Below, piece after piece: positions 1-64,000 of a DNA stretch of 64,000 nucleotides (its first letter is position 1; the number at the start of each line of letters is the position of its first letter). The stretch covers positions 774,089-838,088 of the forward strand of contig NW_003314330.1 in NCBI RefSeq assembly GCF_000143415.4. The letters are read 5' to 3'. The translations under genes and the position numbers were made by a program. The notes beneath the pieces are model-generated. The model saw only the letters and a list, made by a program, of their open reading frames with translations. It did no database searches and had not been told where the DNA came from. The DNA comes from Selaginella moellendorffii. Taxonomy: Eukaryota; Plantae; Lycopodiophyta.

Positions 1-302
1 AGAACTTTCGGAGCTCTTGGCACTCACAAATGTTACCCCCCTGAAAGAATTTTTTCTTTGTTTCCCAGAAACTTGGTCAGTTGATCCAAGCTCTATCCTG
101 TTCTAAAAAAAAGGTTGTCATGAACCTATGAAGCACAGATTGATTGTACACACCTCACCAGGTTCTAACTTACCGGGGCTCCATGCTTTCGAAGCGACTG
201 TACAAAGCTTTTCTTTCAGGAAACAAAAGGAAGCGAGAGGCCCTTTTCTTCTTCCAGTCGTAGCTTCACTGTCGTCCAGCAGTGTGTTCGTCGTCGTCGT
301 CG

Positions 303-2499
303 TCAAGTCTCGAGAGGTCCACTCACTGCTGCCTTGATCCTGCTGAGAGCCACCCTTACGGGAACGCAAGCAGCCACAGGCCAGTTCTCTTCCTCAAACT
401 CACGTCCGTTCCAAGCTCTTCCTCCGCCTGTGTTATTCACCCCTATCCCCGTCCCCTGTAAATGTACACCGGGCCTCTGCTCGCTCGCGATCGATGACAG
501 CGTCCTCGTCTTCCTCGACGACGCCACCACCTTCTTCACCAGCCTCTTGGACAGGCTCTCCTTGTGTGGCGCCTTGGCCTTTCTCCGCGAAGAAGAGCTT
601 CCAGCAATCCCTTCTTGTCTAAAACAGGTATCCTGTTCTTCGTCAGACGTACCGCCCTCGATGGCCTCCACAACCACGGGGTATCCAACTACAGCTCGCC
701 TGGTCAGTTTGCTCGCTAGTAGAACCATTGGCACCGACGGCTTCTGGACGATGCTGTCTTTCTCCACTGGAACGTCCAGCCATTCCTCCTGGTACCATGC
801 AGTTTCCTTCTCGGTCTTGATCTGTCCGAGCCTCGAGGGTGGTCTTTTCGCTGTAACCTGTTCCGTGTCACCCGACGCACCTTCGTCGTGCTCCTGCTTT
901 ACAAGAATCCTTCTCGGTGCTGCCCCTGGAAAACGCAAAACTTCATTGGTTAGCAGCAGCACCACCTTTTTTCACGGCTAAAAGACAGACTAAACCTTCT
1001 TCTCGCAGCTTTCTCAAACACCGTCTCGCCCTCTGGTGATCCGTTTCGTACCCTCTTCGTGCGCTTTCAAATAGTTCCTGAAAAGGACAAGTCAGAAATC
1101 GCGGACAGCTGACAAAGAGGCGACTCACATTGCTGAAAAAAAATCTTCCTCTCAGACTTACTTCTTCAGAGGGATGAGATCCATCGCAGCAATCACCGGT
1201 GGCATGACCGGAGAAACTGCAGCAAGTCCTGTCGGCTACACCTGTCGTATTGTTAGAAAAATCCTCTCTGCAACCTTCGGCGACTGAAGAAGTAAATTCC
1301 ACACCCATCCTCTCCAGCCCCCCTACAGCCTGGTTTCCTTCTACAAGAGCATCATCCTCGTCTACTATGTGCATCAGCTCACCGTCACCCGACAGAAACT
1401 TTGCACTGCTTTCCAAAACCTGCGTAAGCGGCCTCCTGCGGTCACGCTTCCTAAGCGATCCTTCCTCCCCTGCCCCGCCAGCCACAGTTCTCTTCCTCTT
1501 TGTAGTAAACGATGGAACTTTAATGCCATTTAATGTTGAGCCCTTCCCACTCTGAGTCACGCAACTCTGGTGATTCTCTATGTTCTCATCGTAGACACTG
1601 GCAGACCTTCTCCCTCTTCCGGCTGTTCGAAGTCCAAAGTCCTGCAATCCCCGCATTCTACGAAGTCCTTCCACCTCGTCCTCGTCGGGGTTCCACTCTT
1701 GCTCTTCTTGCCCCCTACCGGAGGAGGAAAGCCCACCAGAGTTATCGTCCTCTTCTGGATAAACTCGAGAATTCCCCGAATCCGTGTCATCGTCTGATAC
1801 TATCGGTTTTACCACCCGTTTTCGTCGTGATCGTGAGCGTGAGCGTGAACGAGTGCCTTCGACAGTGCTTACTTCCCTCTCCCCGTCATACTGTTCCCTC
1901 TTTCTGTATGCCGAGGACTCCACGAACCCGGACGAGCACTCCAGCTGCTGCCTCTCCAACTCCAAAGCATGGAGAATAGCATCCTCTCGCCGTGCATACT
2001 TCTCCCTCTTCTTGGTTGGCAATCCTGCTACAGCCTTGGCCTTCTCGATGCACTCCTCAAAATCTCCACAGCGGAAAGGCTTCACCCTCTTTGATTTCTC
2101 GATGTTGTACCAATCGCTGGTAAAGACAAACGGTGAGAACCACCATACTATTCTCAACAAGCAAAGCACCAAAGACCATCCAATATCGACCAAGAAAACC
2201 ACGAAAAACCATCCAAGATCAAATTTTTCCGGGAGATGGCACCTCCAAACCAGAAGGAAAAGAAAGATCATCCAAGCAAGCATGGCAAAGCAAAATGTAG
2301 GTTCTTACACGCTGCCGTCCTCCCTCCCGAGAAGCTTGACGGGAGTCCCCGATCTGGGTGAGAGGAGATTCGCTGTAGAGAGCTCGGAGTCCGAGATAAT
2401 TCTCCCCGGCCACCACGATCCATTCCTGCGCCTCACCCATACAATCGTGCCTACTGCTGTATCTACATTCGTGTAAGAATCCCTGGAAGAGCCACCCAT
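303..2499 (-). CDS. PWO: PWWP-domain protein, PWO (PWWP interactor of Polycombs) family; exons 2499-2309, 2116-1162, 1077-996, 925-303
   Basis: Spliced N-terminus VGTIVWVRRRNGSWWPGRI...GTPVKLLGREDGSV|DWYNIEKSKRVKPFRCG...KYARREDAILHALELE is the PWO PWWP signature. C-terminal VACVPVRVALSRIKAAV matches the PWO C-motif. Three GT-AG introns join the ORF pieces in frame. Start codon uncertain (2499 or 2508). Confidence 0.88.
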
Positions 2500-2822
2500 T
2501 CTGGGCATGCGTTGGCTTGACCCTTCCCGATCTCTCACCTACAGCGACAATCCCGCCTTGAGATTCCGGAGGAGGCTGAGGAGCTCATCCAGGCGCTGGA
2601 ACTGCATTGAATTGTCGCAAATCCGCGCGCTCTTGCCATGGGGGAGAGAGATCGACAAGGCCCGCGACATGAATTCCCGATCCGGGTCGCGATTCTTGCG
2701 CCACACACCTGCTGCCGCCTTGGCATCGTCGTCAGCGGATTCCGATCCAGCGCCGCGGCGGCGCCACGAGCCAGAACGTCGCAGCGCCCTCACGCGCCAT
2801 AGCTAGAGCTCCTTCCGCGCCA

Positions 2823-2837
2823 AAACCCTAACCCTAG
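2823..2837 (+). promoter_or_regulatory. Telobox (AAACCCTA) followed by ACCCTAG, upstream of the PWO gene
   Basis: Exact AAACCCTA at 2823-2830, near GCC repeats at 2879-2925. Confidence 0.45.
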
Positions 2838-2991
2838 AATTGTCTTCATCATCGTCAACACCCCACGCGACCTCTCTCCGCCGCTCCGCCGCCGCCAATT
2901 TTACCTCCACCGCCGCCGCCGCCACCAGCGGGGATTCCACGTGGTTGCCCTAATATTTTCTTTTCTTTTTGCCACGTAGTTTTCTATATAT

Positions 2992-3327
2992 ATGGGTTCT
3001 TTGCAAATCAAACCTAAGGAAATGGACGATGAATACAATCATTTTACTGATGATTCGGAGGATGAAATCCATGAGGATGAGGAGGATGAGGATCTCCTCG
3101 CTATGCAATTCGAAGATGCTTATTCCACCCACGACACTGGAGTTACGCTTACAGATCCAACACAAATTCTCCAGCACCAAATTCTAATCCTTCAGAATCG
3201 CTTGGAAAGCCTCGAGAAATTCGTGGAGCGATTAATTTGGCTGGTCGTTCTTGGCTTGTTAGCCTACATCGTTATAGGTGGGATGTGGCGCCATATTTCA
3301 ATCGCTACTTCTACTGGACGTGAATAA
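2992..3327 (+). CDS. Hypothetical small protein: acidic N-terminus, short coiled coil, C-terminal transmembrane helix
   Basis: 111-aa ORF with DDSEDEIHEDEEDED, heptad-like LQHQILILQNRLESLEKFV and TM LIWLVVLGLLAYIVIGGM. No family recognised. Confidence 0.45.
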   Translation: MGSLQIKPKEMDDEYNHFTDDSEDEIHEDEEDEDLLAMQFEDAYSTHDTGVTLTDPTQILQHQILILQNRLESLEKFVERLIWLVVLGLLAYIVIGGMWRHISIATSTGRE

Positions 3328-3598
3328 CTATGATTGGCCGATAATTCATTTATCAAGCTCAACACTTTTCACTTTTGTTCCTAGATTCCTCCTCGTACAA
3401 GGATGGATTGATGGATGTAGCATGAAGGGTGGCAAGAAGTGAATCTAGATTTACTCCTCAACCATGTAATAAACAATTGTCTCTAAATCCATCATTAACA
3501 CGAATGATTATTTAAAGAGATTTGAACTACGCATATTCGCGGAATAGTTTTGCGCGCTTCATAGTTTTAAAAACGAAGGAAAGGTTTGAGAATGAGAA

Positions 3599-6088
3599 AT
3601 GGTGGATGCGGTTGTCTACAAGGGCCAGATCGCGTCGGAATCGATCATCGAGCAAGACCGGCTCGCGAGGCTTGTGAAATCTTGCAAGAATCTCGCAAGC
3701 GCCAGGCGAATCCACGCCCAGATCGCCGCGAACAAGCATGCCAGGGACAATCGTTACCTCGCGAATCTCCTCGTGGAGATGTATGCCAAGTGTGGGAGCC
3801 TGGACGATGCCAGGAACACGTTCCTCGCGATCCGGGAGCCCAATGTCTTCTCCTACAACATCGCCATCGCGGCGCTCGTCCGGGGCGGCGATCTGGCGGC
3901 GGCGCGAGAGATCTTCGACGCGATGCCGGAGAGGGCGACGGCGTCCTTCAACACGATGCTCCAGGGGTACGCGCAGAGGGGGGAAATCGCGAGCGCGGAG
4001 AGATTGTTCGCGGAGATCCCATCGCCGGACATTGTCTCGTGGAATTCGATGATAAGCATGTTTGCACAGGACAGGGATCTTGAGCGCGCGCAGCGGCTCT
4101 TTGACGCGATCCCGGAGAGAGATGCGCTCTCTGCGACGTCGATGATGCTCGCGTACTCCAATTGTGGGCAAGTTGATCTCGCCGAAGATCTCTACTGCTC
4201 TACTCCAGTTTGGGACGTGCTAATGGGTAACACCATAACATCTTGCTATGCCCAACATGAAAAATCTTTAGATGCTCAAAGAATCTTTGACACTATGCCC
4301 GAATGGGACATAATCTCTTGGAACAGCTTACTATCAGCAAATGCCCAAACTGGGAATTTTTTGTGCACTTGTCAAAAGTTTGACACTATGCCAAAGCATA
4401 ACCTAGTAACATGGAACACCCTAATAACCGCTAGTACGTATTCTGGTAACGTCGAATATGCTGAAGAACTGTTTCAAAGAATGCCCGAGCGTGATGAGGT
4501 AACTTGGAATGCTATGTTATCTGCATATGCCCATAACCGGCATCTGGAAGAAGCAAAACGTTTCTTCGAAGAGATGCCCTCAAAGAATGTGGTTGCGTGG
4601 AACACCATCATGCATGCTTACGTCGAAGAGGGTAAGCTTGATGAGGTAAAGGGATTGTTTGAGAGAATGCCTTCTCGAAATGCCGCTACTTGGACGTGCT
4701 TAATCGAAGCAAATGCCGGTAATGGGCACCTGGAAGATGCTCAGTCTGTCTTTGACAATATGCCAGAAAGAAACGTTGTGACATGGACGAGTCTGGTGGC
4801 AGCTTATCTATCAAACGGAAATTTAGGTGGCGGAAAAAAGGTGTTTGATAGCATGCCTGAAAGGAATGAGATCTCTTGGACAACAATCATAGTAGCGCTT
4901 GCCAAGAATGGGGATTTGGATCAGGCCAAGGATCTGTACGACCGGAGCCCGGCCAAAGACCTCGTGGCCCAAAATGCGATGGTGGCAGCGTATGCACGGT
5001 ACGGAAGGCTCGAAGATGCAACGAAGTTCTTTGATTCAATGCCTGAGAAAGACGTGACAACGTGGAATGCTCTGATGTCTGGCTACAAGAAGGAAGGGCT
5101 TTTGAAAGAGGCCGAGGAATTGTTTTCGAGAATTCCAAAGGGCGATGGAGTGTCATGGAACTTGATGTTGGCAGCTTACTCGCAGTGTAAGGGTCTAGAC
5201 AAGGCAAAGGAGATGTTTGATCGAATGCCCGAGAAAGATCTCTTCTCCTGGAACTCCATGATGGCCGCTTACTCCCAAAACGCTGGAATCGAAAATGTGA
5301 AAGACATCTTTGAGAAGATGCCATGCCGGGACACGGTGTCCTGGAACTGTATGATTCAAGCATATGCTCAAAGGTCTCAGCTAGAAGAGGCTTGCCAGGT
5401 ATTTGATGCCATGCCGGAGTTTCTCAAGGACGAGTTCTCGTGGACTTTGATGATCTCTGCGTTCTCCCAAGAAACAAAGATTGAGCAGGCCAAGCAAACG
5501 TTTGATTCCATGCCAAACAAGAATGTAGTGGCGTGGACGTCAATCGTGACTGCTTATGCCGACAATGGTCGAGTTTGCGGGGCCAAGAAACTCTTTGATT
5601 CCATGCCTAGAAAGGATTTGTGCTCGTGGAATGTGGTTGCTTCCATGTATGCTCGCTATGGTTTTTGTAGGGAAGCCATCGAGATCTTTAAGATCATGTG
5701 TTTGGAAGGATTTGATCCGGATGGAAAGACTTACGTGATTGTTCTTGCTGCTTGCTCCCACATTGGTCTAGTTCGCGAGGGTCTGCAAAAGTTTACATGC
5801 ATGGAGATGGATCATGGCATTCTGCCGCAAAAGGATCACTACAGAGCGCTTGCTGCGAGCTTTGGACGAGCAGGAGAGCTGAGGAACGCGAAAGACTTAA
5901 CGGTGGCCATGGATGATCCCGATGGACAGGCCTGGAGAGCGTTTCTCGGAGCTTGCTCTGTTCACTTTGATGTTCGGCACGGGGTTTCTGCTGCAAAACA
6001 TGCGCTTGTGGTAGGACCTGAAGCTGGCTCTGCTTACATTCTTCTTTCAAACACTCTGGCCTTGGAAAACACATTAAAAACAAGCTAG
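3599..6088 (+). CDS. PLS-class PPR protein dominated by 31-aa S/SS motifs, ending in a truncated E domain (no DYW); probable organellar RNA-editing factor
   Basis: Intronless 829-aa ORF with about 20 repeats such as PERNVVTWTSLVAAYLSNGNLGGGKKVFDSM, then VLAACSHIGLV...WRAFLGACSVH...AYILLSN and stop. Confidence 0.95.
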   Translation: MVDAVVYKGQIASESIIEQDRLARLVKSCKNLASARRIHAQIAANKHARDNRYLANLLVEMYAKCGSLDDARNTFLAIREPNVFSYNIAIAALVRGGDLAAAREIFDAMPERATASFNTMLQGYAQRGEIASAERLFAEIPSPDIVSWNSMISMFAQDRDLERAQRLFDAIPERDALSATSMMLAYSNCGQVDLAEDLYCSTPVWDVLMGNTITSCYAQHEKSLDAQRIFDTMPEWDIISWNSLLSANAQTGNFLCTCQKFDTMPKHNLVTWNTLITASTYSGNVEYAEELFQRMPERDEVTWNAMLSAYAHNRHLEEAKRFFEEMPSKNVVAWNTIMHAYVEEGKLDEVKGLFERMPSRNAATWTCLIEANAGNGHLEDAQSVFDNMPERNVVTWTSLVAAYLSNGNLGGGKKVFDSMPERNEISWTTIIVALAKNGDLDQAKDLYDRSPAKDLVAQNAMVAAYARYGRLEDATKFFDSMPEKDVTTWNALMSGYKKEGLLKEAEELFSRIPKGDGVSWNLMLAAYSQCKGLDKAKEMFDRMPEKDLFSWNSMMAAYSQNAGIENVKDIFEKMPCRDTVSWNCMIQAYAQRSQLEEACQVFDAMPEFLKDEFSWTLMISAFSQETKIEQAKQTFDSMPNKNVVAWTSIVTAYADNGRVCGAKKLFDSMPRKDLCSWNVVASMYARYGFCREAIEIFKIMCLEGFDPDGKTYVIVLAACSHIGLVREGLQKFTCMEMDHGILPQKDHYRALAASFGRAGELRNAKDLTVAMDDPDGQAWRAFLGACSVHFDVRHGVSAAKHALVVGPEAGSAYILLSNTLALENTLKTS

Positions 6089-6140
6089 AAAAGTTGTATA
6101 CTAATTTTAAGTGAATCCATCGCAGTTTAGGTTTGTAATC

Positions 6141-7880
6141 ATGGATTTGGGACACGCTCGACTATGGCGAGAGCTCGAGGATATCGAGAGGGAGCCGCTG
6201 GAAGGAATTCGTATCCACATCCATGATGGTAGTAACTTACAGCATATGTGTTTGGTTTTATCGCCCATTAGTGGTCCATTTGCGGGTCACAGGTTTCACT
6301 TGGATGTCCGTATTCCGAAATCCTATCCCGATCATCCTCCAAGGGTGACCATGCAATCCATGATCTGCCACCCTAATATCACCAGTGGCAATGTTCGTTG
6401 TGATGGTTTCGATTCGGAGTACACTCCCGCTTATAGGCTCAAGTACTTGTTCCTCCAGCTCTTGTGCTTGGTCTCGAGTGATTTCATCGCAAAGCGGGAA
6501 TCGGAACCCTATGACATGGTGGAGTATGCTGCAAAAGATTTGAGCTGGATGAACTGCAAGTACTATTGTGGGATTTGTGGGTTTTTCGATCAGGATCTCC
6601 CGGCTTTGAATCCGATAGATACGACTACAAAGGTGGCGGAGGAGAAAGTTGGTGGTATTTCAAGTGACCAGGCAGGAGAATCCGCGCATTCTTTGCTTGA
6701 AAAGCTGGATGATGATACTATGAGAGGGGTTTTGAGCAAAGTTAACGACCAGGCCATTATACAGTTGACGGTTGCATACGGGAGTATGAAAGAGTTTATG
6801 GAATCCAACAATGTGTTGCTCGAGAGGAATCTCTTCTGTTCCTACACACGCAAGTCTTTTGAGGAGGACGGGACCGTTCTGGGCCTCCGGATGGATTTCG
6901 AGAAAAATATTGTCACGGAGTTTGATCCCATCTCCTACGAGGCCTACTTCCAGAAGAACACCGGGAACTTTCTCCCACTGGCCNNNNNNNNNNNNNNNNN
7001 NNNNNNNNNNNNNNNNNNNNNNNNNNNNNNNNNNNNNNNNNNNNNNNNNNNNNNNNNNNNNNNNNNNNNNNNNNNNNNNNNNNNNNNNNNNNNNNNNNNN
7101 NNNNNNNNNNNNNNNNNNNNNNNNNNNNNNNNNNNNNNNNNNNNNNNNNNNNNNNNNNNNNNNNNNNNNNNNNNNNNNNNNNNCTTATGGAAGCTAACCA
7201 AGGAAGATCCGGCCCTGGCTCTCGAAATCCGCTCCAAGATCGACCAATTTACAAAAGATATCAAGTCCCGAGCAAGAGATTCGAATCCAAACCTGGGAGC
7301 CTTCCTCATGTATGCGCTGGTGGATCCGGAGGTGGATTGTAGCAAGCTCGGTGGCCTCGTCCTCAAGGAGATCCTCACGAGGAACGCACTCGCATATCTA
7401 AAGAAACATCCACACCTCGCGTATGTGGAGCCAAGCGACTATAACTCGGAGATACGACTCCAGCAAACGTTCCAGGTGTGCTCCGCCACCCTCAAAGCCC
7501 TGGTCTTCCAGGTCAACTTTGTTCATCTGGCCAAGACCGTTGACCCCGTGGAGCTGGATCGAAGGTATGGCTTCCCGGCAGAGGATGTGAGCACCAAGCT
7601 CCTCAAGCTCGCGAGAGACGCTGCGGCAGTGGAGAGCTGGAGTGATTTCCTCGCGCAGCTGAAAATCCCGGCCACCACCCGCAATGTTCTCGATCTCTTG
7701 AAGGCTACCATGAAGGCGAGCGAGAAGAATGGATACCATCGAGTTCCATACTCGCAGAACGAACTCTATTTGCTACGGAGTAAAGTGGAGCCGTCTTGTC
7801 CGGAGCCGGAGGCGTTCACGAGGCCTCGCAAGGTCTCTCGCAAGAAATACAGCTTCAAGCCGCTCAAACAGAAGAAGTAG
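6141..7880 (+). CDS. Ubiquitin-conjugating (UBC/E2) domain protein with long C-terminal extension; spans an assembly gap
   Basis: RLWRELEDIE...SGPFAGHRFHLDVRIPKSYPDHPPRV...HPNI...YTPAYRLKYLFLQL is a UBC fold. First ATG at 6141. Frame across the N gap is unverified. Confidence 0.8.
   Translation: MDLGHARLWRELEDIEREPLEGIRIHIHDGSNLQHMCLVLSPISGPFAGHRFHLDVRIPKSYPDHPPRVTMQSMICHPNITSGNVRCDGFDSEYTPAYRLKYLFLQLLCLVSSDFIAKRESEPYDMVEYAAKDLSWMNCKYYCGICGFFDQDLPALNPIDTTTKVAEEKVGGISSDQAGESAHSLLEKLDDDTMRGVLSKVNDQAIIQLTVAYGSMKEFMESNNVLLERNLFCSYTRKSFEEDGTVLGLRMDFEKNIVTEFDPISYEAYFQKNTGNFLPLAXXXXXXXXXXXXXXXXXXXXXXXXXXXXXXXXXXXXXXXXXXXXXXXXXXXXXXXXXXXXXXXXXXXLWKLTKEDPALALEIRSKIDQFTKDIKSRARDSNPNLGAFLMYALVDPEVDCSKLGGLVLKEILTRNALAYLKKHPHLAYVEPSDYNSEIRLQQTFQVCSATLKALVFQVNFVHLAKTVDPVELDRRYGFPAEDVSTKLLKLARDAAAVESWSDFLAQLKIPATTRNVLDLLKATMKASEKNGYHRVPYSQNELYLLRSKVEPSCPEPEAFTRPRKVSRKKYSFKPLKQKK
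6984..7183. other. Assembly gap (200 N)
   Basis: Run of N. Confidence 1.
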
Positions 7881-8380
7881 TCATTGCTACAAGGTGAGCT
7901 TCGCATCAAACTCTCTTTCCTGTTAAATGTTTGCAATCTCAAAACCTTAGTTGCCATCTTAAACGTGTGATCACTTCTTTCAAACCAATAGGAACCAAGT
8001 TTCGCATAAAAGGCAAAGTTTTCCATTAAAATGGTTTTTTCCGTGTGTCAACTACAGTGGGAAGAATGTTCCTGATAGAAAAACCCAAAGAATGTCCGCA
8101 TAGAAGGAAAAGAAAAAAAAGGTACAGAAGACATATATCGTCAGCGAAAGAGGCGACAACCACCACCAGCACCAGCACCGGAAATTTTTGGACATGCCAG
8201 GTATGAATAGTTTCATCACGTTGCACGAAATATAGTCCGGACATCGTGCCAAGAACAAGTTATTCTTTTCGCTTTGAGGATTTCCAAGGGATGGCAAGGA
8301 AAAATGGAGAGAGTGGATGCAAAAGTCTAGACGTAACAGGAGGAAAATGCGAGCGAGCCTGCCGCCTGTGATCCAGAAAG

Positions 8381-9943
8381 ATGTTAGTTCTAGACGGAGC
8401 TCTGGAAGAAGAGAGAGCTCCATCACCACTTCGAAGCAAAGATGGAGAAGAAATGTTCAAGGTACCTTTGTTCGCCAATCTCTCAGCGCAGCAGCGGATC
8501 ATCTTCTCAGCCAGCAGCAACAATTCAGCCAGGCGCTGCAGCGAGGCAGCGAGAGTTCTCCTCGGGAATGCAAGTCCTTCACAGCTGCAGGAGGCGAGTA
8601 GCTTTGGTGAGAATCAAAACTTCAAAGCTCCTGGCTCGGTACCTTTCAAATGGGAAGAACAACCCGGTAAGCCGAAGTCGCCGTCTTCGCTGAGCTACTC
8701 GAGCTCTCCCGGGAGCTCTCCACTGTCGTTTCTCCAGCCACCTCCTTGCCTTTCGATCGGAAGAACTCAGCAGCAGCAAGGACTGTCTCCTCGGCTCGCG
8801 GAGAGGATCAAAAACATCCTCCAGCTGCGTCTAGCTTCACCACTTCGATCGCCAATCTCACTCTCCAAGGACTCAAACTCCGCCGGAGAGATGAGATCTT
8901 CTCCAGTGAGTATACTCGATGCCAGCGTCTTTGGAGCCAGTCCAGAGTCGTATAGCTCGTCGTCACCGAGTAAAAGGTGTTCGTCGTCCTCAGCAGCGTC
9001 CTCGAGGGCTAACTTCCTGGAGCATCACGCCGTGGAGTCTCCGCTGAGCAGTGGAAGATTTAAGAAGCAGCTGAGTCTAGAGATCTGGGACCGGTCTTTG
9101 AGAGAGTCGTCCTCGTCGTCCACGGGCTGTGGTTTCTTCAAGAACATGCTGGGATGCTGGAAGCTGCAGCACAAGCTCGTCGACCATGACACTTGTCGTG
9201 GTTCTTCGCTGGAGAATTATCGCGAGCAGCACCACCAAGATTTCTCCAGCAGTGATCATGTCTTAGGAGGCGAGTTTGAGAGCTTCAAGGAGAGATCATA
9301 CGACGACGACGTCGACTGCGGCGGCGGGAGCTCCGAGTTTGATCACCAAAGCCGGTGTTTCTACGACGAAGTCGAAGCTCTAGAGATGGCTGAGGCCGAG
9401 ATGAAGCAACCGGCCGACGAAGTTCATGCTGTCGACGATGGAAAGTTTGCGACGTTTCCAGTCTCGGCGGCCTTCGTCTTCTCCAAGCCAGCGTTGAAAA
9501 AGAGTGGCGTGGTGGCCGATCGGAAGTTGTCCAAGAGAGTGAGGTTTCTCATCGAGGACTACTCGAGCGACGATAACAACGAGCCGCGAGAGAAGAGCGC
9601 CAAGAACAAGGCTGACGATATGTTTGACGACGCAATCTCCACCGAGGACGAAGGCTTCCAGCGGCCTGTACGATCAGTCATAAGGAGGAGGAAGAAGAAG
9701 AACTTGAATTCGAGTACCTCCAAGTTTCTACACTCTCCTCAGAGTCTAGAAGAGATCTCGATATCTCCAGGAGCTCAAGCGACGTTGGCCAGGTATGGAT
9801 CGTTCGAGAAAGCCTCGAGGGAGACTTTCCATGCCATCGCCACCTTCGACTTAGATGCTGTGGACTCGTCACCTGATCTTCAACCCATGAAAGATGTAGC
9901 TCAAAGGCCACCTCCCGGTGGTGTTCTTCGATTCACAGGATAA
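8381..9943 (+). CDS. Ser-rich, largely disordered DUF688-like protein
   Basis: Intronless 520-aa ORF with PGSVPFKWEEQPGKPK (DUF688 motif) and basic RRRKKK cluster. Confidence 0.75.
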   Translation: MLVLDGALEEERAPSPLRSKDGEEMFKVPLFANLSAQQRIIFSASSNNSARRCSEAARVLLGNASPSQLQEASSFGENQNFKAPGSVPFKWEEQPGKPKSPSSLSYSSSPGSSPLSFLQPPPCLSIGRTQQQQGLSPRLAERIKNILQLRLASPLRSPISLSKDSNSAGEMRSSPVSILDASVFGASPESYSSSSPSKRCSSSSAASSRANFLEHHAVESPLSSGRFKKQLSLEIWDRSLRESSSSSTGCGFFKNMLGCWKLQHKLVDHDTCRGSSLENYREQHHQDFSSSDHVLGGEFESFKERSYDDDVDCGGGSSEFDHQSRCFYDEVEALEMAEAEMKQPADEVHAVDDGKFATFPVSAAFVFSKPALKKSGVVADRKLSKRVRFLIEDYSSDDNNEPREKSAKNKADDMFDDAISTEDEGFQRPVRSVIRRRKKKNLNSSTSKFLHSPQSLEEISISPGAQATLARYGSFEKASRETFHAIATFDLDAVDSSPDLQPMKDVAQRPPPGGVLRFTG

Positions 9944-10138
9944 ACATTCGCTACAAGTAAATCATAGTTTCTTGTGTTTCGACACATGCGTAAGCCTGTG
10001 CATGAAACATTATTAGTAACACAGCTGAGAATGATCTTCTCGCCAATATCAAATAAGCAAAAAACTGTATACCCGTCGCCAATACCAACAAAACTTGAAG
10101 CAGACCGAATCTCTGTACAGCTACGCCCTCCCCGAACT

Positions 10139-12032
10139 TCAAACCAGTAATGGCTTGCACGTAGAAACCTGTTTGTTCTTCCTGTGAGTCACTGCTGCTG
10201 TGAAGTTCGAGTGAAAAAGCTTTTCAAGCCGGCAGGAATGAGCTCCAACGAGTTCCGTGACTTGAGGCTCGTCTCGCGGCACAATCGCGTAGTCATCCCC
10301 ATACTCGTCAAGGCCCTCTTCCAGGAGTTGCCAGAGCATTGCCCCGGCACACGCTTCTCCGTTTCGTGCCGAGTCGAAGGCCGCGTCATACATTGCCTTT
10401 AAGAGCTCAAGCCGGTGTCTCGTGCTAGATTTCGTTTTGAGCCCAAATTCTGTGACCAGCACCGGCTTTTGCAATCTCAAAGCACCGTCTTGGACGTGCG
10501 TATCAACCCATTTAGAGAAGCCTTTGAGCTGTTCCTCGAAGCTCACCTCGGGCATCCTGAAAAAAGCAGGCTACGTGAAACTCTGATCAAAGAAAAAGAG
10601 AGACAGTCTCACCATATATCCGGATATGCATGAATCGAAGCGAAATCTATAGTCGAGAGAAGGTGGTTGCGTATGAAATCCGAGCCAAGGAAATCCGCCC
10701 AGTGTCCTGGATTGGCTACTAAGCTGTCGGGACTCCAACTATTGTAGAATCCTTCCAGTCCAACAGTTAGCAGGTGCTTGCTGTCCAGGGACTTGACGTA
10801 CACGGACATTTCTTCGATCCAAGTCTGCGTCCAAAACTCTAGTATTTTAAGTGAAACTTTGCAAAAGTAAAGAACCTGTAGTGTGTTTCCCGAGGGATCA
10901 ATGATGCAGCGTGGTTCGTTCATGAGCTCCCATGCGAAGATGGCTGGCTCGTCTTTGTAGGCCACCCCGGTAATGCTGTTCACTCTTGTTAGTATTTTCT
11001 GCCACAAGGAAAAACAACAAGATCTCAACGAAACGACTGGCTGCATTGATCTACCTTGACGTGAGATTTGTAGTAGTCTTTGATGGTTGGATCGGAGAAG
11101 AAAGTGTCGTTGCTATAGCCGACGTCGGCACTGGCTTGACGAGCCCAGTAAACGTACTGTCCTTTGCCACCGAATGCTTCCAGATTATTTGTCAGGCTTA
11201 GCAACAACCTGATGTTGCGACGACGGGCTTCAACGATTACATAATCCAGAGCCTGCCACAAGACAAAGAAGACTTAGAACACTTCTCTTCAAAAGAAAAA
11301 AGAAAAAAGTTTTCAATGTAGAAAAACCAAAAACGATCCTAAGAGGGAGAAGAAGAAGTGTTCAGTAGGACAATTCTCTTGAAATGAAAAGAAACACTTC
11401 TATGACGAAAATCCATCCTAAGAAGGAGAAGAAAGAAAGTGCTATGAAAAAAAACCAAAACGAAGCATCCATCCTAAGAACAAGAAGAGGAAGAAAAGAT
11501 CAACTTAGAACACTTATCTTGAAATGCAAAGAAACACTTCTATGACGAAAAATCCATCCTAAGAAGAAGAAGAAAAGCTATAAGAAGAAGAAGAAAATCT
11601 CAGGAGCTACTTAAAACACTTTTCTAGGTAGAAAAAAGAGAAAAAGAAACTTCTAAAGAGCAGCACTACCTATAGTACCTTGAAAACGTCCTCGTCGTAG
11701 TGGCCAGGAGATCTTTGCAATGCATGGTAGCCAGCATCGTTGAAAGCCCAAGTTCTCACAAGGTTGAGCCCCATGCCGGCTCCATCGTCGAGGATGGATC
11801 TCACATTGGACCGGCTGAGCCACTCCACCGCCTCGCTCATCATCCAGTAGGAATTCCAGCCATTGATGTAGAAAGGCCGGCCATCCACAAAGAACTGCGT
11901 GCCATCCCTTCGCACAAACCCCATCTCCGGGAGCTTGATGGGCAGCCGGATATTGCCATTGAGGATGAGGTATCCAATCCCTATAATCCCCAGGATCGCA
12001 ATCGCTGTGTAGCTCGCATAGTTGTTTACCAT
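10139..12032 (-). CDS. MAN: Endo-1,4-beta-mannanase (GH5 subfamily 7); exons 12032-11679, 11252-11055, 10998-10876, 10824-10613, 10556-10139
   Basis: [32 protein letters not shown] (acid/base Glu), HAYPDIW, VLVTEFG (nucleophile). N-terminal hydrophobic anchor. Four in-frame GT-AG introns. The last exon end is uncertain. Confidence 0.93.
11273..11655. repeat. Degenerate purine-rich tandem repeat in mannanase intron 1
   Basis: TCTTGAAATGxAAAGAAACACTTCTATGACGAAAA(A)TCCATCCTAAGAA at about 11377 and 11517. ATCCTAAGA occurs four times. Confidence 0.75.
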
Positions 12033-12439
12033 GCTCGATCCACCGATCTAGCCCCCGGAATCTGAGAGCTCAAGAGCTGGAATCCAAAGCTCTTGATCGA
12101 CCTGCAATACCTGGCCGCGCTTTGTAGAATTCCCTTCCCGGAGAGATGGCGACCTCGCAGCACACTCGCATTTGACTAGTAGAGAGATCGATCGATGCGC
12201 GAATGGATCGCGGACGAAAACTTCCCTCGCGATGTTACGTTTCATCAGCAATGAAGAGCGTACGATGACGGTGTTTAGTACGGAATATGAGGTCCAAGGC
12301 TCGATTCTCCTTAGCACAGCACTAGGGCAAGTGCAAAGTGGGTGGTCTTGGTTCGATTCCTGCGAGTAACAAGTAAATTTCTAGGGTTCTTCGTGAGGGA
12401 GCCGCAAGAGGTGAGTCCGCCGCCTCGCCGATTGATACA

Positions 12440-14337
12440 ATGGCAGGTCGGGGCAGGATGCGAGTCCCTCAGCAAGGAGTCGCAATCTTGCGGCCTCACG
12501 GCAGGGGCTCCATGGTCGTGCCGCCTCCGCCGATCATCGAGCAGAAGCTTGCGGCCCAGCACCTGGAAATCCAGCGCCTGCTGACCGAGAACCAGCGATT
12601 CGCGGCGACGCACGTCGCGCTGAGGCAGGATGTGGCGCAGCTCCGCCAGATTATCTCCCAGAACGACGCCAAGATGTCGGCATTGGAGAGGGAGCTGGAG
12701 CAGGCGAGGAGCGAAATCAAGACGGTGAATTCGCATCGCCAAGAGCTCCTCCTCCAGGCACAGCAGATGACACAGGATTTGCATCGCGCTCGATCGGATG
12801 CCCAGCAAATGGCCGTGATGAGGGCCGAGAATGACACGCTCCGCCAGGAGCTCCAGAGGCTCAAAGCTACTTACGAGCCAAGCAGTGGCAGTGCTGGCGG
12901 TGGTGGTGGCGGTGGTGGTGGCGGTGGTGGTGGAGTTTCTACTTCTGCTAGTGGCAAGGATCATCAAGAACAGCTCTCCAAGGAGGTGGAGAAGCTTCGC
13001 GCAGTGGCAGCATCAGTGAATTATCCAGTGGCTTCTTCCAGCGCTTCATACGTCGCCAATGGGAGTGTGGCCGCCACTCCTTCCAGCGCTCCTGTGGAGA
13101 CATGGACGACACACTACGCTCCAAATGGCTCTCTCTTCTACTACAACACAGTCACGGGTGTAACGCAGTGGGAGAAGCCGGCCTCGCTCGCCGCAAGCCA
13201 GGCCGGGCAGGAGCTTCATTCCAATCCACAAGCCGCGCTTCAGCAAACCATGCACCAAGTTCTCATCCAGCAGCATCAAGCTGCTGCCGCAGCCGCCGCC
13301 GCCGCCGCGTATCAGTTGAGTGGTCACTCCGCCACTCCGGGCCTCCAGCAATTCCCACAGCAGCTGCTCTACGCTCCTCAGCCATCCTCCCAGATCACAG
13401 GAGCTCCAGGACCAGGGACCTCGACCAACTTACCCGGTACAAGTCAGCCATCTACAAGCCAAAACCCGTTGTCATTCCTGGCGCGATCCTCAGGTGCGTC
13501 TTTTCTTGTTTTTGATTCTCTCTAAGCATCGACTTCAACCATTTTCAGGAGTCGTTAACCCTTCACTCAAGCCCGACGGTGTTTCTTCACGGCAATCTCC
13601 CTCAGCTGCTAACAGCCCCTCTAGGCCACAAGGTGAGTGCTTTCTGTGAGGATCTAGCTACTTCTCATCCTTTTCGTGTTTTTTCTTCTTTTTCCAGGTG
13701 CGACGTTGTCTGTGTATGGGATCTCTGCCGACTACCGGGACTCGGACTTGGTGGACCTATTCAAGCCTTACGGGAGTGTTTTATATGCCAAAGTCGCTAC
13801 CGCCAAAGAAATGGCTGCGGGCCAGCCGTGTGGTAAGCCAAGCCATTTTTTTCTGTTCTGTAGTTTCTTTTTTTCTCTGTCCTTCATTCATGCGAGCTTC
13901 CAGCTTCTCGACTTTCAGTGTTCTTCTATAGCCACTTTCGTGTCCGTCGTTCGCTTCGCTCTAGCTAGAAATGATCCGAGACGCTTACCTCTATCCGAGC
14001 TTGGCCAAAACCAACGAGCTTTTCCCTTTTTCCCTGACTTGGAAGAAGCCTCTCTCCTTGAAACAATTTCCTGCCAAGTGCTTGCAGTTCGTCCTCGTTA
14101 TTTACTTCTACAGTACCGATTGATCGCATCAGATTTCTTATTTCTCGTTTGTTTGCAAATCTCCGGTTTACCTCAGGAACTGTGACAATGGACACGAGAC
14201 GGTCTGCCGAGGCAGCCATGACTGCCATGAATGGAGTGTCGATCTCTGGCAGTGCACTTGAGATAAAACTCCAGCGTGACCAAGACGTTGATTTTCCTTC
14301 CAAACAGAAAAGTGGTGCTTATCGATCTTCTTACTAA
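12440..14337 (+). CDS. FLX-like coiled coil + WW domain + Q/A-rich low-complexity region + degenerate CELF/BRUNO-type RRM fusion; exons 12440-13493, 13549-13632, 13698-13832, 14177-14337
   Basis: EQKLAAQHLEIQRLLTENQRFAATHVALRQD (FLX family). WTTHYAPNGSLFYYNTVTGVTQWEKP (WW). PQGATLSVYGI...LFKPYGSVLYAKV...AAMTAMNGVSISGSALEIKLQRD (RRM3-like). All three introns are GT-AG, phase 1, and keep the frame. Confidence 0.85.
12896..12933 (+). repeat. (GGT/GGC)n microsatellite encoding poly-Gly linker
   Basis: Direct reading of sequence. Confidence 0.9.
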
Positions 14338-15799
14338 CGCTCGCGCGATTGTTTCTCTTTTAACTCTCTATATTTCTCTTTGCTCTTTCTGCGTCTCCGT
14401 TTTTCTTTTCTACGAAGCTAATCCGTTTATCCAGATTCTTTTGCTGCTCTAGTTTTGTGCAGGCCTTGCCTTCTCTATGATGTTTTTGCTGGTTTTTACA
14501 GGCTTTCCTTTGTGAAGTAAAGATTCACGTTGGTTTTTAACTTCCGTCTTCTATTAAAGACTCGGGCTCCTGTCCTTCGGCAAGTTGCCGGCTGCAAAAC
14601 TATAGGGAGACGATCCGTCATACCCTCTTGGAACCAGGGCTTCTAATGGAAGCTTGCCAACACCAGGAGATTCTACTTCTACATGGTTCCTAAGGTGGAT
14701 CGACCATCGTCATTTGCCGGAGTAATCCCTTGGGAAGTTGGATGAGTCATTTGTTTTGGGAGAGCCGAACTAGAGTACCTCCAAGTGAAGAGTGTACGTG
14801 TGAATTCAATACGTAACTCAAGATATGAAGCTATCCTTAGTGGATACTCTGGCTGTTCTCTGGGAAGTATAGTGTGCAGCCTTTTGGAATTGCACTTAAG
14901 TCAAGCCTGGACCGATCCATGAATGAAGCATTTGCCCATGTTCTTAGTTTGGCTTTCATTTAGTGAAGCAGTACCTCGTGCCAGCTGGTTGTTTTTCTAC
15001 TAGATTATTAATAAAATTTACCTGGAAAACGTACCACTTTGGGTCAAAAGCTTTTCATTATAAACCCTTAGTAATAAGTAAAACTGCATATTTATATAAG
15101 GGGTTTAGTTTATAGATCTTGGTTAGCCTGTTAAAGGCTAATTTGAAATTTACCTTTATATTAATTTTAGAGTATCTAAAATTTTTAATTAATCATAAGC
15201 CATTTTAAATTTTAACATTACCAATAAGATTAAATATAAAGAATCTTTAAATATTCTCTTATAATTCAAATAGACCTTACATTAATTATTCAAATTCGAG
15301 CTAAGTGCTATGCCTTAATTAAGCCCTTATCTAAATATGAAATGATCATATGAGATGAGTTCTTAAACAAACAATCACAAAAGTCATGAGTATTGAAGTT
15401 GACTCCTTTTAAAGCTTTAGAACTTTGGCTACCATGAGGGATAATATAACCCCAATCCCAATAGGGAGGAAGAGATTAGAAGAAATAGATAGCCAGATAA
15501 GCAAGGAATGGAATGAAGGATGGAGAGGAGAAGGAAGAAGTACAGAGAAGATAATAGCATGCCCTAAGCTCACGTTGTCCCTCCTTATAATTGGCATGAA
15601 GATTAAGCCGTTAACAAGCCATCCCTCCTTAAAACTTTGGTCCTCTGGAGTTGCGACTTCCCCACCAAGGTCATAGAATTGTTCATCCATCACCCAGGTA
15701 TCCTCATTGTAATCCAAGCCTTCCTAGCGTATTCTGTGCAATGGAAAATGAGGTCAATTCTTATCTATAGCTGATGTGTGATCTCAATCTTCCTTTAGC

Positions 15800-17850
15800 A
15801 CCAACTATCTCTCCTACAATCTTGACAAGAGGAAATATGCATTCATAAGGAAAGCCCTGAAAAAGTAAAAGAAATGGCCCAGTAGATGGATGGTGTTAAC
15901 TATAGATTGTTATGTATTACAGTGCTATCAAGGTTAATTGGGTTGTGCTTCAAGAAAAGCATAAGATGGTTCAAACATTTGATTGGAAACGTAAATGTAA
16001 CTTTGTCTATAAGAATCTTTTTACACCAATTTTCAATCAACTTTTAGATTTTCTAAGAAGGTTTGGTACATTATCCATGGCATCTTAAGAGCAACATTTT
16101 TTTGAAGAAAAGTGGAATGGGGGAATGACTCTACTCATAGCAACAAAGGAAGTTATAAGAAATACAAACATGTAATTCTAAACAAAGTATTGTTTAGGAG
16201 GTTTATAAAGACCTGTAGTGAAAAGCTGTTATACAAAACTAGAATGCTTGCTGATGGGACAATGTGTACTTCTATACCAAGAAGCAATATAAATAGAAAT
16301 TAATGTAGAGTTAATTAAAGTAACAAAAGAAGAAACCAATCAGTCCAATATTGTGAAGTATTTCAGTTTCTCAAAATGTGATGAGTGTATGGCAATCAAA
16401 ATAAAACTTTCAATAAATATATATATGAAAAAAGAAATAATTTAATTTCATATACAAAGAACATAGCATAATATGGACTAAAAAAGTTGTCACACTGCTT
16501 ATTATAGCAACAGGGTAATACCGATTGAACATCTAGAAAACTACCTTATCATCATTTATGACACGATGGACTGATTGAATTTATTCTAAAACCTAAGGAT
16601 ATTAAGTAGAAAATTACAGACACTTCTTTGTTCTATTGTAAATCAATTATTACTATTTCATCCTTATCCAAGTGCTTGTAGAGGCCAAAAACATCTACAT
16701 ATTTTGAATGAATCCTTCTCTATTTGAAGTCTAGGGAAAAGCTTTTATATCAAATGATTATGTTTTCAGTTTTGAGAAAACTCATCAAAAAGTTAGTGGT
16801 TTTCTCAATTGCAAGTGGTTTGCTATGAAACAACATTAGTAGATAACAAGTCTTATCTATCAATTTCCAATGAACTCAATTTCATACATTTGCCACTTCA
16901 CTTACTTCTTTAAATGGATAATGCTGGAATTGATAACAAAAATATATATATCATGGTATATTTATCTTTATTGGTGGTAAAATGTATATTCAAAATAATG
17001 ATATTAAGCTTGGGTACACTCATGAAGATATAGATGCTTTATTTAGTCATATCTTGAAATCACTTAAATAGGCAAGTTGGTTTACAACTCATACACCGTT
17101 TTTAAGAATGCATCTCTCAAAAAACACTTCCCAACTTCATAATATAAATTGCAGATTTCAAAGGATTTGTGAAGGGCTTTCTAAAAAACAAAAGACATTA
17201 TAATTTCATTTTAGAATATAGAATAAAAATTTAGTTATGCATTACAAGATGGGATAAAATATGGTTTCCAATTAAAAATATTGAGCTCTTAAAAAATGAC
17301 CAAGATGGAAACCCTCTTCTTCCTAAAAGTTTTTCACAACAACTTTTGTTTTAGTGAAAATTGAACTTAATAATAAGGAGATTGTTATTGGTATTAAAGC
17401 TTTTATGGATTTTTGGAGAAAACATCCATATGATTTAGCTATTGAAAATAACTATACCATAAAGTATTGACTAGTGGTTAATTAGCAGAAGAAAGTCAAA
17501 TATGAAATTACTAGTTCACATATGAAAACTTGATCAATTGCATGATGACTTCTAGCCTCTTCCTTGAATACAACCTTATTAATTAGATGATGTAATATTT
17601 GAAATCAATAACAATATAGAGGTACTTTAAAGTCTAAAATAGCACCAACATCATGCTTTCACTTTGCCAGAGCAATTTATAAACAATAAAAAAAAAAAAT
17701 TCGAGAGATGATTTATGGGGTTCAAATATAAAAAGATGATTTATGTTTGTGCACCCATAAATAAGAGTGCACCCCCTTTTTTAATTGGTTAAAGGTTTTA
17801 AAATAAACATCCTTAGGTTTGAATAATATTAGGTTATGCGAGAAGTCCAA
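15800..17850 (+). mobile_element. Degenerate DNA-transposon relic, DUF7869/Sola-like DDD transposase (boundaries approximate)
   Basis: Broken frames retain FSKCDECMAIK (about 16367-16400), IIIYDTMD (about 16548-16571), MDNAGIDNKNIYIMVYLSLLV (about 16914-16976) and GYTHEDIDALFS (about 17012-17047), matching the CxxC...IDxMD...DNxxxENKN...GHTHEDID pattern. Confidence 0.65.
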
Positions 17851-18552
17851 ACTCAAAAGCTTACATTTAGTATCAAAAGGGTCTCAGGTCTAACTCTATT
17901 TATTAGCTAAGGAATCGCACCACATATCAATTGACATTTGGTAGGTTTAATGTCGCGAATGTGACTTCAGGTATCGAAAGTTACTTATCAACTAGTCCTT
18001 ACAGACACTCTTACCTTATTGCCACGATGGCAGGAGGTTAGTATTGCTAGACCCTTTATTAGTCCTTTTTGTGTTAGTGGAGTTAATTGGGCATTTCGAG
18101 TGTATTTATACTGGACGAACATAAGGACAGAATTCCTACGTGTTATTAGCTAAGCATATTTAACCTGGTAAGGAGTTCCCATCTTGTTTTGTCTTGCACT
18201 TGCTAATGATAAGAACCCTTGTGTATTAAAATTAATCCCTCAATATCGCTACATGATAGCTTACTGTGTCTGCCAAACACCCTTACTATCATGCCTTTTG
18301 TGTTAGTTTCATTTCGGTCCCAAATGTTATTTATGGAAAGTGTTCAAATTTGCTCATTTGGCATATCTATGGAATGTAGAAATTGGTCTGAACACAATGG
18401 TGTTCATCCCATATCCAAATTCGCAATTTAGCGCCATTCCATATTTAATAAGTTTCGAGCTTGTCCCAGAGACTAACTTTTGATACTAAAGGAGGTTTGG
18501 GGTGAAAGCCCAAAGCGTGTGTTCCTCAAGGAGAGGGGGGGGGGGGGGGGGA

Positions 18553-19472
18553 TGTAACGCACCTGAATTTGGAGCCGAACTCCAAGCCCGTTGCGCTACA
18601 AAACGAGGGTCCGGGGCAAGCCCACGAGCACCAGCTCCCCGTATCCAGCACCTGCACGCAAAATGGTGTCAGACGGAGTCTGGCACAATTTTGGCATACC
18701 GGTGGCCTAACGCAAGGAGGAGGGTACTCCACTGACTAGAGCAGCGTGGAGCTTGGGCTTAGACCCAAGCCGGACGCAGAACAAGGAGCGACACAGCCCA
18801 GCGGGAGCCAAACTAATGTCTCAGGTGGTCGGACATGCATTCCAACCACTATCCCTACTATACATTTGGAACCCCCCACAGCCCCCCCCCCCTTGAGGAA
18901 CACACGCTTTGGGCTTTCACCCCAAGCCTCCCTTAGTACCAGGAGTTAGTCTCTGGGACAAGCTCGAAACTTACTAAATATGGAATGGCGCTAGATTGCG
19001 AATTTGGACACGGGACGAACACCATTGTGTTCAGGCCGACCTCTACATTCCGTAGATATGCCAAATGAGCAAATCTAAACACTTTCCATAAATAGCATTT
19101 GGGACCGAAATGAGACTAACACAAAGGGCATGATAGCGAGGGTGTTTGGCAGACACGGTAAGCTATCATCCGGCGTTATTGAGGGACTAATCTCAATACG
19201 CGAGGGTTCTTGTCACTAGCCAGTGCAAGACATAACGAGACGGGAACTCCTTACCGGGCTAAGTATGCTTAGCTAATAGCACGTAGGAATTCCGTCCTTA
19301 TGCTCGTCCGGTCTAAGTACACTCGAAATGCCCAGTTAACTCCACTAGCACAAGAGGGGCTACTAAAGGGATCCAACTGTACCGATCTCCTGCCGTCATG
19401 GCAGTAAGGAAAGAGTGTCCGTAAGGACTAGCCGACAAGTATCTTTCGATACCCGAAGTCACATTCGCGACA
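18553..19472 (-). repeat. 3' LTR of chromovirus (920 bp)
   Basis: Differs from 24988-25908 by 3 substitutions and one C in a homopolymer (manual comparison). Confidence 0.97.
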
Positions 19473-19492
19473 CTCTCCCCCCCTTAGGGAAG
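19473..19492 (-). promoter_or_regulatory. Polypurine tract
   Basis: Minus strand AAGGGGGGGAGAG abuts the 3' LTR. Confidence 0.9.
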
Positions 19493-20080
19493 ATCGACGT
19501 CCTCGTCGATGCATACCCGAGTCTAGCAAACCGTCAAGGAAACAACTGCGAAAGTTAACGGAAAGCACACTATGTGGGAAACACACCGACTTAAATGAGT
19601 TATGGAACGACCTCTCCTCTACGTCCAAAGACGTTAACACTCAGACACCCTCCGGCCGTCACCGACAAGGAAATGACTAGCAAAGTTAGCCACCCTTGCT
19701 GCTCCGAGTACCACTCGGCTTACAAAGGAATGATACATCCCTGCCCGCAGGGACATAGGGAGAGGGCCAGAGGCCCAACTTCCCCTGAGCAAGAAATCAA
19801 CCCCGTCGGGAAGATTTAGATAACTACTATAAACTGGCAGATTAAGTTGTTTACACGATCATGCCCCTTTTCGAAAATGAGTCATCGAGAGAGAGGCGGG
19901 GACTTGTGATCAGTCTATAATAGTTATCCCCATGGTTATGGATTGGACCCATGCACCGAAGTGCCGAAGTCAGCCTGCCAAAACTGACCCAAGTACTAAT
20001 GAACGAGAGAAACGACACTTTGATTTATAAAAATAGATTACTTTATTGATTTGCAAGATTTATTACAAGGTTTACAAAAG

Positions 20081-23000
20081 CTATGTTTTATTACTATTTT
20101 CATACTCCGTGACAAGCTCACGAGCATGTGTAAGATTACTAAGAGGTTCCCAAGTTGATTCACAAGTCGGGTAACCTTTCCACTTAACTAGATATTCCTT
20201 CGCACGAGCCCGTCTCCGGAACCGGGAATCCAATATAGTTTCGACTTCGTACTCAGGTTCACCATCCACAACATCTGGTGGTGGACGAATCTCCCCTTGA
20301 CGTGCAACATCCATAGTGTAAGGAGCCAATAGATTGGCATGAAATACATTATGAACATTGGACATCTCCGCAGGTAGGTCCAACCGATAGGATACATCAC
20401 CAATGCGTTTTAGCACCCGATAGGGTCCAACATATCTCGGCAAGAGCTTCCGAGACAAAGAACCCTTAATGTTCAAGTTTTGGGAAGATAGCCACACCTG
20501 ATCTCCCACTTGATAGGATACATCCCGACGATGCTGATCCTTATCACGTCGATACCTATCTTGAGCTTTGCCCATCGCCTCAGTTGCTCTAGACCAACCT
20601 TGACGTAGCTGCTCCGCATAAGTCTCAACGGCTGGGACCAACACCTCGGACATTGGTTTCGGTACAACAATCTGTTGAGGAACCCCACGAGCATTCCCTT
20701 GCAGCATCTCCCATGGAGAACAGCCTATAGCGCTGTGAAACGTGTTGTTATAACATATTTCTGCTGTATCCAAATGCTCAACCCAGTCGCGTTGGTCCGC
20801 CGCGACATAGTACCGCAGATAATCCTCAACTTGAGCATTTACACGTTCGGTCTGCCCATCAGTCTGAGGATGATAAGCCGTACTAAACTTTAACTTGGTA
20901 CCAAACAACTGGAACAGTGTGCCCCAAAACTTCCCCGTAAATCTTGAATCTCTATCCGAGATCATCACTTCAGGAAGACCACGAACCCGCACTACTTCAT
21001 GGAAAAAGAGCTTTGCTGCTTGTTTCGCATTCACTGTTCCCACAGTTGGAATGAAGTGTGCAATCTTCGACAATCGATCCACAACCACCATCAAAGTATC
21101 ATAACCCTTAGACTTCGGCAAGCAAGTGACGAAATCAAGTGTCACACTTTGAAATGGCCATGCCGGTGCTGGAATGCACTGCAACTTCCCAGCCTGCTTC
21201 TCAGCTTTGCGCTTACATTGCTGGCATATAGGGCAGGAACGGATATAGTCCGCTACATCACCTTCCATACCAGACCAGAAAAATCCCTTTTTCAACGAAG
21301 CTAGCGTTTTTCGCTGTCCACCATGTCCCGCTGCTGGAACATCATGATGTTCCCGCAAAAATAACTGCTGCAAATCCTTAGAGGGAAGATACAATCTTTC
21401 TTGCTTATAGAATATAAGCCCATCCCGAACTGAGAAGTGAAGTTTCGCATTAGTGCGACTAGCAACTTTCGCTGCTTCGCTACTAGGGCTCTGCTTCGAC
21501 AACTCCGCACGGCGTAAGATTGTCTTCGCCAATGGATCATTTCCATACGAAGCCCGAACATCTTCTAACCAGTCCGAACTGATTGCCGATATTGCCCGGA
21601 ATTGAGCTTGACGACTCAACGCATCCGGAACAATATTGTCTTTACCAGGTTTATATATGATTTCAATATCATATCTAGCAAGCTTTTCTTGCCAACGAGC
21701 CTGCTTCGGCGTAAGCTTAGGCTGCGTAGCAAAGTAGCTTAGTGTGTTACTATCTGTATAAACCTTGCTGTGTCCACCCAAGTAGTGTCTCCAGTGTTCC
21801 AGGGCCGACACTATAGCAAACATCTCTTTCTCATGCGTTGGCCATCTTCGTTGGGTTTCATCCAATTTCTTGGAATAGAACGCAACGGGACAACCATGTC
21901 GCCTTAGCGTAACACCAACCGCTTTGTCACAATCTTGCTGTAACACGGCACCAATAGCATATCCAGATGCATCACAATGCACTTCGAAGGGTTTATCAAG
22001 ATCTGGGATCCTGAGAACAGGAACCGTAGTCAAGATCTCCTTCAACCGTACAAAAGCACGCTGACAAGCTGGTGTCCAATGAAACGGAATGCTACTCTTC
22101 GTCAACTCAGTTAACGGAAGAGCAATCCTTGCAAAATTGCGGACAAACTTGCGATAGTATCCCGCCAAACCGAGAAAGGAACGAACATCTGATACAGTGG
22201 TCGGGATTTCCCAAGACTTCACCGCTTCCACTTTCTTTGGATCGACTTCAATCACGCCACCACCAACTATATGTCCGAGAAAGTTTACGCGCAATTGACC
22301 AAAAGCACATTTACTTTCCTTAGCATACAGTTTGTGTTCGCGCAACTTCTGAAACACCAGCTCCAAGTGTTTCAAATGATCCTCCAACGTTTCGCTGAAG
22401 ACTAGAACATCGTCGATGTATAGGACAACAAATGCGTCCAAATAATCTCCGAATATTCTATCCATCATAGTGCTGAACGTTGCCGGAGCATTGCATAACC
22501 CGAATGGCATGACAAGGAACTCATAAGATCCGTACCGAGTCTTAAAGGCTGTCTTCTCCACATCCTGATCCGCCACCCGTATCTGATGATACCCGGACCG
22601 CAAATCAAGTCGTGTAAAATACTTAGCCTTTAAGAGTTGGTCAAACAAGTCATCAATGCGAGGCAAAGGATAACTGTTCTTGACCGTGATCTTATTGAGT
22701 GCCCGATAGTCAATACACATCCTCATGGTTCCATCCTTTTTCATAACAAAAAGGATTGGTGCTCCATAAGGTGACTTGCTGGGTCGGATATGACCTTTGT
22801 CAAGAAGCTCCGTGAGTTGCTTCTTGAGTTCAGCCATCTCCTTGATGTTCAACCGATACGGAGCTTTCGTAGGTGGTTTAGAACCCGGAATAACCTCAAT
22901 CCGATGATCAACCTCACGGCTAGGGGGTAGCCTTGGTGGCAAATCCTTCGGGAAGATATCCTGATTCTGCGCCAACAACTCCAATATCTTCTTTGGTACA

Positions 23001-24814
23001 GGATCAACCCCGTCGCCAATTCGAACAGAGTCATCCACACTCTCCACTTCCATCACTTGAACCCAAAAGGTCCGACATCCCCTCTTAGCTGCTTTTTGAG
23101 CGGCCCTCGCAGTCAGGAACTTTCCATCCCAATCCTTTGAGGAACGCTTTTGCAACTGGAAGGACACATCGGGTCGTCCTTCAGACTTCAACGTGATGCG
23201 ACTTTGTCCAGCACCATAAATCCCTTTTATATACTTGTTGAAGAAATCCATACCAAACACCATCTGAAAATCTGGTATCTTCAACACTACCAAGTCCACT
23301 CTTTCTTTCCACTTGGATATCTTTATTGGAACATCACTCACAAACTTTCTGGCTACTTGCCCACCTTCCGCAAACCGGAAGTGCATAGGCGACATTTGCT
23401 CAGCATTCAATCCTAACAACTTAACTAAGTCTTCGGATATCACGCTGTGCGTAGCTCCCGTGTCAATCATCACTCGGATTCGGTGTCCACGGACAAAGCC
23501 TACCAGATACATCAACGGATCAGTGTTTGCATTGACTGCAAGAAAAGCTTGAGGAAAGCAACGAAAGTTACTCACCTCTTCTTCCTCATAGTCTGCATTG
23601 ACCAACTCGTCAACCCCTTCAGCTTCATCACCACCGTCTTCCCTCATGACATTAACTCGAGACCTTGTCTTATGCTTGTTGGGACAATCCGAGGACCTAT
23701 GTCCTGACTCTCCACAATGGAAGCAATGACCCACACTACCCGTTCCGCTAGGAGCAGGTTTTGCAGGTTGCTGCTGCTTGTACCCACCAGGAGGAGGAAC
23801 AGAGGGCCTAGGACCAGAAGAAGCTGCTGGTGGTCTCCAACCACCACCACCTTTGTTAACCGTTGCTTGTGAGCCTCCAGGGCGGAACCTACTCTCCACC
23901 CTCTGTTTCCGATCACCTTGTTTATTCCCAGAATTCCTATTCTTGTCCGAGTTACCAGCATACGGTTGCTGATATTGTTCCATGAGTGAGTGACTAAAGG
24001 CAACTTGCTGCGCTGCCTCCTTACACTCCAGATACGTCTTCGGCTTAAACTTCAAAATCTCATTGCGAGAGAGTGAACTTAAACCCTCCAGAAAATAACT
24101 CCGAGCATCTTCGTCACTCATATTTGCAATCATAATGCGCTTCTGAGCAAACGCATTAACGTAATGCATGAGATCCCCTCGCTGCTTTAACCGCCGCAGC
24201 TCCGCGCGAAGTCTGAGACCAAGATCATCCGGCAAGTATTCCTTACGGATACGAGATCGCATCTTGGTCCAACTTCTAGTCTGCCCTTTTTCAGCACACA
24301 CTTGGCGCCACCAAGTTTTGGCATGATCGGTGAGAAAGGATTGCGCGCACGCAACTTTCGTACGATCATCTACGTCTGCCGCTATGAAGTAGTTCTCCAT
24401 ATCGTAGACCCAGTCTTCCAAAACCTGATAGTCCCGCATGCCTCTGAAGTTGGGTGGTTTCGGAGGCTTGAACTTTGAAACTCGTGCAACCGGGGGCGGC
24501 TGCAGAACTTCATCGTCCTCAGAACTTGAAGAGGAGTCTGGTTGCTTAGGCTTAGCTGGTTTAGCTGCCTCAGCTTCTTTCTTCCTCTTCTTGTTCTCCT
24601 TCTTCAATTTGCGAATCTCCTTTCGCAAATTCTCGATCTCGACTTCCTGAGCCGTACGCTGCAACGCCGCAGCATTTGGCTCTTCCTCTTCTGACTCAGC
24701 CTCAGCCTCTTCCGCAGCATCTCTAGCAGGAGTTTCCTCCTCTCGATTCGCCCGTCTAGAGGTTTCAGCATCATCAACACGGTTCCGTTTCACCATCCCG
24801 CTAGCTGCATGCAT
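20081..24814 (-). CDS. gag-pol: Gag-Pol polyprotein (Gag, CCHC knuckle, protease, RT, RNase H, integrase, chromodomain)
   Basis: [14 protein letters not shown]; MIDTGA; LYIDD; HCDASG; HH-CC and DDE integrase; GPY; [10 protein letters not shown]...[18 protein letters not shown]. First in-frame ATGs at 24814 and 24796. Confidence 0.96.
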
Positions 24815-24973
24815 GCCTCTATCAGTAACTGAACATGCATACAACGTTCTTACCGAATGGTGCAATCCAACTAATCCTACACAGGTCGCTTCGGATCTAC
24901 TAGAAAAGTCTCTGCGTATGCAACTTGAGTCAGAAAATCCGACAAAAGTTGGATAGGAATCGCTGAGACAATT

Positions 24974-24985
24974 CCTCTGATACTA
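24974..24985 (-). promoter_or_regulatory. Primer-binding site, tRNA-iMet type, with TGG>TAG change
   Basis: Minus strand TAGTATCAGAGG, 2 nt after the 5' LTR. Confidence 0.85.
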
Positions 24986-24987
24986 AA

Positions 24988-25908
24988 TGTAGCGCACCTG
25001 AATTTGGAGCCGAACTCCAAGCCCGTTGCGCTACGAAACGAGGGTCCGGTGCAAGCCCACGAGCACCAGCTCCCCGTATCCAGCACCTGCACGCAAAATG
25101 GTGTCAGACGGAGTCTGGCACAATTTTGGCATACCGGTGGCCTAACGCAAGGAGGAGGGTACTCCACTGACTAGAGCAGCGTGGAGCTTGGGCTTAGACC
25201 CAAGCCGGACGCAGAACAAGGAGCGACACAGCCCAGCGGGAGCCAAACTAATGTCTCAGGTGGTCGGACATGCATTCCAACCACTATCCCTACTATACAT
25301 TTGGAACCCCCCACAGCCCCCCCCCCCCTTGAGGAACACACGCTTTGGGCTTTCACCCCAAGCCTCCCTTAGTACCAGGAGTTAGTCTCTGGGACAAGCT
25401 CGAAACTTACTAAATATGGAATGGCGCTAGATTGCGAATTTGGACACGGGACGAACACCATTGTGTTCAGGCCGACCTCTACATTCCGTAGATATGCCAA
25501 ATGAGCAAATCTAAACACTTTCCATAAATAGCATTTGGGACCGAAATGAGACTAACACAAAGGGCATGATAGCGAGGGTGTTTGGCAGACACGGTAAGCT
25601 ATCATCCGGCGTTATTGAGGGACTAATCTCAATACGCGAGGGTTCTTGTCACTAGCCAGTGCAAGACATAACGAGACGGGAACTCCTTACCGGGCTAAGT
25701 ATGCTTAGCTAATAGCACGTAGGAATTCCGTCCTTATGCTCGTCCGGTCTAAGTACACTCGAAATGCCCAGTTAACTCCACTAGCACAAGAGGGGCTACT
25801 AAAGGGATCCAACTGTACCGATCTCCTGCCGTCATGGCAGTAAGGAAAGAGTGTCCGTAAGGACTAGCCGACAAGTATCTTTCGATACCCGAAGTCACAT
25901 TCGCGACA
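24988..25908 (-). repeat. 5' LTR of chromovirus (921 bp)
   Basis: Matches 18553-19472. Confidence 0.97.
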
Positions 25909-27714
25909 GGGGAGGGGGGTTTCAAATGTATAGTAAGGATAGTGGGTAGGTTGGGCATGGCTGACCAACCTAAAACATAGTTTAGCTCCTGCTTATGTGC
26001 TTGTCCTTGTTTTGCGTCTAGCTTGAGTCTAAGCCCAAGCTCCATTCCACACTAGCTGGTGGAATACCCATATCTTTGCGTTAGGCCACCGATATGCCGA
26101 AATAGTGCTAGACTCCATTTGGCTCCGTTTTGCGTGTTGGTCCTGACATTGGGATGCTGGTTGCTCTAAGACTGTTCCAAGTCTCTTTGGGCTTTTGTCC
26201 CTTTGCTCCTTAGGCTATATACTCGGGAGTTGCTCCGTGGTCCGGTTTTGTCACTCCTTGGTTCCATGCTTGGGAGTTTGGCACCATTCCTTTGTTCAGT
26301 GGCCCAAGGCCTTGAACCTTGGGTTTTGCACCACTGTCATTTGGACACGTGGCATGTATCACGTGGTATAAAAAGGGTTTAGGTTCTGCTTTGTGGTGTT
26401 ATCCTATGGTAAATCACCATAAGATAAAGGGTCAAAACCACGTGCACTACATTTGGTATCAGAGGCATACGTCTCACAGGTGCTATCCAATGAGGTTGGG
26501 CAATTAGTTTTGTTGCATATGTAGAGATGAAAATAATGATCCGAGTGGGTACACGTTTGGGTGTAAAGACTTCGCAATTGTTCCTTAGGTATGGATTTAG
26601 TTACCTTGTTATACCTTATGATATGAGTTTGCTCTTGGGCTCATAGGATGGAATAAGTTGTACCGTTAGCACGAGTTTGAGCTTGGGCTCGTGAGTGAGG
26701 CGCATTAGCAACTTGAGGATACGCTTTGAGTTGGCAAGATTAATGTTAGCCTATCGGTGGTTCAATGAGTTGTTCCATGTACCATGGGTGAAAGTAAACC
26801 TTCCTTGAGTTTGCTATAAATGGCAAATAGGCTGATCTATAGCTATTTAGCACGGCACTAGTGGATCTTTCCTAGGCATGTTTACAAGTGAATCAATCAA
26901 GACTATAAGGATTAGTCTATTGGTTCAAGTAATCATTGCCATGCTCTCTCATAAACTTTTCTTGGATTGGACTAAAGGTAGTGTGAAAGCAAGCTTGAGG
27001 TTTAGTCAAAGATGAGACTGAAAAGAGAGTCGTCAGGGATGAAGGATCAAACACATAAATCATCTTCCCTTCTTGGAGAGATGATTTGCAATGAGGTGTG
27101 ACTCATTGCTCGTGTTCATATCATGCAATCAAAAGTCCTTACCTTAATGCATATTGGAAATGATGGTCTTGTAAGTGGTGAGTTGTGGGATGGATAGCGG
27201 TGAAGCGCTATACCATTTTATCTAGGCTTGCTATTAGAAGACTTAGGTTATAATGCTCAATTCTTTTTTGGGAACCTTGCTATTGCTCCTTGAGTAGCTT
27301 GGTGTTGGATTAGTTTTGAGTTTGGTCAAAAAGAGGGTAGCATAAGCTTGTTCGTATTGTGAACAAAAGTTAATGGTATTGGGTGTTGTAAATCTCTATC
27401 GGTGGAGTGTGGCATTTATATTGTATTTTGTTGAATCGAGTTGGCACTTGATACTCACATAAATGTTTGAAGTAATGACATAGGCATTACTCATTGTGTT
27501 ACGCAATTGATGATCAAATCATTATGATTTTTTATATCATATTCATGTGATAATGAGTAATGTGTTTACGAAGTTGCCTGGTTAAACGATGATCAACCCC
27601 AAAGTGGTTGATAGTGAAGCTAGTCTACTTGCACGTAGTAGCATTCTAGTAGCTTTGACTAGATTCTAGATGGTGGTCCATTATGAAACTCTCTGACTCC
27701 AACCAAATAGCACA

Positions 27715-27890
27715 TCAAACTTTTTCGAGCGAGTTTTGTAAGTTACCTGTGTCCAGAATTGATGATCATGTTAGTAGGAGCACTCAATGTGACTGCTTTT
27801 GGCTGGCATGGCCAGGCTAAGGAAATTCCACAAGTGTGTTGTCAGTGGATGGAGCATTTTGTTGTTGAGGACCTCAAGCATTCTTACAGT
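27715..27890 (-). pseudogene. Subtilase relic copy, exon-4 fragment
   Basis: Diverged match to 44710-44900 (GTTACCTGTGTCCAGAA...GGCTGGCATGGCCA...GTGTGTTGTCAGTGGATGGAGC). Confidence 0.8.
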
Positions 27891-29118
27891 ATTTGTAATT
27901 CATTTTTATTACCAATTCCTGTAGTATTTATAATTAATTTTTACTACCAATTACTGTAAGTTTGTCTGCTAGTCAACTGTCGTTGACTGAGAGTCAGTCA
28001 GCCAGCTGTCGGTCAAGCACTTAAGTCAGAGTGATTGACTGACAGTCGGACCCATCTGCGGTTTGAAATTTGAAATGGCTATTTTGAAGAAATTGCTTTC
28101 GGTTTTTAAAACATTTTTGATTTAGTGAAACTGCTCCAAAGCTCAGAAAGTTGAAGTTAGCATCACCAGAAACGTTGTTTGTTGTGGGGTTCCATATCTC
28201 AGTCAATGCCTACATGACAAGTGCTGCTGGGTGCCTTCTAATATTTCTGAACTGCTGTTGTATATTTGGATCCTCAAGATAGTTAACAAACTCCCAAGCT
28301 GAGTTGTCATCCCAATTCGGAATAACCTTCTTCGACCAGCTTTTAGGGGTTGATCTCCACAAATGTGTTCATTATTGTGGACGCCCACGTACTATCCCTC
28401 TGCCTGCTGTGACTCTGCTTCAAGTTCAACCTGTTGTCCTGGCTCCTCTCGGCCCGGCCTCAGTCAGCTGTCCATCTTCATCCATGACCCGACATGGACC
28501 CATGCTCCTGCTTGCATGTCGCTTGATGATCGGAAACCATTTAATGTGGTAGATTATAGCTGTATTCTCGCACTTCCTCGTGGCAGAGTAAGTTCAAAGC
28601 TTCAAACCTATGCTCAAGATCTTGTTTACACCACAACCATTCACTACAGTCTGTGCTCATAACATGCTTCCTCACTCTGATTCTCCGTGGACATGTCTTT
28701 CCAAATTCGGCTCTGCAGTACACGCAGCTGTATTCTCTGTTGTCGTCCTTAAAGGTAAACTTAGACACAGGGTCATCTGGTTTCGGATCCCCGCTCCCTG
28801 TCTGTGCCTGCTGTGGTTGTGCTTCAGCTTCAGGCTGCTCCTCGTTGCCGCCCGCTCCTTGTTGCTGCTCCTCACTGCCACCGGTGCCATGCCCAGACTG
28901 TTGCCACCCTCTGCTGGCACCACGCCCAGCCTGTTGCCACCCTCCGCCAGCGCCATGCGCCTGTGCCTGTTGCCACCCTAGCTGCTCATCACCACTGCCA
29001 CACTTCATCCAACAGAATATTTCTTAATGCTGGTTCCCAAAATTTGGATTTACTTTAATTACGTATATTATGCTAATATATTCGTAGTATGAAACTGCTT
29101 CGGCTAATTTCACTACTG
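27887..29118 (-). mobile_element. Probable hAT-like relic with BED-finger ORF (28541-29008), interrupting the subtilase relic
   Basis: VSKFTFKDDNREYSCVYCRAEF...RVRKHV resembles a BED zinc finger. AGTCA/TGACT short repeats at 27970-28050. Only weak CAGTA termini and no TSD. Confidence 0.45.
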
Positions 29119-29480
29119 ACAAGTATATTATGGTGAATCAAGGTGAAGCAGATATGAGATAGGTCTGGAATTATTTTCACCTTCAAGCTTAAGCACGTTG
29201 GAAATCAAATCTAATGTTTGTTTGTCTAGGGGACCTGTGAACTCCTTGGGAGTTAAAGAGTAATGAAAGAAGCAACAGCTTTGCTTGGTATGCTTGAGAA
29301 GTTATGGAGCTCATCTTATTTATATTTGTGATTGTAATTATTGTTTAGAGTGTGCTAGAATGTTATTCTTTAGAGAAGAACTTTAATTCAGCCCATTCCA
29401 AATGATAGTCAATGCAAGAATTTATTTGAGCTGGGATTGTAAAAGCAAGAGTTTTACTATTGTTCTTACTTTTATGTTCT
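29110..29480 (-). pseudogene. Subtilase relic copy, exons 1-2 and promoter
   Basis: Diverged match to 45120-45510 (CTTGAGAAGxTATGGAG...ATCTTATTTATA...CTGGGATTGTAAAAG). Confidence 0.7.
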
Positions 29481-29964
29481 TCAAAATGTTACTTCTTACA
29501 TAGCTACTAAGCAATTGTTTCAAACTGAATTATAAATAATATTAAAATAAATAAGTAAATTACAATATTATAAATAAATTGCTATGTCTTGCATGTAGCA
29601 ACACTTGGTTTGCTTAATAGTAGTGTTATTTTTACTTATTAATCTAATTGATCAAATAAAGTTTATAATTACAAGCATGTTTTTTAATTTATAAATACAA
29701 GATTAATCTTATTGCATATCAACCATTAGATGATAGAATAAAAAATAATATACTAGAAAGTGTTTAAGAAATTTTATAAATTATAAATATATTTATAAAT
29801 TATAAATACAAGATTAGTCTAAATGAATAATAACTGTTAGATGGTAAAATATCCTAGAATATCCAAGTATATTCTATTTATATCCACTACCATTCTAATC
29901 CCCCTATAGGTTTGCTTAAGGAAAATAATAATTTAAACTATTTATTTAGAAATTAAAATATTAT

Positions 29965-30500
29965 TGTGAGGTCCAAGTGTATAGCTATGATGCCATATAC
30001 TAATATTAGTAGAATGGGATTTTGGTAGGCATCAAATTGGTTTCAATTTGGATTACTTGCTCTTGTATATAAGCTAAAGTTTTTGGGTTAATTGATATGC
30101 ACATTTTTTATATTCTCTTTCCATATTTCGTCCACTCACATTGGTGGAAATGATCTTCATGGCAGAGTAGTAACCTCCTCCTCCTTTAACTCTAGAGCCG
30201 CAATTAGTGCAATTGCTTGATGCTATATAATTGCAATTGAACAATCAGACTCAATTGATGGCAGCATTCATAACACATGATACAACTCTTTCTGCTTTTG
30301 TTGCCAATCCTCGCATCTGGTTAGAGTTCTTCCATAGGAATCTTGAGAATACTCCAATCTTCACAAATGGCTATGCTCAAACCATTGTACCATTGCAGCA
30401 TCATCCCTTAGAGACACGTGGGAAACTTATGCAAAAATCAATCATTATCCTAAGAATGATGTCCAAAAACACGTGGCAATCACCATAAAGTGATCAAGCC
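29965..30500 (+). mobile_element. Truncated copy of the short-LTR Gypsy family: LTR 29965-30140, PBS, gag fragments
   Basis: TGTGAG...CTCACA followed by TTGGTGGAAATG. Homologous to 40722-40896 and to gag sequence near 40150-40490. Confidence 0.75.
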
Positions 30501-30657
30501 AATAGTATTCATACCTCTAAAATTTGAAATCGTATGTATTGGGCATCTATACATACGTCCATCCTCTTGTGAAAAGACCTTGCTTAAGGGTATATTATAT
30601 TTTAAGTAGCCATTAATCAATGGGAATCGAGTCCGTGCCATTTGTTTCGATACCACA

Positions 30658-32320
30658 TGTAGTGCACGTGGTTTTTACGCTTTATCCTATGGTGATTTAC
30701 CATAGAATAACACCACGAAACAGAATTTAAACCCTCCATGTGCCACATGTCACATGCCACATACCACATGTCACATGTTTAATGGACAGTGGTGTGGAAC
30801 CCAAGTTTCAGGGCTTTAGGCCATTGAAGAAAGGAACAATGCCAAACTCTCAAGCATGGAGCCAAGGAGGAATGGCACTAAAGCATGGAGCAACTCCTAA
30901 GTATACAACCCAAGGAGTGTAAAAACAGGAACATGGAATGACTTAGAACAATATTAAAGTATTTAACATCCCAATGCTAGAATTAGCATACAAAATGAAG
31001 CTAAACAAAGTTTGGCGTTATTTCAGCATACCGATGGCTTAATGCAAGGATATGGGTACTCCACCAACTAATACAGTGTAAAACTTGGGCTTAAACTCAA
31101 GCTGAACACAAAACAAGGATAGACATGCAAGTGGGAGTTAAATTATACCTCAAGTTGGTTGGCCATACTCAACTTACCCACTATCCTTATTATACATTTG
31201 GAGCCCCCTATATCCCCCCTTTTTAAGGAATACACGTTTTGGGCTTTCACTCCAAGCCTCCCTTAGTACCAGGAGTTAGTTTCTGGGACAAGCTCGAAAC
31301 TTACTAAATATGGAATGTCCCTAGATTGTGAATTTGGACATATGACAAACACCGTTGTGTTCAAAACAATCTCTACATTCTGTGGATATGCCAAATGAGA
31401 AAATCTAGACACTTTTCATAAATAGCATTTGGGATCGAAATGAAACTAACACAAAGGGCATAATAGCGAAGGTGTTTGGCAAACATGGTAAGCTATCATC
31501 CAGCGATATTGAGGGACTAATCTCAATATGCGAAGGTTCTTGTCACTAACTAGTGTAAGACACAACAAGACGGGAATTCTTTACCGGGCTAAATATGCTT
31601 AGCTAATAGTATGTAGGAATTCCATCCTTATGCTTGTCTGATTTAAATACACTCGAAATGCTTAATTAACTCCACTAGCACAAGAGGGACTCATAAAGGG
31701 TCCAACAATACCGACCTCCTACTGTCATGGCAGTAAAGAAAGAATATTTAAAAGGACAGCTAACAAGTAACTTTCGATACCTAAAGTCACATTTCTGACA
31801 CTCTCCTGCCTTTAGGGAAGATTGATGTCCTTGTCGATGCATACTTTAGTCTAGAACACCGCCAAGGAAACAACTCTAGAAAAAGTTCACAGTATTCACA
31901 CTTTATGAGAAATGCACCAACTTAAATGAGTTAGGATAATCTCTTTGTCTAACGCAGATGCGCTACCAACTCAAACACCTTTTGGCTGTTGCCGACAAGG
32001 AAATGACCAACAGAGTTAACCACCCTTGCTGCTCTAGGTCACCCAACTTACAAAAGTGTGATATGCCCCTACCTGCAAGGACGTAGAAAGAGAAGCCAAA
32101 GGCTTCAACCCTCTTAAGCAAAGAAATTAAACCTGTCAGTAAAGATTAGATAGACTATTGTAAACAAGCAGTTAGAGTTGTTTACACGGTCACACCCTTT
32201 GAACGAAATAAGGAACATCGACAAAGAAGCGGGTGATATGACTAGTTTACAGTAGCTACCCCATGACTAAAGATTTCAACATGCACACAAAGTGTCGAAA
32301 CCAATTTGCCTATACTAGCC
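30658..32320 (-). mobile_element. Old chromovirus-family LTR (30658-31800) with PPT and 3' UTR remnant
   Basis: TGTAGTGCACG...CTGACA. Adjacent CTCTCCTGCCTTTAGGGAAG and homology to 19473-19990. Confidence 0.85.
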
Positions 32321-33119
32321 CAAACTCAAATATCAATAGATGGACAATATCAAAGTCATAGACATTGATATCTTAGAGTCTTAATTATTAGTGATTAAAT
32401 TATAGATGTATTCCAAGTAAGTTATCATCTGATAAACCAGTATTAAAGTATAGAACCACCAAGATCATCAAAATTGCAAAACATAGGATTTACTTTCTAA
32501 TAAAATTCAATAGCAAGTGTATTATCAAGAAAACTCAATGATAACACATAACTTAAATAGCATGCTAAACAACTTATAAAAGACAACTAAAAGAATACAA
32601 AGTATCATTGGCTAGCAAACAATACTCGTGAATGTATCACCCGAAGGAAATAACATCTTAATCTATCAAAATTAATTCGAGCAACAATCAATAAAACAAA
32701 GTAAATGCCGTAAAACCAACAAACACTTCTTCATGTCAAATATCGTACTAGTCAAGCTCAATAGATCCCAGTTAACAATACGAAGAAACTCTAGTTGCTT
32801 AAGCAAGTGTTAACAACATCCTATCGATGTCACAAACCCAAGATACCAATTTAGAGCAAACCTCAAAAAACATGTGGTATTGCGAAAAACTATAACACGA
32901 ATAAATGCACGAATATTAATATTGAGTTTCATTAGTCTCGATGAAGATAGTGTCAATGATTTAGCTGTATGGAGAGACATCTTAGTTCACTTAAATCTCA
33001 ACATCAACAATGTCAATAATAGAGCCCTTAATGACTATTTTATCCCCATTTATCTCCCAAGGTTTCAAAAATCCATAGTGATAATATATCCAAATCTCAT
33101 CCCATGATCACATGCATTA

Positions 33120-33691
33120 CATTAAGTTAACATGAATATGCATATTTCTATATTTAGGGCCCTTACATTTTATAAAGATGTTTGAAATAAGTAGTACTAC
33201 CCAAACCTAATGACATTTAACTTTAAGTATTCTAAAAACTTTAATTGATTCGAAAAAAAAAGGTGCATTTTTGTTTATGAGCCCTTTTTCTATATATTTG
33301 AACTCCTATGGATTATCTATTGAATCCTTTAATTGCTAATATTTTTATTTTTTATTATGCAAATTAAAAAAAAAGCTTGAGTGTTAGTCTACAATTAGTT
33401 AATAACTCTCAATTTTCCACACGTTGTTACTTAGAACAAAATTTAAAAAAAACATAAAATTCTTTAATTAATACTTATGCTTTATGATTTAGCCAATTGT
33501 TAGATTTTGAGAGAAAGAATGTTAATGGCTGCATAACAACTTAAATAATGAAAGTTATGTATGTAAAGTAGTAATTTCAAGTCATATGTGTGGTACCATC
33601 TACACAAGTTTTGCCTCTGATACTTTTGAAAGACATAGATTCACCAAGCTTAAATCTTAAGATTTGAGTTGTAAATGTTTAAAATAATGTT
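33120..33691 (+). repeat. AT-rich segment duplicated at about 41300-41862
   Basis: Near-identical sequence from GTTAACATGAATATGCATATT to AAAATAATGTT. Confidence 0.9.
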
Positions 33692-35548
33692 TCCATCCAA
33701 GAGGACTGTGATGGAGGGATAGTTGAGGCTGAAAGAGGTGTTGTTCTTGGGGCATTTGCTGCTACTGTCGCCTGTGATGTTTTGGATTTGCTTGGAGGTA
33801 TAGCCTGAGTTACAGAGATAGGTGATATAGTCGAGAGGATCAGTGTCGTAGAATAGTCCTGGATTGACTGCTTTCACTGGTTGGATCTCACCGTTTCCAA
33901 TGTTGAAAACAGTCGCTGCCTTGTTAGTGCTTGGATCGACGATTGTTTTGTTGGTGTTGTCTTTGGTGATAGCTGCCAAGAACACTCTTGAGTCTCCAGT
34001 TTTATTTTGTTTTCTCTCGACTTACCTGTGGTCATGACTGCTGATTTGATCGCCGCAGGACTCCATGTTGGGTGAATGGATTTCAAGTAAGCGATGGTGC
34101 CACTGACGTGAGGGCACGCCATGGAAGTTCCAGAGAGAAAAGTGTACTCCACGAACACTTCCTTTCCATTGTCAGTGTCGGGGATATTGATTGGCCAAGC
34201 TGCTAAGATCTCGACTCCTGGAGCGGTAACGTCCGGCTGCAACGCGAGATAAGTCACAAGCTTCATGGTGTGTCTTTCGAGTACCTTGATGATATCCGGA
34301 CTGATTGTGTGTGGACCTCTTGACGAAAACTCCGCTACAACAGGTGCTGGCTTGTAAGGAATCGTTGTTCCTCTGAGAATTCGTGATTTACAACTGCACA
34401 GAAACCACGAGGCCAAGAGTAAGTTTCCATCACCTTTTGATCATCTGTTATACTTACTTGGCTGCTATTTTAGCATCCTCGTTGATCTCCCTGTCGATTG
34501 TACTGGCACCGACTGTGAAGATCCAGGGAGCACCGTTGGACACTGATCCAGTAAATGGTCCAGAGTTTCCACCAGCGCAAGAGACCATGATCCCTCTTTC
34601 GACGGCGTGATAGGCACCAATCGCAATGACATCTACGCTGTAAACTGCGGGATAGCCTCCAAGTGAGATGGACAGGACATCCACGCCGTTGTTGATGGCA
34701 TCGTCGAAACCTGCAGCGATGTCAACCTCCTCGCAGCTATCAGTCCAGCAGACTTTGTACATGGCAATCCGAGCATTTGGAGCTCCTCCTCAGGTCGTGC
34801 CCAGAGCGAGTCCTCTCTTACTCACGTGTGGAACCAGGCTTCCAGCAGCTGTCGATGACGTATGAGTTCCATCAACCGAGTCTCTTGAGTTCTTGTATGG
34901 ACCCATCAAGACTTTCGCTCCATTACAGTATCTGGCTCCAACGAGCTTCCTGGTAAGGAGTTTATTCATCACTTTAGTCTAATCTTGTGGCAAACTCTAA
35001 CACGTACTTGTTGCAGTTGACAGTCTCATTGGCTTTGGTGCCTGGTGGATTGATGCAAGTTCCTCTCCAACGAGCTGGCACAGGTCCCATGTCGGTGTCC
35101 TTGAAACTCTCCGACTCCGGCCAGATTCTTACGCACAGAGCAAGTAAACACATTGAGCTTTTCCAAGCGAGTTTTGTAAGTTACCTGTGTCCAGAAGCCT
35201 GATGATCACGTCAGTACTTGGAGATCCAGTGTGACTGCTTTTGGCAGGCATGGCCAGGCCGAGGAAATCCCATGAGTGTGTTGTCAGTGAATGGAGCGTT
35301 TTGCTGGGATAGATGTTGAGGACCTCAGGCATTCCTACACAGTGGTCTGTTAAGCAATGACTGGAGATTGTTTTGGCCTCTTCTTCAGTCAGGTATGCCG
35401 AGAACCCACTGAAGGCATACTTATAGCTGAAGATGATGGACAAGTGAGCATTGCTAATGCTGGAAGACAAATTCTCAGAAGTGTGAGCCTTGCCAAGGCA
35501 CAAAAGGAATTGATGAAACCTTCCAACAGCTCTGGCAAGTATGTTAAC
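33692..35548 (-). pseudogene. Subtilase pseudogene (duplicate of 42935-45326)
   Basis: Very similar to the intact copy. CGA>TGA nonsense at 34790-34792. A 3-bp deletion near 34873 turns SVGHGTH into SVDGTH (catalytic His lost). Both ends truncated. Confidence 0.92.
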
Positions 35549-35910
35549 TATTGACAATGTGGTAGAAGTTGGTGCTTTTTTGGTAGTGCATTTATAACTA
35601 CTATTGGATACTTTTTACTTAGTTTAGTGGTGTTCAATATTCTTGTTTGGGCATTTCATGTATTAATGTCTAGATTGGGGATATGCCACACTTTCAAGAG
35701 AGTGTTGTATTTGTCATCAATATCATCCATAAATGAATGATTTGGTGGAACAATTTGTTAAGATTTTCAAGGGGATGATTGTAAAGTATATAAACTTTCA
35801 ATCAAAATAAGATGGTTATTTGGCATCTTTCTAGGAATTGAGTTTATATTTGCATTTATTATAAATTGTTGATGATAGGTTATGGTATTAATATTTGATA
35901 AACATTCCTT

Positions 35911-38900
35911 TGTGAGTGCATGGAATATGAAAAAAGAATACAAAAATGTGCATATCAATTAGCCTAAAAACCCTAGTTTATATATAGAAGTGAGTGGTCT
36001 GGATTGAAACCAATCCAACGGCTACTAAAATCCCATTACGCTAATATTAATATACAGCATCATAGCCATATACACTTGGCCCTCACATCATCCCTTCCTC
36101 TCAGAAAAATGGAAGGCCATCAGGGTTCTCTTGTGGATGGGCTCAGATTTGGAGGAACATCAAGAGGAGGCATCGGTGGATTTGTAGATGGTATTAACTG
36201 CTCTTGATCCCTTTGTATAAAGCGTTTTAATTGCTGCACATGCACAATCTCCGGAGGATCGGCCTGCTGGACGTCATGCCAAACCTCATAAACTTGTGGT
36301 CCAACTTGCCGCAACACCCGATACGGTCCTTTCCACTGCACAAGGAGCCCCTTAGATAAACCACATACCGTAAGATGGGGAAAACGGACTAACACTAAAT
36401 CATCCACTTTGTACTCTGCAAGGGGACGATGATGGGAGTGGTAGCACCATTGTTGTCCTACTTGTACACGGCCTAAGTGTTCGGCAAACTCTGCTCGGAT
36501 AAGGGGAATAATGCTTGTCAAATATTGATCCTACGACTTAATATCGGGAGCTCGTGGCAATCTCGAAGATAAATGCAACTCTATTGATAATATTGGATCA
36601 TGACCATATAGGAATTTATATGGTGAAGCACCAATAAAACTCTGCACCCCTGTGACATAGGCATATTGAAGAGACGGCAAATAACCATCCCAATTTGAAT
36701 GCTGAAAGTTCATATACTTCACAATCATCCCTTTGAATGTCCGAACAAACCGTTCCACCAGACCATCTGATTGTGGATGATAAGCACTCGTGAAAGTGTG
36801 GTGTATCCCCAACTGAGATGTCAAAACATGAAATGCCTCAGCCATAAATGCAAGACCATTATCCAAAAGAATCTACTCTGGACAAGAATGCTGGAACACT
36901 ACTCGATTGAGGAGGAAGTATCCAACAGTAGTTGCCGAGGCACTAGCAAGAGCACCAACTTCCACCCAACAAGTCAAGTAGTCAAAAGCAATAATAACAT
37001 ACTCATTGCCAGTAGTCAACCGTGGAAAAGGTCCCATAAGATCAAATGCCACCAACTCAAACAGACGGGAAATTGCAATTGACTCCAACCGTCCTTCTGC
37101 AGCACAAGGGGGAGTATTACGAGCTTGGCACCAAACGCAACTACGCACATACTGGATAATATCACGTCGCATCTTCAGCCAATAGAAAGACTTGTGTAGC
37201 TTCTCAATCACACGACAATGTCCCATATGCCCACCTAAAATAAGAGAATCATGGTAGGCATGCAGAATAAAGATAGAAGGCACCACCAGCCGTAAATGAT
37301 CATCAGGATCCGTCCCTATAAAATAAAGAAGGCCATCTTGAAGATAATATTGAGAATGTAAATGCTGAAAAGGCAAGTCATCAGTAAGTGATGCAAGATT
37401 CTTAAATGCATCTCGAAACCTTCGAATCCACGTCTCAATATTTTTAGCCTCGCGAACCTTATCAAGAGAAGGTAGATCTTGCTCTACATCTTGTGGACAC
37501 TGAACATTAAGTATAGCAACCGCCGACGGCACAGAATCCTTGTCTAGAAAATCCACAGATGCTGGAACAACAGGCTCATCAGAAACATGAGAAAAGAGTG
37601 GAGAAGGAAGAGGAGCTCGAGAAAGGGCATTAGCATCAGCCATAGAACTCCCTGGGCGATGAACAACATCAAAATTATATATCTGAAGCTTTAAAGCCCA
37701 CCGAGCAGTACGACCAATCAGGTTCTTCCGCTTCAATAATGAAGTAACGGCAGCATGGTCACTTTCAAGTAACGTCCGAAAACCATGTAGATATGCATGA
37801 AGTTTTTCGAAACCTTAAACTGCTGTTAAACACTCCTTCTCTGTCGTGGAGTAGTTCACCTCTGCTGGTTGTAACGTATGGTTTATATATGCAATGGGAT
37901 GACGCTAACCAAGCACACTCAGGCTTTCTTGCATCAACACACCTCCAAGACCACTATCAGAAGCATCTACGTGCAAAATAAAAGGTCAAGTGTAGTCAGG
38001 ATATGCCAAAACCAGAGGAGTTGTCAACAGCTTTTTGAGATCCACAAATACCCGCTCACAATCTGAAGACTAGATGAAAGATGATATTGATGACTTTAGC
38101 AATGCTCGCAATGGTGCAGTGCGATCAGAAAGATGATCCACAAAACGACCGAAATACTGCACCTTGCCTAGGAAGCGCTACACATCATTCACACACTTCG
38201 GAGTAGGGAACTTTAGAATGGCTACAAGTTTGTCAGAATCAACTTGCAAACTTTCACGAGAAATACGGTACCCAAGATAAGTTGTGTCCTTGGACCCAAA
38301 CATGCACTTCGACTGTTTCAGCTTTAAACCAACATCCTGTAGCCGATCTAACACTTTACACACATCACGAATGTGCTCCTCCCACGTCCCCTCCGAATGA
38401 ATCAAGACATCATCAATGAAGTCAGTAGTCACCTTTAACATATCACAAAGAACTTCGTCCATCATCCGCTGGAAAGTTGCTGGAGCATTGTTCAAACCAA
38501 ACAGCATCACCAAGAACTCGTACAAACCAAACGGTGTACGAATTAGTATTGGGACTCAGGAACATCTGCTTCGGCCATCAGTACTTGCCAGTACCCAAAA
38601 GCTAGCTTGGTGAACCAACGACTTCGCCCTAGACGATCCAAAAGATTAGCAGTGTGAGGAAGAGGGTACACATCTGGGATCGTCACTTCGTTTAACGGAC
38701 AATAGTCGATGCAGAAATGAATACTCCCATCAGGCTTTGTCAGAAGATGAGGTTCACATGCCCAAGGACTCTGCGACTTCTGAATAACACCCTTTTTCAA
38801 CATCTTCTTGATGTTTGCGAGTAAAATCTTGATCTCCTTGGGTGACCGACAACAAATAGGAACCTTGATTGGATGAGCATCCTCGGTGGGAATCGGATGA

Positions 38901-40896
38901 CATGTGGCAATCTTGGCACCAGACAATAGATCAAATTCAAAGAGATCAGAATACTCCTTGATGAGCCGGTCAACAGCTGCAACACAAAAATCATCAAAGG
39001 GATTGGAAAAGGGAAGAGCAGAACAAGATGGAAACATAGGAGGAAATAGTGGGGGAACAAAAGTAATGGAAGCAGAGGTAGAAGTAGAGGGACGAAGAGG
39101 TATGGAAATGAGAAGAATGGATGAAACATAAGGAAGTATGAGACAAGGGGGAGAAGCCTCAAAGTCACACTTGGCATAATTGCGTTGCAACCAATCCATA
39201 CCAAGAATGAGGTCAAAAGCTTGATTCGGCACCACCCGCAACGACTGCAACTCAAGCTCGAGATCGCCCACACGCACAACCAGGTCCACCTCATCTCGTG
39301 CACATGCCGTTGCCAAAAGGAATGAAAATTGGATCTGCCACACGACGCAAGTGTAGACGACAATGTGTGGCAATAGGTCGAGCAATAGAAGATAAACTCG
39401 AACCTGTATCAACCAACACGGAGAGAATAATAGGAGACCTCTTGTTATAAAAACGAGCTTGGAAAGTAAACACTAGATGAACCGGTGCCAAGTGAACCCT
39501 TTGATAATACTCTCGAAAGAAAGATGGAGGGGTTGCTAACTTATTCGCATAAGATCCCTCCGTTACTTGCGAAACTCCTCATTTCCTAAATGCACCTTGG
39601 TGTCCAAACCTTCCACCGCAATAGCACCAACGGGACATTGCTGACGCCAAGGTCTCCACCCAGGAAATGGAGGTCGTCAATCCGGAAAGTGCTGACAACG
39701 TCGATAAGTATAACCAACCTCATCACACGCCCAACAACGAATATCACGGCCACAACCACGTCCTCGCCCTTATCTTTGGACTTGAGTAGCAGTAGCATCA
39801 ACCTCCATTGGAACAGGACCATCACTCATAAGAAGTGGAGTTGAAGGACGTGCAGCAAGAAGTGGAAGAGGTGATGTCTCATAATGTTGTGCCAAGCGAA
39901 GAGCATCATCAAGGGTGGCAGGAGCAAGTGCATACACAAGTCCAACAAGATCTTGACAAAGTGCTGGCCACAACATTCCTAGCTTGACCCTTTCCGACAT
40001 ATTGGGTTCCACACGAAGCAAAAGACTTCGGAAACGAACACCAAATTGCATCACCGACTTAGATGGCCCTTGGCAAAGACGATGCAATTGTTGGAAGGCA
40101 TCATCACTATTGTCAGCATGTTCGAAGGCGCATTTGAAGACGTCTGGAAGAACACTCCAATCCCCACAAGTGGCTGCGCTCAATCCATTGTACCACTACA
40201 ACGCCGTCCTTTGGAGACACGTGGGGAACTCACGCAAATGTCGAGCATCAAATGATATGTGGCAATCACCATGAAGTGATTGAACCAATGGTATACATCA
40301 TCCCCAGGATTCCCACGAAAGAACTCCAGCCGAACGCGAGGATTGGCACCAAGAGCAGGAGAAGTTGGACCACATGCCGTGAATGCCGCCATCAATTGAG
40401 TTTGGTTGGTCAATTGCAAGCGCATAGCATCAAGCAATTGAACTAACTGCTACTCTAAAGTCAAATGAGGAGATTGTTGATCTGCCATGAAGATGAACGA
40501 AAAAGAAATAGCAAAAGAAGAGAAATGACAAAAAGCTGGAAGGAAATGGTAGATCTAGACAATGCAAAAAGCTAAATCTAAACCAAAATCTTGAAAGGAA
40601 AGAACAAAAAAAAAGAAATGGAAAAAGCTAGATTTAGATGATGCAAAAGTTAGATTTAAACCGAAATCCCAAATCTAAGCACTCCCCAAGGACAATCAAA
40701 GGTGCCCCTCATCTCCACCAATGTGAGTGTATAAAATATAGAAAGGGAATACAAAAATGTGCATATTAATTAGTCCAAAAACCTTAACTTATATGTAAAA
40801 TCGAGTGGTCCGGATTGAAACCAATCTGACAGCTACTAAAATCCCACTACATTAATATTAATATACGGCATCGTAGCCGTACACTTGGCCCTCACA
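35911..40896 (-). mobile_element. Degenerate non-chromovirus Ty3/Gypsy element with short LTRs (35911-36087, 40722-40896)
   Basis: Diverged TGTGAG...CTCACA LTRs. PBS TGGTGGAGATG (40710-40720, tRNA-Ala-like). PPT GAGAGGAAGGGATGA. Flanks CCTT/CCTC. Frameshifted gag, PR (VDTGS), RT (FIDD), RH, INT (HPQSDGLVER, KGPY). No chromodomain. Confidence 0.9.
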
Positions 40897-41845
40897 CCTC
40901 CATTTTTTTTTAATTAAAGTTTGCTAAACACTTGAGTTGCATACAAGTGAGATAAAAATGGTATTATAACTCTTATTGTCATCCATTTATGAAGTGCAAA
41001 ATGGATGATCAAATGTTAACTCATCCTCCTAATCTTAAAGTGTGTGGTTTATCTAAAATGTTTGTTCTTAGTTAGAAGGGATTATATAGAGTGTTATTGC
41101 AAGTTGGGCTACAAGTTTATAAAGTTTGACATAAAATTTAATAGGTTAGGCCTATCAACAAAAAACCGTAGTTATTTTCCATTTTTTCGAGAGAAAGGGA
41201 TGTTATGAAGTTTAAATTTATGGCTATGATGTTGTATATTATTATTAGTGTAATGGGATTTTGATATTCATCAAATTAAATTTAATTTGGACCATTTACT
41301 CTTAGGTTAACATGAATATGCATATTCTCATATTTAGGACCTTTACTTTTGAAATAAGTAGTACTACCCAATCCCAATGACATTTAATCCTAAGTATCCT
41401 AAAACCTTTAACTAATTAAAAAAAAAGGTGCATTTTTTTTCATAGGCCCTTTTTCTATATATTTGAACTCCTATGGATTATCTATTGAGTTGTTTTCCTT
41501 AATTGCTAACATTTTTAATTTTTTATTATGCAAATTAAAACAAAAGCTTGAGTGTTAGTCTACAATTAGTTAATAACTCTCAATTTTCCACATGTTGTTA
41601 CTTAGAACAAAAGTTTTAAAAAACATAAAATTCTTTAATTAATACTTATGCTTTATGATTTAGCCAATTATTAAATTTTGAGAGAAAGAATGTTATTGGC
41701 TGCATTACAACATAAATAATGAAAGTTACGTGTGTAAAGTAGTAATTTCAAGTCATATGTGTGGTACCATCTACACAAGTTTTGCCTCTGATACTTTTGA
41801 AAGACATAGATTCACCAAGCTTAAATCTTAAGATTTGAGTTGTAA

Positions 41846-42787
41846 ATGTTTAAAATAATGTTCTCTATCTTCTTGATATTATTCATAAAATTTACTATTT
41901 CAACTATAAATTTTTATCTACAAAATAGTATGACAATTGAGAGTGTTAATTTAGTTATTCTTGCTCTTGAATTAATGATTAATAACACTGAATCTGGAGA
42001 GTTACCAAAAGGTCAAAGTATGCAATATGATTATACAATACAAGATGATATATATGGTCCTTTAAGCATGACAAATCAAATATGGATTTATAGTTCAAAT
42101 AGAAAATCTATTGATACAACTTGTGGAGCAAATCTTGTTGAATATGAACACAATGATGGTGATAATGTGAGACATAGACTGACTACTCTATTAAATTTAT
42201 ATCGTAATCATATTCTAAATTTACGTGCAAGATTTGTTAGAATAGTGTTTGGTTCTTATGCTATTGAGTTTATGGAAAAATATTCTGCACGTGGATTACC
42301 ACAAATTGAAAATACTATATCCAATAATTTACATGATTGTAGAATTGATCTCACTACTTTAATTAGTAACATGCCTTACAATTCCTTAAAAGCTACTGAA
42401 TTTTTATTATCACCAAATAATAAAGCTTATTTATATTTACATTTAAATTGCATTCTTGCTTTATATGTAAGAAATGTTATAAAATGGTATAAAGGATCTT
42501 CAAATTTTAAAAACTGTGAATTTAAGATAGAAATGGATGGGAATATTATACTGTATTCTGATAATTCAATTATGGTTTGGTCTCCTAATATATATTGTAA
42601 TAAGAAGAGAAATTATGATATAGTAAAAACATTTCTTTCTCTTCAAAGTGACTATAATTTGGTATTATATGAATCCCATCAAAAAACATTTTTAAAACAT
42701 CCTAAATTGAAGGTATTGTGGGCTTCAAATATGCAATTAATTGTAATTTCTTTGCAATGCCCTTTGCAAATTGAGAGAAAAATGTGA
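41846..42787 (+). CDS. Secreted protein with unknown N-terminal domain and C-terminal bulb-type (GNA/B-type) lectin domain
   Basis: 313-aa intronless ORF with signal-like MFSIFLILFIKFTIS; LLSPNNKAYL, EMDGNIILY...VWS, LQSDYNLVLY...LWASN. Confidence 0.7.
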   Translation: MFKIMFSIFLILFIKFTISTINFYLQNSMTIESVNLVILALELMINNTESGELPKGQSMQYDYTIQDDIYGPLSMTNQIWIYSSNRKSIDTTCGANLVEYEHNDGDNVRHRLTTLLNLYRNHILNLRARFVRIVFGSYAIEFMEKYSARGLPQIENTISNNLHDCRIDLTTLISNMPYNSLKATEFLLSPNNKAYLYLHLNCILALYVRNVIKWYKGSSNFKNCEFKIEMDGNIILYSDNSIMVWSPNIYCNKKRNYDIVKTFLSLQSDYNLVLYESHQKTFLKHPKLKVLWASNMQLIVISLQCPLQIERKM

Positions 42788-42934
42788 TAATTTGTATACA
42801 ATTAGTCAAAAATTCTCAAAAGAAATAAAAACTCTACCTACTTCAATTGCTCCCTTAGAGAAACTCCTTAATACGGTTTCTATGTTTTTTGAGATGTAGT
42901 TTAGATTTACATGCAGTTTAAGGGTAATTTGAAG

Positions 42935-45326
42935 TTAAAAGTGAAGAACCCTAGAAATATTTCTCTTTCGATTCATTCTCACGGCGATCGGGCTGCGCAC
43001 AACGTGCACTCCATCTTCCCAGGTGAGATCCGAGAAGCTCCATTTCGGCGCTTGGGGATCCGCCGCTATGGATCCCTTGGCGGAGACGGTGACGCTGTAG
43101 CTCAGCTTCTGTCCGGCGCTTGTGAAGCTCAGCTTGGTGGGAGTGACCGAGATCGAGATTCCTTTGGCGCTTCCCACGGAAGCGGTGTAGGTCGCGCTGG
43201 GATTTCCCACATTGGTCACTGTCCTCTCCACCGTCTTGCTGGATCCATCCAAGAGGACTGCGATGGAGGGATAGTTGAGGCTGAAAGAGGTGTCGTTCTT
43301 GGGGCATTTGCTGCTACTGTCGCCTGTGATGTTTTGGATTTGCTTGGAGGTATAGCCCGAGTTACAGAGATAGGTGATATAGTCGAGAGGATCAGTGTCA
43401 TAGACTAGTCCTGGATCGACTGCTTTTGCTGGTTGGATCTCACCGTTTCCAACGTCGAAAACAGTCGCTGCCTTGTTAGTGCTTGGATCGACGATTGTTT
43501 TGTTGGTGTTGTCTTTAGTGATAGCTGCCAAGAACACTCTTGAGTCTCCAGTTTTATTTTGTTTTCTCTCGACTTACCTGTGGTCATGACTGCTGATTTG
43601 ATCGCCGCAGGACTCCATGTTGGGTGAATGGATTTCAAGTAAGCGATGGTGCCACTGACGTGAGGGCACGCCATGGAAGTTCCAGACAGAAAAGTGTACT
43701 CCACGAACACTTCCTTTCCATTGTCAGTGTCGGGGATATTGCTTGGCCAAGCTGCTAAGATCTCGACTCCTGGAGCGGTAACGTCCGGCTGCAACGCGAG
43801 ATAAGTCACAAGCTTCATGGTATGTCTTTCGAGTACCTTGATGATATCCGGACTGATTGTGTGTGGACCTCTTGACGAAAACTCTGCTACGACAGGTGCT
43901 GGCTTGTAAGGAATCGTTGTTCCTCTGAGAATTCGTGATTTACGACTGCACAGAAACCACAAGGCCAAGAGTAAGTTTCCATCACCTTTTGACCATCTGT
44001 TATACTTACTTGGCTGCTATTTTAGCATCCTCGTTGATCTCCCTGTCGATTGTACTGGCACCAACTGTGAAGATCCAGGGAGCACCGTTGGACACCGATC
44101 CAGTAAATGGTCCAGAGTTTCCACCAGCGCAAGAGACCATGATCCCTCTTTCGACGGCGTGATAGGCACCAATCGCAATGACGTCTACGCTGTAAACTGC
44201 GGGATAGCCTCCGAGTGAGATGGACAGGACATCCACGCCGTCGTTGATGGCATCGTCGAAACCCGCAGCGATGTCAACCTCCTCGCAGCTATCCGTCCAG
44301 CAGACTTTGTACATGGCGATCCGAGCATTTGGAGCTCCTCCTCGGGCCGTGCCAGGAGCGAGTCCTCTCTTACTCGCGTGCGGAACCAGGCTCCCAGCAG
44401 CTGTCGACGACGTATGAGTTCCATGTCCAACCGAGTCTCTCGAGTTCTTGTATGGACCCGTCGAGACTTTTGCTCCGTTATAGTATCTGGCTCCAACGAG
44501 CTTCCTGGTAAGGAGTTCATTCATCACTTTAGTCTAATCTTGTGGCAAACTCTAACACGTACTTGTTGCAGTTGACAGTCTCATTGGCTTTGGTGCCTGG
44601 TGGATTGACGCAAGTTCCTTTCCAACGAGCTGGCACAGGTCCCATGTCGGTGTCCTTGAAACTCTCCGACTCCGGCCAGATTCCTACGCACAGAAGAAGT
44701 AAGCACAGCGAGCTTTTTCGAGTGAGTTTTGTGAAGTTACCTGTGTCCAGAAGCCCGACGATCACGTCAGTGGGAGCACTTGGAGATCCAGCGTGACTGC
44801 TTTTGGCTGGCATGGCCATGCCGAGGAAATCCCACGAGTGTGTTGTCAGTGGATGGAGCGTTTTGCTGGGATAGATGTTGAGGACCTCAGGCATTCCTAC
44901 ACAGTGGTAACGATCAGTTTGTACTTGTCATGTGTTAAGCAATGACTAACTGGAGATTGTTTCGGCCTCTTGTTCGGTCAGGTACGCCGAGAATCCACTG
45001 AAGGCGTACTTGTAGCTGAAGATGATGGACGAGCGAGCATTCTCGATGCTGCAAAACAAATTCTCGGAAGCGTGAGCGTCGCCAAGACACAAAAGGAATC
45101 GATCAAACCTTCCAACAGCTCTGGCAAGTATGTCATGGTGGATCAAGGTGAGCTCGCTCGATTCCACTCCTTTGCTAGTTCCCAGATATGCGATATAGGC
45201 CTGGAAGTTTTTCCACTTTGAAGCTTTAAGCACGCTGGAAATCATTCTCACCTTCTTTGTAGGAGACCCGAGAATCGCTTGGCACTGGAAGAGCAAGCAA
45301 GCAAGAAGTAGAAGCTGGAAAACCAT
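42935..45326 (-). CDS. Subtilisin-like serine protease (S8A) lacking the PA domain; exons 45326-45252, 45200-45109, 45048-44951, 44896-44741, 44683-44563, 44504-44010, 43945-43837, 43788-43578, 43524-42935
   Basis: Signal peptide, I9 prodomain ([13 protein letters not shown]), TTHSWDFLG, triad LLDTG / GHGTHT / [10 protein letters not shown], Fn3-like C-terminus (LNYPSI, RTVTNVG, HVVRSPI). Eight in-frame GT-AG introns. Confidence 0.93.
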
Positions 45327-45632
45327 CTTTGCTTGCCTGCTAGGCTTGAGAAGCTATGGAGGAGAAAATCTTATTTATACTTGCGATTATAATTGTCATT
45401 TAGAATGTGTTAGAATGTGGAAGATTCTTTAGCGAAGAACTATTGTGAATGATACTCAACGTAGGAATTTTTCTGGGATTGTAAAAGACAGGACATTACT
45501 GTCACTATTTCACGTTTGACTTTTTTCGTTTTTACGCGGAAGAGCTTCACAGTTTATTTACTTATTAATTAATGGTAGAATCTTCACATTTTTACAAAGC
45601 TCCAAACAGCTTGGAGCTGTTCTTGTGTTTTT

Positions 45633-46470
45633 TTATGCGGCAGTGGCTGGATCTTTGCCGCAACCCAAGAGCAAATGCGTGATTATCATGTTTCCTCGTC
45701 TCACCGATTCGGCCAATCGTCCCACCAGCGGGAGCTTCACTGTGTCTCTCGATTTTAATGGCTGCTTATGCCACCTGAAAACACGAAGTAAGTCTCTAAA
45801 CAAAGTAGATCATGGCTTACAAGTCTTGGTGGCTGATCACTTTCCCATTCTCGACCTGATCAAAGAAGAAAGAATCGAAGCTGTGAGAGATTCTTCTGAC
45901 GAAAATGGAAAAGAGATTCTTCTCAAGCTTTTCTTAATACCTTGAGCTTGATGAGCATGTCAATTTTCCGGCCCAGAAACTTGCAGTGTTGGACGTTGTC
46001 AATGCGAATCTCTCCATTCTCTGGCTCTTCCACAACACTGTAGTTGTCCGGGATTCGTCCCTCGCTAAACACCTTCCAATCCATCAATGCGTTAGAAGCG
46101 GAATCACTCGAATTTGTAGACATGGCTTCTCTTCTCTTACTTTGGGAATGGAGTAGAAGGCTGATTTGATCTGCAGGACACTGCGCAAGAAAGAAATCAC
46201 ATAGAATGAATCGATTGAGTGAGAGAGCGATGCCTTGATACCCATTTGCGCGCATTAGCAGGTCCTCAAACATGGCATTCGATGTGTAGACATCAAAATC
46301 CACTGCGGTTGCCTTGCAATTGTATCTAAAACCATGAAATCTCAAGGGATTGGCAGTGAAAGCAATCAAAATGGCACACTTACAGGTTGAGAATGTGAGG
46401 AAGAATGCTCCACGTGAGCTGACTCAGGCCATTTGGCGCCAAGAACGCGTCAAAACGATACGCTGATTAA
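45633..46470 (-). CDS. Conserved plant NTF2/SnoaL-like protein, 5' end not found; exons about 46470-46384, 46325-46242, 46180-46141, 46072-45941, 45855-45821, 45774-45633
   Basis: Spliced product ILPHILNLYNCKATAVDFDVYTSNAMFEDLLMRANGVLQIKSAFYSIPKVFSEGRI...IDNVQHCKFLG...VENGKVISHQDLWHKQPL...LPLVGRLAE...GKDP. No in-frame ATG before a stop near 46470. Confidence 0.7.
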
Positions 46471-46487
46471 TAATTGTACCAAAGAAT

Positions 46488-48957
46488 GTTAGGAATCTAG
46501 AGGTTTGGTGTGTTTGGTTGCTTGTGCTAACAAGGAGTGTAGCTGAAACTTAAGTTTAATCTAACCCGGGGAGGGGGATTAGGAAAGATTTGGGAATTTG
46601 TGGATGGATGAGTAACACTCTGTTATTTGTGAGTAATTGAAACCAAGTAAAACCAAGTAAGAGCTAATACAATAGGTGGGAACTTTGGTGAAGGAACTTA
46701 GCTAAAGCTAAGGCAGTGTTGGTTGAATAAACAAAGTAAGTTAGCAAATTGGAAAGGAAAAATTTGTAACTTATAGGAAGCCACTTGTTCCTCCAATCCT
46801 CTAAATAACTAGATTTTACCTACTCTTTTAGGATGGCATAGTGGAGGCACACTACTACAAGAGTAAGAAGCTATCACCATAAATATCCTCGTTTGTTGTC
46901 TATCAAAGTGATAGTGATTCTTTGCCTCTTAGAGTGCTTGCACTCCTGTCACTCTCTAGATAGACCAACACTTGTGACTAATTGCCTCCCAAACTGACAT
47001 ACCAACTTCAACTCCTGTCTCATCCCACCAAACTCATATATTCCATCCATATCAACCTTGATATCATATGTGTCTCCAAGCCAGACTAGTGGCTAGACCT
47101 TGTGTTCCTTTGAACTAGTGTAGAACATCCCCTTTCTTAGCCTCAAACTCTGAAACTTCTTCTAATTCCTGTATCACCTTGAGGATCTATCGCTATACCT
47201 CTCTTGCCATATTGCATTCCCGCAAACTATGCTACACCATCTCTAGTTTGCCACACTCCTTGCATCGTCAATATGCTTCCTCCTAGAACCATTGTCCCAC
47301 TAGTAACCTATTGTTTGCCACCAACCATGAGGTGGCCTTGACTTTCTCTTGTACAGGTAATTTCCAAAAAGCAAGCATGTTGTCCACCACCTCGTTCATC
47401 TTGACTTCTTGCTTGATCCACTAGTGCTTGGGTTTGATGAAATGTGTATATACATTTCCCATGTCTCCATGGGACTAATACAAAAACTAAGCATGTTGCC
47501 TACTCACTAAGCTACAATCTCATGTCTTAACTAGGCCTAATCCTGAAGTAAAAGTGGACATTGTTATCTCCTTTGAATCATATTGATGTCCAAGTCCCCT
47601 CCCCAAGCCGAGTGAAGAATAGCATCAAGGGGGGTGCCATTGCCAGTGGATCTTGTCATCAATCACCCTCCTAGGAGCCATCTATTCTGCCACTCCCCTA
47701 GACAATCAGGCTTTGCCTATTCCTTTACGATGACATAATGAAGGTGAGTAGCTGCTAGAGTAAGTCTCCACTATGTGGCCACAATAGCGGATACTCTTGC
47801 TTGTTGCCTATCAAAGTGATGGTGGTTACATGTCTCCCAGATAGCTTGCATCCTTATCACTGTCCATACTGCCCGGCATTCATGGCCCATTACCTCCTAG
47901 ACTGATGTTCCAACACCTATTTTGTCCCATTGGACTCACATTTTCCAACTGTGCCATCCATGAAATGTGATGCGCCTCCAAGCCAGACCTATGGTTGGTC
48001 CTTCGAACTAGTGGAGCATGTCACCACACTTTGCTTCAAACTTTAAGATGTCCCTTATCTCATGAGCCGCCTTGAGAATTTGACGCAATACTTTCTTTGC
48101 CATATGGCAATCCCACAATGTATGTTACACCATCTCCACCTTGCTACACTCCTTGTAGCATCGGCTAACATCATCTTGGAACCATTGTCCCACTGGCAGC
48201 TTGATGTTTGCCATGAGCCAGGAAGTGATCTTGACTTTCTCTTGAACTGGCAACTTCTAAAAATCTAGTGTGTTGTCCACCACTTGATTTGCATCCACTC
48301 CTTGCTTGATAATTTCCTCTATAGCTTTGGGATTATCCATATGCCTCCTCCCTATTTGTCAACAAGCCATCCTGTGCCTCCACCTCAAAGGAGAAGAAAC
48401 TGTTCAAGCCTTGCCTCCATTCTACAGGATCCCAATCCAGGTCTTCAATCAGTTGCCGATGCCACCACTTGAGTATCCGATCCCCTCAAGCATGGCTAGT
48501 GATTGCATAACGACCAGCTGTTTCAACACTTGGCAAAGAACTCAAATCCTCCCCTTAACCTTGTCATTAGTCACCATCGGCATGTCTTGCTCTTCTCCCA
48601 CTAGCAATAGCATGTCCTCCCTTGTCACCCAAAAGGGGTGACTTATGTTCTTCTCTAGAGCAACTATGAACTAGACCTCCACATTGCCATCTTCCCATGC
48701 TAGTGACAGGGCTCTAAACACTTGAATCCACTCACCTAGCTTGACTTGTTCTCCATCTAGCTCAATCTCCCATTGTAGCATTATGAAGTCCCCGGCTTTA
48801 AGGCACCTTCTCAGCCAAGGTTGTCCCCTCTTTGCCTCACCCACAACTCGGAGGATTTGAAGGATGTTTATGTGAACTTTGCGACTCCTACCCAGGTTGA
48901 AGACTTGCATCCTCCTTATGGTCTTCTTCTAATCCTTGTCCAACACTCCTATGAATT
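46488..48957 (-). mobile_element. Highly degenerate retroelement-like relic with an internal duplication at about 900-bp offset
   Basis: GQPWL protease-like remnant near 48815. 46850-47420 resembles 47750-48310. Confidence 0.45.
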
Positions 48958-48961
48958 GTTT

Positions 48962-51900
48962 TGTTGGGGAAGGAAGGCTGCCTCCCCCAATGCTCGCTCA
49001 AACATGAAAAAATGCTTCAATGCTCTCCACAAATGCCCCCCCTTCCCCTTGTGGGGCAAGGGTTTTATACAAGGAAGATGGGGAATATTTTGAGGACTAG
49101 AATATTCCCTCTCTCTCTCTCACTCTCTCAATGGCCACGCCCTAACATGTGACCACGGTGGATCATACTGGCTCTAGATGTGCAAGAACCCTTTGAAGAG
49201 TGTAAAGTGTACCTTTGCTACTAATGCCAAGTGCTGGTAACTGCATGAAATAGTAAAAACTCTAGAAAACAAAGTGGAAAAAAAAAAAAAAAGAGGTAGA
49301 TGTGAAATTTGGAGATAGGGAAGAAAACCTGGTGGGAAACCCTGTAGTCAAACTAAACCTTGAAGTTAAAGAAAAGTGTAGAAAAAGTGTGAAAAGAGGA
49401 GAAAAATAGAAGAAAAGAAAGAAAAAGAAAAAGTGAGTACTCAAAGAACTTAACTTGTACTTGAATTTTGGCTCAAGAAAGTGTAATATGCAAATGCAGC
49501 CTCTTGATGACTTCTAATATGCTCCAAGGATTGGCTAAAATTGAGAAAGAAAGAAAGGTAGAAGAGGGGATGCATTGCCCAAGGGTGGCAAATGTAGAAA
49601 TGATGAAAGATGGAGTGATATGTTGGAGTGCCGAGATAGTGGTGGCACTCTAAAAAGGTGGTCATCTCTAGAAGTGTCAAGCCAATGGTTTGATGTGTCA
49701 AACTGAAGAAGACAACAGCTGAAAAGGATGGCATAAGGTAAAAAGAGGTGGCATGTATCCACTGAGTGCTAGAGTAGAAGAAAATGGCTTCAGCTTCTGT
49801 GGCCTCGCCTAAAGATCCACCTAGGTGCCTTGAATGAACAAGCTCACCAGGTTGGAAGAAAGTCGCTCCAGAAAAGCTAGTGCGTTATCGGCAAATGGTC
49901 ATAATGATATCTAGGAAACAACACGTCCAAATGAGGTGGTGTCTTCCTATTACTGGTGCACGTATGTGTGTCCATGGTATAGTGTAAATGTGACCTCAAA
50001 CAGAGATGTGAATAATGGTGAAAGAATAAAAGATGCAAGACAGGCATCTAGAGGTAAATGCGGGCAATGCTGCTGGAAGTGATTGGTGATGGAACTGTGA
50101 GTGTAGGTGATATAGAATGGGTGTGGGGAATGTGTGGGGTGTATTAATAGTAAGAGAAGGGCCAAAGAACCTGGAATAGAGACTGAGCTAAGTGAGGAAC
50201 CTCCATACAAATGGCAATGCAACCTGAACATGAAATCCAAGGCACAAGCCACAATCCAATGGAGAAACACCCTCTGAAAGTAAGAAAAGAAGCCATGAAA
50301 GTAAAGTGAAAGGAAGGAAGAAAAAGAAAAAGAAGAGAAGAGGTACGCCTCACCGAATGAAGCGTTTGAGGTGAGAGTGGTTGTGAGCATGTGGGAGTTC
50401 ACGTCCATCAACGTCGACTAGCATATATGCTCCACCCCCAATGTGTTGTTGAACAAAGTAAGGGCCGGTCCAATAAGGGGAGAACTTCAAAGGTGGCGTA
50501 AACTCCTTGAGTAGAACAAGATCACCATCCTCGAATGGTTCGGCAGACTGTTGGTGATCAATGACTGACTTGATCTTTTTCTTACTTCGAAGGAGATGTT
50601 CAATTGTGGATTGTCGCTATTCTTCCAAGGCAAGAACCTCCAAGTCACATGCCTGAAACTTATCCTCATTGCTAAGCTACATCATTGCTGCGTATCAAAG
50701 TGAAAGTGAGAGTGATGGCACTTGGATCTCCACTAGAAGTATGGTCTTTGTCCCATAGACAAAGGAGAATGGGGTTGTAGAGATGGATGTCTTGAAGAAT
50801 GTTTGAAAGGCCCACAATGCTATAACTAAGTCCTCATGCCAACTCCTTGGGTGATCCTCCACAAGCTTTGAGATGACTGTCTTTAATATCTTGTTACTGG
50901 ACTTGGCCTGGCCATTGCACTCAGGATAATAGTTGCTACTCTTAATGTGCTTGATCTGCAACTGTTGGAGAAGATGCTGCATCACCTATCCAAGGAAGCT
51001 GCTGCCACGATCGGAAATCAAAATGGCAAGAACTCCAAATCAGTAAATAATATACTTGTAGACAAACTTTGTTGTAGATTGTTGATCTGCCTATCATAGA
51101 GGGATGGCCTCAACCCATTTTGTGAAATAGTCCATTGCCACGATGATGTATCGTTGTCCTTTTGAGCTTGATAGGTTGATCGGGTTGACAAATTCAAGTC
51201 CCCACTGGAAAAAGGGACCTGGAGAAGTGATGAGCTGGAAAGGAAGATGTGGAACATGGTTGAACCGTTGGCATTGCTTACATACCTTTGCATAGACCAA
51301 GTTGTCCTGGTGAATCCAAGGCCAAAAGTAGCCATGGCACAAGAGGAGTTGTGCTGTGACCTGTCCTGAGAAATGCCCTGCACAAGAGTGGAAAGCATGA
51401 AGGAGCTTAGGAACCTCCTGTTCACCCACACACCGCAACAAAACTTCCTAAGAAGTCCTCTTGTAAAGGTGTCCATCGAGAAGGCAAAACCCCTGTGCTT
51501 GGATCTCCAATGCCTTTTGTTGCACTAGTGAGGAATCTACTGGGAATTAACTTGAATCCAGGTACATTGCAATGTCTTGTAATACTACTGGGACTACAAA
51601 GGAAGTAGCTTCAACAACCAAGAACTTTCTTGGATCCATCACATGGTTCCACTGCATGTGAAAAGTTGGCTGGAACTCTTGGATGGTCACAATCCAAGAT
51701 AAAGTATGAGGACTGTGAACTGGTCGATGTAAAATAAAAGTTAGCACATTAAAATAGACATGGAAATGGATACAGGCTCCAACGAGAAAGTGACAAAATC
51801 ACTCCAAAGTGTAAACAACAGCCACTGTTTCTTTTTCCGCATCCATGTACTTCTTCTCAGTCTCCTTGAATGAATGTGAGGCATAATATGTTGCATGTGG

Positions 51901-54900
51901 TGGCTTGCCAGGCTGTGAACATTGGCAAAGGCATACTCCAAAAGCCTCTATACCCGTCGTGATGTAAATTTCAAAAGGAAGTTGTGGTTCTAGTGGCTAG
52001 AGTACTGGGGCTGTGCGGAGTGACTACTTCAATGATTCAAAGGCTTGTTGCTGGGAGTCACCTTAGACAAATGGAATGTTGTGTTGTAGCAGAGCTATAA
52101 GAGGCCGTGAATGTGCAGCATAGTTGTGGAGGAAACGGCAAAAGAAACCCATTTGCCCGAGGAAGCTGCAAAGCTGCTTCACATTGGTTGGTGGGTGCCA
52201 ATCCATAATCTCCTGAGCCTTGGCTACCTGGGGCTTGATCCCATCTTGGGAGACATCAAAGCCTAGCAACTGGCCTTTAGTCACCTCAAATTTACACTTT
52301 GCCGGGTTTAATGAAAACTTGTGTTGTCGGCAGTGAGTGAAGATCTACTCCAAGTGCGCAAGGTGGTCCTCAAAAGAGTCAAAGGTCATGCATAAATCAT
52401 CCATATACACCCTCAAGGCACCTCCATTCAGGTCGTGAAAGGCTTGGGTCATAAAGCACTAAAAAGTAGCTCCAACGTTACACAAGCCAAATGGTAGGAT
52501 GTTGAAAGTGAAGATGCCCCAAGGTGTCCGAAAAGCTGTAAGATCTCGATGATCGGGATGAATGAAGATCTGGTTGTACCTTGAAAAGCCATCCATGAAA
52601 GAGTAGTAATAATGTCTAGCCATCTCATCCATGATTGCATCGATAAATAGAGTTAGAAAGTGATCTTTCGTAGTTGCCTTGTTCAAGTCTTGAAAGTCAA
52701 CGCAAAGGTGGAGTTTTCCATTTGCCTTGCGTGCAAGGACAAGATTGGCCACCCACTCTAAGCTTTCCAAAGGGTAAATAAAGCTAGCTACCAGAAGTCG
52801 CTCAATTTCCAACTTCATCTTTGAGTGAGCTGCCGGGCTGAAACGCTGCATCTTTTGACAAATTGGTTTGGCTGACTCTGAAAGCACAATACTATGCATG
52901 ATTGTATCTATGGGAACTCCTAGAAGCTAGCTGTAGTCCCAAGCAAACACATCCTTGAAATAGTGAAGGAGATCCAAGAGCTTTGCTGTGTTTGTTGAAG
53001 CAAGTGATGTGGCGATAAAGATCGGATCCTTGTCATCACCTAGGAAAACGGCATGAACCCTGGAGTCTAGAGAAACCTTGGGCTCAAGGGGTTCATCTAT
53101 CTTAGATTCCTCCCTAACTTTGGAAACCAAAGAGCAGGGAGTGTCGTTTGCCTCTCATATCATGGTGATTGCTTTATGTGATAACCTGTCCGCCCAAAAG
53201 TTTTCTTCAAGAGGGATGCTTTGAAATGTCACTTGAGAGAACTCATCCTTCAAGTTGACCACCCACTGCCATAGGTCTTTTAGGTTTTCTTTGCTGACTT
53301 GGTATTCTCTAGTAAGTTGGCATATGATGAGTTGTGCATCTCCAATGAAAGTGACTCGCCTAAACTTGAGATTGGTGGCCAACTTCATGGCATTGATAGC
53401 CGCCAAGTACTCCACTTCATTAGCTGATATTGCTAGCAAAGTGATAGAGAGGTTAGCTACTTTGTTCTCCGCAGAATCAATCATCCAAACTCCAATGCTA
53501 GCAACCTGGTTTTTGGGCTAGAAAGCACCATCGAAATAAGCTGTAATCATATGAGTGTCCTCTTCTTCAAATAAAGATGTTGGAGACACCACATCTAGCA
53601 AGACTATCTTTGGCAAGTCAGGCAAGAACGTTGTTGTTAGATCCGTAGTCTTTGTCTATTGTTCTCTTTTCTTCTGATGCTCTGAGCGCTCAATGTCTGA
53701 TGTGAGAATTGTAGCCAAGTACTCTGCAAGTGAAGGGAGATCCTCCACTGAAGTCAAGTCCAAGTCTGGTGCTAAAGTTTCAGTGTAATACACTTGGATC
53801 TGTACCAGGAGCTCCACAGTAGGAAATTCTGAACTCAAAGAGCTATAACACGCATGTAGCATGTCCAATTGCCTTGATTCCTTTTGCCAGTTGTGTGTCT
53901 GGATGTCATCCTTCGTCTCCAAAAAATAGCATGACAAAATACACTCAGAGTCGTCAGCTACCGTGATTTTAGTAGGAAGATGTTGGCTGTGTGACACCTT
54001 AGATAGTTGCTGAGGAGGATTGAGTTCGGTTGTGTCCTATGAAAGATGGACTTGGTCTGGAGTGACTGTGTCATCAAGCTCCATAAGAGAGAGTTAGTCC
54101 CATGCAAAAAAAAAATTGAGAAGCCCTTCCTCTATCGAGAAACACTTCAAAAAGTTGGATATCCGTACCCTATAAGCCCCGCCATCAAATAAAGAGGGCA
54201 TGGCTAGAGGCTCGGCCTTACTCTCAAATAAAGAGAGTGAGGCTGAGAGATGTCTCGAGCTATCTGACTCACCTCCAACAATGTCGATCACATTGCATGA
54301 GAAAGCATCTGTCATATAGATAGTCCACTCCACCGCCAACTCGGGAAAAACCTTTGTGAGCTTAGGAGGAAAGTGTGGTGTGGAGACCACTTTAGTCTGA
54401 GTCTTTTGGGCTTGCTGAGAAAGAGCACTACTGTGGTTGTTGAGAAAGGTGGTGCTATGGGTTCCATCACTAATTTCCATCTTGCCTTGCACGCTGTCAA
54501 TGGTGCAATGGGCTGTGACTTGCCATGTGTACCAAGATGTTGGTAGTCAACCACGAGTAAATCTACCTCAGAAATAACACCTTGCATTGAAACCTTGACA
54601 CCACAGCAAATGCTTGCTGGAGGAACAGTGTGGTTGGCAAAGGTCTTGAGCATGATGGAGGAGCTCTCAGTGATTTATAGCTGTGCTGAAAGGGTAGCTT
54701 TGAGAGAGATAATGTTGCTTCCAGAACCGGAGTCAACCAAAGCATCCATCTTACAAGAGGAAGTACCAATTTGCATCGAGACAAAGAATGGACTAGGATC
54801 TCCACCATATCTTGTCATGTTGACAATGTGCACCTCTTGAGGAGTCCTATTGAGAGTGCTCTCTAGTGTTCTTGACCATGCAAACTCCTCTAAACACTGG

Positions 54901-57705
54901 CCGAATCCCGAGACAAGGCACAACATGTCTCGGAGCGAAAAGGTGACAGGAGTGTCAACCAACTGTTGAAGAACTGGCTCCGGAACAGGAATAGCTGTTT
55001 GTGAGATCTTAGGAGGAGAAGAGAGTAGTGACTTGAAGGGGAGCTTACAAACCACCCTCTGTGTCACTGGATTTGGTGCTGACAGAGATTCACTCTTAAT
55101 TGACACCAGGGGATCTATGACAGGATGAGCGGCTACCTTCTTCTTCACTTGGGCTCGAGTGGTTGCAGTTTGTTGCTGTTGTCTATGGAGTTCCTTGGCT
55201 ACCAAAATTGTGTTGACCGATGAGGCTGGTGCCATGCCTTTGCTTGATGAAGGGGCTACCTCAATTGCCTGTTGCTCCAACTGCTCTTGATATGTCTCTG
55301 GACCCTGAGATGATGTGGAATTGTCAGCAATGGGACGTTGTTGGACACATTGAGAAGGTAGAGGCCGAAGCTTTGGGTGAAGCTTGAAGTAGTGTTGTGT
55401 GTTGTGTGTGTTCGTTTTGTAGTGAGTGCACCAACGAGACTTAAATTTGCATTCCCGAGCTGCAATGGCCTCTTTTTTAGACTCCACCAGCTCCTGGAGC
55501 AGCTTGTCATGGTGTGATTGTTGCTAAAGAATGATCTCCTTCAGCTGCCGCATCTCGTTGGCAAAGTTCTCAATAGCTGGAGGTGTATTCTTTGGTGTGG
55601 ACGATAAACAGTTGCACAAGGTGACTCTAATGGGGTGATGGCTTGGTCAAAATCAACTTTAGTAATCTCCAGGTCGACAAAGAGCTCTCTTTCCAGCTTC
55701 ATGACAAATGAAAATGCCTCATGGCAAGACCTAAATATCTTCTTAAGAAGTTTCCACTGCAAGTTCCCATGCAGACTCGCTGTGAATGCCATGATCCCCT
55801 ATTGCTCATCTTGGACCACTCTGCGATCCCAACACTGCTTCTAATATGCTTGAAACTGGGTGATGTAGTCAGGAATAGACTCGTGAGTGCCTTACTGGAA
55901 CGAAAAGAGGTCAACAAGTAGCCGATTTGTGGGTCTTTTTTCAAAAAAATGTTCTCTGAAAGAAGCAAATAGTGTCTGGAAGTTTTTCCAGTCCTTTGGG
56001 AGGAGAGAATCTGCCCAAGTTGCTGCTTTGCCTTTGGCAAACTGCAAAAAGTTGCGGCATATACAATCATCGTCAACAATCATATTTGTGGTGTAGTAGT
56101 AATCAAAGCGATTGATATGCGATGTTGGAGAGACTATTCCAACACTTGAGAAGGTCGGCAAATCACTCCCCTTCTGCAAAACATGGAGCTGGGGTTGAGC
56201 TAAAGGTGGCTACGCCATAGCTCGTAGATTTAAGTCACTGGAATCTGCCGAGGATAAAGGACTTGGCATAAAAAGGTGCTTTGTCGTACCTAAGTTACCT
56301 CTGGATATTAGAAAGTTTACTCCATACCTTAGGGCCTTGAGGTATGTTAAAAGGGTGCCAATTTGTCGCATGTCTAGTTTATACCGACATCAAAAACCCT
56401 AAATACTGCAAATGCCCAATCAAGGCAACTAGGTTGATAGGAGCAAGAAGATTGTAGATTTGTGCTCAAGCTGCTCAAAGTTGCCCAAAATGCCTATGAC
56501 GAAGAGAAATAAAGGTGGAAATGGAAGGAGATGTAGGCCTCAAGCATATATACTATTGACCTATAGAGCAACCACTGACCTCTTGTAGTAACTGGTAACT
56601 AGTAGCTAGTAACTAGTAACTAGTAACTGAGGACTTATAACCTATAATTAATAACCCCCTGCTCTCACTTTTACTCTTGTGCGTACTCCAACACCAACTC
56701 CTACACCTGCATCTGCTCCTACTCCTGTGCCAACTCCTATTCCTGTTCATACACCTACTCTTGCTCTCTAAAGATTGCTTCATTCCCAAGGAACTCCCAA
56801 CAAAGTTTAGCCCAAAAGAGAAAAATGAGTCCTTTGGTATTGATCCTTCCCCATTTTAACTGTTGGTGGGCTCGTTAGAAAGGGCTCAACCCCGTTTACC
56901 CTCTATTGCAAGAATTTATGAAAAAGCTACCTCAATATTCCCTAAAATCCAAGAAGTGTTAGCCCAAAACACCAATATTGTGGAAAAATCTGTGTATGTC
57001 ACTGATGTAGATTGATACTAAGGCACTGTTGGTATTTTTGGAAAGACTAGGACCAAGAGCACCTCTAGAAACAAACGGCATCCAAAACAAAGCCTGAAGA
57101 AGCGTGGATTCCTACTACAAAAATAACCCAATTTAGCTAGAGAAGAAAATCCTTTTGCATGCCGTCAATTCACCTAAATCTAGCACCAAGAATCACCACT
57201 ACTTGTAGATCTAAGCCAAATCTACAAGCCCAAATGCACTACTTTGAGAAATTGGGTTGAGGGTCTAGGCGAGAAAGTGAAAACCCCCAAAATGTTCATC
57301 CAACCGAGCCAAGAAATGTTGTATCTCTTCAAATACTGCACAGTTTGATGAGTGCAATACCTTTCTGGAAAAAGGAGATCCAAACCTATCCAACACGCCT
57401 AAGATCAAACAAAACCACCACAAGACGAACAAGTAATTCCTTCCCAAAGTTTGCGGCCAAAAGAAAAAAAGAGAAATGACACCTCAGAAAGTGCTGTGCG
57501 TCACACCGGGTTCACTATTTGTTGGGGAAGGAAGGGTGCCTTCCCTAATGCTCACTCAAACACAAGAAATGCTTCAATGCTCTCCACAAATGCCCCCTCC
57601 CTGCCCTTGTGGGGCAAGGGTTTTATACAAGGAAGATGGGGAATATTCTAAAGAATAGAGTATTCCCTCTCTCTCTCTCACTTTCTCAATAGCCACACCC
57701 TAACA
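48962..57705 (-). mobile_element. Degenerate Ty3/Gypsy Tat-lineage (TatI-type) element; LTRs 48962-49147 and 57520-57705
   Basis: 186-bp TGTTGG...CTAACA LTRs. GTTT on both flanks. PBS TAGTGAACCCGGTGTGA (tRNA-Trp-like). Order gag - PR (VDSGS) - archaeal-type RNase H (YFDGA, NEVEY, GDAQLI, NFWADRL; 53155-53550) - RT (YMDD) - RH - INT (DYFTKWVEA). Confidence 0.9.
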
Positions 57706-60300
57706 GTTTCAGTGTCTGAAAACCCCTTGCATGCAGCTTCTTCCATATCGTGTAGTGGTCCTCCCTACCCAATGTTTGGTTACCATCTTTGAACAAAGAA
57801 TAATGGTTGGTTCAGCCAATCCTCCACCCAATGCAATATCATGTGGCCTATCGGGAACTCGCTCCACAATCTAAGGATCCCCTGGATAAGGAGGAACTTG
57901 CTTTGGACCTTCTACAAAGATCCAACATGGGTCCTCCACCCACAGTCTTGCTATATTGTGCTTGGGGTAGATTTCCAACAAGCTCTACCTAAACATTAGT
58001 CTCCATGGCTAGTTACCTGGCTGGAGAGCCATAAGAATAACTTTGTACCATAACGCCTTTGCCATGTCACTAGGATCGATGATTCCCAGTCCTCCCAACA
58101 TCCTTGGCCTTGCCGTGGATTGCCAGGCAACTTTCACCATAACTCATGCAATGATGAGTATGCCACGCTATAAGTATTTACGCACCATTGTATATACCTT
58201 CTTGAGGGTCATCTCAAAGACAGGCCAAATCGAAAGATGGTACTAAATGCTTGGTAAAATGATGCTTCTGGTCACCACGATTTGCGCTGGTAATCCTAAT
58301 TTCCTAGGAGCCCATTTCTGGATTGAGGTACAAATCCTCTAGAGTAGGGTATCATCTTCCAGTGCTGTGCTGAACTTTGTACCTACCTAGATCCTTAGGT
58401 ACTTGGTGTCCTCTCCCAGTCTTAGCCACTAAAAGACTATTTCTAGACCCCAAGACTTGATGCTTCGTCTCCCCTAGTTTATGCCCACCGACTTGTTCGA
58501 GTTGATCACCATGCCAATAGCAAGATTGAAGGTCTTAAGTGCCTTCCTTGCAGCATCCAAATTCTCCTTTGTTGTGAGTAAGACTATCACTATGTCATTT
58601 GCAAAGGCTCCATCCAATAGCTCTCGAGCTACTCCCGATGTACCCAGTAGCTGCTATTGCACCTCAAGGAGGGTGAGTCCCTTGATGTTCCCACCATTCA
58701 CCAAAAAGGTTCCTAGAGCTTCAACTACCATCAAAAAGAGGTACAGAGCCAATGGACATCCCTACCTCATCGATTTGCCCAACTCAAAACTTAGTCTAGT
58801 CTCCCCATTGATTGTGACTCTACTAGATGTCCCACAATATAAAAGCAAGATTCACGTAACCATAACTCTCAGGATGCCAATCTTTCACATGCAATCCTCC
58901 AAGAAGTTCCAATCCACCAAATCATATGCCTTCTTAAAGTCTAGAAGCTAAGCCATTGTTTGTTGATCCAAAATTTTTGCCCACCACTGAGATAGCAAGT
59001 ATGTCTAAATGTTCTCCACAATTTGCCACCCTAGGACAAAGCCTGTTTGTTGTTCCCATATGATGAGTGGCATGACTAATTATAGCTTAAGTGCCATGGC
59101 CATAAGTCTTATACAATGTGTTCAACATGGTGATCGGCCTCTAGTTCCTTAGCTCTTGAAGGTCCCCTCTCTTTGGAAGTAGCACAATCTGTCCCTCCAG
59201 GAACTCTCCAGGCATGGCTCCAAGTTTTTGAGTGTCTTTCCATGCTTGTAGTAGTAGTAGGCTTAACGTCTCCCAATGGGCCCAATAGAATACAAGAAGA
59301 AGACCATCCATGCTGGCATCTTATCATTGCTCAACCTCTTGAGAGTTTCATGTAACTTTGTGAGTGTGAAGTCTACCTTCAACAAGTCCTACACTTCGTG
59401 GGAGACCCTCCCTAGGACTTCTGTTGCTACACTTATTCGAGCTAAGGTCCATGGTTGAGCTGTGTAGAAGGCTTGGTAGAACTCCTAAGCGAGGTGCTAC
59501 ATCCCTTGTTGATCCTTAACAATGCTCCCATCACCACATTTCAATCCTAGGATAAGAGGAGAATCAATGATCGGCCTAATGCCCTTGTAGAAGACTTTGT
59601 TGAGAAGGCGTTTAATCCGAGTCCATCCATCCTTCATGGTCTAGACTCTAGTGCTCCATGTGGTGAACTCCAAACCCTATAGCTCAACTTCACACTTATC
59701 CAACAGTGACTGCCATTTATCTGAGTTATGTGTGTGCAATAGCATCCTATGGGCTATGGCTACTTGTTGTCAGGCAATTCTCACATCCTTGAGCACCTCG
59801 CCTTTCAGCTCTTTCTGAAGCTCCTACAGCTTCTGGGAGCACGTCTACAGCATCAGAACTATTGCTAGTTTGTCATCCACAAGGATTTGGCATATCAGCT
59901 TAGTTGCTACAAAATCTAATACAGGGTCGCTTTTGTGATTGCACACTAGGTCGCTATTCCCTTCTCATGTTGGAGTTTGATTACACATCTAAGTGGGTCA
60001 TGATCTAAGAAGGAGGCAAAGCCTAGCCACATTCGTAGGCCTCCACCATCCTGCTGCAGCCGAGTTGAGGCATATATTCAATCCAACCTTGACTGAGACA
60101 TTGCTGATTGATGTCTAGTAAAGGGGTGTGCATATGGGCAAATCCCTCCACATATTGAAGGTCCACAATACTAAGCACATCCATGAGCTGACTCAATCTG
60201 AGCTCTCAAGGTCAGGGAGCACAAGGTAGGGGCCTTAGCATTTAGCTTCCATGAGGAGGACTACTGCAAGGTCAAGGTTCTACAACACACATGGTAGTGA
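57706..60300 (-). mobile_element. Degenerate L1-clade LINE ORF2 (endonuclease C-part + RT)
   Basis: Minus-strand remnants SRLD*IYA (about 60080), LDHDP (about 60000), LDFKKAYDLVDWNFL (about 58900-58945), FAND (about 58600), KYL (about 58400). Confidence 0.8.
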
Positions 60301-62226
60301 GCCAGGATGGGAAAGGGGCTTTTGGATCAATGCCTAGAGCATATCTGCGCAAGACAGCAAGCGAGATACGCAAAGCAGCAACTTAATAGGAGGAGAACTG
60401 TGCAATAGAAGTGGTGGATGTTTCAAGTTTGGGGGAAGGCTAGACCTTGGAAAGAGGAGCAAACAAGAGTCATGCGAGAAGTGAAGTTTCCAGGAGGAGA
60501 GGACAAGCAATGGAGGAGAGGACAAAGCCACCTCCCCTTACCCTATTGCCTAGTCAATGGCAAGAGTCTAGGAGCTTTGAGGAAGTTTCAGCAAGGTCTC
60601 AGGCTTGTGGGGAATAATCCTGAGAGTCTTTGAAGTTGGGGGGATTTGCAAAGATGGATGTTTCACAAAAGTGCAAGAGCAGCACGCCAAGGTTAGGTTA
60701 GGAGTCACCACTAGAGTAGCAGCATGTGCAGTAGCAATAGAGCTAGGGTGTGAGATAGGAGAACTCAAGTCTGCCCCGCCCAAAATGACCAAGGACAGAG
60801 GAGAATAAAGCCCCAATATGGAGGATCTTCTATCATGTAGGATTAACATGGAAGCTTCATTAGAAGGTGAGCTAAAACTCCCCCACTCAAAGACACATGT
60901 AAGTCAAAAGGTCTTTTAGGAGCTTAATCATGCAGTCTTGGCTTTGGGATGGAGCAAGGAGCAACCACTCCAAACACTAAATTTTGCCCATAAATGTTTA
61001 GTAGACCTCACAAACAAGCCAAGAGCCTCACTTCCATCTTCACCAGCTCGCTCCTTGAGTGTGAGGCCTAGATCCAGCTTGCAGCCTGGCAAGGTTATAT
61101 GCTAACTCGGGATGGGGTGGAGACAGCATGGATCGACTTCATATGCTCTCACCAAGGCTTGCAGGTGGTGGTATAGTATTTTGGAATAGTGAGATGAGTC
61201 GATGCAGTGAAGTAGGAAGTCTTGCAGCTAACACACCAACTAAACGATGGGGACACTATGGGAAATATCTCATTGTGGGATACACACTGATTAGCTCTTG
61301 GGATTCTCATAGAGAACCTTAAACCAAGGAAGGACTGGGAGATTGACACACTTCCAGCCTATGGGAACGCATCAAGCTCACATTCAACTGGTGAGAATTA
61401 CTTAGAGACAATTGCAGAAGGGAATGAGCTCATCTTTGGTCTAGTATGTGTAAAAGCCCAGGAGGAAACATATCAGAAGGACCTTGAACACCAGCAACAC
61501 TTGAGGAAATCATGCTTGGACTCTCCCACAGTATCTTAAGAGGAGCAAAAGTTGTTGCTCCCCTCACCACTTCCAAGACTAGACGAGGCAAGGATGTTGG
61601 ACTGGGATCCCCACCACTCTGAGGAGAACATTCAAAAGGCTCCACTTCTAGTACACAAAGAACTTCAGACAACTCTGCAAGGTGCAATTAGGGAGATGGA
61701 TCAAAACCTGTTGGGAGAAGATCTCATGTTGGGACCTACAATGTGAGAAGCACATGAGCTAATCACAAAGGCTATGGACTCACAGCAAACAAAGCTTTTT
61801 GCAGCATACGCTCAAGAGCAAGGGGGCAAGACATATGCCACAATAACATCAAGAGTTGATACAAAGCATAGGGAGATAGAGGACAAGCCAGAGACAGAAC
61901 ACTCCCTGGATGAATAGACAGATGACTTACTGCAAATCCAAGAATGTGCTGCCTTCACCAAGAGGAGGACCAAACATGAGAAGAAGAAAGTGAAGTGAGC
62001 CATATGGCGCAAACTAAAAATCCTGGGACTGGATAAGGAAGCTCAACTTTGGACAGACACAATGGATGCCTTCTTGGAAGAGGACTAAGAACCCACATGC
62101 ATGTAGGCGCACAAGCAAGGAGCTCAACAACAAAAAGAGAACACGCCTAGGCTTGGACTTGGGGCAAAGTCAGAGTCAACAACTAGGCAGAGTCCCGTCA
62201 AAGAGGCAGATTAGGCACAAACCCTG

Positions 62227-64000
62227 GTGGAAGGAAATGGCAATAACATGGAGAGCCTAGAGCCCAGCCAAGTGGTGACGCTAGATTCCATGGTGGGGAA
62301 CAAGAAGGTAGCTAGAGATGACAAAGAAGCCCATACAAAAACAAAAGGAGCAGTCCAATTGGTTAAGTTGGCAGTGACAATGCAAAAGGTGGTGGCAGAG
62401 AGAGAAGAAGAGCTCCATAGGAAGGCTTTGATCACAATCTTTAGAGGCAGGTTTCCCACGAAACACATGGCAAATGACTGGATCAATACTACATTGGGAT
62501 AGGGGATCCTCATTAAAAACATACTTCCATAGGGGAAGGAATACTACATGATTGTGTTTGACACAAAAGAAGCTTGGATCCAGGTTGAAGCCATGCATGG
62601 ATTTATTGACAAGAATTGGGTGTGTCATTCTAGCCCTGGATCCCAAGGTTCACTGCGGAGGACTAGGCTCGTCTTAAGGGTGTGACTTTTCCTATAAACA
62701 TTGCCTTGTGGGACGCCCCTATAGAGATGCAAGTTAGAATGGTGGTGAAAGAGTTGGTTGATAGTAGTATAGGCCAAGTCACTGTTGGTTTGGAGACAGT
62801 GGATGTAGATGGTGTTCTTGGCCCCATTTGCCTCAAAGTGTTCATCTAGGCCCCGTTGGAGATCTTGATGGAAATAACAGTCCTGGGACAATAGATCAGG
62901 ATCCAAACAAAGAGTTCATAACCAAGATGTAGCTTCTGCCAGAGGCTAGGACATTGGGAGGAGGCATGTTCAGTTAAGAGAGACAGGTTGGTTATGTAGC
63001 ATCCATTTGAACTCCTAGAGAACCAGGAAAAGGTGCTGCCACCTAATTGGGCACCTCATATAAGGTTCCTCGTGGCCCCACCTCTCTCGAGACTAGCCAC
63101 TTAGTCTAAACTTTTTGAAGGACTGATCATGGGGGCTGATAGTGACGATTTTTAGCTGGTCCTCCCCCGTACCATTGGTATGGCAGTCAGATGGATCCCG
63201 CCTAAGCAGGAACTCAGTTCCATAGAAGATGGAGATTGGATGATGTGCTGAGGAACATCATTTTCCTGGACGTTATCACCCTTGGAGACTATCAAACACA
63301 CATGAAGAGTGCCATCATTGAATGGATAGGATTCACAAATTACACCATGTGTGGATTTTAATAGGCAAAGTATAAAGGGAAGATGATTGTAGTGTGGACA
63401 ATTTCTATAGAATGGAGGGCTAGACCTTGCAACACCATATTTTCCTGGAAGTATGTGTTTGAATGATGACACTCATAGTCATCACTCATCACATGGAAAT
63501 GTTGAGGACTCAGCTTGATAGATAGCAAGATCAACAAGCATGTACAACTCAGATCCCATGTCTGGGAGCTTGGAATGGAAGGGAAGATTGACATTTTGTG
63601 CCTACAAGAGCACAAAATGATGGAGGCCCTAGACTTCAATCTGGGAATGCAAGGGAGGCTCTAGTGGATAGTTCAGGTAGTCATTAGGCTAAGAGGTGGC
63701 ACAGCATTCATTGTGTCAACACGATGGTCGGCTCAAGTGGGGAACCATGTCATCCTGGTTCTTGGTAAAGCACAATTGCTAGTGCTACACCTTCACTTTG
63801 GACGTGTGGGGATAATCAATTTTTATGCATTGATGAGGAAGAAAAACTAGGCCAAATTCTTGACGAACATCTTGCAGTCGGCCCAAGGACAAGTGGATGA
63901 ATGGCTGGTCCTAGGAGACTTCAACATGGTTGAGGATGTGTGCAACCACAGGGGAATGTAGGAAACCATTCAAGGTTGAGAGAACAAACGTTAAATCTCA
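62227..64000 (+). mobile_element. Degenerate L1-clade LINE (ORF1 + start of ORF2), running off the window
   Basis: ORF1 knuckle CSFCQRLGHWEEAC (about 62928-62969). APE motifs ITWKC*GL, IDILCLQEHKM, GIINFYA, WLVLGDFNMVE. Confidence 0.8.

What the first reader, a model, noticed from the sequence alone, without database searches (positions are those of the whole stretch)
12440..14337. FLX coiled coil fused to an FCA-like WW domain, a prion-like Q/A tract and a BRUNO-type RRM: a possible one-protein FLL2-FCA module
Seen: exon 1 alone encodes an FLX coiled coil, a poly-Gly linker, a WW domain (W...YYNTVTGVTQWEKP) and a Q/A/P-rich region, so the FLX-WW join cannot come from wrong splice prediction. 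Three clean phase-1 introns add a CELF/BRN RRM3-like domain. Established: angiosperm FLX/FLL proteins are stand-alone coiled coils. Arabidopsis FLL2 promotes phase separation of FCA, whose WW binds the PPLPP motifs of the 3'-processing factor FY. Inference: this is a Rosetta-stone fusion, a condensate scaffold for polyadenylation control in a non-flowering plant. I do not recall this architecture being described.
Basis: partly seen in the sequence, partly recalled or inferred. Interest (0 to 1): 0.85.

Follow-up and report, generated by a model that had tools for sequence, protein, structure and literature searches.

The report
FLX coiled coil fused to FCA-type WW-RRM
This expressed Selaginella gene joins a FLX-type coiled coil to a WW domain, a disordered Q/A-rich stretch and one RRM; it belongs to an old, undescribed family of seed-free plants whose WW-RRM half most resembles the rear half of an algal three-RRM FCA relative, so it hints that the FLL2-FCA partnership of flowering plants is ancient.

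Summary
A four-exon gene (12440-14337, +) encodes 477 aa: FLX-type coiled coil, poly-Gly, WW, Q/A/S/P-rich disordered linker, one CELF-RRM3-like RRM. All three GT..AG introns appear as joints in transcript contigs from four studies. One contig runs from the WW region to the 3'UTR.

It is the other allele of Selaginella moellendorffii SELMODRAFT_414635, which RefSeq names "CUGBP Elav-like family member 1".

It is not a lineage oddity. The same architecture occurs in the ferns Psilotum, Pteridium and Ceratopteris and, as a gene model, in the alga Spirogloea. Lycopods have copies without the RRM. I saw none from seed plants.

The WW-linker-RRM(-RPY tail) half is colinear with the rear half of Chara braunii CBR_g38484. 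The front RRM pair of that protein groups with FCA (96/91). By score alone the WW is no closer to FCA (25 bits) than to PRPF40A WW1 (32.5 bits).

The Selaginella RRM has lost all three RNA-stacking aromatic residues.

The "Rosetta stone" idea is partly supported by evolution. Control of polyadenylation through FY is untested.

The parts
12373..12439 (+). 5' untranslated region (lower bound of the transcript start)
   Evidence: The longest 5' transcript contig starts at 12373. There is no depth at 12303-12403 in three of four runs.
12440..13493 (+). Exon 1. It encodes aa 1-351: Pro-rich N-terminus, FLX coiled coil, poly-Gly, WW and the first part of the disordered linker.
   Evidence: A single ORF. 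The donor GT is at 13494. The joint is seen in four runs.
12509..12538 (+). Pro-rich motif (SMVVPPPPII) just before the coiled coil. A PPL/PPP motif stands at this place across the FLX family.
   Evidence: A role as a WW ligand is only an idea; the complex prediction gave no answer.
12533..12874 (+). FLX-type coiled coil, first helix (aa 32-145), with the family block IIEQKLAAQH.EIQRLL.ENQRFAATHVALRQ
   Evidence: The model shows a helix at 32-145 with pLDDT 93-95. Homology to FLX and FLX-like proteins is and the alignment.
12896..12934 (+). Poly-Gly run of 13 residues (9 in the other allele). It replaces part of the FLX C-terminal block.
   Evidence: A 12-nt allelic deletion is seen in transcript contigs.
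12956..13018 (+). Second helix, the remnant of the FLX C-terminal block (..KEVEKLRA..)
   Evidence: The alignment columns carry the family consensus EVEKLRAEL. The model shows a helix at 167-188 of P0001.
13103..13180 (+). WW domain (aa 222-247)
   Evidence: Pfam WW 35.3 bits. Three strands with pLDDT about 91. Nearest WWs are listed.
13205..13610 (+). Q/A/S/P-rich disordered linker (aa 256-372; Q15, A15, S15, P11 %), with an Ala-10 run at 13280-13309. It spans intron 1.
   Evidence: Composition. pLDDT is below 50 over most of it. Q-rich linkers of 40-198 aa stand at the same place in all family members.
13494..13548 (+). Intron 1 (55 nt, GT..AG, phase 1)
   Evidence: The joint is in four runs.
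13549..13632 (+). Exon 2 (84 nt, linker)
13633..13697 (+). Intron 2 (65 nt, GT..AG, phase 1)
   Evidence: The joint is in three runs.
13698..13832 (+). Exon 3: first half of the RRM (strand 1, helix 1, strand 2), ending inside RNP1
   Evidence: RRM_1 profile positions 2-32, 21.4 bits.
13833..14176 (+). Intron 3 (344 nt, GT..AG, phase 1). It is retained in a minor isoform that cuts the RRM in half.
   Evidence: The joint is in four runs. Separate contigs at 13804-14205 keep the intron. RefSeq isoform X1 (P0057, 484 aa) reads into it.
14177..14337 (+). Exon 4: second half of the RRM, a short tail ending ..AYRSSY, and the stop codon
   Evidence: RRM_1 profile positions 44-69. The stop is at 14335-14337.
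13700..14277 (+). CELF-RRM3-type RRM (aa 381-458, split by intron 3), with degenerate RNP2 (LSVYGI) and RNP1 (QPCGTVTM)
14338..14601 (+). 3' untranslated region (the extent seen in contigs)
   Evidence: Contigs reach 14526 (X1) and 14601 (X2).

Best explanation
What it is (shown). This is the Selaginella member, second haplotype allele, of a conserved streptophyte protein family that I did not find described. A FLX-type coiled coil is fused to a module made of a WW domain, a Q-rich disordered linker, one CELF-RRM3-type RRM and, in most members, a tail ending ..RPY. The family occurs in ferns and lycophytes and, as a gene model, in the zygnematophyte Spirogloea. I did not see it in seed plants.

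Origin (inferred from colinearity and trees). The WW-linker-RRM3-tail module most resembles the rear half of a three-RRM protein of the FCA lineage, still whole in Chara braunii. If so, angiosperm FCA (RRM1-RRM2-WW) lost RRM3, and the fusion family kept the rear half and gained a FLX coiled coil.

How it probably works (inferred, not shown).
- The long helix pairs or bundles with itself or with other FLX-like proteins. Several WW domains and disordered Q/A-rich linkers are then displayed together.
- The WW is of the Prp40/FBP11/FCA kind that binds PPLP-type proline motifs. It docks a proline-rich partner of the co-transcriptional RNA-processing machinery. FY/WDR33 is the obvious candidate by analogy with FCA.
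- The result is a multivalent nuclear scaffold or condensate component.
- The Selaginella RRM has lost all three RNA-stacking aromatic residues. It more likely serves protein contacts or weak, non-canonical RNA contacts. Spirogloea and two fern-like members keep canonical RNP motifs and may still bind RNA.
- Retention of intron 3 gives a minor isoform without a whole RRM.
For: - Gene and splicing.
- Public allele with the same exon structure.
- Domains.
- Model: helix 32-145 (pLDDT 93-95), WW and RRM confident, linker disordered.
- Same architecture elsewhere: Psilotum P0059, Pteridium P0063, Ceratopteris P0067, two transcript-derived proteins P0060 and P0061 (P0060 on intronless 2.3-kb contigs in 34 runs), and Spirogloea P0213. 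The Spirogloea N-terminus is 37% identical to Macleaya FLL2 over 161 aa, E 4e-21.
- Module homology: Spirogloea WW to RRM aligns as one 203-aa stretch with Chara P0255 (37%, E 3e-32). Selaginella WW is 49% and RRM3 37% identical to the same protein. A shared ..RPY end appears in the family, Chara and Gloeochaete, and CELF2 ends ..KPY.
- Trees: the family is one clade on WW+RRM3 (98/96), inside a clade with Chara and Gloeochaete (100/98). Its RRM lies outside the plant BRN plus animal CELF clade (98/86). Chara RRM1-2 groups with FCA (96/91).
- Background: FCA binds FY, and the coiled-coil protein FLL2 interacts with FCA and is needed for FCA condensates and function (PMC11962161, read).
Against: - No functional data exist for any member.
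- The WW alone does not single out FCA. It scores 25 bits to the FCA WW, 32.5 to PRPF40A WW1 and 35 to the Chara WW.
- The pairing of the family with Chara in particular is weak (57/38).
- On the FLX domain the fused proteins fall into three groups. One origin is merely not rejected (AU p 0.18).
- The Spirogloea fusion rests on one gene model with an odd middle stretch. A sister model (P0138) lacks the FLX part, so two neighbouring genes may have been merged there.
- The Selaginella copy is the most divergent member: long branches in every tree, a shortened coiled coil, degenerate RNP motifs and no RPY tail.
- Absence from seed plants and bryophytes rests on not seeing them among the best hits, not on a complete survey.
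Confidence: 0.55

Rival explanations
1. It is a single-protein equivalent of FLL2 plus FCA: it binds RNA through its RRM, recruits FY through the WW and forms condensates that control poly(A) site choice in a non-flowering plant.
For: The FLX coiled coil, the FCA-lineage WW and the Q-rich disordered linker are in one expressed protein. FLL2-FCA-FY biology is established in Arabidopsis (PMC11962161).
Against: FCA's RNA-binding RRM1-RRM2 pair is absent. The only RRM has lost RNP2 position 2 and RNP1 positions 3 and 5. The WW is not closer to the FCA WW than to Prp40-type WWs. Chara keeps a whole FCA-lineage protein, so the fusion is a paralogue, not a replacement. FY binding is untested.
Confidence: 0.2
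2. It works on the FLX side of the family's biology. It is a transcription-coupled scaffold like FLX and FLX4 in the FRIGIDA complex, and its WW docks on the RNA polymerase II CTD or on CTD-phosphatase or splicing partners, as Prp40/FBP11-type WWs do, rather than on 3'-end factors.
For: The best solved WW relatives are PRPF40A WW1, WBP4, TCERG1 and Prp40. FLX and FLX4 form a complex with the CTD phosphatase CPL3 (abstract of PMC9176254). The FLX tree does not place the fused proteins with the FLL2 clade in particular, apart from the long-branched Spirogloea.
Against: The WW comes as a colinear unit with an FCA/CELF-type RRM3 and tail, which points to RNA-processing ancestry. No FF domains or other Prp40 features are present.
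Confidence: 0.13
3. The Selaginella copy is a decaying or re-purposed relic. The family was functional in the ancestor, but here the RRM, the tail and part of the coiled coil have degenerated, and the protein does little or something unrelated.
For: It has the longest end branches in all trees. It lost the RNP aromatic residues and the RPY end. About 17 residues of the coiled coil are deleted and a block is replaced by poly-Gly. Intron-3 retention is seen in contigs and in RefSeq isoform X1.
Against: Both alleles keep an intact 468- and 477-aa frame and differ mostly by low-complexity indels. Both are expressed in runs of several studies. The WW and RRM folds are predicted with high confidence.
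Confidence: 0.1
4. The fusion is an artefact of assembly or gene prediction, for example two genes merged.
For: None for this window. It is a fair worry only for the Spirogloea model.
Against: FLX, poly-Gly, WW and the linker lie in one uninterrupted ORF. Overlapping transcript contigs run from 12436 to 14526 with all three splice joints in four studies. Independent fern transcripts have the same architecture.
Confidence: 0.02

Closest known systems
FLX / FLX-LIKE (FLC EXPRESSOR; Arabidopsis FLX and FLL1-4, including FLL2)
   Same: The N-terminal 190 aa carry the family's conserved coiled-coil blocks. Identity to named FLX-like proteins is 35-46%, with E down to 1e-21. The Pro-rich motif before the helix is also shared.
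   Different: Seed-plant members are stand-alone proteins of 280-430 aa. This one carries WW, linker and RRM behind the coiled coil. Its coiled coil is shortened and partly replaced by poly-Gly. In place of the Gly/Tyr/Asp-rich tail of FLL2-type proteins it has a WW-Q-RRM module.
FCA (flowering time control protein; RRM1-RRM2-Q-WW-Q)
   Same: A PPLP-class WW is followed by a Q-rich disordered region. The module is colinear with the rear half of Chara CBR_g38484, whose RRM1-2 pair groups with FCA.
   Different: It has no RRM1-RRM2. It has an RRM3 that angiosperm FCA lacks. Similarity to the FCA WW itself is modest (25 bits).
CELF / Bruno-like (BRN1, BRN2) RNA-binding proteins
   Same: The RRM is most like CELF RRM3 by sequence (52 bits) and by fold (target TM 0.85). 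Family members share a C-terminal ..PY end with CELF. RefSeq even names this protein 'CUGBP Elav-like family member 1'.
   Different: It has one RRM, not three. The RRM lies outside the starred plant BRN plus animal CELF clade. The RNP aromatic residues are lost in Selaginella. CELF and BRN proteins have no WW and no coiled coil.
RRM-RRM-WW-RRM proteins of Chara, the glaucophyte Gloeochaete and protists (Theileria, and MMETSP and other transcript proteins); Babesia and Neospora have shorter RRM-WW-RRM forms
   Same: They have the same WW-linker-RRM3(-RPY) order. Neospora shares a 15-residue identical stretch in the WW (YYNTVTGVTQWEKPA).
   Different: They carry N-terminal RRMs where this family carries the FLX coiled coil.
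Prp40 / PRPF40A (FBP11) WW domains
   Same: PRPF40A WW1 is the best solved WW relative (32.5 bits). It is the same ligand class as the FCA WW by established knowledge.
   Different: There is a single WW and no FF domains. The resemblance is at domain level only.

Membership tests
FLX / FLX-like | Conserved N-terminal coiled-coil block (..EQKLA.QH.EIQRL..ENQRLA.TH..LRQEL..) within a long helix | tested here: met
   Helix 32-145 has pLDDT 93-95.
FLX / FLX-like | Conserved C-terminal block of the domain (..YE.EKK....EQ.QAMEKN...MAREVEKLRAEL) | tested here: inconclusive
   Only ..KEVEKLRA.. remains. The preceding part is replaced by poly-Gly, and about 17 residues of the middle are missing.
FLX / FLX-like | Stand-alone coiled-coil protein, as in seed plants | tested here: not met
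   It is fused to WW and RRM.
FLX / FLX-like | Binding to FRIGIDA-complex partners or to FCA | not testable with these tools
   No partner sequences of this plant were at hand.
FCA | Two N-terminal RRMs (RRM1-RRM2) | tested here: not met
   The only RRM is C-terminal.
FCA | WW domain flanked by Q-rich, prion-like regions | tested here: inconclusive
   The WW is present, with a Q/A/S/P-rich disordered linker behind it. The region in front is Ser/Ala-rich, not Q-rich. No prion-likeness predictor was run.
FCA | WW and neighbouring module descended from the FCA lineage | tested here: inconclusive
   It is colinear with the Chara FCA-lineage protein and lies in the same starred clade (100/98). The sister pairing is only 57/38. 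The WW scores 25 bits to FCA against 32.5 to PRPF40A.
FCA | WW binds the PPLPP motifs of FY | not testable with these tools
CELF / Bruno-like | Three RRMs with a divergent linker between RRM2 and RRM3 | tested here: not met
   A single RRM.
CELF / Bruno-like | RRM3-type domain | tested here: met
   CELF2 RRM3 52 bits, E 6e-13. Target TM 0.85 to 4ljm.
CELF / Bruno-like | Canonical RNP1 and RNP2 aromatic residues for RNA stacking | tested here: not met
   RNP2 is LSVYGI and RNP1 is QPCGTVTM, against LFIY.. and KCFGFVSY in CELF2.
Prp40 / FBP11 | Tandem WW domains followed by FF domains | tested here: not met
   One WW and no FF hit in Pfam.

The most novel reading that the evidence does not exclude
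The family may be a fossil record of a partnership between FLX coiled coils and FCA that is older than land plants, if the Spirogloea model is a true fusion. On this reading FCA began as a three-RRM, CELF-type protein with a WW in its linker, as Chara still has. A duplicate's rear half (WW-Q-RRM3-PY) was welded to a FLX coiled coil before land plants arose. Seed plants then lost the fused gene, so that FLL2 and FCA work together only in trans. The fused protein would then be a natural minimal scaffold for studying how a coiled coil, a WW and a Q-rich linker build RNA-processing condensates.
Probability: 0.35. Interest if true: 0.75.

Novelty: new variant of a known kind. Interest (0 to 1): 0.6.

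Why it matters
In Arabidopsis the link between the coiled-coil protein FLL2 and the RNA-binding protein FCA was found genetically. How the two touch is still being worked out (PMC11962161).

A natural protein family that joins a FLX coiled coil to an FCA-lineage WW-RRM module gives independent evolutionary support for that partnership, if the origin proposed here holds. The family is kept in ferns and lycophytes, and apparently in a zygnematophyte alga.

It dates the link to before flowering existed. That points to a general role in RNA processing rather than in flowering.

It offers a compact, testable scaffold in transformable ferns.

It also suggests that FCA is a CELF-type protein that lost a third RRM. 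This is a simple statement about a much-studied gene, and I did not find it in the papers searched.

Tried and rejected
- WW region search among 5.8 billion proteins. It gave only the protein itself and a Neospora RRM-WW-RRM protein. The word index and the database-wide E-values make a 30-residue domain nearly invisible, so it says nothing about FCA.
- No named FCA came out of the searches. I used an unnamed Logan protein (P0257) that the Atlas places with FCA clusters at 0.98. Only one FCA-type sequence therefore stands in the trees.
- RRM3-only tree. A chlorophyte row turned out to be an RRM1 and acted as a stray long branch. The family's place next to Chara is unresolved there.
- FLX-domain tree. 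The backbone is unresolved. Single origin of the fusion is neither shown nor rejected (AU p 0.18).
- Complex prediction of the WW with the protein's own Pro-rich N-terminus: no answer. It is not evidence either way.
- Look-up of the Diphasiastrum protein P0002 on contigs: not on record. For the related lycopod gene P0078 no RRM exon was found within 10 kb downstream.
- Atlas search with the fern-like member P0060: no usable hit.
- Literature searches for FLX-like with WW, for FLX or FCA with Selaginella, and for FCA with bryophytes or charophytes found no description of this architecture.
- Earlier notes of this scan: nothing on this gene.
- Considered and rejected: a merged gene model in this window; derivation of the RRM from land-plant BRN genes.
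Full report
**1. What is in the window**

On the + strand an ATG at 12440 opens a 1054-nt exon. Three more exons follow: 13549-13632, 13698-13832 and 14177-14337. The introns are 55, 65 and 344 nt, all GT..AG and all in phase 1. The spliced frame is 477 aa.

Exon 1 is one uninterrupted ORF.
- Pfam finds a WW domain at aa 222-247 (35.3 bits against a cut-off of 26.9).
- Exon 3 matches RRM_1 profile positions 2-32 and exon 4 matches positions 44-69, so the two pieces are the two halves of one RRM.

**2. It is transcribed and spliced as read**

Contigs of four runs from four studies were laid on 12000-15000 (3001 letters, within the operators' limit). All three introns appear as GT..AG joints. 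One 1010-nt contig runs from 13047 through all three joints to 14526. Contigs 12436-12996 and 12967-13076 overlap it. Three of four runs have no depth at 12303-12403, between this gene and its upstream neighbour. The runs are labelled only as guessed RNA. The spliced joints themselves show that they derive from RNA.

Lower-depth contigs at 13804-14205 keep intron 3.

**3. Identity of the gene**

The best database match is Selaginella moellendorffii SELMODRAFT_414635 (P0001, 468 aa, 96% identical, same C-terminus). UniProt calls it 'WW domain-containing protein'. RefSeq calls it 'CUGBP Elav-like family member 1 isoform X2'. Isoform X1 (P0057) is the intron-3-retained form.

The differences are mostly low-complexity indels: Gly run, Ala run, one CAG, and 9 nt. 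Both versions occur in the same runs. The window therefore carries the other haplotype's allele. On P0001 the joined RRM scores 40.4 bits.

**4. The FLX part**

Exon 1 matches proteins named FLX, FLC EXPRESSOR and FLX-like 1, 2 and 3, from ferns, gymnosperms and angiosperms. E-values run from 1e-21 to 1e-10 in a database of 5.8 billion proteins. Identity is 35-46% over the coiled coil. Those proteins are 280-430 aa and carry no other domain.

An AlphaFold2 model built on the family alignment gives:
- one long helix at aa 32-145 (pLDDT 93-95);
- a second helix at 167-188;
- a confident WW;
- a disordered stretch at 256-366;
- a confident beta-alpha-beta-beta-alpha-beta RRM.

Compared with its kin, the Selaginella coiled coil lacks about 17 residues in the middle. 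Poly-Gly stands where the others have the ..YE.EKK..EQ.QAMEKN.. block.

**5. It is a family, not a one-off**

An exhaustive HMMER search of 1.84 billion representative proteins, with cluster look-ups, found the whole architecture in:
- Psilotum nudum (P0059, 665 aa);
- Pteridium aquilinum (P0063, 574 aa);
- Ceratopteris richardii KP509_37G045200 (P0067, 543 aa);
- two proteins from transcript contigs of unnamed samples that nest among ferns (P0060 and P0061; P0060 on intronless 2.3-kb contigs in 34 runs);
- Spirogloea muscicola SM000029S10554 (P0213, 476 aa).

The Spirogloea N-terminus is 37% identical to Macleaya FLL2 over 161 aa (E 4e-21).

Copies with FLX and WW but no RRM occur in Diphasiastrum (P0002, P0071), in the lycopod gene for P0078, and in Pteridium (P0073). 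For the P0078 gene no RRM exon lies within 10 kb downstream.

No seed-plant protein with this architecture appeared among the best hits. This is an observation from the hit lists, not a complete survey.

Caveat: the Spirogloea case is a gene model with an odd middle stretch. A sister model (P0138) starts just before the WW.

**6. Where the WW-RRM half comes from**

*Same module in other proteins.* The same searches found proteins with RRM1-RRM2-WW-RRM3 in the glaucophyte Gloeochaete, in protist transcriptomes and in Theileria. Shorter RRM-WW-RRM forms occur in Babesia and Neospora. A three-RRM protein of this kind also occurs in Chara braunii (CBR_g38484, P0255, 649 aa).

*The Chara front half is FCA-like.* Its RRM1-RRM2 pair is 64% identical over 183 columns to an FCA-type protein (P0257: RRM1-RRM2-Q-WW, no RRM3). 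The two group together (96/91), apart from plant BRN. The Atlas places P0257 with 'flowering time control protein FCA' clusters at 0.98.

*The Chara rear half matches this family.* It reads WW, Q-rich linker, RRM3 and the end ..GYRPY, colinear with the fusion family.
- Spirogloea aligns to it as one 203-aa stretch (37%, E 3e-32).
- Selaginella matches it with the WW at 49% and RRM3 at 37% identity.
- Most family members end ..RPY or ..WPY, as do Chara and Gloeochaete. CELF2 ends ..KPY.

*Trees.* In a joint WW+RRM3 tree the fusion family is one clade (98/96) with Spirogloea at its base. It lies inside a starred clade (100/98) with Chara, Gloeochaete and two WW-RRM proteins. The pairing with Chara itself is weak (57/38). 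On RRM3 alone the family lies outside the starred plant BRN plus animal CELF clade.

*Reading.* I take the module as the rear half of an FCA-lineage, CELF-type protein, and angiosperm FCA as a form that lost RRM3. This is inference from colinearity and trees with a single FCA-type sequence.

**7. Is the WW 'FCA-like'?**

By score alone, no. With the Selaginella WW as query:
- family WWs score 34-51 bits;
- Neospora scores 38.7;
- Chara scores 35.3;
- the FCA-type WW scores 25.2;
- PRPF40A WW1 scores 32.5 in the PDB search.

A domain of about 30 residues cannot carry a tree. The argument for FCA ancestry rests on the whole module, not on the WW.

**8. The RRM**

It is closest to CELF2 and CELF1 RRM3 and to Bruno among solved structures (52, 51 and 46 bits). 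The model superposes on ETR3 RRM3 (target TM 0.85, rmsd 2.7).

The Selaginella RNP2 reads LSVYGI and its RNP1 reads QPCGTVTM. Chara has LFVFRI and RGFGFVSF. RNP2 position 2 and RNP1 positions 3 and 5 are not aromatic here. By established knowledge of RRMs, the aromatic residues at these three positions stack on RNA bases.

Spirogloea, P0060 and P0061 keep canonical motifs. Psilotum, Pteridium and Ceratopteris are intermediate. Intron 3 falls inside RNP1.

**9. The linker**

aa 256-372 is 15% Q, 15% A, 15% S and 11% P, with an Ala-10 run, and is predicted disordered. Q-rich linkers of 40-198 aa stand at this place in all members, and a 57-aa linker with 39% Q in Chara. Whether the linker is prion-like was not computed.

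**10. How it most likely works (inference)**

- A long coiled coil oligomerises.
- It displays WW domains of the PPLP-binding class, disordered Q-rich linkers and an RRM-fold domain.
- Such a protein is a multivalent scaffold of the kind that builds nuclear RNA-processing assemblies.

In Arabidopsis, FCA binds the 3'-end factor FY. The coiled-coil protein FLL2 interacts with FCA and is required for FCA condensates and function (PMC11962161). The fusion family fits that picture as a retrospective Rosetta stone.

It is a paralogue of FCA's rear half, not FCA itself. The Selaginella member probably does not bind RNA in the canonical way.

A rival is a transcription-coupled role on the FLX/FRIGIDA/CTD-phosphatase side. 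The WW class does not exclude that.

**11. Novelty**

The proteins are deposited as hypothetical or misnamed entries. Four full-text searches found no description of an FLX+WW(+RRM) architecture or of a three-RRM FCA in charophytes, and a follow-up reading of one listed paper added nothing. The library does not hold most subscription journals. I rate it a new variant of known kinds, of moderate to good interest.

**12. Limits**

- No FY, FCA or other FLX-like sequences of Selaginella were available.
- Only one FCA-type sequence is in the trees.
- Absence from bryophytes and seed plants is not established.
- The complex prediction gave no answer.

Noticed in passing
window 13804-14205 (intron 3, 13833-14176): A minor transcript form keeps intron 3 (contigs in three runs). 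RefSeq models it as isoform X1 (P0057, 484 aa). It reads through into the intron and lacks the second half of the RRM.
   Followed up: partly
P0255 (Chara braunii CBR_g38484, 649 aa): The Chara protein whose RRM1-RRM2 pair groups with FCA (96/91, 64% identity) also has a CELF-type RRM3 and a ..GYRPY end behind the WW. FCA may therefore have begun as a three-RRM, CELF-like protein.
   Followed up: partly
P0105, P0095, P0103, P0109, P0139, P0175, P0166, P0053: RRM-RRM-WW-RRM proteins occur in a glaucophyte, in protist transcriptomes and in Theileria. Shorter RRM-WW-RRM forms occur in Babesia and Neospora. Neospora shares a 15-residue identical stretch of the WW with Selaginella.
   Followed up: partly
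window 12509-12538 and the same place in FLX-family proteins: A conserved proline motif (PPL.GP, PPLLP, LPPP or PPPP) stands just before the FLX coiled coil in fused and stand-alone members. It looks like a possible ligand for PPLP-class WW domains, FCA's included. The one complex prediction gave no answer.
   Followed up: partly
L007:10001-62689 (GCA_029204225.1 CM055096.1): A lycopod FLX-WW paralogue (P0078) spans 52.7 kb for 539 aa, with FLX and WW in separate exons. In Selaginella they share one exon. No RRM exon lies within 10 kb downstream.
   Followed up: yes
window 20081-24865 (-): One open frame of 1594 aa carries gag, protease, reverse transcriptase, RNase H, integrase and a chromodomain. 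It is an apparently intact Ty3/gypsy chromovirus-type retrotransposon.
   Followed up: no
window 3599-6088 (+), 6111-7880 (+), 8381-9943 (+): Upstream neighbours: a PPR-repeat protein (829-aa ORF), an ORF with a ubiquitin-conjugating (UQ_con) domain, and an ORF with a weak DUF688 match.
   Followed up: no
window 11670-12372: A divergently transcribed gene on the - strand starts at 12032, and its transcript contigs reach about 12256. This leaves only about 120 bp without depth before the first contig of the FLX-WW-RRM gene, so the two may share a promoter region. From memory its first exon looks like the start of a GH5 endo-beta-mannanase, but Pfam gave no hit at E 1e-5.
   Followed up: no
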